This document shows positions 1 to 64,000 of a stretch of 64,000 bases of DNA, one piece after another. Within the stretch, counting starts at the first letter, position 1. The number at the start of each line of letters is the position of its first letter. Under the pieces are notes generated by a model. The model ran no database searches, was not told the origin of the DNA, and saw nothing but the letters and a program-made list of their open reading frames with translations. Both the position numbers and the translations under genes were made by a program. This stretch comes from Octopus vulgaris (taxonomy: Eukaryota): positions 14,756,001 to 14,820,000 of the forward strand of contig OX597820.1 of assembly GCA_951406725.2 (NCBI GenBank), read 5' to 3'.

Positions 1-75
1 GTGTGTGTCTGTGAGTATCATTTAACATCCATGTTCCATAGAAACATAAATCGGATGATATATATATATATATAT

Positions 76-467
76 ATCATCATCATCATCATCATCGTTT
101 AATGTCTGCTTTCCATGCTAGCATGGGTTGGACGATTTGACTTAAGGACTGGCGAACCAGATGGCTGCACAAATCTCCAATCTGATCTGGCAGAGTTTCT
201 ACAGCTGGATGCCCTTCCTAATGCCAACCACTCCGAGAGTGTAGTGGGTGCTTTTACGTGCCAGTCAGGCAGTACTGACAACAGCTACGCTCAAATGGTG
301 CTTTTTATGTACCACCTGCACAGGAGCCAGTCCAGTGGCACTGGCAACGACCTCGCTCAAATGTTTTTTTCACATGCCACCGGCACAAGTGCCAGTAATG
401 CGACGCTGGTAATGATCACCTTCATTCGAATGATGCTTTTTATGTGCCACCACCACGGAAGCCAGTT
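76..467 (-). mobile_element. SINE family 1 ((GAT)n tail; ggttggcgttaggaagggcatccagc core)
   Basis: More than 10 copies in the window share ccaacccatgctagcatgga...gacgttaaacgatgatg and repeated ggcacgtaaaaagcacc modules. Confidence 0.8.
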
Positions 468-1357
468 ATGTATGTATGTATGTATATATATATATATATA
501 GGTGTGTGTGTGTGTGTGTGTATGCGTGCATATCTGAGTGTATGTATGTATAATATCTACATGTGTGTTTGCATAGGGTAATTATCAAAAGTGATTAGTA
601 TTGACATAAACGGGGCTTTAGTAATTACAATTTTTCAGCCTATCCTTTGTACGTCTTTCCTCCTGCTTTCTAATGCCCATCTTGTGTGCCTATATGTATG
701 AAACCATATTCTAGGACTTTGAACAACAGAATTAGTGCAACAAAATCCAAATAATGCAAACTCGTGACACAATTTATTCCCAGACACACAGCTATTTCCT
801 TGTATTCCATTTCGGCTTTGGCCAGTCCCTTGGCAACTCTGCTGCTCCATGTTAACCTTGGAGTCATTTGGGTTAATTAGCCATTAGCGGATGTCTCTGT
901 TCCTACAAGAAGAAACAACTGAGTTTGTTTGGTGTAGTGATTCTCAACCAGGGTCCATTCTCTTATCGTTTTATTTGTTTCAGTCATTTGACTGTGGCCA
1001 GGCTGGAGCACCGCTTTTAGACGAACAGATCGACCCCTGGGACTTATTCTTTGTAAGCCTAGTACTTACTCCTCTATCAGTCTCTTTTTGCTGAACTGCT
1101 AATTTATGGGCCCTTCCTCATGCCAACTACTCTGAGAGTGTAATGGATGCTTTTACGTGCCACTGGCACGGGTGCCACTTTCATGACACCAGGATGCTTT
1201 TACATGCCAATTTGCATCACATCGGTATCTGCTACGACTGTGATTTTGTTCAGCTTGTAGGTCTTCTTCAAGCATGATATAATGCCAAAGGTCTCAGTCT
1301 TTACCTCCATGAGACCTAACACTCACAAAACTTTCATCATATTTTCATCAAATTGCT

Positions 1358-1392
<35 letters not shown>

Positions 1393-1871
1393 TGTTTTTA
1401 ACATCCACTTTTTCTTGCTTGCATGGATTGGAGAGAGAGCTTACTGAGACAAATTTTCTAATTTTCTATGGCTGGATGCCTTTTCTCTCATCAGCCCTCA
1501 CCTGTTTCCAAGCAAAGTAGTATTTCCCCATGGTCAGACATGCTTCCAGAGAATAACCAAAATGGATGACACTATTAGTTAATGTCATCCTTTTACATCT
1601 AGTCAAACAGCATCCAAAAGAAGGCAACACAAATATACACACAAAGGAAGAGTATAGTTTGTGCACCATGAATTTTGATGGGTACTTTGAATATCATCTT
1701 AGATACCTGTATGAAACTAGGGTACATGCATGCACACACACATACACACATGAGGTCATATGTGCAAAACAAGGTGAGGAAAATACCACTAGACTACCAA
1801 ACGTAAGGCAAAATACTATTTTATTAACCCTTTCATTACCAATTTTACAGGAAGAGGGAATAGCCATTTAA

Positions 1872-2345
1872 CCCTTTTGATACCAACCTGCTTGAAACTG
1901 CCTCTGGCTCTGTACTACAAATGTCTTGTTCCCATAAGTTTTGAATTAAAATCTTCCACCAAACCTTAGTCACAATTTATGTTCCCAACACTAGCTTAAT
2001 GATAACTAAGTTATTTTACTAAATTCTTTGTTATATATAAAATTAATTGAAAGCAACACAGAGCATCTCAACAGAAATATGGTAAGAAAAGGGTTAAAAT
2101 ATATAATAGAGAAACAATTCTTAACCCTTTTGATACCAACCCGGGTGAAACCACCTCTTGTGTGGTAGTACAAATGTCTTGCTTTCATAAGGTTTGAATT
2201 AAAATCTTCCACCAAACTTTAGTTACAATTTATGTTCCTAACACTAGCTGAATGATAACTAAGTTATTTTACTAAATTCTTTGTTATATTTAAAGTAATT
2301 GAAAGAAACACAGAACATCTCAAAATAAATACAGTAACGAAAGGG
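1872..2345. mobile_element. Tandem pair of piggyBac-type MITEs (family A, about 220 bp each)
   Basis: Units 1872-2093 and 2125-2345, each TTAA|CCCTT...AAGGG|TTAA, separated by a 23-bp spacer. Confidence 0.8.
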
Positions 2346-2530
2346 TTAAAGTTGAAAAAATCTTCACAAACTGGTTACATGAAACTCTGACAGTTTGTCA
2401 AGTTTTTCTGCTTTGATAAAATAGTAAACACACACACATACAACATACACACACAGGTGAGCACATAAATACAAAACAAGGTGGAGAAAAATAGTACACA
2501 ACTACCAAAGGTAGAGTTATATACTTTCTA

Positions 2531-2656
2531 TTAAAGCTGCAAAATTCTCACAGAACTGTTACTCAGAGTTTCACATTCCCATTTGCCAGACAACTGTCTG
2601 ATGAACGGGCATGTGGGACACCAAATAACTCTTCTGAGATAATTTTGCAACTTTAC

Positions 2657-2657
<1 letters not shown>
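2531..2657. repeat. Decayed fold-back repeat with hammerhead-like core
   Basis: Imperfect arms 2531-2592 and 2594-2657. CTGATGA at 2598-2604; GAAACTCTGAGTA on the opposite arm's minus strand. Confidence 0.6.
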
Positions 2658-2726
<69 letters not shown>

Positions 2727-3004
2727 GGCAAATACGGTAAACCACTTTTTACCCCTGCCCATATATAATACTCAATTGCGAGATTGCCACACAATAACTA
2801 GCACTTGGTTATGAATAACTGGGTACAGTACCAGCTATATATTGGATAGGTACTATCCCTTAGTTGGTTTCTCAACTCACACAGAGATATATATATAAGT
2901 ATAAAATTGAAAAAGTTAGAGTCAACAAGAAGGGTTCTGAGGGTGGCCGAGCTTTATACTGTACTCTCTCACATTCCTAACGGAATATACATACATACAT
3001 ACAT

Positions 3005-3037
<33 letters not shown>

Positions 3038-3088
3038 TACATACATACATACATACATATATATATATACATACATATATATATATAT

Positions 3089-3127
<39 letters not shown>

Positions 3128-3220
3128 CATATATATATATATATATACATACCGTCCAACCCATGCTAGCATGGAGAACGGACGTTAATACGATGATGAT
3201 GATGATGATATACACATACT

Positions 3221-3254
<34 letters not shown>

Positions 3255-3417
3255 GGTGCTGTATATGTATATTAATGATGCAGTTGTTACCTTACATACA
3301 TGCACCTATAATGCCTTCAGCCCTCTTCTCTAGAAGCATGTCTAGAGTATTTTTTAATGGTTTCTCCTGTAAACCCATAAGACTCTGTATGTGCTTGCAT
3401 GCTTATTGTGTGCGTGT

Positions 3418-3419
<2 letters not shown>

Positions 3420-3497
<78 letters not shown>
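3420..3497. repeat. (CA)n microsatellite
   Basis: Directly visible. Confidence 0.97.
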
Positions 3498-3500
<3 letters not shown>

Positions 3501-3792
3501 TGCATGCATGCATACACTAGACGAAGGCAGCAATTTAGATGTTCAGCTCTTTTTCCGATGCTACGCCACGACCGGCTGTAATGGAAAGTAATGTTAGCAC
3601 AATTAATTTATGTGCTATTAGTATTGCAGTCCCATCTAGCTCTGGATGATAATGGGATTACTTCGCTTACTCTGTTTCGGCTGGCATCGTTCCATAGATT
3701 GCCATTTTCTTAACAATCTTAACATTCTTTTGTGAAATAATATATCATTTTCCATCTTTCGCGTGGCATGCAAGCAATGTATTATTACTGGT

Positions 3793-3850
3793 GCTATTAT
3801 TATTATTATTATTATCATCAGTATTATCATTATTATTATTATTATTATTA

Positions 3851-3881
<31 letters not shown>

Positions 3882-3952
3882 CATTATCATCATCATCAGT
3901 ATTGTCATTATTATTATTATTATCATTATTATTATTATCATCATCAGTATTA

Positions 3953-3995
<43 letters not shown>

Positions 3996-4028
3996 CATCA
4001 TCATTATCATTATTATTGTCGTTATTAC
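3793..4028. repeat. (ATT)n/(ATC)n microsatellite
   Basis: Directly visible. Confidence 0.95.
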
Positions 4029-4684
4029 TGGGTTGGTTTTTTTTTTGTTCATGTTATTTTCGATATTTTGCTATTAATATCGAAAACTGAAATTTTTAAC
4101 AAAATTGTTGAGTTTTGTCTGCAATCAAAAAATATTTTCATCAAAACATATGAAAGGATTGTTATAATTACTTGTCTGAGAATAATTTCAAAGATGAAAA
4201 GAATGTTTTCTGGAAATTATCGGTGGGTGTTGTTGTTGTTGTTGGTGTTGTTAATGTTATTTTCCTCATATACACATATATATATTATTGGAGTTGTGCT
4301 TCTTCATATATTAAGTATATTTTAATATTTTACATTCCAAAAAAGCAAATATCCTTCACACGAATTCTTCGAGATGAAAGATACTTCAAAAATGTTTTAA
4401 AATATTTATATACCCTAATCAAACAAACATTCTAGCAATATTATTATATACACACAAACTCATGTTTTAATATTCCTTGTTTTCTCTGATAATGTCACCA
4501 TTCACAGTAAGGTATGAATTACCTGTGGTAAAAGCAGAACAGTGCCTTTCCATCCTTGACCATCTTGTCTCTTCACAAATAGAGTAATGTAGACTAAATC
4601 AAGAAAAGTGTCTTTTGATGCCATCCTGCTTAGGACCCTTTCTGGTTCTATGATGCAGACTTCCCATTCCAAAATGATGTAAAT

Positions 4685-5104
4685 CAGTGGCCCTCAACTG
4701 AGGTTTATTTGGCCCTTTGTGGATCCATATAAGGTTTTGTCGTTAAACTTTCTGTCCAATAAATTGGTTATGCTCCTTCAATACAAAAAATATTTTAGCA
4801 ATTTTTTTTCTTTTATACTATTCCTAATAATATTAATCAAAGGACATACTAGGTGTGTCCACCTGCTGGAAATAACAGTCAAAACTCTTATTTGAATTGC
4901 CAAAAGACACTGAGAATAACAACAGTAATCAACCATCAATTATTTTTTTCTCGTGAATTATTTGCTCTATTGCAATTATTGCTAATAATATTTAATTATA
5001 AAAATATAATAGGGAGTTTTTGAATATCAAATGGTTATGAGGGTCCACCCGAGTGAAACAGAAATCGAAGGGGTCCATAGGAAAAAAGTGGCTGAGAACC
5101 ACTG
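4685..5104. mobile_element. hAT-type MITE
   Basis: TIRs cagtggccctcaac / gctgagaaccactg, 8-bp TSD atgtaaat/atctaaat. Inserted into a TTAA-type MITE remnant that ends agggttaa at about 5250. Confidence 0.75.
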
Positions 5105-5927
5105 ATCTAAATTTAAAATTTCTGTCAAATTTCATTTTTATGTTCCAAATGTCGGTCAAATTTATTTTCATAAATTCTTCGCTCTTTTCAAAATTATTTG
5201 AAATGAAAGAAGTGTATATATCAGTAGAAATACAGTAACAAGAGGGTTAAGGTTGTAGGGTTTTGTTCAATAGAATTATGGTTGCTGTTTCTAGCAAGTC
5301 GAGTGACCATATAGGGGCTTGCATTATCTTGATTTATGATGGAATTGCTTGGTTTGGTTTGGGAAAAATGAAACTCCACAATCATCATTTAATCTCTATT
5401 TTCCATGTTGGCACAAGTTGGACAATTTGACAGGAATTGGTAAGACCAGGCGTTTCTGCAACTGGATGCCCTTCCTAATGCCAACCACTTTACAGAGTGT
5501 ACTGGATGCTTTTTATGTGGCACCATCACCAGTACTTTTTACATAAGATTGATATAAAGTAGTTGGGGTTGGAGGTGGATGAGCATAAGTAACAGCCAAA
5601 TTTTCTTCAGATCACACTTACTTAACTAAAAAAGACAAACTACAGAAAATGGGCTTAGATACACAATATTTGGGGGGGTTTTTTGCTTTTTTTTTGTTTT
5701 GTTTTTTTGTAGTGGGAGACATGAATTGAACAACTCTTGACCATTCTAGCTGATAGGTCTTTTAACTTGGGCCTAATTAAAAACAGCAACACAAAGCATA
5801 ACAGAAAAAGGGAATGTGAAAATCCAAAATGGAGAAATAAAAAATGTGGGCCCTCATTGTCATCTTCTTCATCTTTGTCATCATTATTTAACCTTTTAGT
5901 TATATTTCTGTTGAAATGCACTGCTTC

Positions 5928-6314
5928 TGTAATAAAGATTGTTTGCCAACATTACATGGCAGTCCTGGTTTAGGACTAATGTTGCTGTAATTTAGCCCCA
6001 GGAAACATCATCTCCAGCTGGCTATACAACACAATCTTTGTCCTTATATTTTCGAACAAGGGAATCTAGCACCCCCACTCAGCTCAAAACAATATCTGTG
6101 TATCGCGATTTCTGGGTTATTTCTCTTCATCAATCGCGATACACAGATATTGTTTTGTGCTGAGTGGGGGTACTAGATTCCCTTTTTCGAAAATATAAGG
6201 ACACAGATCGTGTCGTATAGCCAGCTGGAGACAATATCTCCTGGGGCTAAATTACAGCAACATTCGTCCTAAACCAGGACTGCCATGTTATGTTGGCAAA
6301 CAATCTTTACTACA
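5928..6314. repeat. Long imperfect inverted repeat (about 183-bp arms, 21-nt loop)
   Basis: 5928-6110 is the reverse complement of 6132-6314 with scattered mismatches. Confidence 0.95.
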
Positions 6315-6499
6315 AAGTACTGTTGCTGAATATCTCTCATTGTGAGATTTAAAAATAGTAATTTTCTAATAAACTGGTTTTATTTCAACTAATTTTGAGA
6401 ATTGTGAAGAATTTAGTTAAATAGCTTCATAAAGCTGATGCTTGGAACATAAATTAACACAAAATATTTAATGGAAAGTTTTAATTTAGATATCTTTAA

Positions 6500-6794
6500 C
6501 CCTTTCGCATTCAAATTACTCTATCAAGTCTAATGCTTATTTATTCACATTGTTTTAAATTAATTATGCATTATATTGTTTTATGCCTTATATTTTAAAG
6601 GCAGTGCTCCAGCATAGCTGCAGTCAAATGACTGAAACAATTAAAAGAATAAAAGAATATCTCATAGCTTCAAGATTTCAATGATGTCCTTGTTTCTTTT
6701 TAGAATGACATTGTAGGGTAGACATGAAAGGCTAGACCCTGTTGCTTTGAACATAAAACAGGTAGAATATTAGGGCCAGGTTATGGCTAAAGGG
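6500..6794. mobile_element. piggyBac-type MITE (family B), interrupted by a SINE 3' end
   Basis: TTAA|ccctttcgcattc...gctaaaggg, with the same internal sequence as the copies at 33.0, 33.5 and 34.6 kb. SINE tail inserted at about 6592-6657. Confidence 0.65.
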
Positions 6795-7868
6795 TTGAAA
6801 GGAGGAAATTTGTATCGTAAAATAAAAGGTGGCACCAGGTGGGTTGGTATTAAAATGGCAAAGGTCCTCTTTTCTATGCTGGCATGGGTTGGATGGTTTG
6901 AGAGGAAGATGCTGGAGAGTGAGTGGACTGCACTGAGCTCTGATGTCTGCTGTGGTTTTGCACAGTCCTCTCGCTTGTTGATTCCTCTCAAACTGTCCGA
7001 TTTATGTCATCATGCAGGGAGGGGGGGGGCAAAAAAAAAAAAGGAATGTTAAGTGATGATGATGATGAAAAGGAGGAGGATGTGTTAGATAAAAGCTCGT
7101 AGCTGTTTCTGAGAATCAATAGACGGGATAATTAAAGAACTGGATGTGGCCAGTTGTTTAGTAACAATTAGTAAGAATCAAATTCTGTTACTGACAAGAA
7201 ACAAGTAATTACATTTTTTTTTTTTTGGTTTTAATGTTTTTTCTTTTTTTCTTTTAAATCATGTTCAGTGAAGCGTGACATTTTGTCACTGATATATCAA
7301 GAAGATAATCTTAGTAACCATAAAATTAAACAAAAAACGAAAGAAAAAAAAAAACGAAGGAAAGAGAACAAAAACAAAATGTCTCTGTATGTCAGATTGA
7401 GACACCATTGGTAAAGACAGTAAAATAATTGGTTTAACCTTGGTCTCCAACTAACTGGTAACCATATCTTTGAAAAATCTTCATTCTGTCAAAGTATCAT
7501 TCAAGTAGTTTAAAGAGAGAGAGAGAGAGAGCAATTATTAACGGTCTTATGAACAGCTGCTAATCGTATACAAAACTCAACCCTAGACAACTGCTCAAAT
7601 ATCTGGGACAGAACTCCCACCATTCATTCACCTACATATCCTAAATTCCACCGCTGTTAATAAAATAAACAAACAAAATATATCTATGTAAAAGTAAAAT
7701 CAGATTGTAAAGAAAAAAAAAAACATTCAATAATGCTTTCTAATCCGGTGTTTCTCTGCCACATCTTACCTATGGATCCTTTTGATTTGTATTTTTATTT
7801 GGACAGAACCTTCTTAGCCATTCGATATTTAAAAAAAAACAAAACATTGTTTTGATAATTAAATATTA

Positions 7869-8265
7869 CTAGCAGTATCACCCAGCGTTGCTCGGGTTTG
7901 TTTTTCAACCCTTTAGAATTGGAATTTTTGAAAAGTAAAAATTTTGCATCATGTAGCTTGTTATTCTCTTTAAGAGAACATTTTTCTTGGTTGAAATACA
8001 CCGAAAAATGGCAACACAGCAGTCAAAAAATCTTAACCAAAGGGATTTTCATAGAAAAAAAAAGCACCTTTTTGATGTAAATAATTTTTGGTATTAACAT
8101 GGTCCGATTTGAATTTTTCCTTCTATGGAAAGAAGAGCAAGCCTTCTCTATCATACTCTCAATTTTGGTCAACTTGCACCACAGGGTCTCGGAGGAGATA
8201 GTGTTAGTTGAAGGCTGCCAAACCTGCCACACACACAGACAACTTCAGCTTTATATAGAGAGAGA
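7869..8265 (-). mobile_element. Non-autonomous Helitron
   Basis: Minus strand starts TC(TCTC) and ends CTAG, preceded by the GC-rich hairpin CCCGAGCAACGCTGGG. Inserted between A and T with no TSD. Confidence 0.8.
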
Positions 8266-8759
8266 TTATCTCATAGCTTTGAGATATCAATGATGTGATT
8301 ATTTATTTTTAAAAAGGCTTGGTATAGTTGGTGTGAGAGGCCAGATCTGGCTGGTTGGAACATTTGGGCTACAGACGGCCAGTTTAAATGCTAATGGGTT
8401 GGTGATTGAATGTCAGCCATCAAGTGACACATCTCTGAGAGCAGTCAAAGACATCTGTGCATAAAGTGGCAGAACTGCAACAGATGTGAGAGCAGTATTG
8501 TGTTGAGTCATCATCATTGTCTTCATTTAATTATTGCCTTTCATGTTGGCATGGATTGGACAGGTTTACAGGTACTGGCCAGGCAGGAGCCTGCACCAGA
8601 CTTCTGTGTCTGTTTTGGCATGGTTTTTATGACTGGATGCCCTTCCTATCAGCAACCACCCCGCAGAGTGGATTGTTTAATTTGCATAATTTATCTGTTA
8701 CTGAATGTTGGATTATGACCAAAAGCTTATGTTATGATTGTGATTACAAGTTGCCGAAA

Positions 8760-9040
8760 TGGGGTTTCCTTGAAATACCTCTGGACTAACTTGTGCATGA
8801 CAGGGCATGCAGCTCAGAGATCAGGGAGTCTCTCTAGACTGATCCACTGTTTATCCACATTGAGAGGTCACAGCTTTGGTACTACAAGCATGATTAGGAT
8901 GTTTACAAGAAAGAATCACAAACAGGATTCTTGAAGTCGAGCCAACCAGTAGAAGACCTAAGGGTAGACCAAGAACAAGGTGGTTGGGCAATATTCATGA
9001 TCTCAATTGGTCATACCTGGGACTCCTAATGGAAGGTGTA
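8760..9040 (+). mobile_element. RTE-clade LINE C-terminal fragment
   Basis: Frameshifted ...SSEIRESL*TDPLFIHIERSQL...RILEVEPTSRRPKGRPRTRWLGNIHDLNWSYLG, the typical RTE ORF C-terminus (GRPRxRW). Confidence 0.75.
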
Positions 9041-9541
9041 ATGATGTTTGCTTTTTATAGAACCCTATAGAGGAGGTGATTAAGGACTCTGTGCACCACA
9101 GTCCTCCTAGAAATAGCACCAAACAAAAATGGATGAATTGATCTCTTAATGCTGTAAACCCACTTTTTCTTACCTTAAATTCTAGTGATAGCAAATGACT
9201 GACTTTTAACTAAACCATGGTACCATCAGTTTTTTTGGTGGGGGTCTTATACTATTAGATTTCAATAATTAATTGTTTTCAAATTTATTCGTTTAAGGTT
9301 GGGTTAATTGATTGCATTTCCTTCGATTAAATTGTATTTCATTTATTATTATTATTAATTTTTTTTTGTTTTGGTTAGGTGGGGAACCTATATTAATTAG
9401 GGTGCGAATACCTTGCACTATTAATTTTTTCTAAAAATGAAAAAATTATATTTTTATTTTACTCCCATTTTATTTTCCAATGCCTACTTTTTCTGTTTGT
9501 AGATTTTTCACAGTTCTTCCTTTTCTTCCGAAGCTTCTACA

Positions 9542-9543
9542 CT

Positions 9544-9605
<62 letters not shown>

Positions 9606-9718
9606 CATTATTATTATTATTATCATTATTATTATTATTATCATTATTATTATTATTATCATTATTATTATTATTATCATTATTATTATTATTATTATCA
9701 TTATTATTATTATTATTA

Positions 9719-9752
<34 letters not shown>

Positions 9753-9900
9753 CATTATTATTATTATCATTATTATTATTATTATTATTATCATTATTAT
9801 TATTATTATTATTATCATTATTATTATTATTATTATTATTATCATCACCATTATTATTATCATTATTTATTATTTATAAAAGAAATCATTATTATTATTA
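9542..9900. repeat. (ATT)n microsatellite with ATC interruptions
   Basis: Directly visible. Confidence 0.95.
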
Positions 9901-10167
9901 TTTCTTCTTCTTTGAAAGCCATCTGTTGCACCTGTATCAATCGATACGATAGCATGTTAGGAATATTGGCACTAAACCTTCCAGCCATTGTTATTTTTCT
10001 AATTCACCTCACAAAGTGATTTCAATTTTGGCTAAAATTAGGACAACCTCTCTTCTCTATGTACTTAAATTGATGGTATTTGTATTGATGGTGCCATCGC
10101 TGTTGTCATAGTAGGTGTCGGCGGCAGCAAAGGTGGTGCTGGTGATGTAATTATTTTTAGCACCCAC

Positions 10168-10210
<43 letters not shown>

Positions 10211-10585
10211 CGTTCACTTCTCTCCTTTCTTGTACATCTGATGTTTTCTCAGAGTGAAGGGTAATTTTCTATTCCTTGACATCCTGTTTCTATGGATACT
10301 TTAGTTAAAATTAAATATTTGATTACCATTATAACCTTTCCATGTCTATTTCTTCTCCCTTTTTCTCCTTATTAAGGCTTCATGCCAAACGTAAGAAATT
10401 GCCACCACCACCACCATCATCATCATCACCATCATCATTATTACTGTTTCCATAAATTTTGATTCTTTGATCATATGAAGTGAAATATTTGAATTTCAGC
10501 TACTAGTTATTTATTTTATCTTATTTTTTGATAAGCTGAGCCCTCCTTTCCCCTTGTTGTCCCTCATCCTTCTGCCCTTGTTCAC

Positions 10586-10618
<33 letters not shown>

Positions 10619-11942
10619 CTTGTCTCTCTCTCTTTCTCATTAATGCATTCCCATTTACTTGTAATGTCAGCTTCTGGAGAGTGAGAACAGCCTCTCTGAT
10701 AAAATAAATACTTGTATGTGAATTTTATCTGGGTCATATGATTTAGCAGGCACCAATGAAAACACTTGCACACACATATATATATATACACTATCTGATA
10801 CATCTCCCATTTTTCTCTATCTCACATCCACATTAGCCTCCTTTAACGCGCTCTCCCTCTCGCCTCACTCTATCTGTCATCTTCTCTGTTCTTCCCATTC
10901 TAATATAGTTTATCATACATGTGTATAAAATTTGATTGTAAAACTATTGATTTTAGTAATGAGAATAATTCTTGTCCAAGATAATTGCTAATACCATGGC
11001 AACCTTGGATTTAAATGTATTATCTCTTGGATTTTTCCTTTCTTTGTTGGCTTTTTGTTTGTTTTTAGTTTTTCTCTTTTGTTGTTGTTGCTGTTGTTGT
11101 TGTTGTTTCTTCTCTCTTTTTGTTTTTAGTGAATTCCTTACTTCCTTATTATACAGTAGAAAGTTAGGAGAAATCTATGCTTACAGAGAAGATAGTTAGA
11201 TATAATGACAAATAGATACAAAGAGAGAGGGAGAGAGATAGGTAGAATGGGAGAGAGAGAGAGAGAAATCTTTTTGTCAAAGTCATTTTATCAGTTAGTC
11301 TTACTTTTGGAGTGTTATCCAAGAATAGCAAAAGTAATATATTCTTGGTTTTGGCAGTGTTATTTATGATGATGAGGATGATGATGATGTTGTTGATAGA
11401 TGATGTTGAAGGTACCAATGATGACGGTAGTGGTGGTCGTTGTCGTGGTGTTGGTGATGGTATTGTCCTAGAACAGTTTTTCTTTGTCTATAACCAGCAA
11501 GGTGACTATCCGTGGCCTGAATAATTTCTTGCCATGTTTTGAATATTGGACTCTGCAATCACCATAAATTTGCCGACTAGTGCAGTAGTAATATCATTAC
11601 AACCACCACCACCACCACCACCACCACTGCGACCAAATACCACCTCCGTCCATACCACCGCGATCGCCATTTCCATGATGGTCGCCGCCGCCGCCACCAC
11701 CACCACCGCCGCCGCCGCTACCACTACCATTATCTTCATCATTTGCTGCCATTCTCCATTTAGTATTTTCATTCTGTACACGTGCAAACAGAAAGCCATA
11801 CCACCACCAATACACACACACACACACACACACAAATTGCCAGCCAGAGCTAACAAAAGGATACTGCTGACAATGTTTGTAATCTGTCATCCGGTCTCTT
11901 GACACTCATAGTTCCAATCCTTGACTAAATCCATTTCCATTT

Positions 11943-11980
<38 letters not shown>

Positions 11981-12327
11981 ATTATTATTATTATTATTAT
12001 CATCAGCTGCATATAGCTGGATCCCTTTGTCATTCATGTGTATTCAGCAAATGCCTGGCTGTATTTCTTCAGTTCCTACCCAAAGATCCTTGTTTTCTTC
12101 TTGGAATAATTCTTTATTTACTTATTCTTTTATTAGTCTTGTTTGTAGTTTTTTTTTTGTTTTTTCTTTAAATATTCTGCTAAAGTAACTTAGGTTACAA
12201 TTTATTGTATTAGTATTTCTTAGAAACCATTATTATCACCATCGTTACCATTATTATTGTTGTTGTTGTTATTATTATTACTATTACTGCTGCTGCTGCT
12301 ACTACTACTACTACTACTACTATTATT

Positions 12328-13324
12328 AAGGCAGCGAGCTGGCAGAATCGTTAGCACGCAGTGCAAAATGCTTATCGGTATTTCGTCTGTCACTACATTC
12401 TGAGTTCGAATTCCACCGAGGTTGACTTTGCCTTTCATCCTTTCAGGGTTGAAGAAATAGGTACCAGGTATTGACTGCTGGAAGCAATGTTATCAGCTAC
12501 CCCCTCCCCCTGCCTAATTTCAGGTCTTGTTCTAATTGTAGAAAGGATTGTTTATTATTATAGTTATTATTATTCTTTGTAATTCCGGCTTTGTTGTATC
12601 TCCTGGAGTCTTGCATGCATAGTGGGCTTGCTACCTAAAGCCTATGGTACCATGCTATCCATTCTTTTTCAACTAATACTTTCCTAGTTATTCTGGCCGT
12701 GCCAAGGAGGCAAATCTTTTGTAACAGTTCTACTGAGCACTCTATTTCAATTTCCTTTATATTCCTCTTGATGACGTCTGATGCTGTCCCCAGGGACCCA
12801 ACAATAATTGGCACTATCTTTACTTTATTTTTCATAGTCAGTTTATTTCGTACTTAAGTAGATTGTATTGTTATTGGTATTAACACAGTGGCAAGCTGGC
12901 AGAATCGGTAGTATGCTGGATGAAATGCTTAGCGGTATTTTACCTGTTGCTACGTTCTGAGTTCAAGTTCTGCCGAGGTCAACTTTGCCTTTCATCCTTT
13001 CGGGGTCAATAAAAGAAGTATCAGTTACACACTGGGGTTGAAATAGTCAACTTAATCGTCTCCCCCAAGCTGCTCTTGTGGCAAAAATTTGAAATCATTA
13101 GTATTATTAACAAGGTAGCGAGCTGGTAGAATCATTAGTGCGCTGGAATAAATGCATGGTGATATTTCACACATTGCTAATTTCTGAGTTCAAATTCCGC
13201 CAAGGTCAACTTCATCTTTTATCCTTTCGAGGCCGATAAAATAAGTACCAGTTGTGTACTGAGGTCGATGTAATCGACTTATCCCTTCCCACAAAATCGC
13301 TGCCCTTGTGGAAAAATTTGAAAC

Positions 13325-13328
<4 letters not shown>
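12328..13328 (+). mobile_element. Three head-to-tail copies of tRNA-headed SINE family 2 (Meta-domain-like core)
   Basis: Copies at about 12328-12552, 12886-13100 and 13112-13328: ggcagcgagctggcagaatcgttagc...gagttcaaattcc (B-box-like)...gactttgcctttcatcctttcggggtcgataaaataagtacc, with (ATT)n tails. Confidence 0.8.
12570..12870 (-). mobile_element. 3' fragment of an RLE-type (R4/Dong-like) non-LTR retrotransposon
   Basis: KYNLLKYEI...VKIVPIIVGSLGT...LLQKICLLGTARITRKVL matches the C-terminus of restriction-like-endonuclease LINEs. Ends in (AAT)n on its own strand. Confidence 0.75.
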
Positions 13329-13367
<39 letters not shown>

Positions 13368-13369
13368 AA

Positions 13370-13990
13370 ATGTTTCCTTGATATTTGCTGTTTATCCACA
13401 TCTTCCACAGGGCACCAGCCAGACACCTGAGGTAGATAAGGGGTATAATGTTCTTAATACGTGGGATGATTATAGGATGTCGAGAAGGGCTAGAATGCAA
13501 TGGAACTTTTTAAAACGCATATGTACTCATGACTGCTCTATGAAAATGTTATTAAACTATGAAATTTAAGATGTTAGTTACTCTTCATAAAATGCAAGTA
13601 ATGTCTATTAGGGTTTTTTTCTGTTTTTCTTTTAAGCATGGTTTTCCTGGTCCCATGGTTATTAATTTTTCTGTTCTTCTCTTCATTATCCAGAGGGCCG
13701 CTATGATTACAAAGTATCAGAGTGGGTTTTCATCTGCTGTTCTTTGGCAATCTCCATGCTTTACGAAGCAAATTTTATCTCTATAAAATTATATCTGGAT
13801 GATTTACCATGATAGTTCTATGAAAAGGAATTGTAAAATTCCAGAGAATGTGACCAGTCTCTGACTGGTTGGAGGAAGTGTTCATATCATTTTATTTCCG
13901 ATAAGGCCTTCAGATTTTCCAATGAATATATTATTATTATTATTATTTGATGGTTTCAGGCTGATTTCTACTACATCACCTGCTATATCT
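13370..13990 (-). mobile_element. Decayed R4/Dong-like LINE 3' fragment
   Basis: Frameshifted remnants of the CCHC knuckle (C..RNQPETI), YIHWKI, YEH, ILWNFTI...RTIMVNHPDII (PD motif of the RLE domain). Ends at the (AAT)n tract at 13327-13366. Confidence 0.6.
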
Positions 13991-14249
13991 CCATATTGCT
14001 GAGGGTGTGTGCAGCATTGTGTGTTCTTGGGATTTTGGGGGATTTTTTGTTGTTGTTGTTAAGGGAGCACAGACTCTTCCTGGTACTCTATTGCACCAGT
14101 TTGTTTTGTTAAGGGCTTTTTGTTGTAAAGTGTATGTATTGTGTATTCTGTTGGGTATCCACCCTGTAGAGTACATGTCGTGGGGGATTGTTTATTTTAT
14201 TGGATATTTATTGTATAGCGTGCATTGTGTTTGGATTGTTTTATTTGGC

Positions 14250-14295
<46 letters not shown>

Positions 14296-15155
14296 TACTA
14301 TTTGTTTATATTACCATTATTACTATTATTATTATTATTGTTTATATTTAGGGTGATGAAGTGGCCAAGAAATAGTAGAGCGTCTGACCAAATAAATGTC
14401 TTGCAGTATTTGGTCATGTCCTTTTATGTTCTGAGTTCAAATCCTGCCGAAGTCAACTTAGCTTTTCATCCCTCCGATCTTGATAAAATACGCACCAGTT
14501 ATGTACTGGGGTCAAATCAATCGACTATACCCTTCCTCTACACATTTGTGGCCTTGTGACAATGTAAGAGAAAATTATTATTATTGTTGTTATTATTATT
14601 ATTACTATTATTATTGATATTATTATTATCATTATTATTATATTATTATTATTATTATCATCGTCATCATCGTTTTGGTTGTACAATCAGAAGGGATTTG
14701 GTTTCTATTAGTAGAATCGAATTGCTTCTTGTCTTTAAAAAAAAATTTTTTTCTTCTCTTAATAATTTGATAGAATGTCTTTCTTCAAGCTTTGAGCTTT
14801 GAGAAACTTTCTTCATTTTCTTCATCTTCTTCTTCTTCTTCTTCTTCTTCTTAAGACAGAATCGTATCAGCAAAAGAAAAATGTTAAATGTTCAATTGAA
14901 TTCAAAAGAAAACTGTTATCTCGTTTTTAATCGTTGATTGAAGAGTTGGAAGAGCTGACTGGAGGATGCTCCATGCCCAAAACATCCATTTATGTACACA
15001 CACACACACACTCTCTCTCTCTCTATTGCTCCCTCTTTCTCTGTATATATCTCTCTCTTTTTCTGTCTTTCTTTTCTCTCTCCCTCCCTCTTTTATCTCC
15101 CTCCTCTCACTCTCTCTTTCACTGTGTATATATATATATATATATATATCTATAC

Positions 15156-15236
<81 letters not shown>

Positions 15237-16399
15237 CTGTCCTTTGGCTCTCTCTGTCTCTTTCTCTCTCTCCCTCTCTCTCTTTCCCTCTCTCTCTCTC
15301 TCTCTCTCTCTCTCACAAACACATGCACACAATTTGTCGTTGTTCTTGACCTGTTTACCTTGATTGATGGCTGTCGGATAACGAAGTAAACTCATTAGTA
15401 AAATTGATAAACAGTTACAGCTTAGCAATTCGAAGATCAAACGCTCCTTTTCTCACCAAAAGACAAGAGAATGGTGAGACATGGAATATTTGGATAGAAT
15501 TTAAATGTAATTTTTGTACTGGAATAAACCAGATCAGCTTGGGATTTCTTAAAGAAATTACCATCAAGTCATGAAGCTGTTACTGTAAGGTTAATCCTAA
15601 TTCAGCTATTGGTTTTCACACGAATGGCATCACCAAATAATTAACCTCAGCGATTCATATAATTAAATATGTAAATTATTCATATCTACTCAGAATTCCA
15701 CTTAGTGATTCATCACTGCATTGGCAAATTTGGTTAAGTCTGTACTTCATCGAAGAGGTTCTAATAAGGTGAAATATGTCTGGAGTTACCTCCCTTCATG
15801 CCTGAAAGGATTAAAATGGCATTAGTTGTTTTAATCTTGACAAATGTTGGCTTTTTTCTTTGACCTATATGTAGTCTAATGAGCTATTTGATGCTCCTTA
15901 CATCTACTAGGCATCGATAACATCCATCGCGATACTCAACTGGTATTTATTTTATCGGCCCAGAATGGACAAAGGGCAAAATTGACATCAGTGGAATTTG
16001 AACTCAGAAAATAAAACCTGAAGAAATGCTGCTAATTATTTTGGCATACTGCCTTCATCACTGTAAATATTGTCGTCCTTAATTAATTCATTAATGCTAT
16101 TATAACTCAACTATGTATGAGCTGTTACATGCATACATAGGCACACATGGCAGGGGCCACTGTCAATCAAGGTAGGCTATATACCCACACCTGTACATGT
16201 GGGCAAGGACATCTTTTCTTTCCTCCTTTCTTTATTCTTTCTTATTTTCATTTTTCTTTCTTTTTTTTTTTAAGAATGATTGTTGCCCTTATATGCAGAC
16301 CTCCCCAACTCTATAGCACTGATTTTGTCCAAGGAAAAATCCACTGCCTTAGGACAAATAAAGTTTGATGTCAGAGTTCATGGCTCGCAGGATGGCCTG

Positions 16400-16815
16400 C
16401 TGTGCTTACCTGGGATCGTACGGCGACCTGCTGTGCTTGAGGAGACCTATTGAGTCAAGTACATCAACATCAAAATAGAAATCAAATGGAAATTGTAGTT
16501 GTGATACCCGTGCCGGTAGCACATAAAAAACACCATCCGAACATGGCCAATGCCAGCACCGCCTTGACTGGTGTCCGTGCCGGTGGCATGTAAAAAGTAC
16601 CACCCGATTGTGGACATTGCCAGCCTCCTGTGGCACATAAAAATCACCCACGACACTCACAGAGTGGTTGGCATTAGGAAGGGCATCCAGCTGTAGAAAC
16701 ACTGCCAGATCAGACAGGAGCCTAGTGCAGCCTCCTGGCATCCCAGACCCTGGCTGAACCATCCAACCCATGCTAGCATGGAAAACGGACGTTTATGATG
16801 ATGATGATGATGATG
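16400..16815 (+). mobile_element. SINE family 1
   Basis: Same core and (GAT)n tail, in sense orientation. Confidence 0.8.
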
Positions 16816-17143
16816 TTGTCACAAGCATTGTTGCCAATGGAAAGTTCCACAAACATACTGAATGGCGCCTTGTCCAGTGAATACTCTGTCAGTTCTGCTA
16901 ATCTCAAACCCTGGTTTGGTGCTGCTTTTATCAACCATGCAGAAGAAAGAAAATGGCAAGTGTTGATCTTGATGGGATTTGAACCCAAAACATAGAGAGT
17001 TGGAACAAATACCAAACGGAACTTTGTCAAGTGCATTAACAGAACACACATCTAACCCTTTTTCTGAACCGCTAAGTTACGGGGATATAAACACACCAAC
17101 ACCAGTTGTCAAATGGTAATGGGGAGACAGACACACACATATG

Positions 17144-17192
<49 letters not shown>

Positions 17193-17354
17193 TATGGGCT
17201 TCTTTCAGTTTCTATCTACCAAATTTACTCACAAGGTTTTGGTTGGCCCGGGGCTATAGTAGAAGACACCTGACCAAGGTGCCAGGCAGTGAAACGGAAC
17301 CCAGAGCTATGTGATTGAGAAGCAAACTTCTTACCATACAGCCACAGATGCGCC

Positions 17355-17388
<34 letters not shown>

Positions 17389-17394
17389 TATATA

Positions 17395-18645
17395 CAGGGT
17401 GTGTAAGATATTTTAGGATAGATTTATGCTTATAACAAGACAGTTATATAATATCTTTATTTATCAAAAAATACTATGAGGATAAAAATAAACCTTCTTT
17501 TCTATAATGCTATTCATTAAAGCCACCTTCAGCTTCAATAACTGCTTCTGTATGAGATCTGAATCATCTACATGCTCGAATCAAGTGGTCCTGGTTTATT
17601 TTGGTCATTACTCTGACTATGGCAGCTTTCAAAGAATCTTTGGTGTTATGGGTGTGTTCATTGCCCTTTCTCTCTCCACAACACTCCACATGTAATAGTC
17701 CAATGGATTGAGATCTGGAGAATTAGGAGGCCAAATGTTAGGGGTTATATGATCATGAACATCTTCGGCCATGCATTTCTGTGTTACTAGAGCCATGTGT
17801 GATAGTGCAGAGTCTTACTGAAACACCTATGGTCTTTTATAGCATACACTGTCTATCCAGGGCTTAACACTTATTTCCAGGACCTCAATGTAGGTGGCAG
17901 AGTTAACTCTAAAGCCTTGTGGAAAGAAGTAAGGAGGCATCACATGCCCTTCATTGCTGACAACCCCTAAAACCATGACAGTTGCAGGAAATTTTGTATG
18001 CACTTGGAACTTCAGAAGGGTCTGCGCATAACAGTCTGTCATTTCTTCTGTTGACTTTTTGATCTTGGTTGAAGTTTTTCTTGCTTAAGAGAAAAACCAA
18101 ATCAAATCTTCTACTGGATTTTGCAGTTTGTTTAAGAGCCTTTTAGATCTGATGTAGTGATTTGCTTTTGCTTTTTCTGATAAATTGACCTTTCCTCATC
18201 ATATAAGACTTATATCTAATGTCTCCGTGGACAACATTTCTGACTGTTCCTTCTCACACATGGAGATCTTTTGCAATTGACCTCATGGACTTTCTGGGAT
18301 TGTAATCAATGGTCTTTTGAACTTGCTGGATAAACTTAGGTGTTCTGATGACATCAGAGCATTTAGAATGCTTTTAATGCTTTGATATTGGTGAAATGTT
18401 TCCATTTTCAGTCTCTAACTCCTTACAAACTTTGTAGACGAAAGATCTGGCAACTTTTAAAAATCAAGATATTTCTAAATCGCTATGTTCAGACTTTATA
18501 ACCATGATAACAGCATGCCTCTTCATTTCTTGAGTAAGATGAGGGTCTGTCATTATTATTTCCTAAAACAAAGATTACACAGAGTTAGCCAAAAATGCAG
18601 GAATGACCCCAAAAAGGTATGTCCTCAAATACCTTATCCACCCTG
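17395..18645 (-). mobile_element. Full-length decayed Tc1/mariner-superfamily transposon, DD37D (maT) type
   Basis: Imperfect TIRs cagggtgtgtaagatattttagga / tcctcaaataccttatccaccctg, flanked by TA on both sides, 1251 bp. Minus-strand transposase remnant inside. Confidence 0.9.
17510..18553 (-). pseudogene. DD37D transposase pseudogene
   Basis: Translates as ...MVLGVVSNEGHVMPPYFF...KPWI...VFQ*DSALSH...WPPNSPDLNPLDYYMWSVVER...EAEGG. There are 37 residues between the second and third catalytic Asp, with multiple in-frame stops and frameshifts. Confidence 0.88.
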
Positions 18646-18709
18646 TATATATACAGACATATGTATATCTCAGCCTTTTCAATTCATTTGTGTGTGTCTA
18701 TATATTTAT

Positions 18710-18748
<39 letters not shown>

Positions 18749-18765
18749 CACACACACATACACAC

Positions 18766-18800
<35 letters not shown>

Positions 18801-19512
18801 TACATACATACATATATAATAATTATATTTGTGTTTCTATCCGTTTGCATATAGTTTAGAAAAAGTATCACAAACACAAACATAATGACTACGAAATAAT
18901 TACATAGAATAAATTAGGAAGAAATGTTTTATTTCAAGAAGGAAGAAAACAAAGCAATCATTGATAAGTTTCTTGAAGGTTTAAATGTCTTATTTTTTTT
19001 TATTTGCTTATTCGTTTATTTTGGTTTTTGCTTTTAAGATTTACTAAATTAGGTTTTAATAGAATTAGTGTTTCTTTTTTCTTTGAACCACACAAATTCT
19101 TTTACTACCAGGAAAATTAATATATTTGAATTCCGTCCATTATTAGCTCCAATATTTACTTTGCTTCTGTATTTTGTATGACACAGATTCCGTATAATCC
19201 TTAAAAGCATCAATTTCTTTGACTAATCTTGGATGAAATTATATCTGGAACCACAGAAAACGGTTGCTTGATAAATCTTTTGCCAACATACTGGGTCTGT
19301 GTCTTCAGATCTCCAAACACTGTTTTCTTCTTTTCACTCTGCTCATGACTATCAAAACACAATTAGTGAATTCGCTGAAATATGAGGGAAAATGGTAGGG
19401 GGAGGGGGGAGTATGAGACATTTTTGACACAGTTATTTTGGTGCCATCTTTGATATTGTTGATTCGAAGGTGCATGGCTTCAGTTGTTCGGGTATTTCAC
19501 TCATGATCTTAA

Positions 19513-20037
19513 CCCTTTCGTTACCAACTCTCTGAAACCGGCTCTGGTTCTGCGTACAAATGTCTTGTTTCCATAAGATTTTAATTAAAATCTTCCATGA
19601 AACCTTAGTTACAATTTACATTCCTAACACTAGCTGAATAATAACTAAGTTATTTTATTAAATTCTTTGTTATATTTAAAGTAAATGAAAGAAACACAGA
19701 GCATCTTAAAATAAATACAGTAACGAAAGGGTTAAAATATATAATAGAGAAACAATTCTTAACTCTTTTGATACCAACCCGGCTGAAACCGCCTGTTGGT
19801 CTGTAGCACAAATGTCTTGTTTTCAAAAGTTCTGAATAAAAATCTTCCACCAAACCTCAGTCACAATTTACGTTCATAACACTAGCTTGATGATAACTAA
19901 GTTATTTTACTAAATTCTTTGTTATATTTAAAGTAATTGAAAGAAACACAGAGCATCTCAAAATAAATACAGTAACGAAAGGGTTAAAATATATAATAGA
20001 GAAACAATTCTTAACTCTTTTGATACCAACCAGGCTG
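19513..20037. mobile_element. Tandem array of piggyBac-type MITEs (family A; 2 full and 1 partial)
   Basis: Units 19513-19731, 19763-19983 and partial 20015-20037, with TTAA flanks and the same 23-bp spacer as at 2098-2120. Confidence 0.8.
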
Positions 20038-20901
20038 TAACTAATAATGTACATAATTCCTCATCTCTTAAATATAGAATTGTTGTTGTTGTCATTGCAT
20101 TGTTTCTTACAAGCTGTTCCAAGTTTTGCCTATAAACCTTAAATAACAAGTTGGATATTTTACTATGGTTGTTATTTATGATTTTCAATGATACATTGCA
20201 AAGAAAGGACACCAAATATCAAGAATAAAGATTCTGTTAAATTTGTAACATTTTACAGTTTCGAAAGAGCTAAAAGAGAATCGGATGTTCACAGGTTGAA
20301 GTGTGTTTTTCCTTCGGATGTAGGCCATAACCATTTGCATAGTGTTTTGTATTTTTGGTACTTCTTAGGTTCCCTGGTATTTGACCACAGTATTTAAGAG
20401 GGCCATTTGGTATTATCCCTAAAGCACCGACAATCATACAGTTGTTCTTAGTCGTCAGAATTTCAAGACCTCTTGTTCAGGGCCCTTGTATTTACTTAAC
20501 CTTTCGAATGTTTTCACAGAAGTGTTGCAGTCTACTGGGATTGACATATATATGAGTCAAGCACATTTTGTCATTGCGATTTTTTTTACCACAATACCTG
20601 GTCTGTTTGCTTGTTGTTGTTATTATTATTATCATCATTATTATTGTTGTCGATGAAGGTGACAATAGTAATAGCAGCATTAGCAAGAATAAAAGTAATT
20701 AGTGAAAAACACCTGCAATATATACATATGCACACACACACATGTACATGTATATATCATCATCATCATTTAACGTCCGCTTAAACGATGATGATGATGA
20801 TATATATATATATATCAATAATAATAAAAGGTAAAATTAATTAATTAATAATTTTACCAAGTAGCTTGGCATGTTAAAAGAACCATTATCGGTAAACTTA
20901 A

Positions 20902-21084
20902 ACAAAAATTTTAATAATTATTAGTATAATTATAATTAGGGTTCAGCAAAAAATTTGCTTCACCACATACCGAAATTTAGAAATAGCAGTCAAAATTAGC
21001 TATTTCTAAATTTCGGTATGTGGTGAAGCAAATTTTTTGCTGAACCCTAATTATAATTATACTAATAATTATTAAAATTTTTGT
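20902..21084. repeat. Perfect inverted repeat (86-bp arms, 11-nt loop)
   Basis: 20902-20987 is the exact reverse complement of 20999-21084. Confidence 0.97.
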
Positions 21085-21400
21085 ATATATATTCTAATAT
21101 TGACCAGTCAGAATGAATGTTCAACACTGCATTAGTGAATTTGCAGGTTGACGAGGTTACCAGTGGTTTCATCTACAGGGGTTACCTCTCAATAGTTATC
21201 AAACCTGCCACATGGAGACAAGTGCCAACATTCCCTTTTGGCAGGCTTGATAATTGATAATTTCTCTCCACATGAAACCATTGGTTGCTTTGTTAACTCA
21301 TAAATATAGTATATATTTAGATAGATATATAGATTACTCCGATCTTTTACATTTCCACCAAACTTAGCTAATATGGCAACTTGCTTTAGTTTCCTTACAG

Positions 21401-21495
21401 AGGGCGGAAACAGACGAGGTGTAGTCGGTAACAGCCTCAGGCAAGTTTTTCAGTTGAATTTCACTTGATGATTCCACAAAACCAGTTGCCACTGC
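21401..21495 (+). other. Predicted 5' UTR part of the start exon; further upstream non-coding exon(s) implied
   Basis: Acceptor AG at 21399-21400, unique non-repetitive sequence, and in-frame stops before the ATG. Confidence 0.55.
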
Positions 21496-21513
21496 ATGGA
21501 GTCCCAGCTTCAG
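21496..21513 (+). CDS. Predicted first coding segment (MESQLQ) of the CXXC gene
   Basis: Exon 21401-21513 is bounded by ttgctttagtttccttacAG and CAG|GTaatg. ATG at 21496 follows in-frame TGA TGA (21466-21471). The phase-0 donor joins in frame to ATT GGA GTG at 26592, giving MESQLQIGVASLSMSH... Confidence 0.65.
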
Positions 21514-21680
21514 GTAATGTGAAGTTGAGTTGGAAAAAAAATTAAATAAATAAAATTAAAATAAAACTAAAAAAAATGTAAACAAAGCAAAAAAAAAACA
21601 GGCATTTTATAGAATTTTTTTTCCTCTTTACATACCAAAAGCAACAGTAGACTGAAGCCAAGATCACCTCATGTATTATA

Positions 21681-21931
21681 CGAGGTGTTCAAAAAGTCTC
21701 TCCGCAGTGAGTATTTAGTGGTTTTCAGGTGCTTCTTGTACACTGATCCTTTACTTGCTCCCCAGGAAAGAAAAAAAAAAAAAAGAAGTCAGGCAGGCAG
21801 GATTAAATCAGGTGATATTCGTGGCCAAAGTCCCTTCAAAATAATCCATTCACTGGAAAATTCTTGAAGTAGTGCTATGGTGATGCGCAGCATGAAAAAT
21901 TTCACTGCTGAGAGACTTTTTGAACACCCTG
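21681..21931. mobile_element. Tc1/mariner-type MITE
   Basis: About 30-bp TIRs cgaggtgttcaaaaagtctctccgcagtga / tcactgctgagagactttttgaacaccctg, TA on both sides. Confidence 0.8.
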
Positions 21932-22687
21932 TATAACATACATACATGTGTGTGTATCGCTTACTTGCTTGCTTGATCCCTTAATTCTGGATGGAGCTGA
22001 TAGGGAGTGCCATCTTGATGCTATCTTGGTATATGGTATGTCTTGGATGTTAAAATTTGGCAGCACCCATCTTGTCCCTCTGTCTTCCAGGTTTGACCAA
22101 AACTGGTTCCTTCTTGAGAGAGTCACCTCCAGTCCTGGACTGCTACCTTAGGTATTGGCTCTGAAAAGATAGGAGGTGAAGTTGAACCCCACCTCCTGCT
22201 AATAGGGTTTGAACTCAGTGCATCAGGAACCAGAACAACAATTGCAAGGCAGGCTATCTGGTCCTCTAATAATTCTGCCTGTCATCATCATCAACACCAT
22301 CATTATCACAATCATTATCAATCACCATTATCATCATCACAATCATTATCATCACCAACACCACCACCACCACCACCATCATCCCCACTATCATCACCTT
22401 CATCATCATCATTGTTATTTACCGATATTTCTTCCATGTGACATAGGTTGGATAGTGCAACAGGAACCGACAAGCCATAGGATTACCCAGCACTCCAGTG
22501 TCTGCTTCAGCCCTTCTTAACGCCAACCACTTTACAGAGTGTACTAGGTGCTTTTTCTTTTTGGCACCAGTACTGGTGGGGGTCATCAAGTACTTGCATG
22601 ACAAAATCCCCTTGGCTGACTGGGATCTAGCATCAAGGGAGTTGAAGGTATGAAAGAGAGATAGGAACAGGGGTCTTTATGGCAACA

Positions 22688-23048
22688 ACATCATCATCAT
22701 CATCGTTTAACGTCCGCTTCAGCTTTCCATGCTAGCATGGGTTGGACGGTTCAACTGGTGTCTGGGAAGCCAGAAGGCTGTACCAGGCTCCAGTCTGATC
22801 TGGCGGTGTTTCTACAGCTGGATGCCCTTCCTAATGCCAACCACTCCGTGAGTGTAGTGGGTGCTTTTTATGTGCCAGGCGAGGCTGGCAATGGCCACGA
22901 ACGGATGGTGCTTTTTACGTGCCACTGGCACGGAAGCCAGTTAAGGTGGTGCTGGCATCGGCCACGTTCGGATGGTGCTTTTTACGTGCCACCGGCACAG
23001 GGATCACAACTACAATTTCCATTGATTTTTTATGTTGATGTACTTGAA
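22688..23048 (-). mobile_element. SINE family 1
   Basis: Reverse-complement homologue of 16455-16815. Confidence 0.8.
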
Positions 23049-23486
23049 CGAATTGGTAAAATCATTAGAGCCTCTGACAAAATGCCTTTGCAGTGTGTGT
23101 TCAGGCTCTTTACATTGTAATTTCAAATCCCTCTGAAGTCCGTTCTGCTGTTCAGTCTTCAATGATGATAAAATATATTTTATAATGAAAATAAAAATGC
23201 TGGGTCGTAGCCTTCTCTCCTTCCAATTGCCAAGGTCAGATATTTCCCTGGGTCAAGGGTGTCCAACTCATCTCACAAAGCTCTAACAAAAGTGTAGGGC
23301 ATGCTGACAGCAAGCCACATGATTACAAATGACTGCTGTGTTTTATATGTGTATTCATGTGTATGCATATGTATATATCTATATGCATGTATATGTATTC
23401 ATGTTTGTATGTATTTGTGTATATATGTGTATGCATATATATGTGTATATATGTGTGTATGTATATATATATATCTATGTATATAC

Positions 23487-23665
23487 CAAGGGTGTAGCTA
23501 GGGTGGCGCAAGCAGAGCACATGCCCTGCGTGCCACTTTGAGGGGGCGCAAATTTGGCCAAGTTCGTTTTCTAATTAAGCCATTTAAAAAATGGTTGTGT
23601 TTTTTTGGGGGGGGGCACAGTTTTTGTGCTTGCAGTGGGCACCATTTACCCCAGCTACACTCCTG
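23487..23665. mobile_element. hAT-type MITE
   Basis: TIRs caagggtgtagctagggt / accccagctacactcctg, exact 8-bp TSD gtatatac (23479-23486 and 23666-23673). Confidence 0.75.
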
Positions 23666-23798
23666 GTATATACATAAGTGTGTGTGTATGTAAATGTGTA
23701 TGTGTAAATATGTATGTGTGTATATATACATATTTGTCTTTTTGTTTATACAGATATGTGTGTGCATAAGTGTTATTTAGATAGGTGTATGTATGTAT

Positions 23799-23862
<64 letters not shown>

Positions 23863-24312
23863 TAATATACATATATACACATAGACATATATATATAATA
23901 TACATATATCTTTACATACATTGACTGCTTGTATGTTTTTAGTCTCTGCCAGACAAATTTTTTTCTTTTTTTTATGAATAATTGTGCTCTTTTCTATGGT
24001 GAAAGAATCGTTCAGTCATCATTTTCTTTTCTTTCTTCTTTGCCACAATATGGCATTAAAATGGCTCAATGGATAAAGTATTGATTTACAAACTCATAGA
24101 TCATAAGTTCAAATCTCTGTAAGGTAGCATTGTGTTTCAAGACTTGAACAGGTTATGTTATACAACAATTTTTATTATGTACTGTAACATGTCTTTTAAG
24201 TCAGGTTTCTGAAGAAAAGAATATGACAAAGATAAAAGGGACTCCTGTATCTAATGCTGGGGATATTTTGTTTTGTTTTATTTATTTATATATTTATTGT
24301 TGTTGTTGTTGT

Positions 24313-24530
24313 TAAGGCAGCAAAATGTCAGAATCCTTAGCATGCTGGGTGAAATGCTGAGTAGTATTTCATCCATCTTCATGTTCTGAGTTCAAATTCT
24401 GTGAAGGTCGACTTTGCCTTTCATCGTTTCAGGGTGGATGAAATAAGTACCAGTGAAATACTGGGGTTGATATAATCAACTAGTTCCCTCCCCAAAAATT
24501 TCAGGCCTTTCACCTTTAGCAGAAAGGATT
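24313..24530 (+). mobile_element. SINE family 2
   Basis: Same head, core and tail as the 12.3-kb copies. Further copies at about 14350-14580, 25091-25318, 41900-42105 and 43465-43680 (+), and 15915-16060 and 46490-46680 (-). Confidence 0.75.
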
Positions 24531-25875
24531 ATTATTATTATTATTGTTGAGTGAGAAAGAAGTGCATGCCATCAAAGCGACACTGGGGTACAAATATACG
24601 AAGCCCAGTACATCCGTCTGATAAAGGTGCACCAGCCACATGCATCACAACCATATGTGTACGACATGGTGATCTCATATCAAGATAAATAGCACATGAC
24701 CTTGCTGGTGGGGCCCAGTTAGAATTTTCTTCAGGTCAAGTAGCCTATCCCGGTCAAAAGTTCCCTGAATAAGGGTTAGCTAAAAATGTTGAACGAACCA
24801 CCCATGTTTCCAAAGGTGAATTATCCAAACCCCAAAGAAACCCTCTCAACACATGGCTATGATGCTCCCCCACTACTTCTGATCGTGATCAAAGAGGCAC
24901 ATATCGTCAGCCCCTAAGGGACTTGCTCAACTGGTTATGGTCAAACAACTGATAAGCAAATCTGTGGTATTGATCAGAATATTTGCTGTAGCCCATCTTT
25001 TATAACAAGACAGAACAATGTACATGACAACACTTCCAATCAGTTAAGATCAGAAGCCACTATTATAATTATTATTGTCATTATTATTTTTAGGTGGTAA
25101 GCTGACAGAATTATTAGCATGCTAGAACAAAATGTTTTGTGGCATTTCATCTGCCTTTATGTTCCAGATTCAAACTCTGCTGCGGTCAACTTTGTCTTTC
25201 GTCATTTCAGGGTCAATTAAATAAGTACCGGTCATCTACTGGGGTCGATGTAATCAACTAGCCCTGTACCTCACCTCCCTGCAATTTCAGGCCTTGTGCC
25301 TACAGCAGAATGGATTATTATTGTTATTTTTTTTTGTTTCATTTCGTACTTGAAAATTTGGCAGTATAAAACTAAGACTGTTTAGGAGAATGAGGAAATG
25401 GTCCTCATTTGTTGTTCTTCATTTCATGATTTGATTTAAGTCAATTAGAAGAGATTTTTGTTGGTAGTTTTGATGTTCATCTTTCATGTTCTTAAAACTG
25501 ACCAGATTAGCAACTTTACTCTTTTAAATCCTGAAGTGGTTTATTAGGCCAATATTTGCACAAAATCCATGGTTACAGTGGGGGGGGGGACATAATAGCA
25601 GAATCTGGATCTGGAGGGACCCTTGCTTTCCAAACAGACCTCTTCTTAATTTTTCTGATCATTTCTGATTCTGAGTGCAGTATTCTAAGTCTACACAACA
25701 CTATGTCACAATAACTGGACATGAACTCTAAGTTACACTTTTGCAGGGTTGTTTTAAGAGGGCTTTATGTCTCTGCCAAAACCCAACTGCTGTTTCGCCA
25801 ATGTTATACTTACTTAAATCTAGTCTAAGAGAGTTGACCTTAAAAAGAAAATCTGGTTGTTTTAGAACTATTTTA

Positions 25876-26291
25876 CTCTTTTACTTGTTTCATTCATTTG
25901 ACTGCAGCCATGCTGGAGCACCACCTTTAGTCGAGCAAATCGACCCCCAAGACTTATTCTTTGTAAACCTAGTACTTATTCTATCAGTCTCTTTTGCTAA
26001 ACTGCTAAGTTACGGTGACATAAACACACCAGCATTGGTTGTCAAGCAATGTTGGTGGAACAAACACAGACACACAAACATACACACACACACACACACA
26101 CACATACACACACACATATATATACATACATATATACGACAGGCTTCTTTCAGTTTCTGTCTACCAAATCCGCTCAAAACTTTGGTCGGCCCAAGGCTAT
26201 AGTAGAAGACACTTTTCCAAGGTGCCACGTAGTAGGACTGAACCCGGAACCATGTGGTTCGTAAGCAAGCTACTTACCACACAACCACTCA
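25876..26291 (-). mobile_element. tRNA-headed SINE family 3 with internal (CA)/(TA) microsatellite
   Basis: cttgtttcattcatttgactgcagccatgctggagcacc...ggctatagtagaagacact...aaccatgtggtt...cttaccacac. Other copies at about 962-1107, 17060-17355, 33210-33344, 35167-35490, 35573-35918, 39980-40170 and 47690-47998. Confidence 0.8.
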
Positions 26292-26591
26292 TACGCTTTA
26301 CATTTGACACTAATCTGAATGCTAAAGGGTTAAGTACTCTGATTATGTCTATTTTATTTTCTGTATTAATGTCCGAAACCTTTTGTATTCATGTCTATAA
26401 ACTCAAATAGGATTTCTATTTTTTTTCTTCTTTTGTGATTTCATGAATGGATAAACGATTCATTTTGGTTTCTTTATTTTAGGAAAATATATTACAATAT
26501 GTTTTTGATTTTTTTATCATTTGTTTTTGACATTTTGTTTATTGATTATAAACATCATTAACGTTGAGCTTTTTGTCTTTGTGTTTTCCAG

Positions 26592-28094
26592 ATTGGAGTG
26601 GCCAGTCTTAGTATGTCACATGGTGGTCATCGACCTGAGGAAATGAAGTCTGACTCTGTACACCCTCACATTGCCGGTCACCATCATCATCCTGGTCATC
26701 ACCATACAGCAGAGGAAGAAGAGTATGTTATTGAAGTGGACAGTGATCTAAGCCCCACAGGGCCAGATATTATCAGGGAGGTGGATCATGACCACCACAA
26801 TGTAAAAGTGAAATTGAAACGGAGGCGGCGTTGTGGAATTTGTGGTCCTTGTCAAATCAAGCAGAACTGCGGCCGTTGTCACTACTGTCTGCGTCGGGAT
26901 GTCTTAAAGCAGACATGTGTCTACCGCAAGTGTGTCTACTTGAGGAGCAAACCACGGAGCATGAGCCCAAAGGAAAATGTTTCTATGTCTGCTCTCAACT
27001 TGCAGTCAGGACTTGGCGTTGCCACACCAACGGACCTTAGTATCCGAACCAGCCTAACGCAAACTACTTCAGGGACGTCTTCGAATGACTTTCAAGGACT
27101 CTCGTCTATGTACCACCATCCAGATCTTGATTCGAGAGCCTTCACTGGTAGTTCGCCCTCAATTCCATTGCATCATGATCCGGTCATCCCATCAAGGATG
27201 AACCCGTATATGGGAGGTGCTCACACTGGACCTTACCCAATCAATATGTTTCCTAGCAGCAGTTTAGCTGCCAACTCAAGTTTACCAAGTCCATTTCAGA
27301 TGGGTAGCTGTAGTAATAGCCCGTTCCGGTATCCTTGGATGCCCGGTTCATTTGCAAGACCATCTGTTGTGTCCAGTCCCACTGATCTTCTCCGGCCATC
27401 GCCATCTTGGCCTCCCCCTCCGCCACCAACTCATGGACTTTCCTCCACGCACCAAAGAATGGCTTCAGACTTTGGCGCAAACTCATTTCAAAAGGATATG
27501 CCATTTATGAAACGGCGCTCGCAACAGGATCTTTTGCAAAATAGACAGAGACTTCCATCTTGTAGCAGATCGCTGGCTCCAATGTGTGGAAGTTCCCCTA
27601 GTGGGTGTGAGACCCCAGCTTGTTTCAACTCGGATGCATTGGTAATGCGTGAAAAATACAGCTGTTTCCCTGGGCAGGGCTCTCGATCTATAGGCTGCGA
27701 CAATAGTGGTCACATGACATCAGGGACTTTGAATAGTAGCTACAACCGAGGATGTGCATCGTCACAGCATGAGTGTGACGTCATCGGCATTGACGATTTG
27801 CAGGTGAATGCCTTTATCAGAGCTAGTGGCTATAACGGTTTAGACATAGAGGTAGATATATCAAAATTGCCTATTGTACCCAGCAGTGGGAAGAGTAAAG
27901 GCAAATCCACTCTCAATGGAATGGTAAGCATTACGCAGGACTTAGGAGACAAGGGTACTGTGGAATTACAGGTACCAGGGTACAAAGTAACCTTAGAAGA
28001 TCACATTAATGTCGATGAAATGCTTGCCAAGTACACTCGTAGTTTAAAACCTAGTTACGCTTTGAAACAACCAAAGATTGAATTAATAGATTAG
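26592..28094 (+). CDS. Large terminal coding exon of a CXXC zinc-finger protein (TET/IDAX-type CXXC; CXXC4/CXXC5-like domain)
   Basis: 500 open codons to TAG at 28092-28094. Polypyrimidine tract and AG acceptor (tttttgtctttgtgttttccag, AG at 26590-26591). Encodes KLKRRRR-CGICGPC-QIKQN-CGRCHYC-LRRDVLKQT-CVYRKC (Cys codons 26832-26933), the 8-Cys zf-CXXC pattern without KFGG. Complex, GC-richer sequence unlike the flanks. Confidence 0.92.
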   Translation: MGVASLSMSHGGHRPEEMKSDSVHPHIAGHHHHPGHHHTAEEEEYVIEVDSDLSPTGPDIIREVDHDHHNVKVKLKRRRRCGICGPCQIKQNCGRCHYCLRRDVLKQTCVYRKCVYLRSKPRSMSPKENVSMSALNLQSGLGVATPTDLSIRTSLTQTTSGTSSNDFQGLSSMYHHPDLDSRAFTGSSPSIPLHHDPVIPSRMNPYMGGAHTGPYPINMFPSSSLAANSSLPSPFQMGSCSNSPFRYPWMPGSFARPSVVSSPTDLLRPSPSWPPPPPPTHGLSSTHQRMASDFGANSFQKDMPFMKRRSQQDLLQNRQRLPSCSRSLAPMCGSSPSGCETPACFNSDALVMREKYSCFPGQGSRSIGCDNSGHMTSGTLNSSYNRGCASSQHECDVIGIDDLQVNAFIRASGYNGLDIEVDISKLPIVPSSGKSKGKSTLNGMVSITQDLGDKGTVELQVPGYKVTLEDHINVDEMLAKYTRSLKPSYALKQPKIELID

Positions 28095-28494
28095 GGAACT
28101 AATTGTTTTATTTCTCTCATCTTTTCTTCTTTAATAATTTGGGGACTGTCGAAGTATTATGTGTGATTGTTTGCGTAGGATATACATATATTATACTCAC
28201 TCATGCGTGTATCTGTGATTGTTTGTGTACATGTATGTATATGATACATACAGACATGCATACATACATATATACATACTGACAGAGAGATTTTAAAGTT
28301 TTGCAAAAAATACTTGATGCAATCACAATACTTAAAAAAAGGTTTTCTTAAAAATTATCAACTTTTTAAAAAATTCTTTTAGTTAGACAGAATGACATGG
28401 ATCTTATACAAAGAAGTTTTGGGTCTTTCCAAGAGGTTTGTGTCATTCGGTTTTTCAAAAAAATTTTCTAAACATAACTTTTAAGAAAACCTTA

Positions 28495-28534
<40 letters not shown>

Positions 28535-29602
28535 CTTGGGTGTTTGTGTATATATATGTGAGTATTAGCTTAAAGTAGATTTTTTTTTAAAAACCGTTAA
28601 CTGCTATGACTAATTAAGCAATGCAATTAATCCTAATAGAAATTCTTGGTTAAGAATTTTAAGGGTCAAAGATATGTTTGAAACTAAAATTGTATATATA
28701 TTGATATTTACATGTATATCATAGATGTATGTGTATCATTTTATACAGACAAATACATACACACACAAACCATGGTCTGGTTAAATGCGACCACATGGCC
28801 TGTGGTTGCAGTATTCAAACCAGGTGTTTGTCTTGTCTGATGACGACCCATCTGTTGTGGGTCCTTCCTCTCATTCCTTTCGTTTACTAGTCTCTAAGGC
28901 CATGCAAAAGATCAATGAGGGCTGTTCCTCCCTTGCTTTAACTTGCAGTTCCCAAAGGTTTTGACTTTGTGGGCACATTGGAGATGAAGTGAAAAAAAAT
29001 TTACCGGTGCATTTCACAAAGAAAGCTTTTGAAAAAATTAAAAAAACCCTTAGAATATTTTAACATTTTAAAAGCTAGATGAAAATATCGAAAGCTATCG
29101 CCAAAAAATGTTTTATTAATTTACTTGTATATAACAAAATTATGAATTTACACATTTACACATTTTTTAAAATGCTTAAATATTAGTATCAATTTTCTAA
29201 AGCCTTAATTATATTTTTTAAAGTTCGTGGCACAACTTAGTACCCTTTGTGACGCACAGTTTAAGAATCTTTGGAATAACCAATTAAACTTAGCCCATGC
29301 AGGCTACTGTATAAATTTATTATACACAATAATATGTATATAGTAATCTGCATGTGTGTGTATATATATATATAGCATTACTGTATACAGTTTAGTTTCT
29401 GAAAATGTGCCAGAAAGCAATAAATGCTAAATTTAATATGAAAATGATATTAAAATGTGTGTGGGTATGGACAAGGGAAAGAGGGGTTTGTACACACACA
29501 CACATGTACCCAAATATTGTAGGTGTCTTTGATTGTTTTTGGGAATGGTTAGGCTGAGTTTTAGTCTAAAAGATGGTTGGACAAGCGTCTCTCTTTAATA
29601 AA
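28095..29602 (+). other. Probable 3' UTR of the CXXC gene with candidate poly(A) signals
   Basis: AT-rich, SINE-free stretch after the stop, with AATAAA at 29419-29424 and 29597-29602. The true end is unknown and could extend to about 30.3 kb. Confidence 0.45.
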
Positions 29603-30714
29603 AAGAATATTTTTTTACAAAGGAAAGAAGTTAGATATAGTTGCAGTGATATTTCTAGCAGCAGTAATTAATTTCTTTGATTTAAAACATTAATATACAT
29701 ATATATATATATATATATGTTGTATATATATAGTATAATATTATAATATGTTATATATAATATAATATAAATGTTTTTGTCTGTCAGCAAATTGTGGGTT
29801 GGGCTAGAAAGTTACCTGGTAATGCTTAATGTTTTGAGGTGGGGAAGGAAAAGAATTCCCTTTTATTATTGTTTAATGTCTTGGTCCTCCCCCACCTTTA
29901 CCTAAATGCTTTGTTTTTTTATCCTTTCATAAATGTGATTTTAAAATTCTACTAAGGTAACCTCCTTCTTATAATATGACTAACATACCATGTTTGAAAA
30001 GACAATTTTTTTTTTTTTGATAATCCCCATTTTGCTAAATATTTTTTTTCATTTTTTATTTTCTTTTTCATTTTTGTTGTTGTTGTTGTCCCAATTTTAT
30101 TTTCTTTGAAATTTATCTTCATTACAGTTATGATACGTTTTTTTTTTTTTTTATATACATATATACTTTCCAATTGATACGTCTATAAAATCTGTGTGCG
30201 TGCACCTGTGCATGTATGCGTGCGTGTATGTTGAAAATTCTCAAGATATACCTTATTTTACATTTTACTAAAGAGAAACTAATTGAGTTTCCTTGCTTTA
30301 AAAGTTCAAAAAAAAAAAGAAGAAAAAAGAAAGCAATCAACGCAACAAAAGGTCACATTTGTGGTTAGCTTTTATATCTAAGTAGATGCATGTATACATA
30401 TTATATACGTCTGTGTATGTAAAGCAGTGAAGTTAACGCACGTATAGAAGGTGCAACTTGGCACTCAATATTTTGCAGTATTTAGCTGGATTCTAATTTT
30501 TGCAGAGCCGACTTCATTCGCCACCCCTTACACAATATACAGGAAATGTGATTATCGTTCTTCCCACCATTTATAAGCCAAATATATCCCAGTGTTCAAG
30601 AAAAACATACAATTCTCTATATGCACTCCGAGTTACAGTTATTTAGATTTTTTTTCTTTTTATGTCCACTTATATATATTATTATATATTAGTATTATTA
30701 TTGTTTCAACAAGT

Positions 30715-31640
30715 CTGAATTTCTGTGAGTTTATCTGTGTGTGTGTGAGAGAGTCTGTTTATCTGCGAGTTTGTATTTCTGTGAGTCTGTCTGTCTTTCT
30801 GTGAGTCTGTCTGTCTTTCTGTGAGTCTGCCTGTATCTTCGTGAGTCTGTATTTCTGCGAGTCTATCTGTATATGTGTGTGTGTCTGTCTGTTTTTCTGC
30901 GAGTTTGTATTTCTGTGAGTCTGCCTGTATCTCCGTGAGTGTATATTTCTGTGAGTCTATCTGTATATGTGTGTGTGTCTGTCTGTCTTTCTGTGAGTCT
31001 GCCTGTATCTCTGTGAGTGTATATTTCTGCGAGTCTATCTGTACATGTGTGTGTGTGTCTGTTTTTCTGCGAGTTTGTATTTCTGTGAGTCTGTCTGACT
31101 TTCTGTGAGTCTGCCTGTATCTCCGTGAGTCTGTATTTCTGCGAGTCTATCTGTATATGTGTGTGTCTGTCTGTTTTTCTGTGAGTCTGCCTGTATCTCC
31201 GTGGGTCTGTATTTTTGCGAGTCTATCTGTATGTGTGTGTGTCTATCTGTTTTTCTGTGAGTCTGTCTGTTTCTCTGTGAGTCTGTATTTCTGCGAGTCT
31301 ATCTGTATATGTGTGTGTGTGTCTGTCTGTTTTTCTGCGAGTTTGTATTTCTGTGAGTCTGTCTGTCATTCTGTGAGTCTATCTGTATCTCCGTGAGTCT
31401 GTATTTCTGCGAACTCTGTATCTGTATATGTGTGCGTATGTGTCTGTTTTTCTGCGAGTTTGTATTTCTGTGAGTCTGTATTTCTGCGAGTCTATCTGTA
31501 TATGTGTGTGTGTGTCTGTCTGTCTGTCTTTCTGTGAGTCTGTCTGTATCTCCATGAGTCTGTATTTCTGCGAGTCTGTTTGTATGTGTGTGTGTCTGTA
31601 TTTCTGTGAATCTGTCGGTATTTTTCTGAGTCTCTCTCAA
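30715..31640. repeat. Compound minisatellite (about 85-100-bp higher-order unit built from gagtctgtatttctg[c/t] subunits)
   Basis: Repeated ctgcgagtttgtatttctgtgagtctgcctgtatctccgtgagt...tgtgtgtgtctgt blocks. Confidence 0.9.
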
Positions 31641-32317
31641 TGTTTGTAGAAGTATGTGTGTTTCCATATTGTTGTTGCTGTTGAGCTCACTTTATTTATT
31701 TTGCATCGCATTCTGTGAACAATTCATTGATTGCATGATTCTGTCAGGAAAATCACTGATCCACTGCATTCACTACGACAGACACGACAAAGGAGCATCT
31801 GTGCAACTCGGGTGGAACAAATACTAACGAGATATTTCTCTTCGAAGGCACTGAATTATCAATTTTCATACCGGTGTTTACATCTTTCACTGATATTCAT
31901 TGCCGCCGAAAAAAAAAGGGGGTAGGTCTATGTAGTTTCCACTCTCTAAATTCTACTTCCAAAGCGTTGGTCAATCCAAGGCACTTACTCAAAGTGCCAT
32001 ACAAATGAACTCAGTCTGTGAAGTGGACTTGTTAATTACAAAACTAAGCTTGTTTGCACACATGGCTGAGTATACCTTATGGGTCAGTGGTTCAGTAGTT
32101 GTAGTGTCACCACCCTGGTGGCAATACTATTGTGTTTGTGATCATGTTATAGTTTGCACTGTTGTTGTTGTTGTTGTTGTTACTCTTCCCCCTTCATGCT
32201 TCAGTGGATACTTGACATTCAGGTACATCTTTGATTTAACTGGCTCATTTCCTTGACATTTCTGTGTATTTTTTGTTGTCCTGTATTACAGGACAAACTG
32301 AAGATTTAGAATTTTAA

Positions 32318-32527
32318 CCCTTTCGTTACCAAACCAGCTCTGGCTCTGAGTACAAATGTCTTGTTTTCATAAGTTTTGAATTGAAATCTTCCACCAAACC
32401 ATAATCACAATTTATGTTCCTAACACTAGCTTAATGATAACTAAGTTATTTTACTAAATTCTTTGTTATGTTTAAAGTAATTAAAAGAAACACAGAGCAT
32501 CTGAACAGAAATACAGTAACAAAAGAG
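32318..32527. mobile_element. piggyBac-type MITE (family A)
   Basis: TTAA|ccctttcgttacc...gtaacaaaagag|TTAA; internal sequence closely matches the copies at 1.9-2.3 kb and 19.5-20 kb. Confidence 0.8.
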
Positions 32528-32964
32528 TTAAAAATGGGAGAAAAAATTGTAAAGAAAGAAACAAGGAGAGCTATTTTGAAGGTGACACTGAAGGTCTGCT
32601 GGGTTAGATTTAAATGCGAAATTAGACAGGCCAAGTCTTTATCACTTAATAAATACACTCTCATTAATTCATATGTTGGTTGTAGAGTCTTCAGATGGTT
32701 CTTCGTTAACCATTTCCTTCTGACAATATCCTGTGAAATGGCTTTAACCAGTGTAAATATATTTGCGGATTGTAAAGTGTGTGTGTGTGTGTTTTATACT
32801 CTTACAGGGCTGATAGTGGCTTTGAAGTTTTGGCCTGCTAGCTTTTGTAAGACTCTGGCAAAGAGTAACAGGCTGAAACTTCGAAGTCACTGTTATCCGT
32901 CTTATTATAAAAGTTTTTAAAAATATGTACTCTTTGAAAGGTATTGAGTACTTCTTCTGTTTAA

Positions 32965-33189
32965 GCCTTTAGCATTCAGATTATTTTGTTGAATGCAAAG
33001 CTTTTTTATGCTTATTCATTTGATTCGAATTAATCCTTCATTATTTCGTGGCTTTGAGATTTCAATGATGTGACTGCTTATTTCCAGAATAATATTGTAG
33101 GGTAGGTGTGAAAGGCTGGATACAGCCAGCTTGAACCTGAAACACGTAGAATGTTAGGGCCGTATATGGCCGGTTTAAATGCTGAAGGG
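32965..33189. mobile_element. piggyBac-type MITE (family B)
   Basis: ttaa|gcctttagcattcaga...aatgctgaaggg, homologous to 33515-33731 and 34604-34814. Confidence 0.7.
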
Positions 33190-33514
33190 GTAAATGTTAA
33201 ATTGATTTACTCTTTTACTTGTTTCAGTCATTTGACTGCGGCCATGCTGGAGCACCGCCTTTAGTCAAGCAAATCGACCCCGGGACTTATTCTTTGTAAG
33301 CCCAGTACTTATTCTATTGGTCTGTTTTGCCGAACCGCTAAGTGATTTAATGATAATTCAACCGGAAAACAAACATATGTGTACGTGTTTGTTTGGATGC
33401 ATTTATATGTGTGTGTGTGTGTGTATTACATATATAGTGTGGTGTGATGGTTTTAGACAAAAGTGACAAGGCTTGTGTCTCATTGGACTGCATACGTATG
33501 AAATGCAAGTTTAA

Positions 33515-33731
33515 CTCTTTGGCATTCAGATTTCTTTGTCAAATGTAATGCTTATTTATTCATTGTTTTGAATTAATCATGCATTGTCTTGTAGAATTAA
33601 GACTCCAATGGTGCGTTTGTATATTTTAGAATGACATTGTAGGGTAGGTGCGAGAGATTGGATCTGGTCATTTTTGACTTAAAATAGATAAAATATTTGG
33701 GCCAGATATGACCGGATTAAATGTGATAGGC
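33515..33731. mobile_element. piggyBac-type MITE (family B)
   Basis: TTAA-flanked, homologous to 32965-33189. Confidence 0.7.
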
Positions 33732-34009
33732 TTAAAATTGCTTATCAGTTATTTCATTGTGTTCCCAGTCAGGCATCTCTTCAATAAACATCAGATTATT
33801 TACAAGAATCTTTCCTTCTAACCTATTCTTAACCTTTTGCTTATCGAGACCATTTTCATAAGTCTATCTTAAAGGTCTATGCTCGTTTCCAGAGTTTTAA
33901 TTAGCCCTTGTTTCATAAGTTCTGAGAAATGTAATACTTTCCTGTCATAAATCCCAGGTTAATCTGGTAGTTGAAAAAAACCCCAGAGAATCATCATCAC
34001 CATATTCAT

Positions 34010-34385
34010 CCTCATTATCGTTTAACGCCCGTTTTCCAAGCTGGCATGGGTTGGATGGTTTGACTGGGGATTGGCAAAGCTGGAGGTTGCACCAGGCTCC
34101 AATCTGATCTGGCAATGTTTCTACAGCTGGATGCTATTCCTAACGCCAACTACTCCAAGGGTGTAGTGGGTGCTTTTTACATGCCAGCAGTCGGGTGGCA
34201 CTGACATCAGCTACGTTTGGATGGTACCGGCACAGGAGCCAGTCACGGCAGGGGAGGATGGCCTCAACCACATTCGGATGGTGCTTTTTACATGCCACCA
34301 GCACGGGGAGCCAGTCAGGTGGCACTGGCAACGACCCACGTATGAATGGTGCTTATTGCATGCCACCAGCATGGGAGCCAGTCAG
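34010..34385 (-). mobile_element. SINE family 1
   Basis: Same core and internal modules. Confidence 0.75.
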
Positions 34386-34603
34386 TGAATTATTGTATAC
34401 AATCAGTCAATGTATTGTATATAATGCATGGACGCTACAGAAATATATTTCCTGTGTATCACATGTTATACAGGACAGGCAAAGGCTTATATAAATAGAG
34501 TATTTCATACAGAAGAAAGAACCTCATATTTGATATAATTTAGCATGGCCAGTGTGTATAAACCTTGCGTCTTAAATTCTACTAAAGTGAACTTCACTTT
34601 TAA

Positions 34604-34814
34604 CCCTTTTGGTATTCAGATTACTCAGTCAAATTTATTTACATTGTTTTGAATTAATCATACATTATCTTGTAGCTTTGAGATTTCAATGATGTGATTG
34701 TTTATTTTTCACTATGACATTGTAGAGTAGGTGTGAAATGTTGGATCTGGTCAGTTTGAACATAAAAGGAGGCAGAATATTTTAGCCAGACATGATTGGT
34801 TTGAACGCTAAGGG
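34604..34814. mobile_element. piggyBac-type MITE (family B)
   Basis: ttaa|cccttttggtattcaga...gctaaggg, homologous to the other family B copies. Confidence 0.7.
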
Positions 34815-37320
34815 ATCAGTAAAATTCTTCCACTTCCATGGGAGAATTGATTCTAAAGGCTGTTGCCTCGATATATCACGTAGCTGTTGGATATATCACA
34901 CAGCTTGTGGATTCTAAAGAAGTTTGCAGGAAATTAAACTGTAACAAAGTGGAAACTTCTCTCCATGTTCTGCCAACTTGGTCTGACCTCCGTATTAAAG
35001 TGAGAATATAATCCATTTCTTACGTGAACCTGTAGAAAAAAAATATAGATCTTATGTTTGTGCACTGATGTGCATAAGCATGCACACGCACATATGCAAT
35101 ATTGTATTTTTGTGAAGTTTGATTAGATTTCATATTAGGTGAAGGAATAGAATTGCAGAATAATCTCTTATCTTTTACTTGTTTCAGTCATTTTGATTGT
35201 GGCCATGCTGGGGCACCATCTCGAAGGGAGATTTTAGTTGAAGAAGTCAACCCTAGGACTTGTGTTTTTTTTTAAACCTGGTACATTTTCTGTCGGTCTC
35301 CTTTGCTAAGTTACAGGGATGTAAACACATGGTGGGAGACACACATACACACACGTCAGGCTTCTATAACTTTCCGTCTACCAAACCCAGTCACAAGGCT
35401 TTGGTCAGCCCAAGGCTATAGTAGAAGACACTTGCCCAAGGTGCCACGCAGTGGGACTGAACCTGGAACCACATGGTTGGGAAGCAAGCTTAAGGAAGCA
35501 TTAAGTAGGACCAGTTGTTGACTACTTTCTTTTCCTCTAATTCACCAGTCCAACATCTTTGTCTTTTAAATGGACTGTGACCATGCTGGAGCACCACCTT
35601 GAAGGGTTTTGATCCAACAGATCAACCCCAGTACTAATTTTTGTGTCCTATAACCATTTTTTGCTGAACCACTTAGTTATAGGGATGTAAACAAACCAAC
35701 ACTAGTAGTCAAGCAGCAACGGTGGTAGTGGTGAGTTACATACATGCATCATATATATATATATAATGAGCTTCCATACAGTTTCCATCTTCACTCACAA
35801 GTTATTGGTGAGTCTGGGGCTATAATAGAAGACACTTGCTCAAGGTGCTGTGCCGTGGGACTGAACCCAAAGCCATGTGGATGCAAAGTAAGCTTTTTAG
35901 CCTCACAGCCATGCTGGCACCAATATAAAAAGTATAAAGTGTGCAGTTAATTAATTATCAATTAGTTATTACAATTATCTTTTTTTTGAAAAAAAAACCT
36001 AGACAAAAAAAAAATATCCTCATTATTTATTTATTTTGTTTGTTTATTTTTCTTAGCTCAAGGCCAATTAACTTAATAAATCAATTCACCTCAGAATAAT
36101 TATAATGGTACCATGTTGAGTTACTGAAGCACGCCTCTTTGTGGTCACTTGTTCTGCTAGACATAGCAGCCAAATTTCTTTCAAATCACTTCTTGCATTG
36201 AACAGTTTCATAAATCATGAGGACACTTTGCCTGGAGAAAATAAATTGGATGGTCATACTTGGAATCATTTTGGTGATTATAGGTTTGTTTAATCAACAC
36301 TTACAGTAACTGGTATGTTGTTTTTTGTTGTTTTTTTTAATTAATTAATACTAGAGAAATGAGAAGCTTAGCTCCCATTACTAGAGCTTGATTCCAGAAA
36401 TATGGTTACTGTACTAGGTACTATAAAACTATGTTTTCTTCATATAGGCAATGGTTTAGGCTTAAACTTCCCTACTTCTTTTAAGAATTTCAATTGGCCC
36501 TTGTTTCATATATTATGTGTAACAGACAACTTTCCTTTCATAGGTCCTAAATTACTTTGGTGGTTGAAAAGAAATTGAGAGGTTTATCACATATGATGCA
36601 TGGATGTCAGAGAAATGTGTCCTGTGTATCACATATGAGTTGCTGGGTGGGTTAAGGGTGCTGAGAATGATCCCAGCTCAGTGACACAAACCCTTGAGGG
36701 CGGTCAGAAAATTTCTTCCCAGTATCTGGTTACTGCATCTCTTTCTTTTACATTTGGATCTCAAATCCAGCTTGGAATATCTTCCCGCATCAGTTGAATA
36801 AGTACTTGTTGTTGTTGATTATCCCTAGATACGTCCTGGTCCTGCTAAGAGTACCTAAGATCAAAGGTGTCCCATCTAAAGCCACACTATCTCCCCAACC
36901 CCCACCAAATATTGTTTTTCCTTTTGTAAAGTTTAAAAAAAAGGAACATTTTTTGCTTTATTTTTGTTTTAAACATAATAGGGTGAATGTCATGAAATTT
37001 GGCTGCTATTTCTAGCTGGTTGTGCGACCATGCAAAGGCTCCTTTCATTGCTTCATGTAAGTACCTGTAATGTACTGGTGCTAATTTGATCAATTATATT
37101 CTCTCCTCCAACCACATGTTCATGGACTTGCGCTAAACTAAAAAGAAAAGCTGTTAATATTGGTGGGGGGTGGGGGTAGTTTGACATGGAAAATGCCAGA
37201 TTAAGATGCCTTACCATATTTAGTCCCACCCCTTTACTATCGGAAATGAAATTTTTCCTGCATCAGGTTTTTTCTTTTTTTTCTTATATTTTAAACATAT
37301 ATACACACATCTACATAATA

Positions 37321-37365
37321 CCATACATACATACATATGTATATATGTACGTATATATATGTATG

Positions 37366-37398
<33 letters not shown>

Positions 37399-37431
37399 GT
37401 ATGTATATATGTATGTATATATGTATGTATG

Positions 37432-37464
<33 letters not shown>

Positions 37465-37975
37465 GTATGTATATATATGTATGTATGTGTATATGTATGT
37501 GTATATGTATGTATGTATATGTATGTATATATATATGTATATGTATATATATATATATGTATATGTATGTATATGTATATATATATATGTATATGTATGT
37601 GTATATATATGTATATATATATGTATATGTATGTATATATATATGTATATGTATGTGTATATATATGTATATGTATGTGTATATATATGTATATGTATGT
37701 GTATATATATGTATATGTATGTGTATATATATGTATATGTATGTATATATATATGTGTATATATATATGTATATATATATATGTATGTATATATATATAT
37801 GTATATATATGTATGTATATATATATATGTATATATATGTATGTATGTATATATATATATGTATATATATGTATGTATGTATATATATATATGTATATAT
37901 ATGTATGTATGTATATATATATATGTATATATATGTATGTATGTGTATATATATGTATATATGCATGTGTATATG
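37321..37975. repeat. Long compound (TA)n/(TATG)n microsatellite
   Basis: Directly visible; source of the Y/I/M/C-rich ORFs here. Confidence 0.95.
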
Positions 37976-38696
37976 TACTTCTTAAAGACATGCTTTGCTT
38001 TTATTGAGCTTCCTGGTGTAGAGTAAGCTCCCTTGTTAGAGATAGGCCAGTTTTGTTCCAAGCGATTTCACTTCAATTACTTCTTCGCTATTGCCCGTGG
38101 ATAGAATCAGACGGGTGGGGGGTTGTGGTGATGTGTATCACGTAATCTCATTACCGTCTCCTTTACTCCCCCCTATTGACTTATGTCAGCATAACTAATC
38201 ACCCATTGATGGATATAGAGCATTATTAATAGACAAGCATTTGATGTTTAACTACTTGTTCATATATATTTGTGCATATGTGTCTGTGTGTATATATATA
38301 TGTATGTATATAAATATATAGATATATATATATGTATGTATGTATGTACATGTGTGTGTCTGTGTGATGATGTTTTCCACTAAAAAGTAACGCTACCACA
38401 GCTGACGTTTGCATGTGTGTGTTTATGACTATTTGTGTATATGTATGTGTATACATACGTATATATACACACATGTAAGCAATATACGCACCAAAGAATA
38501 TTGGTGAAGAATGTGTGTATATGTGTTGCCCCTTTCATGTCTGATTTGTGTCGGGTACGTTAGCGAGCGCCAAATGAAAATCTGATTTGGAAATCTTCTT
38601 CTTCTTCAAATCTATTCTTGGAAGCATGTATTTTCTTTTCATATATTTTTCTTTGATTCTTTCTTCTTCTGAACAGTAAAGAGAATGGTAATATGG

Positions 38697-38730
<34 letters not shown>

Positions 38731-38789
38731 GTCTTTTCTCTTTCTCTGTCCCTATTTACAAGTGTGTGCACACATACACGCATATATAT

Positions 38790-38907
38790 ACATATAAACA
38801 TGCAAATGTATATGTGTTTATATATTTATGCATGTATGCATATATATATTTATGTGTTAATGTGTATAAAGAAATGAATGTGTGTGTATATATATGTATA
38901 TATATAT

Positions 38908-38957
<50 letters not shown>

Positions 38958-39044
38958 GAACATGCAAATGTATATATGTGTGTGTATATTTATGCATGTA
39001 TGCATATATATATTTATGTGTTAATGTGTATAAAGAAATGAGTA

Positions 39045-39060
<16 letters not shown>
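38790..39060. repeat. Tandem duplication, about 160-bp period
   Basis: aacatgcaaatgtatat...tttatgcatgtatgcatatatatatttatgtgttaatgtgtataaagaaatga occurs twice. Confidence 0.85.
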
Positions 39061-39104
<44 letters not shown>

Positions 39105-39456
39105 CATATGTATATTCATGTGTGTATATAATCAATTTTTCTCTTTACATACATATACTTTATATATACAAGTTGCTATTACATGAGAATGTGGGAATTA
39201 AATATGATGGTATATACTTGTTTATTGACCTTTTTCAATGGTATTATCTTTTTGCTTCTTTTCTGTTGATGCACACACACACACACACACATGTGTGTGT
39301 ATATATGTACGTATGTATGTATGTGTGTGTATAATCAACTCTTCAACTTGTCTAATGATTGAGTTTGATGCTTTTGAACTCAAATCTTGGTTGATATAAT
39401 TTTCTAAAAGCAAGCTAGCATTTTAGTGAAGTTCTCATGTAATGGCTTGTGATGGA

Positions 39457-39504
<48 letters not shown>

Positions 39505-41602
39505 GATCATCATCATCACCATCATTAAACGGATTTGCAGAAATGGTAGAGCACTGAATGAAATGCCGCCTGCAGTATTTAGTTTCTTGTCTGTGATCTA
39601 TGTTAAAATATTGCCAGATCCCCTTTCGATGGATCCTGTCTTTTCAATTGTGGCCATTTCAATTTACTCACTTGCTCCAGTCGGTCTCTGTTATATATAT
39701 CTTGTTTATAAAACTACCCTTCCTCGTTTTCTAATTTCAAATCCAGGGTAAGGCAGTGGCTGACAGTTGGCTTTGCTTCTTGTTCTGACATCCATTCTAT
39801 CTATCCCCACCAGTAAGAACCAGTCCTGTAGTTAATAAGGGATTGTATCAATTAATTACAGTTCTCACCAAAAATGTGTGTCCCTGTACCAATGTTAGTC
39901 ATTACATTAGAAATCATACCCTCCCCCTCATTATGTGTATGTCTTGTATCATCTTCATTACTGATCATGTATTTTATCTTTTTTTTTTTTACTTGTTTCA
40001 GTCATTAGAATGCGGCCATGCTGGGGCACCGCCTTCGAGAATTTTTCATCAAATGAATCGAACCCCTGTATTTTTTAAATTTGTTTTTGTTGTAAGCTTG
40101 CTGCTTATTCTATTGGTCTTTGTTGCTGAACCACTTAGTTATGGGAACATAACCACACCAACACCGGTTTGCAATCATTTGCTTAAGATCCATATTCTAG
40201 TGTGTCCCAGTCCCTAAGTGTTGTAATATCAATTATTTAACTTTTATTGTGTCTTTTTATATTTATTCATTTATTTTTCATTGCAACAATATCAGATCTC
40301 CTACATTTTGTCTCTTGCTAAGCTTTGTTTGGATGGCAAAAAATCCTCAAAGGATTTTCATATCTTTGGACTTTACCATTCTGGGAGGTTGGTGTTCTTA
40401 GCATTTTCTCTGTCCTTTTTAATTTGACTTATTATTAGTGTTGTTGTTGTTATTGTTGTTGATGATGTTAAAGCATATTCACATCAGCGATGTCGTCAGA
40501 TTTGTAACCTGTGAATTTGTAAAAAAAACACGTTTTCATAGCAAAACCATTTTTGTCTCTTGTAGACATTGAGAAGGATTCCTTACAGAACAAAAGACAG
40601 CATTTTCTCTTCTCTTTTATTCTCCGGCTCTCACTTCATGTGTTTCTCAGTGTTAATTGAACAGCTGTTGTTGTGGTGTTATTCCTAATGCTTCTCTGAT
40701 ACAAAATAACTTTATAACTTTCAGTCCCATCTTACACACAGATTTCTCAGTTTTCTGAAGAATCCCCCAAATTTTTCATCTCTCATTTGTTTCTTTTGTT
40801 TCACCTTCATCCTATGCTATAACCGAATATAGTCTCTCACATCTTTTTTACTTTTTATTTCCTCTATGTTGACCATATTTGCTCTCAAAACGCCTTTATT
40901 ACATGGTCAGTTTGGATAAGCAATCACAGACTCTTTCAGCATTCATTTTATTCCATTTCTTTTTTTTTTTTTTTATCTCAATTTCAGCTTCTGGTTGGCC
41001 ATGGTACTAATTCACATGGATTTTTTTTCTGTTTCAGTATTTGAGTTCGATATATTGAGGGGTGAGCCTGCTTAAAATGCTTCATCTAGGACAATGTCTT
41101 GTCAAAACTTTTTCCATGATGACACTACGACTCATATTTTGTGACACCTCTGACTAATATTTTTAACACTTTTAAAAGATTATATTAATGTTCTCACGAT
41201 TCCAAGTCTATACTATAGACTCTAAAAGGAGGAAAGTCAAAAAATACGCAACGGTTTCAGTCTACCAATTAAAAAACAGGCTCACTAAAAGAGTCTGTAT
41301 TTTCAGATCTATCGAATCCATGCTAAAATGTGAAGTTTGGCTGCAAACCAATTTAAAAATATCAGGATAATTTTGGTCTTAACCAAAATGTTGATTATTC
41401 CATTTTATATTTAGTCACAAGAATTTTGATGATGTAATGCATGCCAAACCATGTATATGCTCAGATTATGTAACACTTAAGTTCGTATATGCTTTTTATA
41501 AATAACCATTTCAAAAAAAAATATATACCCAATTAATAAAGTGAATATTCATATATAGCTACTATTGCATAAATCAACATACATTAACATAATCATTCAT
41601 TC

Positions 41603-41634
<32 letters not shown>

Positions 41635-42737
41635 TTGTATATTCATTCATATGTATACATGTGTGTATGTATATATATATATGTGTATATTCACATTATC
41701 AGTAAACAAGTCACTCTACTATACACATACACACACACACACACACAATACACAGTGGTGTCACTTGGTTTAAAAATGTATATGCTTATGACTTACTGTT
41801 ATTTCTTTCTATTTAATTAATTACAACTCAAATTAAATATGAAATATTTTTTTTTCCTTTTTACTTTATTTTCAATGATGTAAGTTAAAACTTGAAGTCA
41901 AGGTGACCAGCTGGCACAATCATATTAGCACAGCAGACAAAATGTTTAGCAACATATGTTCTGGTTCTGTAAGTTCTGAGTTCAAATCTTTGTCAAGGTC
42001 AACTTCATTTTATCAACCCCAGAGCAATCAAGGACAAATGTACCAGTCAAGTCCTGGGGTCGATGTATACAACTTGCACCTCCCTCAAAACATTGCTGGC
42101 CTTTGACCCTGCAATGGACTGGTGTCCTGTTCAAGAGGAATAATTTTGAATGTTGTGATCTTGGTCACTTATATGTCATGGAAAGTGAGAAACTAGCCCT
42201 GTGAGTCCTAGGGCTAAAAAAAAAATATTTTTTTAAAAATCATAAAGGAAGCAAATTGGCCAAATTGTTAGTGTTTGGATGAAATACCTTGTGGTAGTTT
42301 GTTCCCATTCTTTGCTGTCTGAGTTCAGTTCCCACCAAGGTCAATTTAGCCATTCAACATTTAAGGATTGGTAAGAACAGTATCAATCCAGGGCAGCAGA
42401 TTGGCAGAACTGCTAGAGGATTGAGATCTTTGGCATTATGTGTTACAGTTCCTTGTCCTCTAACAGCAACACCTGTGATGACATCGAACCTCGGACAAAT
42501 CCATGTATAGGGTTAGTGCACAATATTCTGTAAGGAGCATCAGGCTGATTTCCAAGTTTCTCTGGCATATATATTCTTTCTTGGATGAGGCCCTGGTCTG
42601 TGGCAGGATTACTTATTTGTACCAGCTGAATGAATTTGAGCGATGTGAAATGAAGTGTTTTGCTCAAGAACGTAATGCATCACCTGGTCCAAGAATGGAA
42701 ACCACAATCTTACAGTCATGAGTCCAACACCCTAACC

Positions 42738-43115
42738 CTGCGTTTCTCAACTGGGGTTCCCCTGAAGCCTGGGGTTCTGCAAAAGGTTCCTATGGGTTCC
42801 ACGATAAAGAAGAGATAAGCTGATGCTAATTTCATGATTGTAATATTACTATACATGCATGACATATTATTGGTTATTGTAATATTATAATATAGACATC
42901 ATCCTATCTAACCTATTATGTTATAAAAAAAAAAAAAAATTAACAACCATGTATGTATGTATGTATGTATATATATACATATAATATTTACTATGTGAAT
43001 TCTGATGAAAAAATATGAGAGAGATATGGTATATAATTTTTTTTGTGCAAGGGTTCCTTGAGACATGTAATTTATTTTAAGGGTTACGCAAGGGTAAAAA
43101 GGTTGGGAAACGCTG
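42738..43115. mobile_element. hAT-type MITE inserted in a SINE
   Basis: TIRs ctgcgtttctcaac / gttgggaaacgctg, exact 8-bp TSD ccctaacc (42730-42737 and 43116-43123). Confidence 0.85.
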
Positions 43116-44049
43116 CCCTAACCATTAAGCCATGCACCTCCACAATGCCATTGGTGCCAAGCTGTAATGGTCCAAGTTGGCTGTATTCCTTTTGAATGAA
43201 TGTTAGTGGCATAGAAAGTGGGGAACTTGTATGTATGGTCAACTACCAATTTCCCTCGGAAAATTCTTGCTCAGGCCTATACATATTGGTGCAGAAGATG
43301 CATTGACAGCCTTGACCAATGGAAGTCTTCTGAATTTTCAGCATCATTTCCTAATGCAATTGTTGACAGTTTTATTAAACCACAAATGCAAAAATAATGA
43401 ATGCCAGTAACATTTGACAAGAATATATTTTGATTTCAATATTCTATTTTATATTCTATTTAAAGTGTCAAGTTGGTAGAATCATTAGCATTAGAATCAA
43501 AGAAATTGCTTTGTAGCATTTCTTCCAACTCTTTTCAGTCTGTGTTCGAATTCCACTGAGGTTGACTTTGTCTTTCATCCTTTCAGAGTTGATGAAATAA
43601 GTACCAGTTATGCACTGAGGTTGATGTAATCAATTAGACCCCTACAAACTTCAAGCCTTTTGCCTATAGCAGAAAAGATTATATGTATTTTATTTGAGTA
43701 AGACAAACTATTAATGAATATAATATTTAATTATATCATCCTAATCTATTGTAATGAAGACAAGATTATCAGACACGAGTGAGAATTGTCTGTTTGTGTT
43801 GTTATTATATTTGTCCAACCCATGCTAGCATCAAAAACGAGAGTTAAATGATGAGGATGAAGTTATTAGTTGTAATGGATATTTTTTGAGTCACAACTTC
43901 TGAAGATGCATGATTAATAACTGATTTTTGAACATTGTGGATATCTGCAACAAAATGTGGAGGTCATTCAAACCGTTATTGATCAAGGCAGCCACAAAAA
44001 AAGAAGAAAAAAAAGAAATAGAAAAATAAAAGAAAAAGAGAGAAAAAAA

Positions 44050-44780
44050 TACTTGAAAGGTGGACCACTGTATTGACCTTTTGTCAGTGAAGAATAAGAA
44101 AATAACTACCTTTGAAAATTTGAATGGCATTCAACAGAGACACTACATGCAGAGTGGTGTCACACTGCCATCAAAAACCAATCTAAGCAGTTTGGGTTTA
44201 GGAAACACATTGCATGTAATAAAACTATACGGTTCTCTGAAGAGAATTGAATGCCATTAGACTGTCAAAAATCTTGTGGTTAGAGGAGTTGGAATATAAT
44301 TTATTCAGTTCTGATGTCATACAGGAAAAGAATTTCACCTAGTGTACATGAATCCATGGTGGTGGTCATGCCATGGTTTGGACTGCATGTCTGGATAAAA
44401 AGGGTCAGATCAAGGGCTTCATGAACAGTACAAACTTTCTGGAGATCTTGGAGAAGACTATTTCTTCCATATACCAGTCAGAATTTTCAACATGTTGGTG
44501 TCTGAAACATCCCAGAAGAATAATTGAGGAATTCATTAAAAGTAAGAAAATCCATGAACAGCATTTGGCCAGTGCAAGCCCCAGGTTGAAATAGAACAGA
44601 AAAACCTATGGAAAAAAAATTAGACGTGAGTATTTATGGAAAGAAAGCTAGGAAATTGAATGAATGATATGATTATATAGCCAAAAAAAAAAAAAGGGAA
44701 ATCCTGATAATGTTATCATAAAACTTATAAATTCAGGGCCTCATAGATGTTATTCTATTAAGGCACCCAACTAGATATTA
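44050..44780 (+). pseudogene. Heavily decayed Tc1-like transposase remnant
   Basis: Fragments HGGGHAMVWTAC (cf. Tc1 KHGGGSVMVWGC), MNSTNFLEILE, WPVQAPG*NRTENLW-like (cf. WPSQSPDLNPIENLW) and KLINS...PTRY*. Many frameshifts, TIRs not resolved. Confidence 0.6.
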
Positions 44781-47700
44781 ATAGCTTACAATCTTTTAAG
44801 TCAAACATTCTACAGGGTCAAAAACAGTTATGTGTTTTTTTTGTTCTTAAATTAAGTGACGTTCATTTTTTTGTGGCATTATTAATACTACCAATAACCA
44901 CATTAGGATAATTTATATTTTCATGTTTAAACTTTCATCATTTAAAAGAGTAAGAAGTTCTCTTTTCATTCATGAATAATTTGAATTGTAAAAGTGTTTA
45001 AATAGTCTGAAATAATTAACATTTTAATCATGGGTTTTTTTTTTGTCTTTAAATTAAGTGACACCACTCTAAGTAACCTATATTAACACAATAATACTTT
45101 CATCGTATTTTTTTCCTTTCACTCTGTTGGTTTGCTATTCATGATATATGGTTTTCAAATGTAACAAATGTAGTACTTAACATTCTGTAGCCATGTAGAA
45201 TGCTGGAGAACATTGGGCTGGGTGTTTTTGAGCTCAAATTCCACTGATTTTTACTTTACCTCCAAAGTCAATAAAACACTGGAATTAGTTCAACCGACTT
45301 TATTCCCCTTCTTTACAAAATATTCACCATATGCTCCAGTCAAAAGAAATCTATATGCTGTATTCATATATTATTATTATCATCATTATTATTATTACTT
45401 TCTTTTAATTAATTGCTACAGTCCACTGGGATGCTTTTATCTCTAGTTTTCATAGCATTACAAGAATGCCAGTCTAGTAGTGTTGCTATCCACACACAAT
45501 ACACATTGTACCTATACCATTTGCTAAGAACATTATATGTAATATTAGATAAGAAATGGTTTAAGTTAAAAAGAAGGAAGGTAATAATAATTTTCCGTTC
45601 TGAAACTTTTATTTGAAATTGATATTTACTTTATGATAATGTATCGATTTAATTTGATCATATTTAAGTTGGTGTATTAGGAGTGTTAGATAGATTGTGT
45701 TGTCATATTTGTTCCCAGTCTCTATGCTTTGGTTTCAATTCCAGCCGAGGCCAATTTTGCTGCAGGCTGTTTGTCAGTGTCGATAAAGTACCTGCCCAGT
45801 ACTGAGCTCATCTCTTCTGAAATCAGCTGTGGTTAGAACTAGAGAGAGATGGTCTCACCATGGTCTGTTACATCACAGATCATGGTGTCACCCCACATCT
45901 CAGTCTGGAGTTTAGAGTTCAAAGCCAAAGCAATATTAACTGAGAACTAGTACAAGAAAAATAAAAGTGAAATAATTATTTCTGATTACAGATAAGTTAA
46001 TTACAGGTGAGTTCACTACCATCAATTCACCATGAAAAATGTTCAAAAATAGGGTTTTTTAAATTCTTTTATTGTGCACTTACCTCTCCATAAACTTTCC
46101 TTGCTGTGAACATACCTTATGGAGAACTTCCCTGCTGTGAATTGATGGCGGTGAGCTTACAGGACATGATTATTTCTGCTCACATTCACAATAAAGCTAT
46201 TTTGGTAATTAACTTGTGCTGACAATGGTTAATTGAAGTCAGCCCTGATTGAGCAGACCTTATGATCAAAGGCGTTCCAGCCATGACCATCCCATCTGTT
46301 TATACATTGTTGTTCATTGTGTTCTTTATTAAGGCTGTAAATTATTATATGAGGCGAGAGGGAGATTTGGCTGTTATTTTAGCAGGTCAAGTGTCTGCGT
46401 AGATGCTTTCTTGAGATAGTGACTTTGTATTGGATGATGCTTCTGCAACACTGTGTAATGCTTTATGCAGCAGCTCTTTGTAAATATTGATTTCAAACTA
46501 TGGCACAACTCTGGTGATTTTAGAGAGGAAGTAAGTCAATTACTGGTACTTATTTCATCGACCTCGAAAGAATGAAAGGCAAAGTCCACTTTGGCAGAAT
46601 TTGAACTTAGAACATAGACAAACAAAATACCGCTAAGCATTTTGCCTGCTATGCTAATGATTCTGCCAGCTCATCATCTTCTCTTTTTGCAAAAATCACT
46701 GAATGTTGTCATGTTGGAAAGTTGTTGTAATTTGTCCATTGTATCTCTTGGTAAATATATTAGATTCATGGAGCTCTGAATAGGTTACATGGGGAAATAT
46801 ACTTCGCCACCTTAAGGATCGTTAATGGTTGGTTGACCATTTTCATTGTTGGTCAACAGAATTACAGAGACAGTAACTTCACCATCTCTGCAATGTCTGA
46901 GCGGTTTCCAGCAACAAGCGCCTAGCCCTAAGTATATTTACCACGTCTCCTCTCATGGATATGCCACAAAGGAAAGACAAGTCAATACATTCACAACATC
47001 CATATAGCTGCAGGGAATGCCAGGTATTGGCTAAATATAATTATATGTATCTGCCTTACAGTTCCTCTTCAGGATGTTTTTGAAGGGGTTACTCCCTCAG
47101 CCTTTTTTGTTTTGACTGCTTAGTAATTTACCTCGCAAAGTATCAGAAGTTTATTATTATTATTATTATAGTGGACATGGGCGCAGAACCAGTCCCATTC
47201 TCTTGCCTTTTAAACTTGTATTTATTCGGTGCAACTAGTGCCATAAGCCAAGTTGTTATCAGGATGCTGGAATTGCGTGGAGTTACCTCCTCTTAGATGA
47301 GTAACTAAAAAAACTGGAAAAGCCTCACCTGGGGTGTCTGAGTGACCTTTTTCAGAAAATTTTAATGATAGCATAGCATAATCAGCTAATGATTTGTATT
47401 CAGTTTATAGGTCTAAACTTTAGTCTCTATATGACTTAGATTGGGAGGAATGAGCTTTGGTAGGGTGGCCAGTTCCGGAAAGGCTATATACAGATGGTAT
47501 CCAAAATTAATTGATAGATTACAGAAAATGAAAAAAGAAATCCATCTGAACCTCATCACTCTAAAATGAAAACATTTTAATCAGTAGATAAAAATGAATC
47601 ATTAACTTATGTTAATTTCTGTCTGAAAGAAGAGGGCCAGAAAAGAAAAAGAAAATTGCAATTATAGGTTCAGGCATGATTATGTGGTTAAGAAACTCAA

Positions 47701-50029
47701 TATGCAACCATGTAGTTTTGAGTTCAATCTCACTGTGTGGAATCTTGGTCAAGTATCTTCTACTGTAGCCCCAGGTGACCAATGCCATGTGAGTGAAATT
47801 GATAGAAGCTGTGTGGAAGCTCATCATATATGTGTGTGTGTGTGTCCTTGCATTTCTTTTTGTTCCATCACCACTACCACTTGACAACTGGTGTTGGTTT
47901 GTTTGTAACCTTGTAATCTTGTAATGGTTTGACTAAACCTTTCAAGGCAGTGTCCCAGCTTGGCCACAATCCACTGACAGAAACAAGTTAAAGATAAGAG
48001 AATTTAATGGTATGCGTGTTAGTGGTCTTTATTGTATGGTGGGTTAAACCAAGGCAACAGAGAATTTACATCAGAATATCCGTATCGGACCAACACAGAT
48101 AAGAAAAATAGTGAGATGAGTTATGTTGTTGAGTATTGCTTGAAAAGAAGGGAAGAAATGTGGAATGTAAATACTGAAGTCAGTGGCAATGGACAGCAAA
48201 ATTGTTGCTTTATTTGTAGGGTTTTGGAAATAGTTGATAAATTTCAGAGAAAGTGATCAAGAACAAAAGCATAGCAATGCGGAATTTTTCTCAGAGAAAT
48301 AAATAAAAAAAAATGAGGGTATTGATTGTGGGTGGGGTCTTTGCCAATCATTAGCTGAACATCTTCATTAGATATATCTTGTACCACATTTGTAATTAGT
48401 TATTCAACTCATCTTTTACATTGCATTTATTTTTCTTATTCCACCCTAACACCCTCCTTCCTCTCCCATTATTATTATTTACATATATTTGCATGCAATC
48501 ATTCTTTAAATCTCTATTATATTTTCATTTACTTCATTTTTTTTTCCTTCAAATTTTCAATTTATTTTTGCATATAAAATGTCCTCAAGGCACATTCCTT
48601 TATAATTACATTGTCTCTTCCCCTAAGTACATGCTTCCTTTCTCTCTGCTAGAAAACTCTGGTCTAAGCATATAGACATGTCAATATTTTCCAATACATT
48701 CCATGTGTATTCAAGGAATTCCATTGCATTTCATTACATTATAGATAAACTCTCTTAAGTACAATTATGACATGATCTTAGATGGCAATGGAAAAGAAAT
48801 ACATTTAGTTTATTATTTTTTTCTTCCTCATTTCATTCTTGTTTATTTTCCTTTCATTTAAAATTTTCAAATTCATTTAGTTTTGTTTTTGTTTTAAAAA
48901 TCAATTAAAATTCTGCTTTTTTTTTTGTACTTAAATTTTTAGTTATTTTCATTTTAGTTTGCAATCTTAAAATTTTCACAAGACTGATAATTTTTTTTTT
49001 CTTTTCCTTTGACGATTATTTTGATGACCATCACAATGATGATGATTATGGTGATGATAACAATAGTACGCTGATGACTCTGTGATATAATTTACTATAG
49101 CTAATAATTTACAGAATTTTATTGCATTTCCAGTGGACTGGTAGTTGTAGAAATATATGGTTGCCAAACATAACTTGAAAGAGGTGAGGAAACCGTACAT
49201 GTACAGTGTGAAAAGAAAAAAGCATGGACTATTGTAAATGTTCAAATGAAATTGTGACTAAGCTTCAGTGTTCAGTCAGTGTAATATGTATGAGCAGAGA
49301 GTTGTTATAAAGCTCCTGAGAAGTACAAATAGTGAAGAGACATCATCAAATTGCAATGCAGATAAAGTCTTCCTACACAGGAAAGTCAAACGCCAATTGG
49401 CATTATTTTGAATTTTTTTTTTTGTTTTATTTTGTTGCAATTAACTTTTTATTTCCTTAGTTTTTGCTTTTTCTAGTGACATTATGGCTTTATTAAATGA
49501 TTTTAAACTACATTAAGGAAACACTAGTTGTATTGGTTAGAATTTTGCCCTTCTTAATAGCTGCAATGTTATCATTCTCTTCTTTCTCCCCCCCCCTCTC
49601 TTTCTTTCAGTATTTGCCATTTCCATTAAAGTGATTTTATGATGAAGTGTTAGTGCTCTAACTTAAAAATGTACTACTTACTACACAAGACACGAAGGAA
49701 ATATAGTTTTATATGTGTGTGTATATATATATATATGTATGTATGTGATGTGCTTGGTGGTTTTCACCAGTGTAGCAAGAACTTGACTGAAGAGTTTAAG
49801 TAAGTGTGCTAATTGCAAACTCTTTGGCATGTGAATTGTTAAAAGTATGTTTAACATTTTGCCCGTCCAAAGCATTTTCAGAAGTTTGCCCGAAATGTCC
49901 TTGCTTGTTTTCAGACATTTGTTAGCCCATGTTTTCGTATGAAAAGAAATCTCTATATTACTCAGAACATAAGTCCCAAGTTACTCTCGTGGTTGAAAAA
50001 ATTCAGCATATATATATATATATCATATA

Positions 50030-50373
50030 TGATGCCTTACTGGCACTTGTGCCTGCGCTAGTAGGGTGCCAAGAGCACCATCCACGCATGATCATTGCCA
50101 GAGAGCACCATCCAAGCATGATCGTTGCCAGAGTGGCCAACTGGCTTCTGGGCCGATGGCACGTAAAAGGGCACTATTCGAGTATGATCGTTACCACGTG
50201 TAAAAAGATTTGAGCGAGGTCATTGACAGTGCCGCCTGACTGGCCCCCGTGCTGGTGGCACATTAAAAGTACCCACTACACTCTCTGAGTGGTTGGCATT
50301 AGGAAGGTTATCCAGTTGCAGCCATCTGGTTCACCAGCCCTCAGTCAAAATTGTCCAACCCATGCTAGCATGG
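50030..50373 (+). mobile_element. SINE family 1 (partial)
   Basis: ggcacgtaaaa modules, ggttggcattaggaagg and ccaacccatgctagcatgga. Confidence 0.7.
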
Positions 50374-52084
50374 ATGTAAGAGAAATATGTCCTTTGTATC
50401 AAATGTGATACAGGCAAAGGGTTAATTATTGGAAACTTTTGCATACTTTTTTACAAGAGGATTTAAGCCAAATTATGATGTTGTTTGGTCACTGTTAATA
50501 GATAACTTGAGCTTCTGGTGAAGTCTTAAGTGCTGATAGGAGTTAATAGAATAACTTCAAGCAAGAAAGTTAAATTTGTAGAATTTTTTTTTTCATTTTG
50601 TTAAATGGACTAACACGACAGAAGTTTTTCTGAGACTTGTACAACTTAATGCTATTTGCAGAAACAAGCAGTTGTCTTTTACTGATGATGTTTGTACCAA
50701 GAGAAAATTAGGGTTAGGTATATATAATAGATGAAAAGACAAAAAAATTATAGATTTCATTTTACTATAAAAGAAGTGAAAATTTGTTTAGTTGCCACAG
50801 AGATTGTAAAACTCAGTTCTGAACAGGTATATCAATCTAATTAGCAACATCATTTTCTTCTTCAGTTTTAATGACTTTTATTCACCTTTTGTTTCATATT
50901 ACTCAAGTCTTGATGGTTTTACTGGAGGTTCTTAAACCCATTACAAACTGAGTAAGTAGGGATCAGAAAAGGGCTATAAACAGAGCTACTCTTCTTTAGG
51001 TTAATTGATTCTACATAAAACTAGGGTTTGCTTTAGCATTAGTTCCTTCCCTGCTTTATTCAGTTCAAATGGTTTGTGTGGTGTACATGTTACCCTGAGT
51101 ATTCAGTCTTGCTGGTGTGCTGTTACTAATTAAAAAATAGCAATGTCATTTTATATTTGTCATTTCTTTCAAACTTGAAATTATACATAAAAGAAATCTA
51201 GTTTTTATCAAGTATTTTGTTTTCTTAGAAACCTACTTCATTTTAGTTTAAAATTTACATTGTGTCTATCTAGGATTTTCTCTCTCTTTTTTTTTTTTTT
51301 TCCTCCCTTTTTTTTTCCTTGAATTTTGTGAAATTGGAAGGAGAAGTAGAACAGTAGCTGTGACTAAGTTCAGATATACTCGTATTTGATGTGGTAGATG
51401 TGAGCCACATGTTTCACTTAACAGTTGCAACTTGCTGGGGGCCCGAGCTCATCTGCCCACATTTCTCGCTTGGGTGTGGTTAGCTAGCTACTTGCTCTTT
51501 TCATTTATGTAGTAACATCTTTGCTGCATTTTCTTCAGGAATTCAGTAAAAGCAGAAAAAGCCTACCACGTGTCTTTTGTAGCTGGAAGTTTTTATTCTT
51601 TTTCTTTTTAATTTTTCAACAATTTTTTTTTCCACCACTGTCGACAGATTTTTTTTTTTACCTTTTGCTACCCTCAGAGAGTAAATTATTCTACTATTAG
51701 TATGGGTCTTTCAGACTTGAACAATTCTTCCACAGATTCCATTGAATATTATTGGTGGGATGTGAAACGTTTAGTGTGTGGGCATTAAACCAACATCCTA
51801 TCAACCAAACTCATTGTAACTAACAGTAATTTGCTGGTTGTAATGTTTGCTAATCAATTAAGGAAATTAATTAATAATTCAACAACTGATAGGGATTTGG
51901 GGAGGAAAGCTTATCACTGATCAAATCTTTATTATTTTTTTTAATCAATGGAAAGGAACTGGTTCCTTTTCACTCTTCTGTGATATTATTACAATTTTTA
52001 GTTTGAAGTTGTGGTCATACAACAAATTTGGTAAAGTAATTAGGGCAAGAAATTTCCATTAATTACAACGAAAATAATGTATTC

Positions 52085-52400
52085 TAAAACTGATATTAAC
52101 GAACATTCAGCCAAAACTGCATCCAAACTGAACTCCCCCAACTTATTAACACAAGACATATTACCAACACATTCCGACCACTGATGCGTTGTGTCATCAC
52201 TCCAATGACCTACGACCAATCTTGTACAAACTTCACCCAGATCCCTCTAGCTTATTTATATCTCTCCTCTTCTCGGCTTTCATATTGTGTCTATTGTCTA
52301 CAATCTACTGTATTCCCTCTCAGCCTTATTAACCATTCTTCTCAGTCCTTCCTTAAAATAATATCACTCCGTTGAAACCATCACCTTGCAAATTACTTAA
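52085..52400 (+). mobile_element. Possible CR1/Jockey-group LINE 3' remnant
   Basis: Weak resemblance (NHSSQSFL..ISLR*N) to the C-terminal SFxPRTxxLWNxLP region. Very decayed. Confidence 0.35.
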
Positions 52401-52885
52401 GAACACCAACTACATCAATATCAGTGGTTCTGCAAAGGCAATGAACACAACCTTTTCCTTTCCTTCTGATCAGACCATTATTTTTAAAAATCCCCCAAAA
52501 CAAAATCCTTAAAGATGTTCTCAAGTCATTCTTTTATCATCACAAAATACAAAGTTCTTTTTTCCGAGACCATGCATTCATGGTCTTGGGAAATGAAATT
52601 AAATGACCACTGTCTGAAAGAAAAATGCAATGACTGCTTAGAGTTTGGATGCATGGAGTTGAGTTCATTTACCTTTTACTTGATTGCAGACATGCTGGAG
52701 CACATCCTTGAATGAATTTAGTTAAACAAATCAACCACAGTACCTTTTTTTGAACACCTACTGCTTATTCTATTTGTCCCTTTGCCAAACCGCTAAGTTA
52801 AAGAGATGTAAGCTCATCACTAACACCGGTTGTCAAGCAGTGATGGGGAACAAACACAAACACTAAGATGCATACGCATAGATTC

Positions 52886-52921
<36 letters not shown>

Positions 52922-52964
52922 CCCACACACACACATATACATATATGTACACATACATTCATAT

Positions 52965-53695
52965 ATCATCATCATCATCATCATCGTTTAACGTCCGTTC
53001 TCCATGCTAGCATGGGTTGGACGGTTCGACTGGGGATCTGGGAAGCCAGAAGGCTGCACCAGGCTCCAGTCTTATCTGGCAGTGTTTCTACAGCTGGATG
53101 CCCTTCCTAACGCCAACCACTCCGTGAGTGTAGTGGGTGCTTTTTACGTGCCACCTGCACAGGTGCCAGGCGAGGCTGGCAACGGCCACGGTCGGATTGG
53201 TGTATTTTATGTGCCACCGGCACGGAAGCCAGACGAGGCGGTGCTGGCATCGGCCACGAGTCGGATGGTGCTTTTTACGTACCACCAGACCAGGGATCCT
53301 GGCTGGTTCAATTCGATTTCGATTTTGCTTGCTCCAACATGTCTTCGCAAGCAAGGGTTTGGCATGGGTGCCTGTTGTACGGTCAGATTGGTGTATTTTA
53401 CGTGCCACCGGCACGGAAGCCAGTGGAGGCGGCGCTGGCATTGGCCACGAGTCGGATAGTGCTTTTTACGTACCACCAGACCAGGGAACCTGGCTGGTTC
53501 AATTCGATTTCGCTTGCCCCAACATGTCTTCGCAAGCAAGGGGGTTGGCATGGGTGCCTGTCGTACGGTCAGATTGGTGTATTTTACGTGCCACCAGCAC
53601 AGAAGCCAGTGGAGGCGGCGCTGGCATCGGCCACGAGTCGGATAGTGCTTTTTACGTACCACCAGACCAGGGATCCTGGCTGGTTCAATTCGATC
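52965..53695 (-). mobile_element. SINE family 1 with about 190-bp internal tandem expansion, nested in a family 3 SINE
   Basis: Units 53190-53380, 53381-53566 and 53567-53694. Host SINE halves at about 52673-52870 and 53826-53985. Confidence 0.8.
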
Positions 53696-53764
53696 ACACA
53701 TATATATATCTATATATATATATATATATATATGTGTGTATCTATATATATACACACACACACA

Positions 53765-53829
<65 letters not shown>

Positions 53830-54177
53830 CAAGCTTCTTTCAGTTTCCATCTACCAAATGTAGTCACAAGGCTTTGGTCAACCTGAGGCTATAGTAGAAG
53901 CTACTTGTCAAGGTACCATGCAGTGAAACTGAACCTAGAACCATGTGGTTGGGAAGCAAATTTCTTACTGCACAGCCACGCTTGTGCATTTATTATTAAG
54001 CAAAAAAAGAAAAATGACGGAAGGGAACATTAGCTAATGTAATAATATGTACTGCCTGAGAAAATATCAATGGTCACCGACCACAGGAATCATAGCATTA
54101 CTTTAGCAGGTTTACCTGAGGTTAAACAAGAACTACCATCTACCATAATTACCTACTAAATGTCATAATACATTATG

Positions 54178-54229
<52 letters not shown>

Positions 54230-55554
54230 TATATATATGTGTGTGTTATAGTTTATGCACACACACAAACACATACATACATACATATATATATACTCAC
54301 ACATGTACATACATACATACATACACACAGTTCAAATCCCATTAAGTTGATTTTAAAAAAATAAAAAAAATTCTTCTGCTTCCATATCTCCCTCCCACGC
54401 ACACCCACACACATACTTGCATACACAGAAGTGGATAAAAGTGAGAACGCTGCTGAAGTGAATAGCTCTTCAGCTTTAGGGATAAGTTTGGTGCTGTGTT
54501 AGTTTATCGTTCATTGATCATAGCTAAAATCTAAGTCACAACGCTGCTGCTGCTGCTACTACTACTACTACCACTACTACTACTACCACCATTGTTACTG
54601 TTGCAGCTGCTCGGAAAATATTAATTACTCCCGTCATATGACTGTGATGGCTTAGAAATTAATGATGCAAATGAGAAACTGATTGTTGGATAAGATCTGG
54701 AAAATTGATCTGTTGTTTTTCAAATTCTGAAAGATATCAGAATGATTAGGTTGTTGTTTGGAAATGTGGAGTTGCTATGGCGTTTTATTTCAGTATGTGA
54801 ATTAGTCATCATCATCTAGGAACTAACTACAAAAGGACATGATCATCAGTTATGTTATTGGCTTAAAGCTGGGTCATTATTTCTTTGAAACATTAATGCT
54901 ATGTGGCTGTTTACTGGTGTAAGCGGTATTAAACAGCTGGGCATGTGTTTTAATGTATTCGAACCAATTTTGTTTGACTTTTAGGCGAAAAGTGTCACAT
55001 AATCACATTTTTCCCAGACTTTCCATAGATGTAAGACTTTGTGCCCATGGAGGAAATTGCCATTGTCATCCTAGTTATTAGTATTATTAATGTGTAATAA
55101 TGTATAAGCTTTGTAAAGTGATTGACAAATATATAGAAACAACAAGAGGACTGTTTAGTCCTGCTGAGGGCCAAGTTACCTCTCTGGTGTTGATGCTATA
55201 GTTTAATGTACTTATCAGACTGTTGAGTAACTGAAGGGAATTATCATCATTATTATTAATGTGTAATGCTTTATAAAGTATAAAGGGGTTGACAAATAAA
55301 TAGAAACACACCCTGTAATGTAGCTGGATGAACTTATCATCATTATAAGTATTAGAGAGGTTAAGGTATGTAAAAAGGGGCCTGGGTAGGTTTCTTGTTG
55401 CTGAAAAGCTACATGGCTACTTGGATTATTCAAGATTAGTTGAGAATAATCATAGTAGAACTGGAAAGACAGAGGTAAATGGTAGTGGTCAGTGTGGACC
55501 CTCAAGAAGATGACTAGAAGTTAGTGGGGATTGAATGAAAAGAAAAAAAAATTA

Positions 55555-55855
55555 ACTGGCACTGTTTATGATAAGGGTTCCAGTTGATCCAATTAATGGA
55601 ACAGCCTGTTGGTAAAATTAATGTACAGGTGGCTGAATACTCCACAGATGCATAACATCAACACAGTTCTCTGGGAGATTCGGTGTGACACAGAATGTGA
55701 CAGGGCCAGCCCTTTGAAATACAGGTACTAATTGATTTTGCCTGCTGAGTGGACTGGAGTCACGTGAAATGAAGTGTCTTGCTCAAGGACATAACATGCC
55801 TCTGAGTATCGAACACATGGGTTGAATACTCCTAACCACTGAGCCACAAGCCTAC
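55555..55855 (-). mobile_element. tRNA-headed SINE family 4
   Basis: gtgaaatgaagtgtcttgctcaagga...cctaaccactgagcc, shared with the hAT-interrupted copy at about 42470-43143. Confidence 0.6.
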
Positions 55856-57721
55856 ACGTGAGGGCTGAATAGCAGTAATAGTTCATGGGTAGTGTAAGAG
55901 ATGATTAGGGATGGTGTGGTGGGTTGTGAATATACTGAACCAAGGGTTGAGGGTTGGTCGATGATAAATATGGGTTTATGGGAAAGTTTATTGGCTGTAA
56001 ATTGTCGACATGTTTGAGACCATTGGCAAGCTGGAAATGAATCTGAGTAACATGTAATCGGAGTAAATGAAAGGCAGAAAGACAAGCAGACAGTCTGGCA
56101 GGTTTGTATTTGAAGCATGTCACTGCTATAATAACATCAGCAAAGAAACTTGTAATGGATAACTCGACCAATTAGAAACTATTTCTACATTCTAATCGTG
56201 TCTTTGGAAATGGTATTAGAAACTTAGATTTCCAACAGAAAAAGGTTAATTTGCTAATAATATCTTCACTCTGAGTCTCTCTCTCTCTCTCTCTCTCTCT
56301 CACAAACACTCTCTTACTAATTTCCTAAAGCATTCTACTTTATAAATTAAAGGCTACGTTGACTAAGTTTTATTGAAGCATTCATAAACAAGGTAATATT
56401 TGTCTACGTTGAATTACAGTAACTTGTTTTCTTCATTGTGCTGCCCTATGTAGTATCTTCATAAAGGATTTTTAAAGCTGTGACCTTCACTAGCTATTGT
56501 AATTCTTTCTATTTCTGAACAAGAAAGCCATATTTTCGGTTTTGTTAAGGTATCAATTTCTAGAAACGAAAACGGAGTTGATTCATGACAAATAAATCTT
56601 GGCCATCTCAGGGTTTAATGCAGTCCTTGGGGCCTTTGTTGGAATATCTGTGTGACATACTTGTTGAGGATTAACACTTGATCCACTTCACGGGAAGAAC
56701 TAGTCTGTTATTTACTACCACGTGGTAGTAACTTAATCTTTTGACAATGCAGTTTCAAAGTAAATATTAAATTGTTGTTATGTCTGCTTTAGATGGACAC
56801 TTTCTGTATAATGGTAGTAAATTTCCTATGAATTGATAGTGACCTGCCTCAGTTCTTTCTATTCGTAATCATTTCTATAATAAATACCTTTGATGTCCTT
56901 CACAAAATGTATGAACTTCTGAGGTTCAAATATGTCCCGTTTTCTCGAAGCATTATTCTAATTCATTTCCACAGTTTACTTTCCATCGATGTTATTTTAG
57001 CCCGCGAGGAACAACATGGAAAACACTATTTACTTTTTCATAAATCTAAGAAACTAAGTTATAGTTTTAACTAACGTTTAGAGACTGTATGCACAGGCAC
57101 CCTATGACCCTCGGGCTGCATGCAAGTCTCCCGTGTCCTCTCATGACAGTATGGCATTCACACTGTCATAATAGTGTAAGCATAAGTTATTTTACTAAAA
57201 CTTACGAGCGAAATGTTCAGCTTTGTCTCTGTGCATTCAAACACTTTCGTTTCTTTCTCTCATTCACCCACGCTTCCTCTCAATCAATATTTTTTATGAT
57301 TCACTTAGCGCAGTGTATGGTGTACTCTGTAACTGCTTACGAGGTTTGTTATCTTATTCTTTAAGTGATGCAGCTTGATTTACGATGAGCAGTATCTCAA
57401 AAGGCTGACCAGGCCTGATACAATTTAGAGAATAGTGTCTGCATATATGGATGGCTGAAGTACACAGCAGTCTCCTTACTTCATTAATCCCCATCACTAC
57501 TTTAGCATACAATTTCTCGTAATGGAATTCTCTCTTTCTCTTCCTCCCTCATCATTTATTTACTATTTTTGAATTTATTTGAAGCATCGAGTACGAAAAT
57601 AATTGTCATATATTTTTTGTGTCTAAACAAGCTACCGTAGTTGTCTCCCTTACATCCACGCACCTTAAAACTATTTTATTCCGTTAACTTTTCTGCGAGT
57701 TGCGAGAGAGGGGAAAGGGTT

Positions 57722-57763
57722 TCGTTCCAACGTTTCGAGCAAGTCCTTTCTTCAGAGAAACGA
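57722..57763 (-). ncRNA. Degenerate minimal type-I hammerhead-ribozyme-like motif
   Basis: Minus strand tcgtttct-CTGAAGA-aaggacttgctc-GAAACGTT-ggaacga. Core motifs, palindromic AACGTT stem III and pairable stem I are present; stem II is damaged. Confidence 0.45.
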
Positions 57764-58934
57764 TGACACACATCAGTTCTAGTTTCTTGTAATTCCATTC
57801 TCCACGTTGTTTACTTAATGAGTTCACTTGCACTTTGGTTCTATAAAGATCTCATTCAATCGATCATAAGTTATTGAGAAAAAGAAAAGATTTCTCTTCA
57901 ACACCCAATCTTTAATGCGCATAAAGATTAGTAATGCTCTTGCTCTTGTTTCCCAGTCTGTGATTTCATGTCTGGCTGCTGTTCGTTACTATATTGTACT
58001 TGAACCAGCGACCGGCTTGAAATGGCAGCCAAATTCACCCTGAACTCGCACATACCTTTCAAAACAAGCGCATTTGATAATGTAGTTTTTAGATACACTG
58101 GGTCTGAAAAGAAAAAAGATTAAAAAATATATAGATGATCGATGCTAGATCACCTTTTGCTCATAAGTTCGCCCGATCAATGATTAAACAAGAACTATAT
58201 TGTAATACCTAGTATTCAGGCATTATTTATTATTAATGTTCGTCTATTTGGCCCCCTACGCAGACCTTGCTTTATTTTATTAAAAGACATTATTTCCCAT
58301 ACATGTGGGCTCCCATACTCGGTCAGACCTTGTTTCATTAAGAGATTTGGTGCAGCAGCGTCATTGAAGACGTTTGATCTGTGTTAATAGTGCTTTCCGT
58401 TGTTGTTTGATGATGAGGTAGGATTTATTCATCATCTTTATTGTAGTGAAAAGATTGTTTGAACTCTTATGAAGTGATGGAACTTGTTCAGATATTGATT
58501 GGGGAAGTGCTGGCGTAGGGAATAGAGATGTACGTGTGTATGTGTGTGAGAGAACAATGCAAATATTATGATTTATATGTGTGTACCTTTGAAAAGCTCA
58601 TCCAATTAACCACTATAATTGTTTCTCATATTTTCCACTCTCTTGAACCAGCTATAATAGTGTCTGAATGGTCTTGGCAAAGGAAGTCCATTAAAATTAT
58701 AGATTTAAACTTAGTACTATAATTGTGAAACTATATTTAAACTTCATCTATATAAGGCGCCGTTAAAAGCTTATAATTTTCGCAATGTTTCTCTGGCATC
58801 TTAACTTTTCTTGCTGCTAGTAATAATCTCAAAAGTCTAATGTAAATAGAAATTTTATTATCTTTATGACATTCTAACTGCTATTGTTTTGCGTTCGTAA
58901 TTCCTGTCCATAAAACATTACACGATGTTTAATA

Positions 58935-59238
58935 TCTTCTCTATACCAGATTCTAAGTAAGAAAACATATTCTTGAAATTTTACTACTGCGATATTTAAC
59001 TGAACATTTTTATCCCACTCATTTATATAAAGAGTCGTACTGTCTATATTATTTGAGAGAGATACCAGAGTGTGTTTAGTCACCTCTCTATACCAGAGTG
59101 TAAATTGTTCATACTATGTTTAAGTGAGAAAACGCACATAATTCTTGTAATTTTAGCAGTGTGATTTAAAACAGAACATTTTTAGCAACACTCATTATTT
59201 AAAGAGGCACACTGTCTATATTGTTTGAGAGAGAGATA
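58935..59238. repeat. Diverged tandem duplication, about 150-bp period
   Basis: ctctataccaga...aagt[a/g]agaaaac...gaacattttta...cactcatt...actgtctatatt[a/g]tttgagagaga occurs twice. Confidence 0.75.
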
Positions 59239-60636
59239 GCGAAAGTGTACGTGTGTATGAGTGTGTGATAGTGTAAAGTTAGAGAGCCCCAGCTATCAGC
59301 ACAAAGCTGGTGGATAGGGGAATACGTTAATGCAACATATGTACGTGTGTGTGTGTCGTTATAGATAAAAGAATTGCATGGTATTATATATATATGAATG
59401 AATGAGAAAGTTTAATATTAATGGATTTCAAGAATGTTGCTGAAACCCATTCATAAAAGTCGCCCAGTTTTTCTTTTACCGGTTTTAATTTGGACCGTTT
59501 TAATTTTCAACGTTTTTAATTTCTAAAAAGTTAAATTATTTAGAAAACAATTATAGATTAAAAAAAAATAAACAACCGTATTTATTTGTTTTTCTAAAAA
59601 AGCTCTTAACTCAATGGTCGGGAATTAGTTTTCTTCTTTCTCTCTCTCCGTCTTGAGAACGAGTTTAAATTCTAGTCTAAAATAGATTATCAGCATTTTG
59701 TTATTTCTTCTAACTTTTTTAACTTTTTTAATCTAGCTTTTTTCTTCTAATCAATATTATGGATATTGAAAAAAATTATTTCTTCCTTTAGCTATTTTAA
59801 TTTTATTTTTACGTAAATATTCTTTCCCAATGCAAACATTTCTCTCTGAGTTAGTCTCATTCTATTCTTCTCCGTCCCCCAACACATAAATACACACTTA
59901 AAACTTCTCTTAAAGTTTCGTGTTTATATCCAATTCGTTCATTGTTTTTACGTTCATCTTCTATTCTATGCCGTTTTCCCCACTCCCGTTTTGACCTCTT
60001 AAGCCTTGGGTTTTAAGCACTGACCTGTTTAATAATAATAATCTGTGATTTATACAAAATACTTCAGTAACTTGTTTAAGAATTTAAACCAAAAATTAAC
60101 CTTACTCGAATACACGCGCAATACCATACAACAACATTTATTTAACTATTTAAATATTAAAAGCTTTGTGCGTAATAAACACATTCTTTTAGGAAGTTAT
60201 TGCTTTCTTTTTCCGTATTGTCTTTTCGGAAACTATTAGCAAATTAGCAAGGCCACAACCACATTATTTTGTTGAGGAAACTTATTTTCTTACGTGAATC
60301 ATAAAAGACTCCCTACCGTTTTATTATTATTATTATTAAGACAAAAGAAATCTTATACAACTTATCGCAGCTTACTCTAACTTTGATTGAGATTTTGTTC
60401 GTTGTTTGTCAAGTACTCTGGTCGAGTTTATGGTCCTTCCTTACTCTCATATTTCAATCTACTGTAAATTTGCTGATTTCGTTAACTTTACGTATTTGTT
60501 TGTAATCTTATATTTGCTATCTTTGGTTTCTTTTACGTTTGCTTTACAATGTTCTGCAAACTGCTAAATTATATTCATTGTATTTGGTTTTTGGATGTGG
60601 TTTGCAAGATTCTTTATATGAGTTCGTGTGTTGAAG

Positions 60637-60826
60637 TATATTCTGTTGTGTCTGGGGAGAGTCATTTTCTTTTTGTGCCTTAAAACTATTGAAAAAGTTG
60701 CAAGACGCAACGAAAATTTTTAGGAAAATAAAACTAAGAAAAAAAAAAGTGGAAATTTTACCGGTGAGTGTGTTACATTACAAGGCACAAAAAGAAAATG
60801 ACTCTCCCCAGACGCAACAGAATATA
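60637..60826. repeat. Inverted repeat (45-bp arms, 1 mismatch, 100-bp spacer)
   Basis: tatattctgttgtgtctggggagagtcattttctttttgtgcctt (60637-60681) versus 60782-60826. Confidence 0.9.
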
Positions 60827-61219
60827 TTTATTATATTTTTCTCTTATGAAGTATATTTGTTTTTGTTTTTTTTTTTCAAATTCCTTCGAAAATGTTAATG
60901 ATGTTTCGTTTTGTTTTTAAGCAGCCGAAGACGAGAACTTTTAATATTTATTTATTTATTTTGTGAAAATGCAGGTTTTAGCTCATTCTGTCAAGCATAT
61001 CATTTGCAAATTATTCCGCAATCATCTTCATCGTTCTTCTCATCACCATCATCACCTTCGGCGTTAGTATAATCGTTTATTGTTTTGCCTGTCTTTGCCG
61101 TGGGTTGTTAAGACGACACCTATTCAGGTAGATTTTCGCCAGCTGGATACTTTTCCTGTCGCAACACTCACACGACCTTGTGTAAGTGCATATATATTTG
61201 AGCCTGCGTGTTTGAGAGA

Positions 61220-61371
61220 GAGTTACATCGACCCCAGTGCGAAACTGGTACTTCATTTATCGACCCCGAAAAGATGAAAGGCAAAGTCGACCTCGGCGGA
61301 ATTTGAACTCAGACGTAATACCGCTAAGCATTTCGCCCGGTGCGCTAACGTTTCTGCCAGCTCGCCGCCTT
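61220..61371 (-). mobile_element. SINE family 2, CpG-intact (young-looking) copy
   Basis: Retains many CpGs that are TpG/CpA in other copies. Confidence 0.8.
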
Positions 61372-61689
61372 GTGTGTGATTATTATAGCCTGTTTTTGAT
61401 ATCTTCCCCCTATTTACTATATTTTCCTTGACATACTGGAGTGTTTTTTATGAAGTAAAACCTTTCTTCAACAACTGACTCTTTTGTGAAAGATGTTCCA
61501 ACGTATTATAGTATTGCTTCTTTTAACCACTCTCAGAACAAACAGTAATTGTCGGTTCTTAAAAGTCTGTGAGTCTACAGCTGGTGGTAGCATTTATGAC
61601 GGTTGCTGTAAACATCCTTGCTAACTTTAAGCCTCCGCTATTAATCCTTTTAACCTTAACAGCTGACGGTGGTTCTTATTAATATGTAA

Positions 61690-61945
61690 GCGATATCTAA
61701 CCAAATATTATTTGGGGAAGCAATACGTTTTTAAGAGAAGAGTTTTGAGTGCTTCGTTTTGATGCTAGGGCTGTTGACTAACCGGTAGAACACCTACGAA
61801 AATCATGCTTGGAATTGTGGGAGTTCTCCGCAGGGTTCTTGAAGCATGACCAGTAAAACGAGTGTTACCTTGGTCTGTTGACTGTGGACAGCTGACTCTT
61901 TCCATCGTACCCAGCAAAATAAACAGTGAGTTTTCATCTAATAAT
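61690..61945 (+). mobile_element. R4/Dong-like LINE 3' fragment
   Basis: PVEHLRKSCL-GIVGVLRRVLEA* (cf. LQKxxLLGTARILRRVL), followed by a short 3' UTR ending aataat. Confidence 0.55.
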
Positions 61946-62419
61946 ATTAACAATCCTTTGCTGTCTTTTATTGCATGGTTTGACAGGAACTGGTGAACTA
62001 CAGTAGGCACATCAAACTGCAGTGTTTCTATGGGTCACATTGCTCACTTACATGTTGCTATGGGGGGTCACGTATTTCTAAACATACGTTTACAAAGATT
62101 TCTGTCACATACAATTTTTTACTATTAAGTAAAAGTCTTTTAGAATCTTTTATTTGCTCATCAATAATCTTATTTTTATTAATTAATTTTATTATTAAGA
62201 ATTTTTCTTTCGTTTCCCCATTTTTTAAAGCTCTAGCCACGCGACTCGTAGGTTACCTTTGTGTTTGAAAAGAGCCACATGTGGCCTGAGCACCGCATGG
62301 GGCCTGAGTACCACATGTTTGACATACCTGAAATAGACAATGGTGCTAAGCTTCAATGTCTTTTGGTATAGTTTTCCATGATTGGATGCCCTTCCTTATA
62401 GAGTAATGGTTTTTAATTT

Positions 62420-63855
62420 TGTCTCAAGCCCTCCAGTTTTCATGGGGGAGTATTACTCAATACCATTGTCCTCAATTCATCACTGGTATTTTATTTCATA
62501 GACCTCGAAAAGATGAAAGGCCAAGTTGGCTTCAGCAGGATTTGAACTCAGAATGTAAAGAGCCAGAAGAAATACCACGAAATATTTCTTCCGATGCTCT
62601 AACGCTTCTACCATCTTGCTGTCTTAGTAATGTTTATAATGATTATGATTTCTAATAGGTACAAGACACCAGATTTGCTAGGTAGGCCCTATAGCCAGTT
62701 ATATCAACCCCAGTATTTCACTGGTTCTTGTTTTATCAACCCTGGAAAGATGAAAGTTAAAAGGGTGGTGGATGTTTTTTTAATTTTTTTTTTTTATAAA
62801 GGGATAAACTATACAAACATACCTTTAGTAAGAGAATTAACATTGTTAATAGAATAATTTCAGGAGGCAATTAAAACTGTGTTGGAAGCTCAGTTTAACA
62901 CAAATTACTGTGTACATGTTTATTCATCATAATCATCGTTTAGCGTCCGTTTCCATGCTAGCATGGGTTGGACGGTTCGACCGGAGTCTGGCAAGCCAGG
63001 AGGCTGCACCAGGCTCCAATCTGATCTAGCAGTGTTTCTACAGCTGGATGCCCGTAATAATTCTTTCTACTATAGACACAAGGCCTGAAATGCTTGGGGA
63101 ACAGTACTTGTCAGTTGTATCAATCTCAGTACTCAGCTGGTACTTATTTCATCGACCCTTAAAGGGTGAAAGGTAAAGTCAACCTCAGCTGAATTTGAAC
63201 TCAGAACATAAAAAGCAAATGAAATGCTGCTAAGCATTTTGTCCAGCATACTTGACTGGGACTTGATTGTATTACCCTCCAAGGAATAAAAAAGCAAAAT
63301 CAGTCTTAGCAGGGTTTGAACTTGGAACTCCAAGAGCTAGCTGCGAAACATTTTGTATGATGTTCTAACAGGTCTGCCAATCCAGTCTTGATAATGATGT
63401 TAATTATAATTATAATCCTTTTAACTATAGGCACAAGGCCTGAAATTTTTGTGGGAGAGGGCTAGTTGATTACTTCAACCACAGTGCACAACTGGTACTT
63501 ATTTTATCAGCCCCAAAAAGATGAAAGGCAAAGGTGACCAATGTAAAATTTTAACTCGGTACATATAGACGGCTGAAGTTCCATTAAGCATTTTATATGA
63601 CATTAACGATTCTACTAGCTCGTTACCATAATAATAATAATAATGTTCAGTTTTTCTTCTATAGGCACATGGCCTGAAATTTGGAGGAATGGGCTAGTTT
63701 GACCCAAATTGTTGACTGGTACTTATTTCACTCACTTCAAAAAGATGAAAGGCAAAGTTGACCTCAGTAGAACTTGAACTCAGGACAAAGACAGACAAAA
63801 TTCCCATTAAGCATTTTGTTTGGCATTAACAATTCTACCAGCTTGCCACTTTAAT
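62420..63855 (-). mobile_element. Array of about 6 same-orientation family 2 SINE copies
   Basis: Repeated ctggtacttatttc/t...gatgaaaggcaaagt...tgaactcag blocks separated by (AAT)n. Confidence 0.75.
62925..63055 (-). mobile_element. SINE family 1, 3' fragment
   Basis: catcgtttagcgtccgtttccatgctagcatgggttggacgg...ctggatgccc. Confidence 0.75.
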
Positions 63856-64000
63856 AATAAGAATAACGATGATGATGATAGTAATAATAATAGTAATGAT
63901 AATAATAAGAATATTTCAAAGTCTTTCATAAACTACACATTTCAGGTGATGGCACATTGAAGCATTTAAGCTCCTTTCAACCTCAGCTAGAATAGCAAAA

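What the first reader, a model, noticed from the sequence alone, without database searches (positions are those of the whole stretch)
21496..28094. Stand-alone TET/IDAX-type CXXC protein with a KQ rather than HQ recognition loop
Seen: an about 506-aa protein whose only recognisable domain is an N-proximal CXXC (CGICGPC-x5-CGRCHYC-LRRDVLKQT-CVYRKC), followed by a long S/P-rich region and a stop, with no dioxygenase, SET, JmjC or methyltransferase domain. Established: this short linker without KFGG is the TET1/TET3/CXXC4(IDAX)/CXXC5 architecture, whose DNA-contact loop reads HQ, while MLL and KDM2 CXXC domains, which bind unmethylated CpG strictly, carry KQ. Vertebrate CXXC4/5 place the domain at the C-terminus. 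Inference: a hybrid-specificity, non-catalytic reader of unmethylated CpG, possibly a mollusc/cephalopod CXXC family or an independent split from TET. This is the best candidate for an undescribed regulatory component in the window.
Basis: partly seen in the sequence, partly recalled or inferred. Interest (0 to 1): 0.75.

Follow-up and report, generated by a model that had tools for sequence, protein, structure and literature searches.

The report
Conserved mollusc stand-alone CXXC reader gene
This octopus gene, shared with clams, snails and chitons, encodes a non-enzymatic zinc-finger protein that likely binds unmethylated DNA and carries an undescribed, optionally spliced end domain, and it may stand in for the DNA-targeting finger that the octopus demethylase TET appears to lack.

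Summary
The gene is real. The exon at 26592-28094 encodes a short-linker (type-3, TET/IDAX-like) CXXC finger with an L-K-Q loop and no catalytic domain. It is not a TET N-terminus: TET lies on another contig, and no catalytic exon lies in 264 kb around the locus. Transcript-like contigs end either at the stop or in a 19-codon terminal exon.

(1) The exon at 21496 is unsupported; two other first exons are used.
(2) A conserved C-terminal domain with no Pfam match was missed. It is present in 28 of 39 family rows, and octopus splices it out in two alternative forms.
(3) KQ is not a unique hybrid: Hydra TET and others also carry it, so stricter CpG specificity does not follow.

The family spans cephalopods, bivalves, gastropods and a chiton, with a CXXC-only relative in Dicyema. 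It is the only type-3 CXXC found in this genome, whose TET shows none. The trees place it beside, not inside, the TET/CXXC4/5 clade, so a split from TET is unproven. Verdict: an uncharacterised, conserved, non-catalytic reader, likely of unmethylated CpG; a new variant of a known kind.

The parts
26592..28094 (+). Main coding exon, 500 codons plus stop; holds the CXXC, the low-complexity middle and the C-terminal domain
   Evidence: contig cover starts exactly at 26592 in 4 of 4 runs, and one contig spans 26592-28157
26712..26741 (+). Short acidic-hydrophobic N-terminal motif (residues 41-50), the second half of a motif kept in most family members; resembles a SUMO-interacting motif (pattern recalled, untested)
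   Evidence: a matching motif in 27 of 33 rows examined
26811..26954 (+). Type-3 (short-linker) zf-CXXC with basic flanks, residues 74-121
   Evidence: 79% mean identity to 18 homologues outside the octopus cluster
26904..26912 (+). L-K-Q tripeptide at the major-groove recognition position
   Evidence: sequence; LKQ with a 9-residue linker in 28 of 28 rows that have both a complete CXXC and a C-terminal domain half
26955..27767 (+). S/P-rich, poorly conserved middle, predicted disordered
   Evidence: 18% mean identity; pLDDT mostly under 50
27768..28091 (+). Conserved C-terminal domain with no Pfam match: two predicted three-stranded beta-meanders plus helices, separated by a variable insert
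   Evidence: no Pfam hit on 5 of 5 stand-alone fragments; single copy in the genome search
27641..27643 (+). Alternative in-frame GT donor that removes the whole C-terminal domain (joins the terminal exon at C7:14860657)
   Evidence: loose ends in 2 of 4 runs; annotated isoforms P0022, P0023 and the same end in P0003, P0004
27803..27805 (+). Second alternative in-frame GT donor that keeps only the first predicted strand of the C-terminal domain
   Evidence: loose ends in 3 of 4 runs; isoforms P0026-P0028, P0030
14501..14563 (+). Upstream exon (5' edge not mapped) lying in a dispersed repeat; adds 21 codons in annotated isoforms
   Evidence: 8 further copies in the window and 16 hits in 200 kb of an unrelated region
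21496..21513 (+).
   Evidence: GT donor present; not among the 22 of 24 loose ends shown

Best explanation
The gene encodes a stand-alone, non-catalytic protein, conserved across molluscs, whose type-3 CXXC finger likely binds unmethylated CpG-rich DNA and whose C-terminal domain is predicted to recruit a partner protein there. SHOWN: the domain content, the independence from the TET locus, the conservation, and three 3' forms in transcript-like contigs. INFERRED from solved CXXC structures: two Zn ions, the L-K-Q loop in the major groove, basic flanks in the minor groove, and exclusion by 5mC. With the short linker, specificity would probably be TET3-like (unmethylated C with a CpG preference) rather than strict. 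INFERRED from conservation only: the C-terminal domain is an interaction module, and splicing it out in cephalopods would yield a DNA-binding form without that effector. The likeliest job is to mark unmethylated promoter-like DNA in a mosaic methylome, working like IDAX/CXXC5. The partner is unknown; TET is the leading candidate (about 0.3).
For: All eight Cys, the basic flanks and LKQ are kept. Octopus identity over 44 CXXC positions is 34-37 to bivalves, 32-33 to gastropods, 31 to a chiton and 27 to Dicyema, against 19-23 to TET, CXXC4 and CXXC5 rows (names). The C-terminal domain occurs in 28 of 39 rows with the family CXXC motif and in 0 of 64 rows with another complete CXXC. TET catalytic exons lie on C1 at 186.53 Mb. 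Eight TET queries hit only the CXXC in 264 kb around this locus. At the TET locus, 0 of 59 hits in 200 kb overlap a CXXC. An HQ-type query finds only this locus in the genome. Guynes 2024 (PMC11292947, passages) state that spiralian TETs lack CXXC. The binding mode is from Long 2013 (PMC3685328, section 5).
Against: No DNA binding was measured, and some CXXC domains bind weakly or not at all: Long 2013 report conflicting data for TET1. Eleven of 39 family rows lack the C-terminal domain (short cephalopod isoforms, several gastropods, Dicyema; some may be truncated gene calls), so it is dispensable in places. The octopus C-terminal helix departs from the family pattern. The domain's two halves were not packed with confidence (pTM 0.30). 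The runs are only guessed to be RNA, although exact GT/AG joints over 12-79 kb argue for spliced RNA. The genome searches score only first-look candidates (40, 2 and 9), so a missed CXXC exon is possible.
Confidence: 0.68

Rival explanations
1. Origin rival A: the gene is the CXXC module that split from ancestral spiralian TET, an independent IDAX-like event, and it still targets or regulates TET in trans.
For: It is the only type-3 CXXC found in a genome whose TET shows none. Spiralian TETs are reported to lack CXXC. The TET2/CXXC4 split is a precedent (PMC3653909 passage), and honeybee TET makes stand-alone CXXC transcripts (PMC4150289 passage). All short-linker rows form one side of a branch at 83/67. 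Nesting with vertebrate TET1/CXXC4/CXXC5 is not rejected, p-AU 0.084.
Against: The best tree keeps the 24 TET-like rows, cnidarian and vertebrate, together without the family at 98/93. A stricter nesting constraint was rejected, p-AU 0.003, though it also displaced unnamed rows. The gene and TET are on different contigs. No TET resemblance was found outside the finger.
Confidence: 0.35
2. Origin rival B: it is an old, separate type-3 paralogue (perhaps related to stand-alone short-linker KQ proteins such as the Sycon one), or a type-1 finger that lost its KFGG linker on its own. It works with partners unrelated to TET.
For: Tree position outside the TET-like clade, next to the sponge rows. The second half of the finger is closest to the two sponge-group rows (0.44), against 0.35 for TET-HQ and 0.32 for type-1. 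Grouping with octopus KDM2 is not rejected, p-AU 0.255.
Against: Only 49-50 columns, with long-branch warnings. The first half is closer to TET rows (0.43-0.45) than to type-1 (0.34). No named deuterostome, arthropod or cnidarian family member was seen among the 106 hits, of which only 20 were looked up for names.
Confidence: 0.5
3. It is simply the 5' part of a TET or another enzyme gene.
For: Automatic names call some members TET1 or TET3-like.
Against: In-frame stop with contigs running past it. The alternative end is a 19-codon terminal exon with its own stop. TET is on C1. The search for longer relatives gave 2 of 2 proteins with CXXC only. Six of six long family members scanned hit only zf-CXXC.
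Confidence: 0.02
4. The finger mainly serves protein or RNA binding, like the Dishevelled binding recalled for IDAX/CXXC5, and DNA reading is secondary.
For: The surface residues around the last Cys are nearly invariant across molluscs, more than DNA contact alone would need (inference).
Against: The DNA-contact tripeptide and basic flanks are intact.
Confidence: 0.15

Closest known systems
CXXC4 (IDAX) and CXXC5 (RINF) of vertebrates
   Same: Non-catalytic protein with one type-3 CXXC: 9-residue linker, no KFGG.
   Different: The finger is N-proximal here. In the CXXC4-like row P0141 it starts at 229 of 361; a C-terminal position in CXXC4/5 is recalled. LKQ replaces GHQ. Only 19-20 of 44 positions are identical. 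It has its own C-terminal domain and lies outside their clade in the best tree.
TET1/TET3 and invertebrate TET CXXC
   Same: Best sequence match of the finger (TET1, E 2e-10). N-proximal position. KQ is also seen in Hydra TET.
   Different: No Cys-rich or dioxygenase domain; a separate locus.
Type-1 CXXC proteins (KDM2, MLL, CFP1, DNMT1)
   Same: K-Q dipeptide at the recognition loop.
   Different: No KFGG linker and no catalytic or PHD domains. Octopus has separate loci for these: KDM2 confirmed by PDB match; the others labelled DNMT1, CFP1 and MLL from recalled motifs.

Membership tests
zf-CXXC (PF02008) | Eight Cys in the CxxCxxC-x4/5-CxxCxxC-linker-C-x4-C pattern; score over the curated cut-off | tested here: met
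   29.7 bits against 26.5; sequence
Type-3 CXXC (Long 2013) | Truncated linker without KFGG | tested here: met
   9-residue linker that aligns without a gap to TET1, CXXC4 and CXXC5
Type-3 CXXC (Long 2013) | HQ dipeptide | tested here: not met
   KQ at 26907-26912. HQ is not universal among TET-type fingers either: Hydra TET has KQ
Type-1 CXXC | Long linker with KFGG | tested here: not met
TET dioxygenases | Tet_JBP catalytic domain in the same gene | tested here: not met
CXXC4/CXXC5 orthologues | Groups with CXXC4/5 in a tree | tested here: inconclusive
   Outside the TET-like clade in the best tree (98/93), but nesting is not rejected, p-AU 0.084 on 49 columns
IDAX-like split from TET | Linkage to the TET gene that lost the finger | tested here: not met
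   C7 versus C1 in this genome. Cephalopod genomes are heavily rearranged (recalled), and no other mollusc could be tested
IDAX-like split from TET | Physical or regulatory link to TET | not testable with these tools
   Needs co-immunoprecipitation or knock-down
CXXC DNA readers | Methylation-sensitive binding to CpG or unmethylated C | not testable with these tools
   Inferred from conserved contact residues only
Any known fold (C-terminal domain) | Significant sequence or structure match | tested here: inconclusive
   Model pLDDT 66, pTM 0.30; see Tried and rejected

The most novel reading that the evidence does not exclude
Spiralians split the CXXC finger off TET independently of vertebrate TET2/IDAX. 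This gene is the surviving trans-acting targeting subunit: it docks TET, through the finger or the new C-terminal domain, on unmethylated CpG DNA, and cephalopods tune that docking by splicing the domain in or out. That would undercut the published inference that spiralian demethylation is untargeted because TET has no CXXC.
Probability: 0.2. Interest if true: 0.8.

Novelty: new variant of a known kind. Interest (0 to 1): 0.52.

Why it matters
Guynes et al. 2024 use the missing CXXC of spiralian TET to support untargeted, global demethylation in annelids. A strongly conserved type-3 finger in four mollusc classes, apparently the only one in this octopus genome, gives a concrete candidate for reading unmethylated DNA in these mosaic methylomes. 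It also makes 'who targets TET in Spiralia' testable with one gene. It adds a domain with no Pfam family, and it explains database entries wrongly named TET1 or TET3-like. If it proves unrelated to TET, it remains a fifth, unstudied CXXC reader in molluscs: useful but less surprising.

Tried and rejected
Fold of the C-terminal domain:
- No PDB sequence match better than E 0.018.
- Foldseek gave 0 matches at E<=0.001.
- VIA-align best Z was 2.6 among 48,161 chains, covering mostly residues 1-48.
- The Atlas gave no feature hit. Structure neighbours of the oyster homologue had TM 0.43-0.49 (BPI-like and helix-grip rows), all under the bar.
- None of this shows a new fold.

Structure jobs:
- The full-length model was uninformative (pLDDT 43).
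- Homodimer of the oyster C-terminal domain: no answer, score 0.00, alignment not used.

Other ideas tested:
- That the N-terminal motif and the two halves of the domain are internal repeats: rejected, hhalign probability under 1% in 3 of 3 pairs.
- A second genomic copy: only a weak hit with two stops on C5, treated as noise.
- No listed sequencing holder is on record as RNA. Contig depth was not used to rank isoforms.
- No run was laid across 21496.

Trees: four long type-1 rows (P0161, P0132, P0112, P0148) and the H/K column were dropped. The long Hydra row was only in the tree, where the KDM2 locus was mislabelled MLL (corrected).

Literature: eight full-text searches listed no description of this family. 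Three papers that might bear on it were not held, and Gerdol 2021 was seen only as a reference. No supplements were read; the supplementary figures of Guynes 2024 may bear on TET domain content.

Earlier scan notes: none found.
Full report
1. Observation. The window is octopus DNA: the protein is 99% identical to an Octopus bimaculoides protein named 'uncharacterized'. An open frame runs from the AG acceptor at 26592 to a stop at 28094. Residues 74-114 are a zf-CXXC above the Pfam cut-off, and no other family hits. The linker between Cys6 and Cys7 has 9 residues and no KFGG. It aligns without gaps to TET1, CXXC4 and CXXC5, which outrank MLL, MBD1 and DNMT1.

2. Gene structure. Four runs from four studies, guessed to be RNA and held as contigs, were laid on 26300-28460. 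Cover begins at 26592 in all four. The loose 5' ends match an exon ending at window 14563 (3 runs), which lies in a dispersed repeat, and an exon at C7:14689826 (2 runs). At the 3' side, one contig runs from 26592 to 28157, through the stop. Others leave at in-frame GT donors at 27641 (2 runs) and 27803 (3 runs) for an exon at C7:14860657 that encodes 19 residues and a stop. Annotated Octopus and Argonauta isoforms end in the same peptide, as do unnamed 88-89% identical relatives. The gene spans at least 171 kb.

3. It is not TET. The Tet_JBP exons lie on C1 at 186.53 Mb. Eight full TET proteins hit only the CXXC in 264 kb around this locus, while the same queries gave 46 hits at the TET locus. 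In 200 kb at the TET locus, 0 of 59 relaxed hits overlap a TET CXXC, and a motif scan found none. Pfam found four other CXXC genes in the genome, those with a visible linker being type-1; one is KDM2. An HQ-type query found only this locus. These searches score limited candidates, so absence is likely, not proven. It agrees with Guynes 2024, who write that TET in annelids and other spiralians lacks the CXXC (passages), and with the chaetognath genome paper (PMC12460157, passages).

4. A conserved family with a second domain. Searches gave 122 rows. Of these, 39 have the family CXXC motif. Named members come from scallops, oysters, an ark clam, a pearl oyster, abalones, limpets, Plakobranchus, the chiton Liolophura and Dicyema japonicum. 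Mean identity to 18 homologues is 79% in the finger, 18% in the middle, and 57% and 46% in two C-terminal blocks. Those blocks occur in 28 of the 39 rows and in 0 of 64 rows with another complete CXXC; ten further rows hold them without a complete finger, several plainly fragments. They have no Pfam match. AlphaFold2 predicts two three-stranded meanders and helices with local pLDDT 70-90 but pTM 0.30, and no fold could be assigned. The two alternative donors remove it wholly or mostly.

5. KQ is not special. Outside the family, short-linker rows from the representative search read HQ 32, KQ 20, RQ 2 and KK 1 (the KQ profile inflates KQ). The KQ rows include Hydra vulgaris TET with its catalytic domain, a Dallia fish protein and a Sycon protein. 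Long 2013 define type-3 by the short linker and HQ in mouse. They attribute the looser TET3 specificity to the short linker and lost stabilising bonds (section 5 read). So stricter CpG reading does not follow from K. What is notable is that LKQ is invariant within this family.

6. Origin. Trees use only about 50 columns and carry long-branch warnings. With the H/K column and four long rows removed, all 40 short-linker rows form one side at 83/67. The 24 TET-like rows group without the family at 98/93, and the sponge-group rows fall between. Forcing the family in with all TET-like rows except two named cnidarians was rejected (p-AU 0.003), but that constraint also moved unnamed rows. The looser nesting with rows matching vertebrate TET1, CXXC4 and CXXC5 was not rejected (0.084), and neither was grouping with KDM2 (0.255). 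The tree leans to an old separate paralogue. The complementary pattern, a TET without a finger and one free finger, leans to a split. I put these at about 0.5 and 0.35.

7. Mechanism. Shown: domain content, independence from TET, conservation and isoforms. Inferred from solved homologues: Zn-bound crescent fold, LKQ in the major groove, basic flanks in the minor groove, and blocking by 5mC, with probably TET3-like tolerance. Inferred from conservation alone: the C-terminal domain binds a partner, the disordered middle tethers it, and cephalopod splicing makes forms without it. It would work like IDAX/CXXC5, marking unmethylated DNA for another factor, without being shown to be their orthologue.

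8. Literature. Eight searches listed no account of this family. The cephalopod epigenetic survey (PMC9476566), the Platynereis survey (PMC8330077) and the gastropod review (PMC11050768) contain the word CXXC 0 times in their main text. The Nautilus paper (PMC12532940) uses it only for DNMT1. Passages of PMC8286816, PMC3653909 and PMC4150289 were read. Three relevant papers were not held and no supplements were seen, so an earlier mention cannot be excluded.

9. Verdict. A real, expressed-looking, uncharacterised gene family with a new domain combination: a new variant of a known kind.

Noticed in passing
window 14340-14570: The upstream exon used in 3 of 4 runs lies in a dispersed, SINE-like repeat (8 more copies in the window). 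It adds an in-frame ATG and 21 codons, and is shared by O. bimaculoides and O. sinensis annotations: a likely exonised repeat.
   Followed up: partly
protein P0087: A two-CXXC protein annotated as Octopus sinensis on a 485-kb contig is not found in this genome. It groups with the Dicyema japonicum protein and may be contamination from the octopus kidney parasite.
   Followed up: partly
proteins P0068, P0085, P0088, P0090, P0091, P0086: Several gastropod members, Plakobranchus among them, keep the finger but show no C-terminal domain; this may be lineage-specific loss or an artefact of gene calling.
   Followed up: no
proteins P0006, P0023, P0168: Databases name some members 'TET1' or 'TET3-like' although they have no catalytic domain; TET counts in molluscs could be inflated by them.
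   Followed up: partly
window 26712-26741 and 27771-27800: Two hydrophobic-acidic stretches resemble SUMO-interacting motifs (pattern recalled). The donor at 27803 keeps the second while dropping the rest of the domain.
   Followed up: no
G000:C1:186553600-186585600: Octopus TET has a 1020-codon open exon and a 260-codon open exon upstream of the catalytic exons, with no CXXC motif in about 135 kb beyond them.
   Followed up: partly
proteins P0100, P0123: Unnamed proteins combine a short-linker RQ CXXC with C2H2 fingers, another stand-alone type-3 architecture.
   Followed up: no
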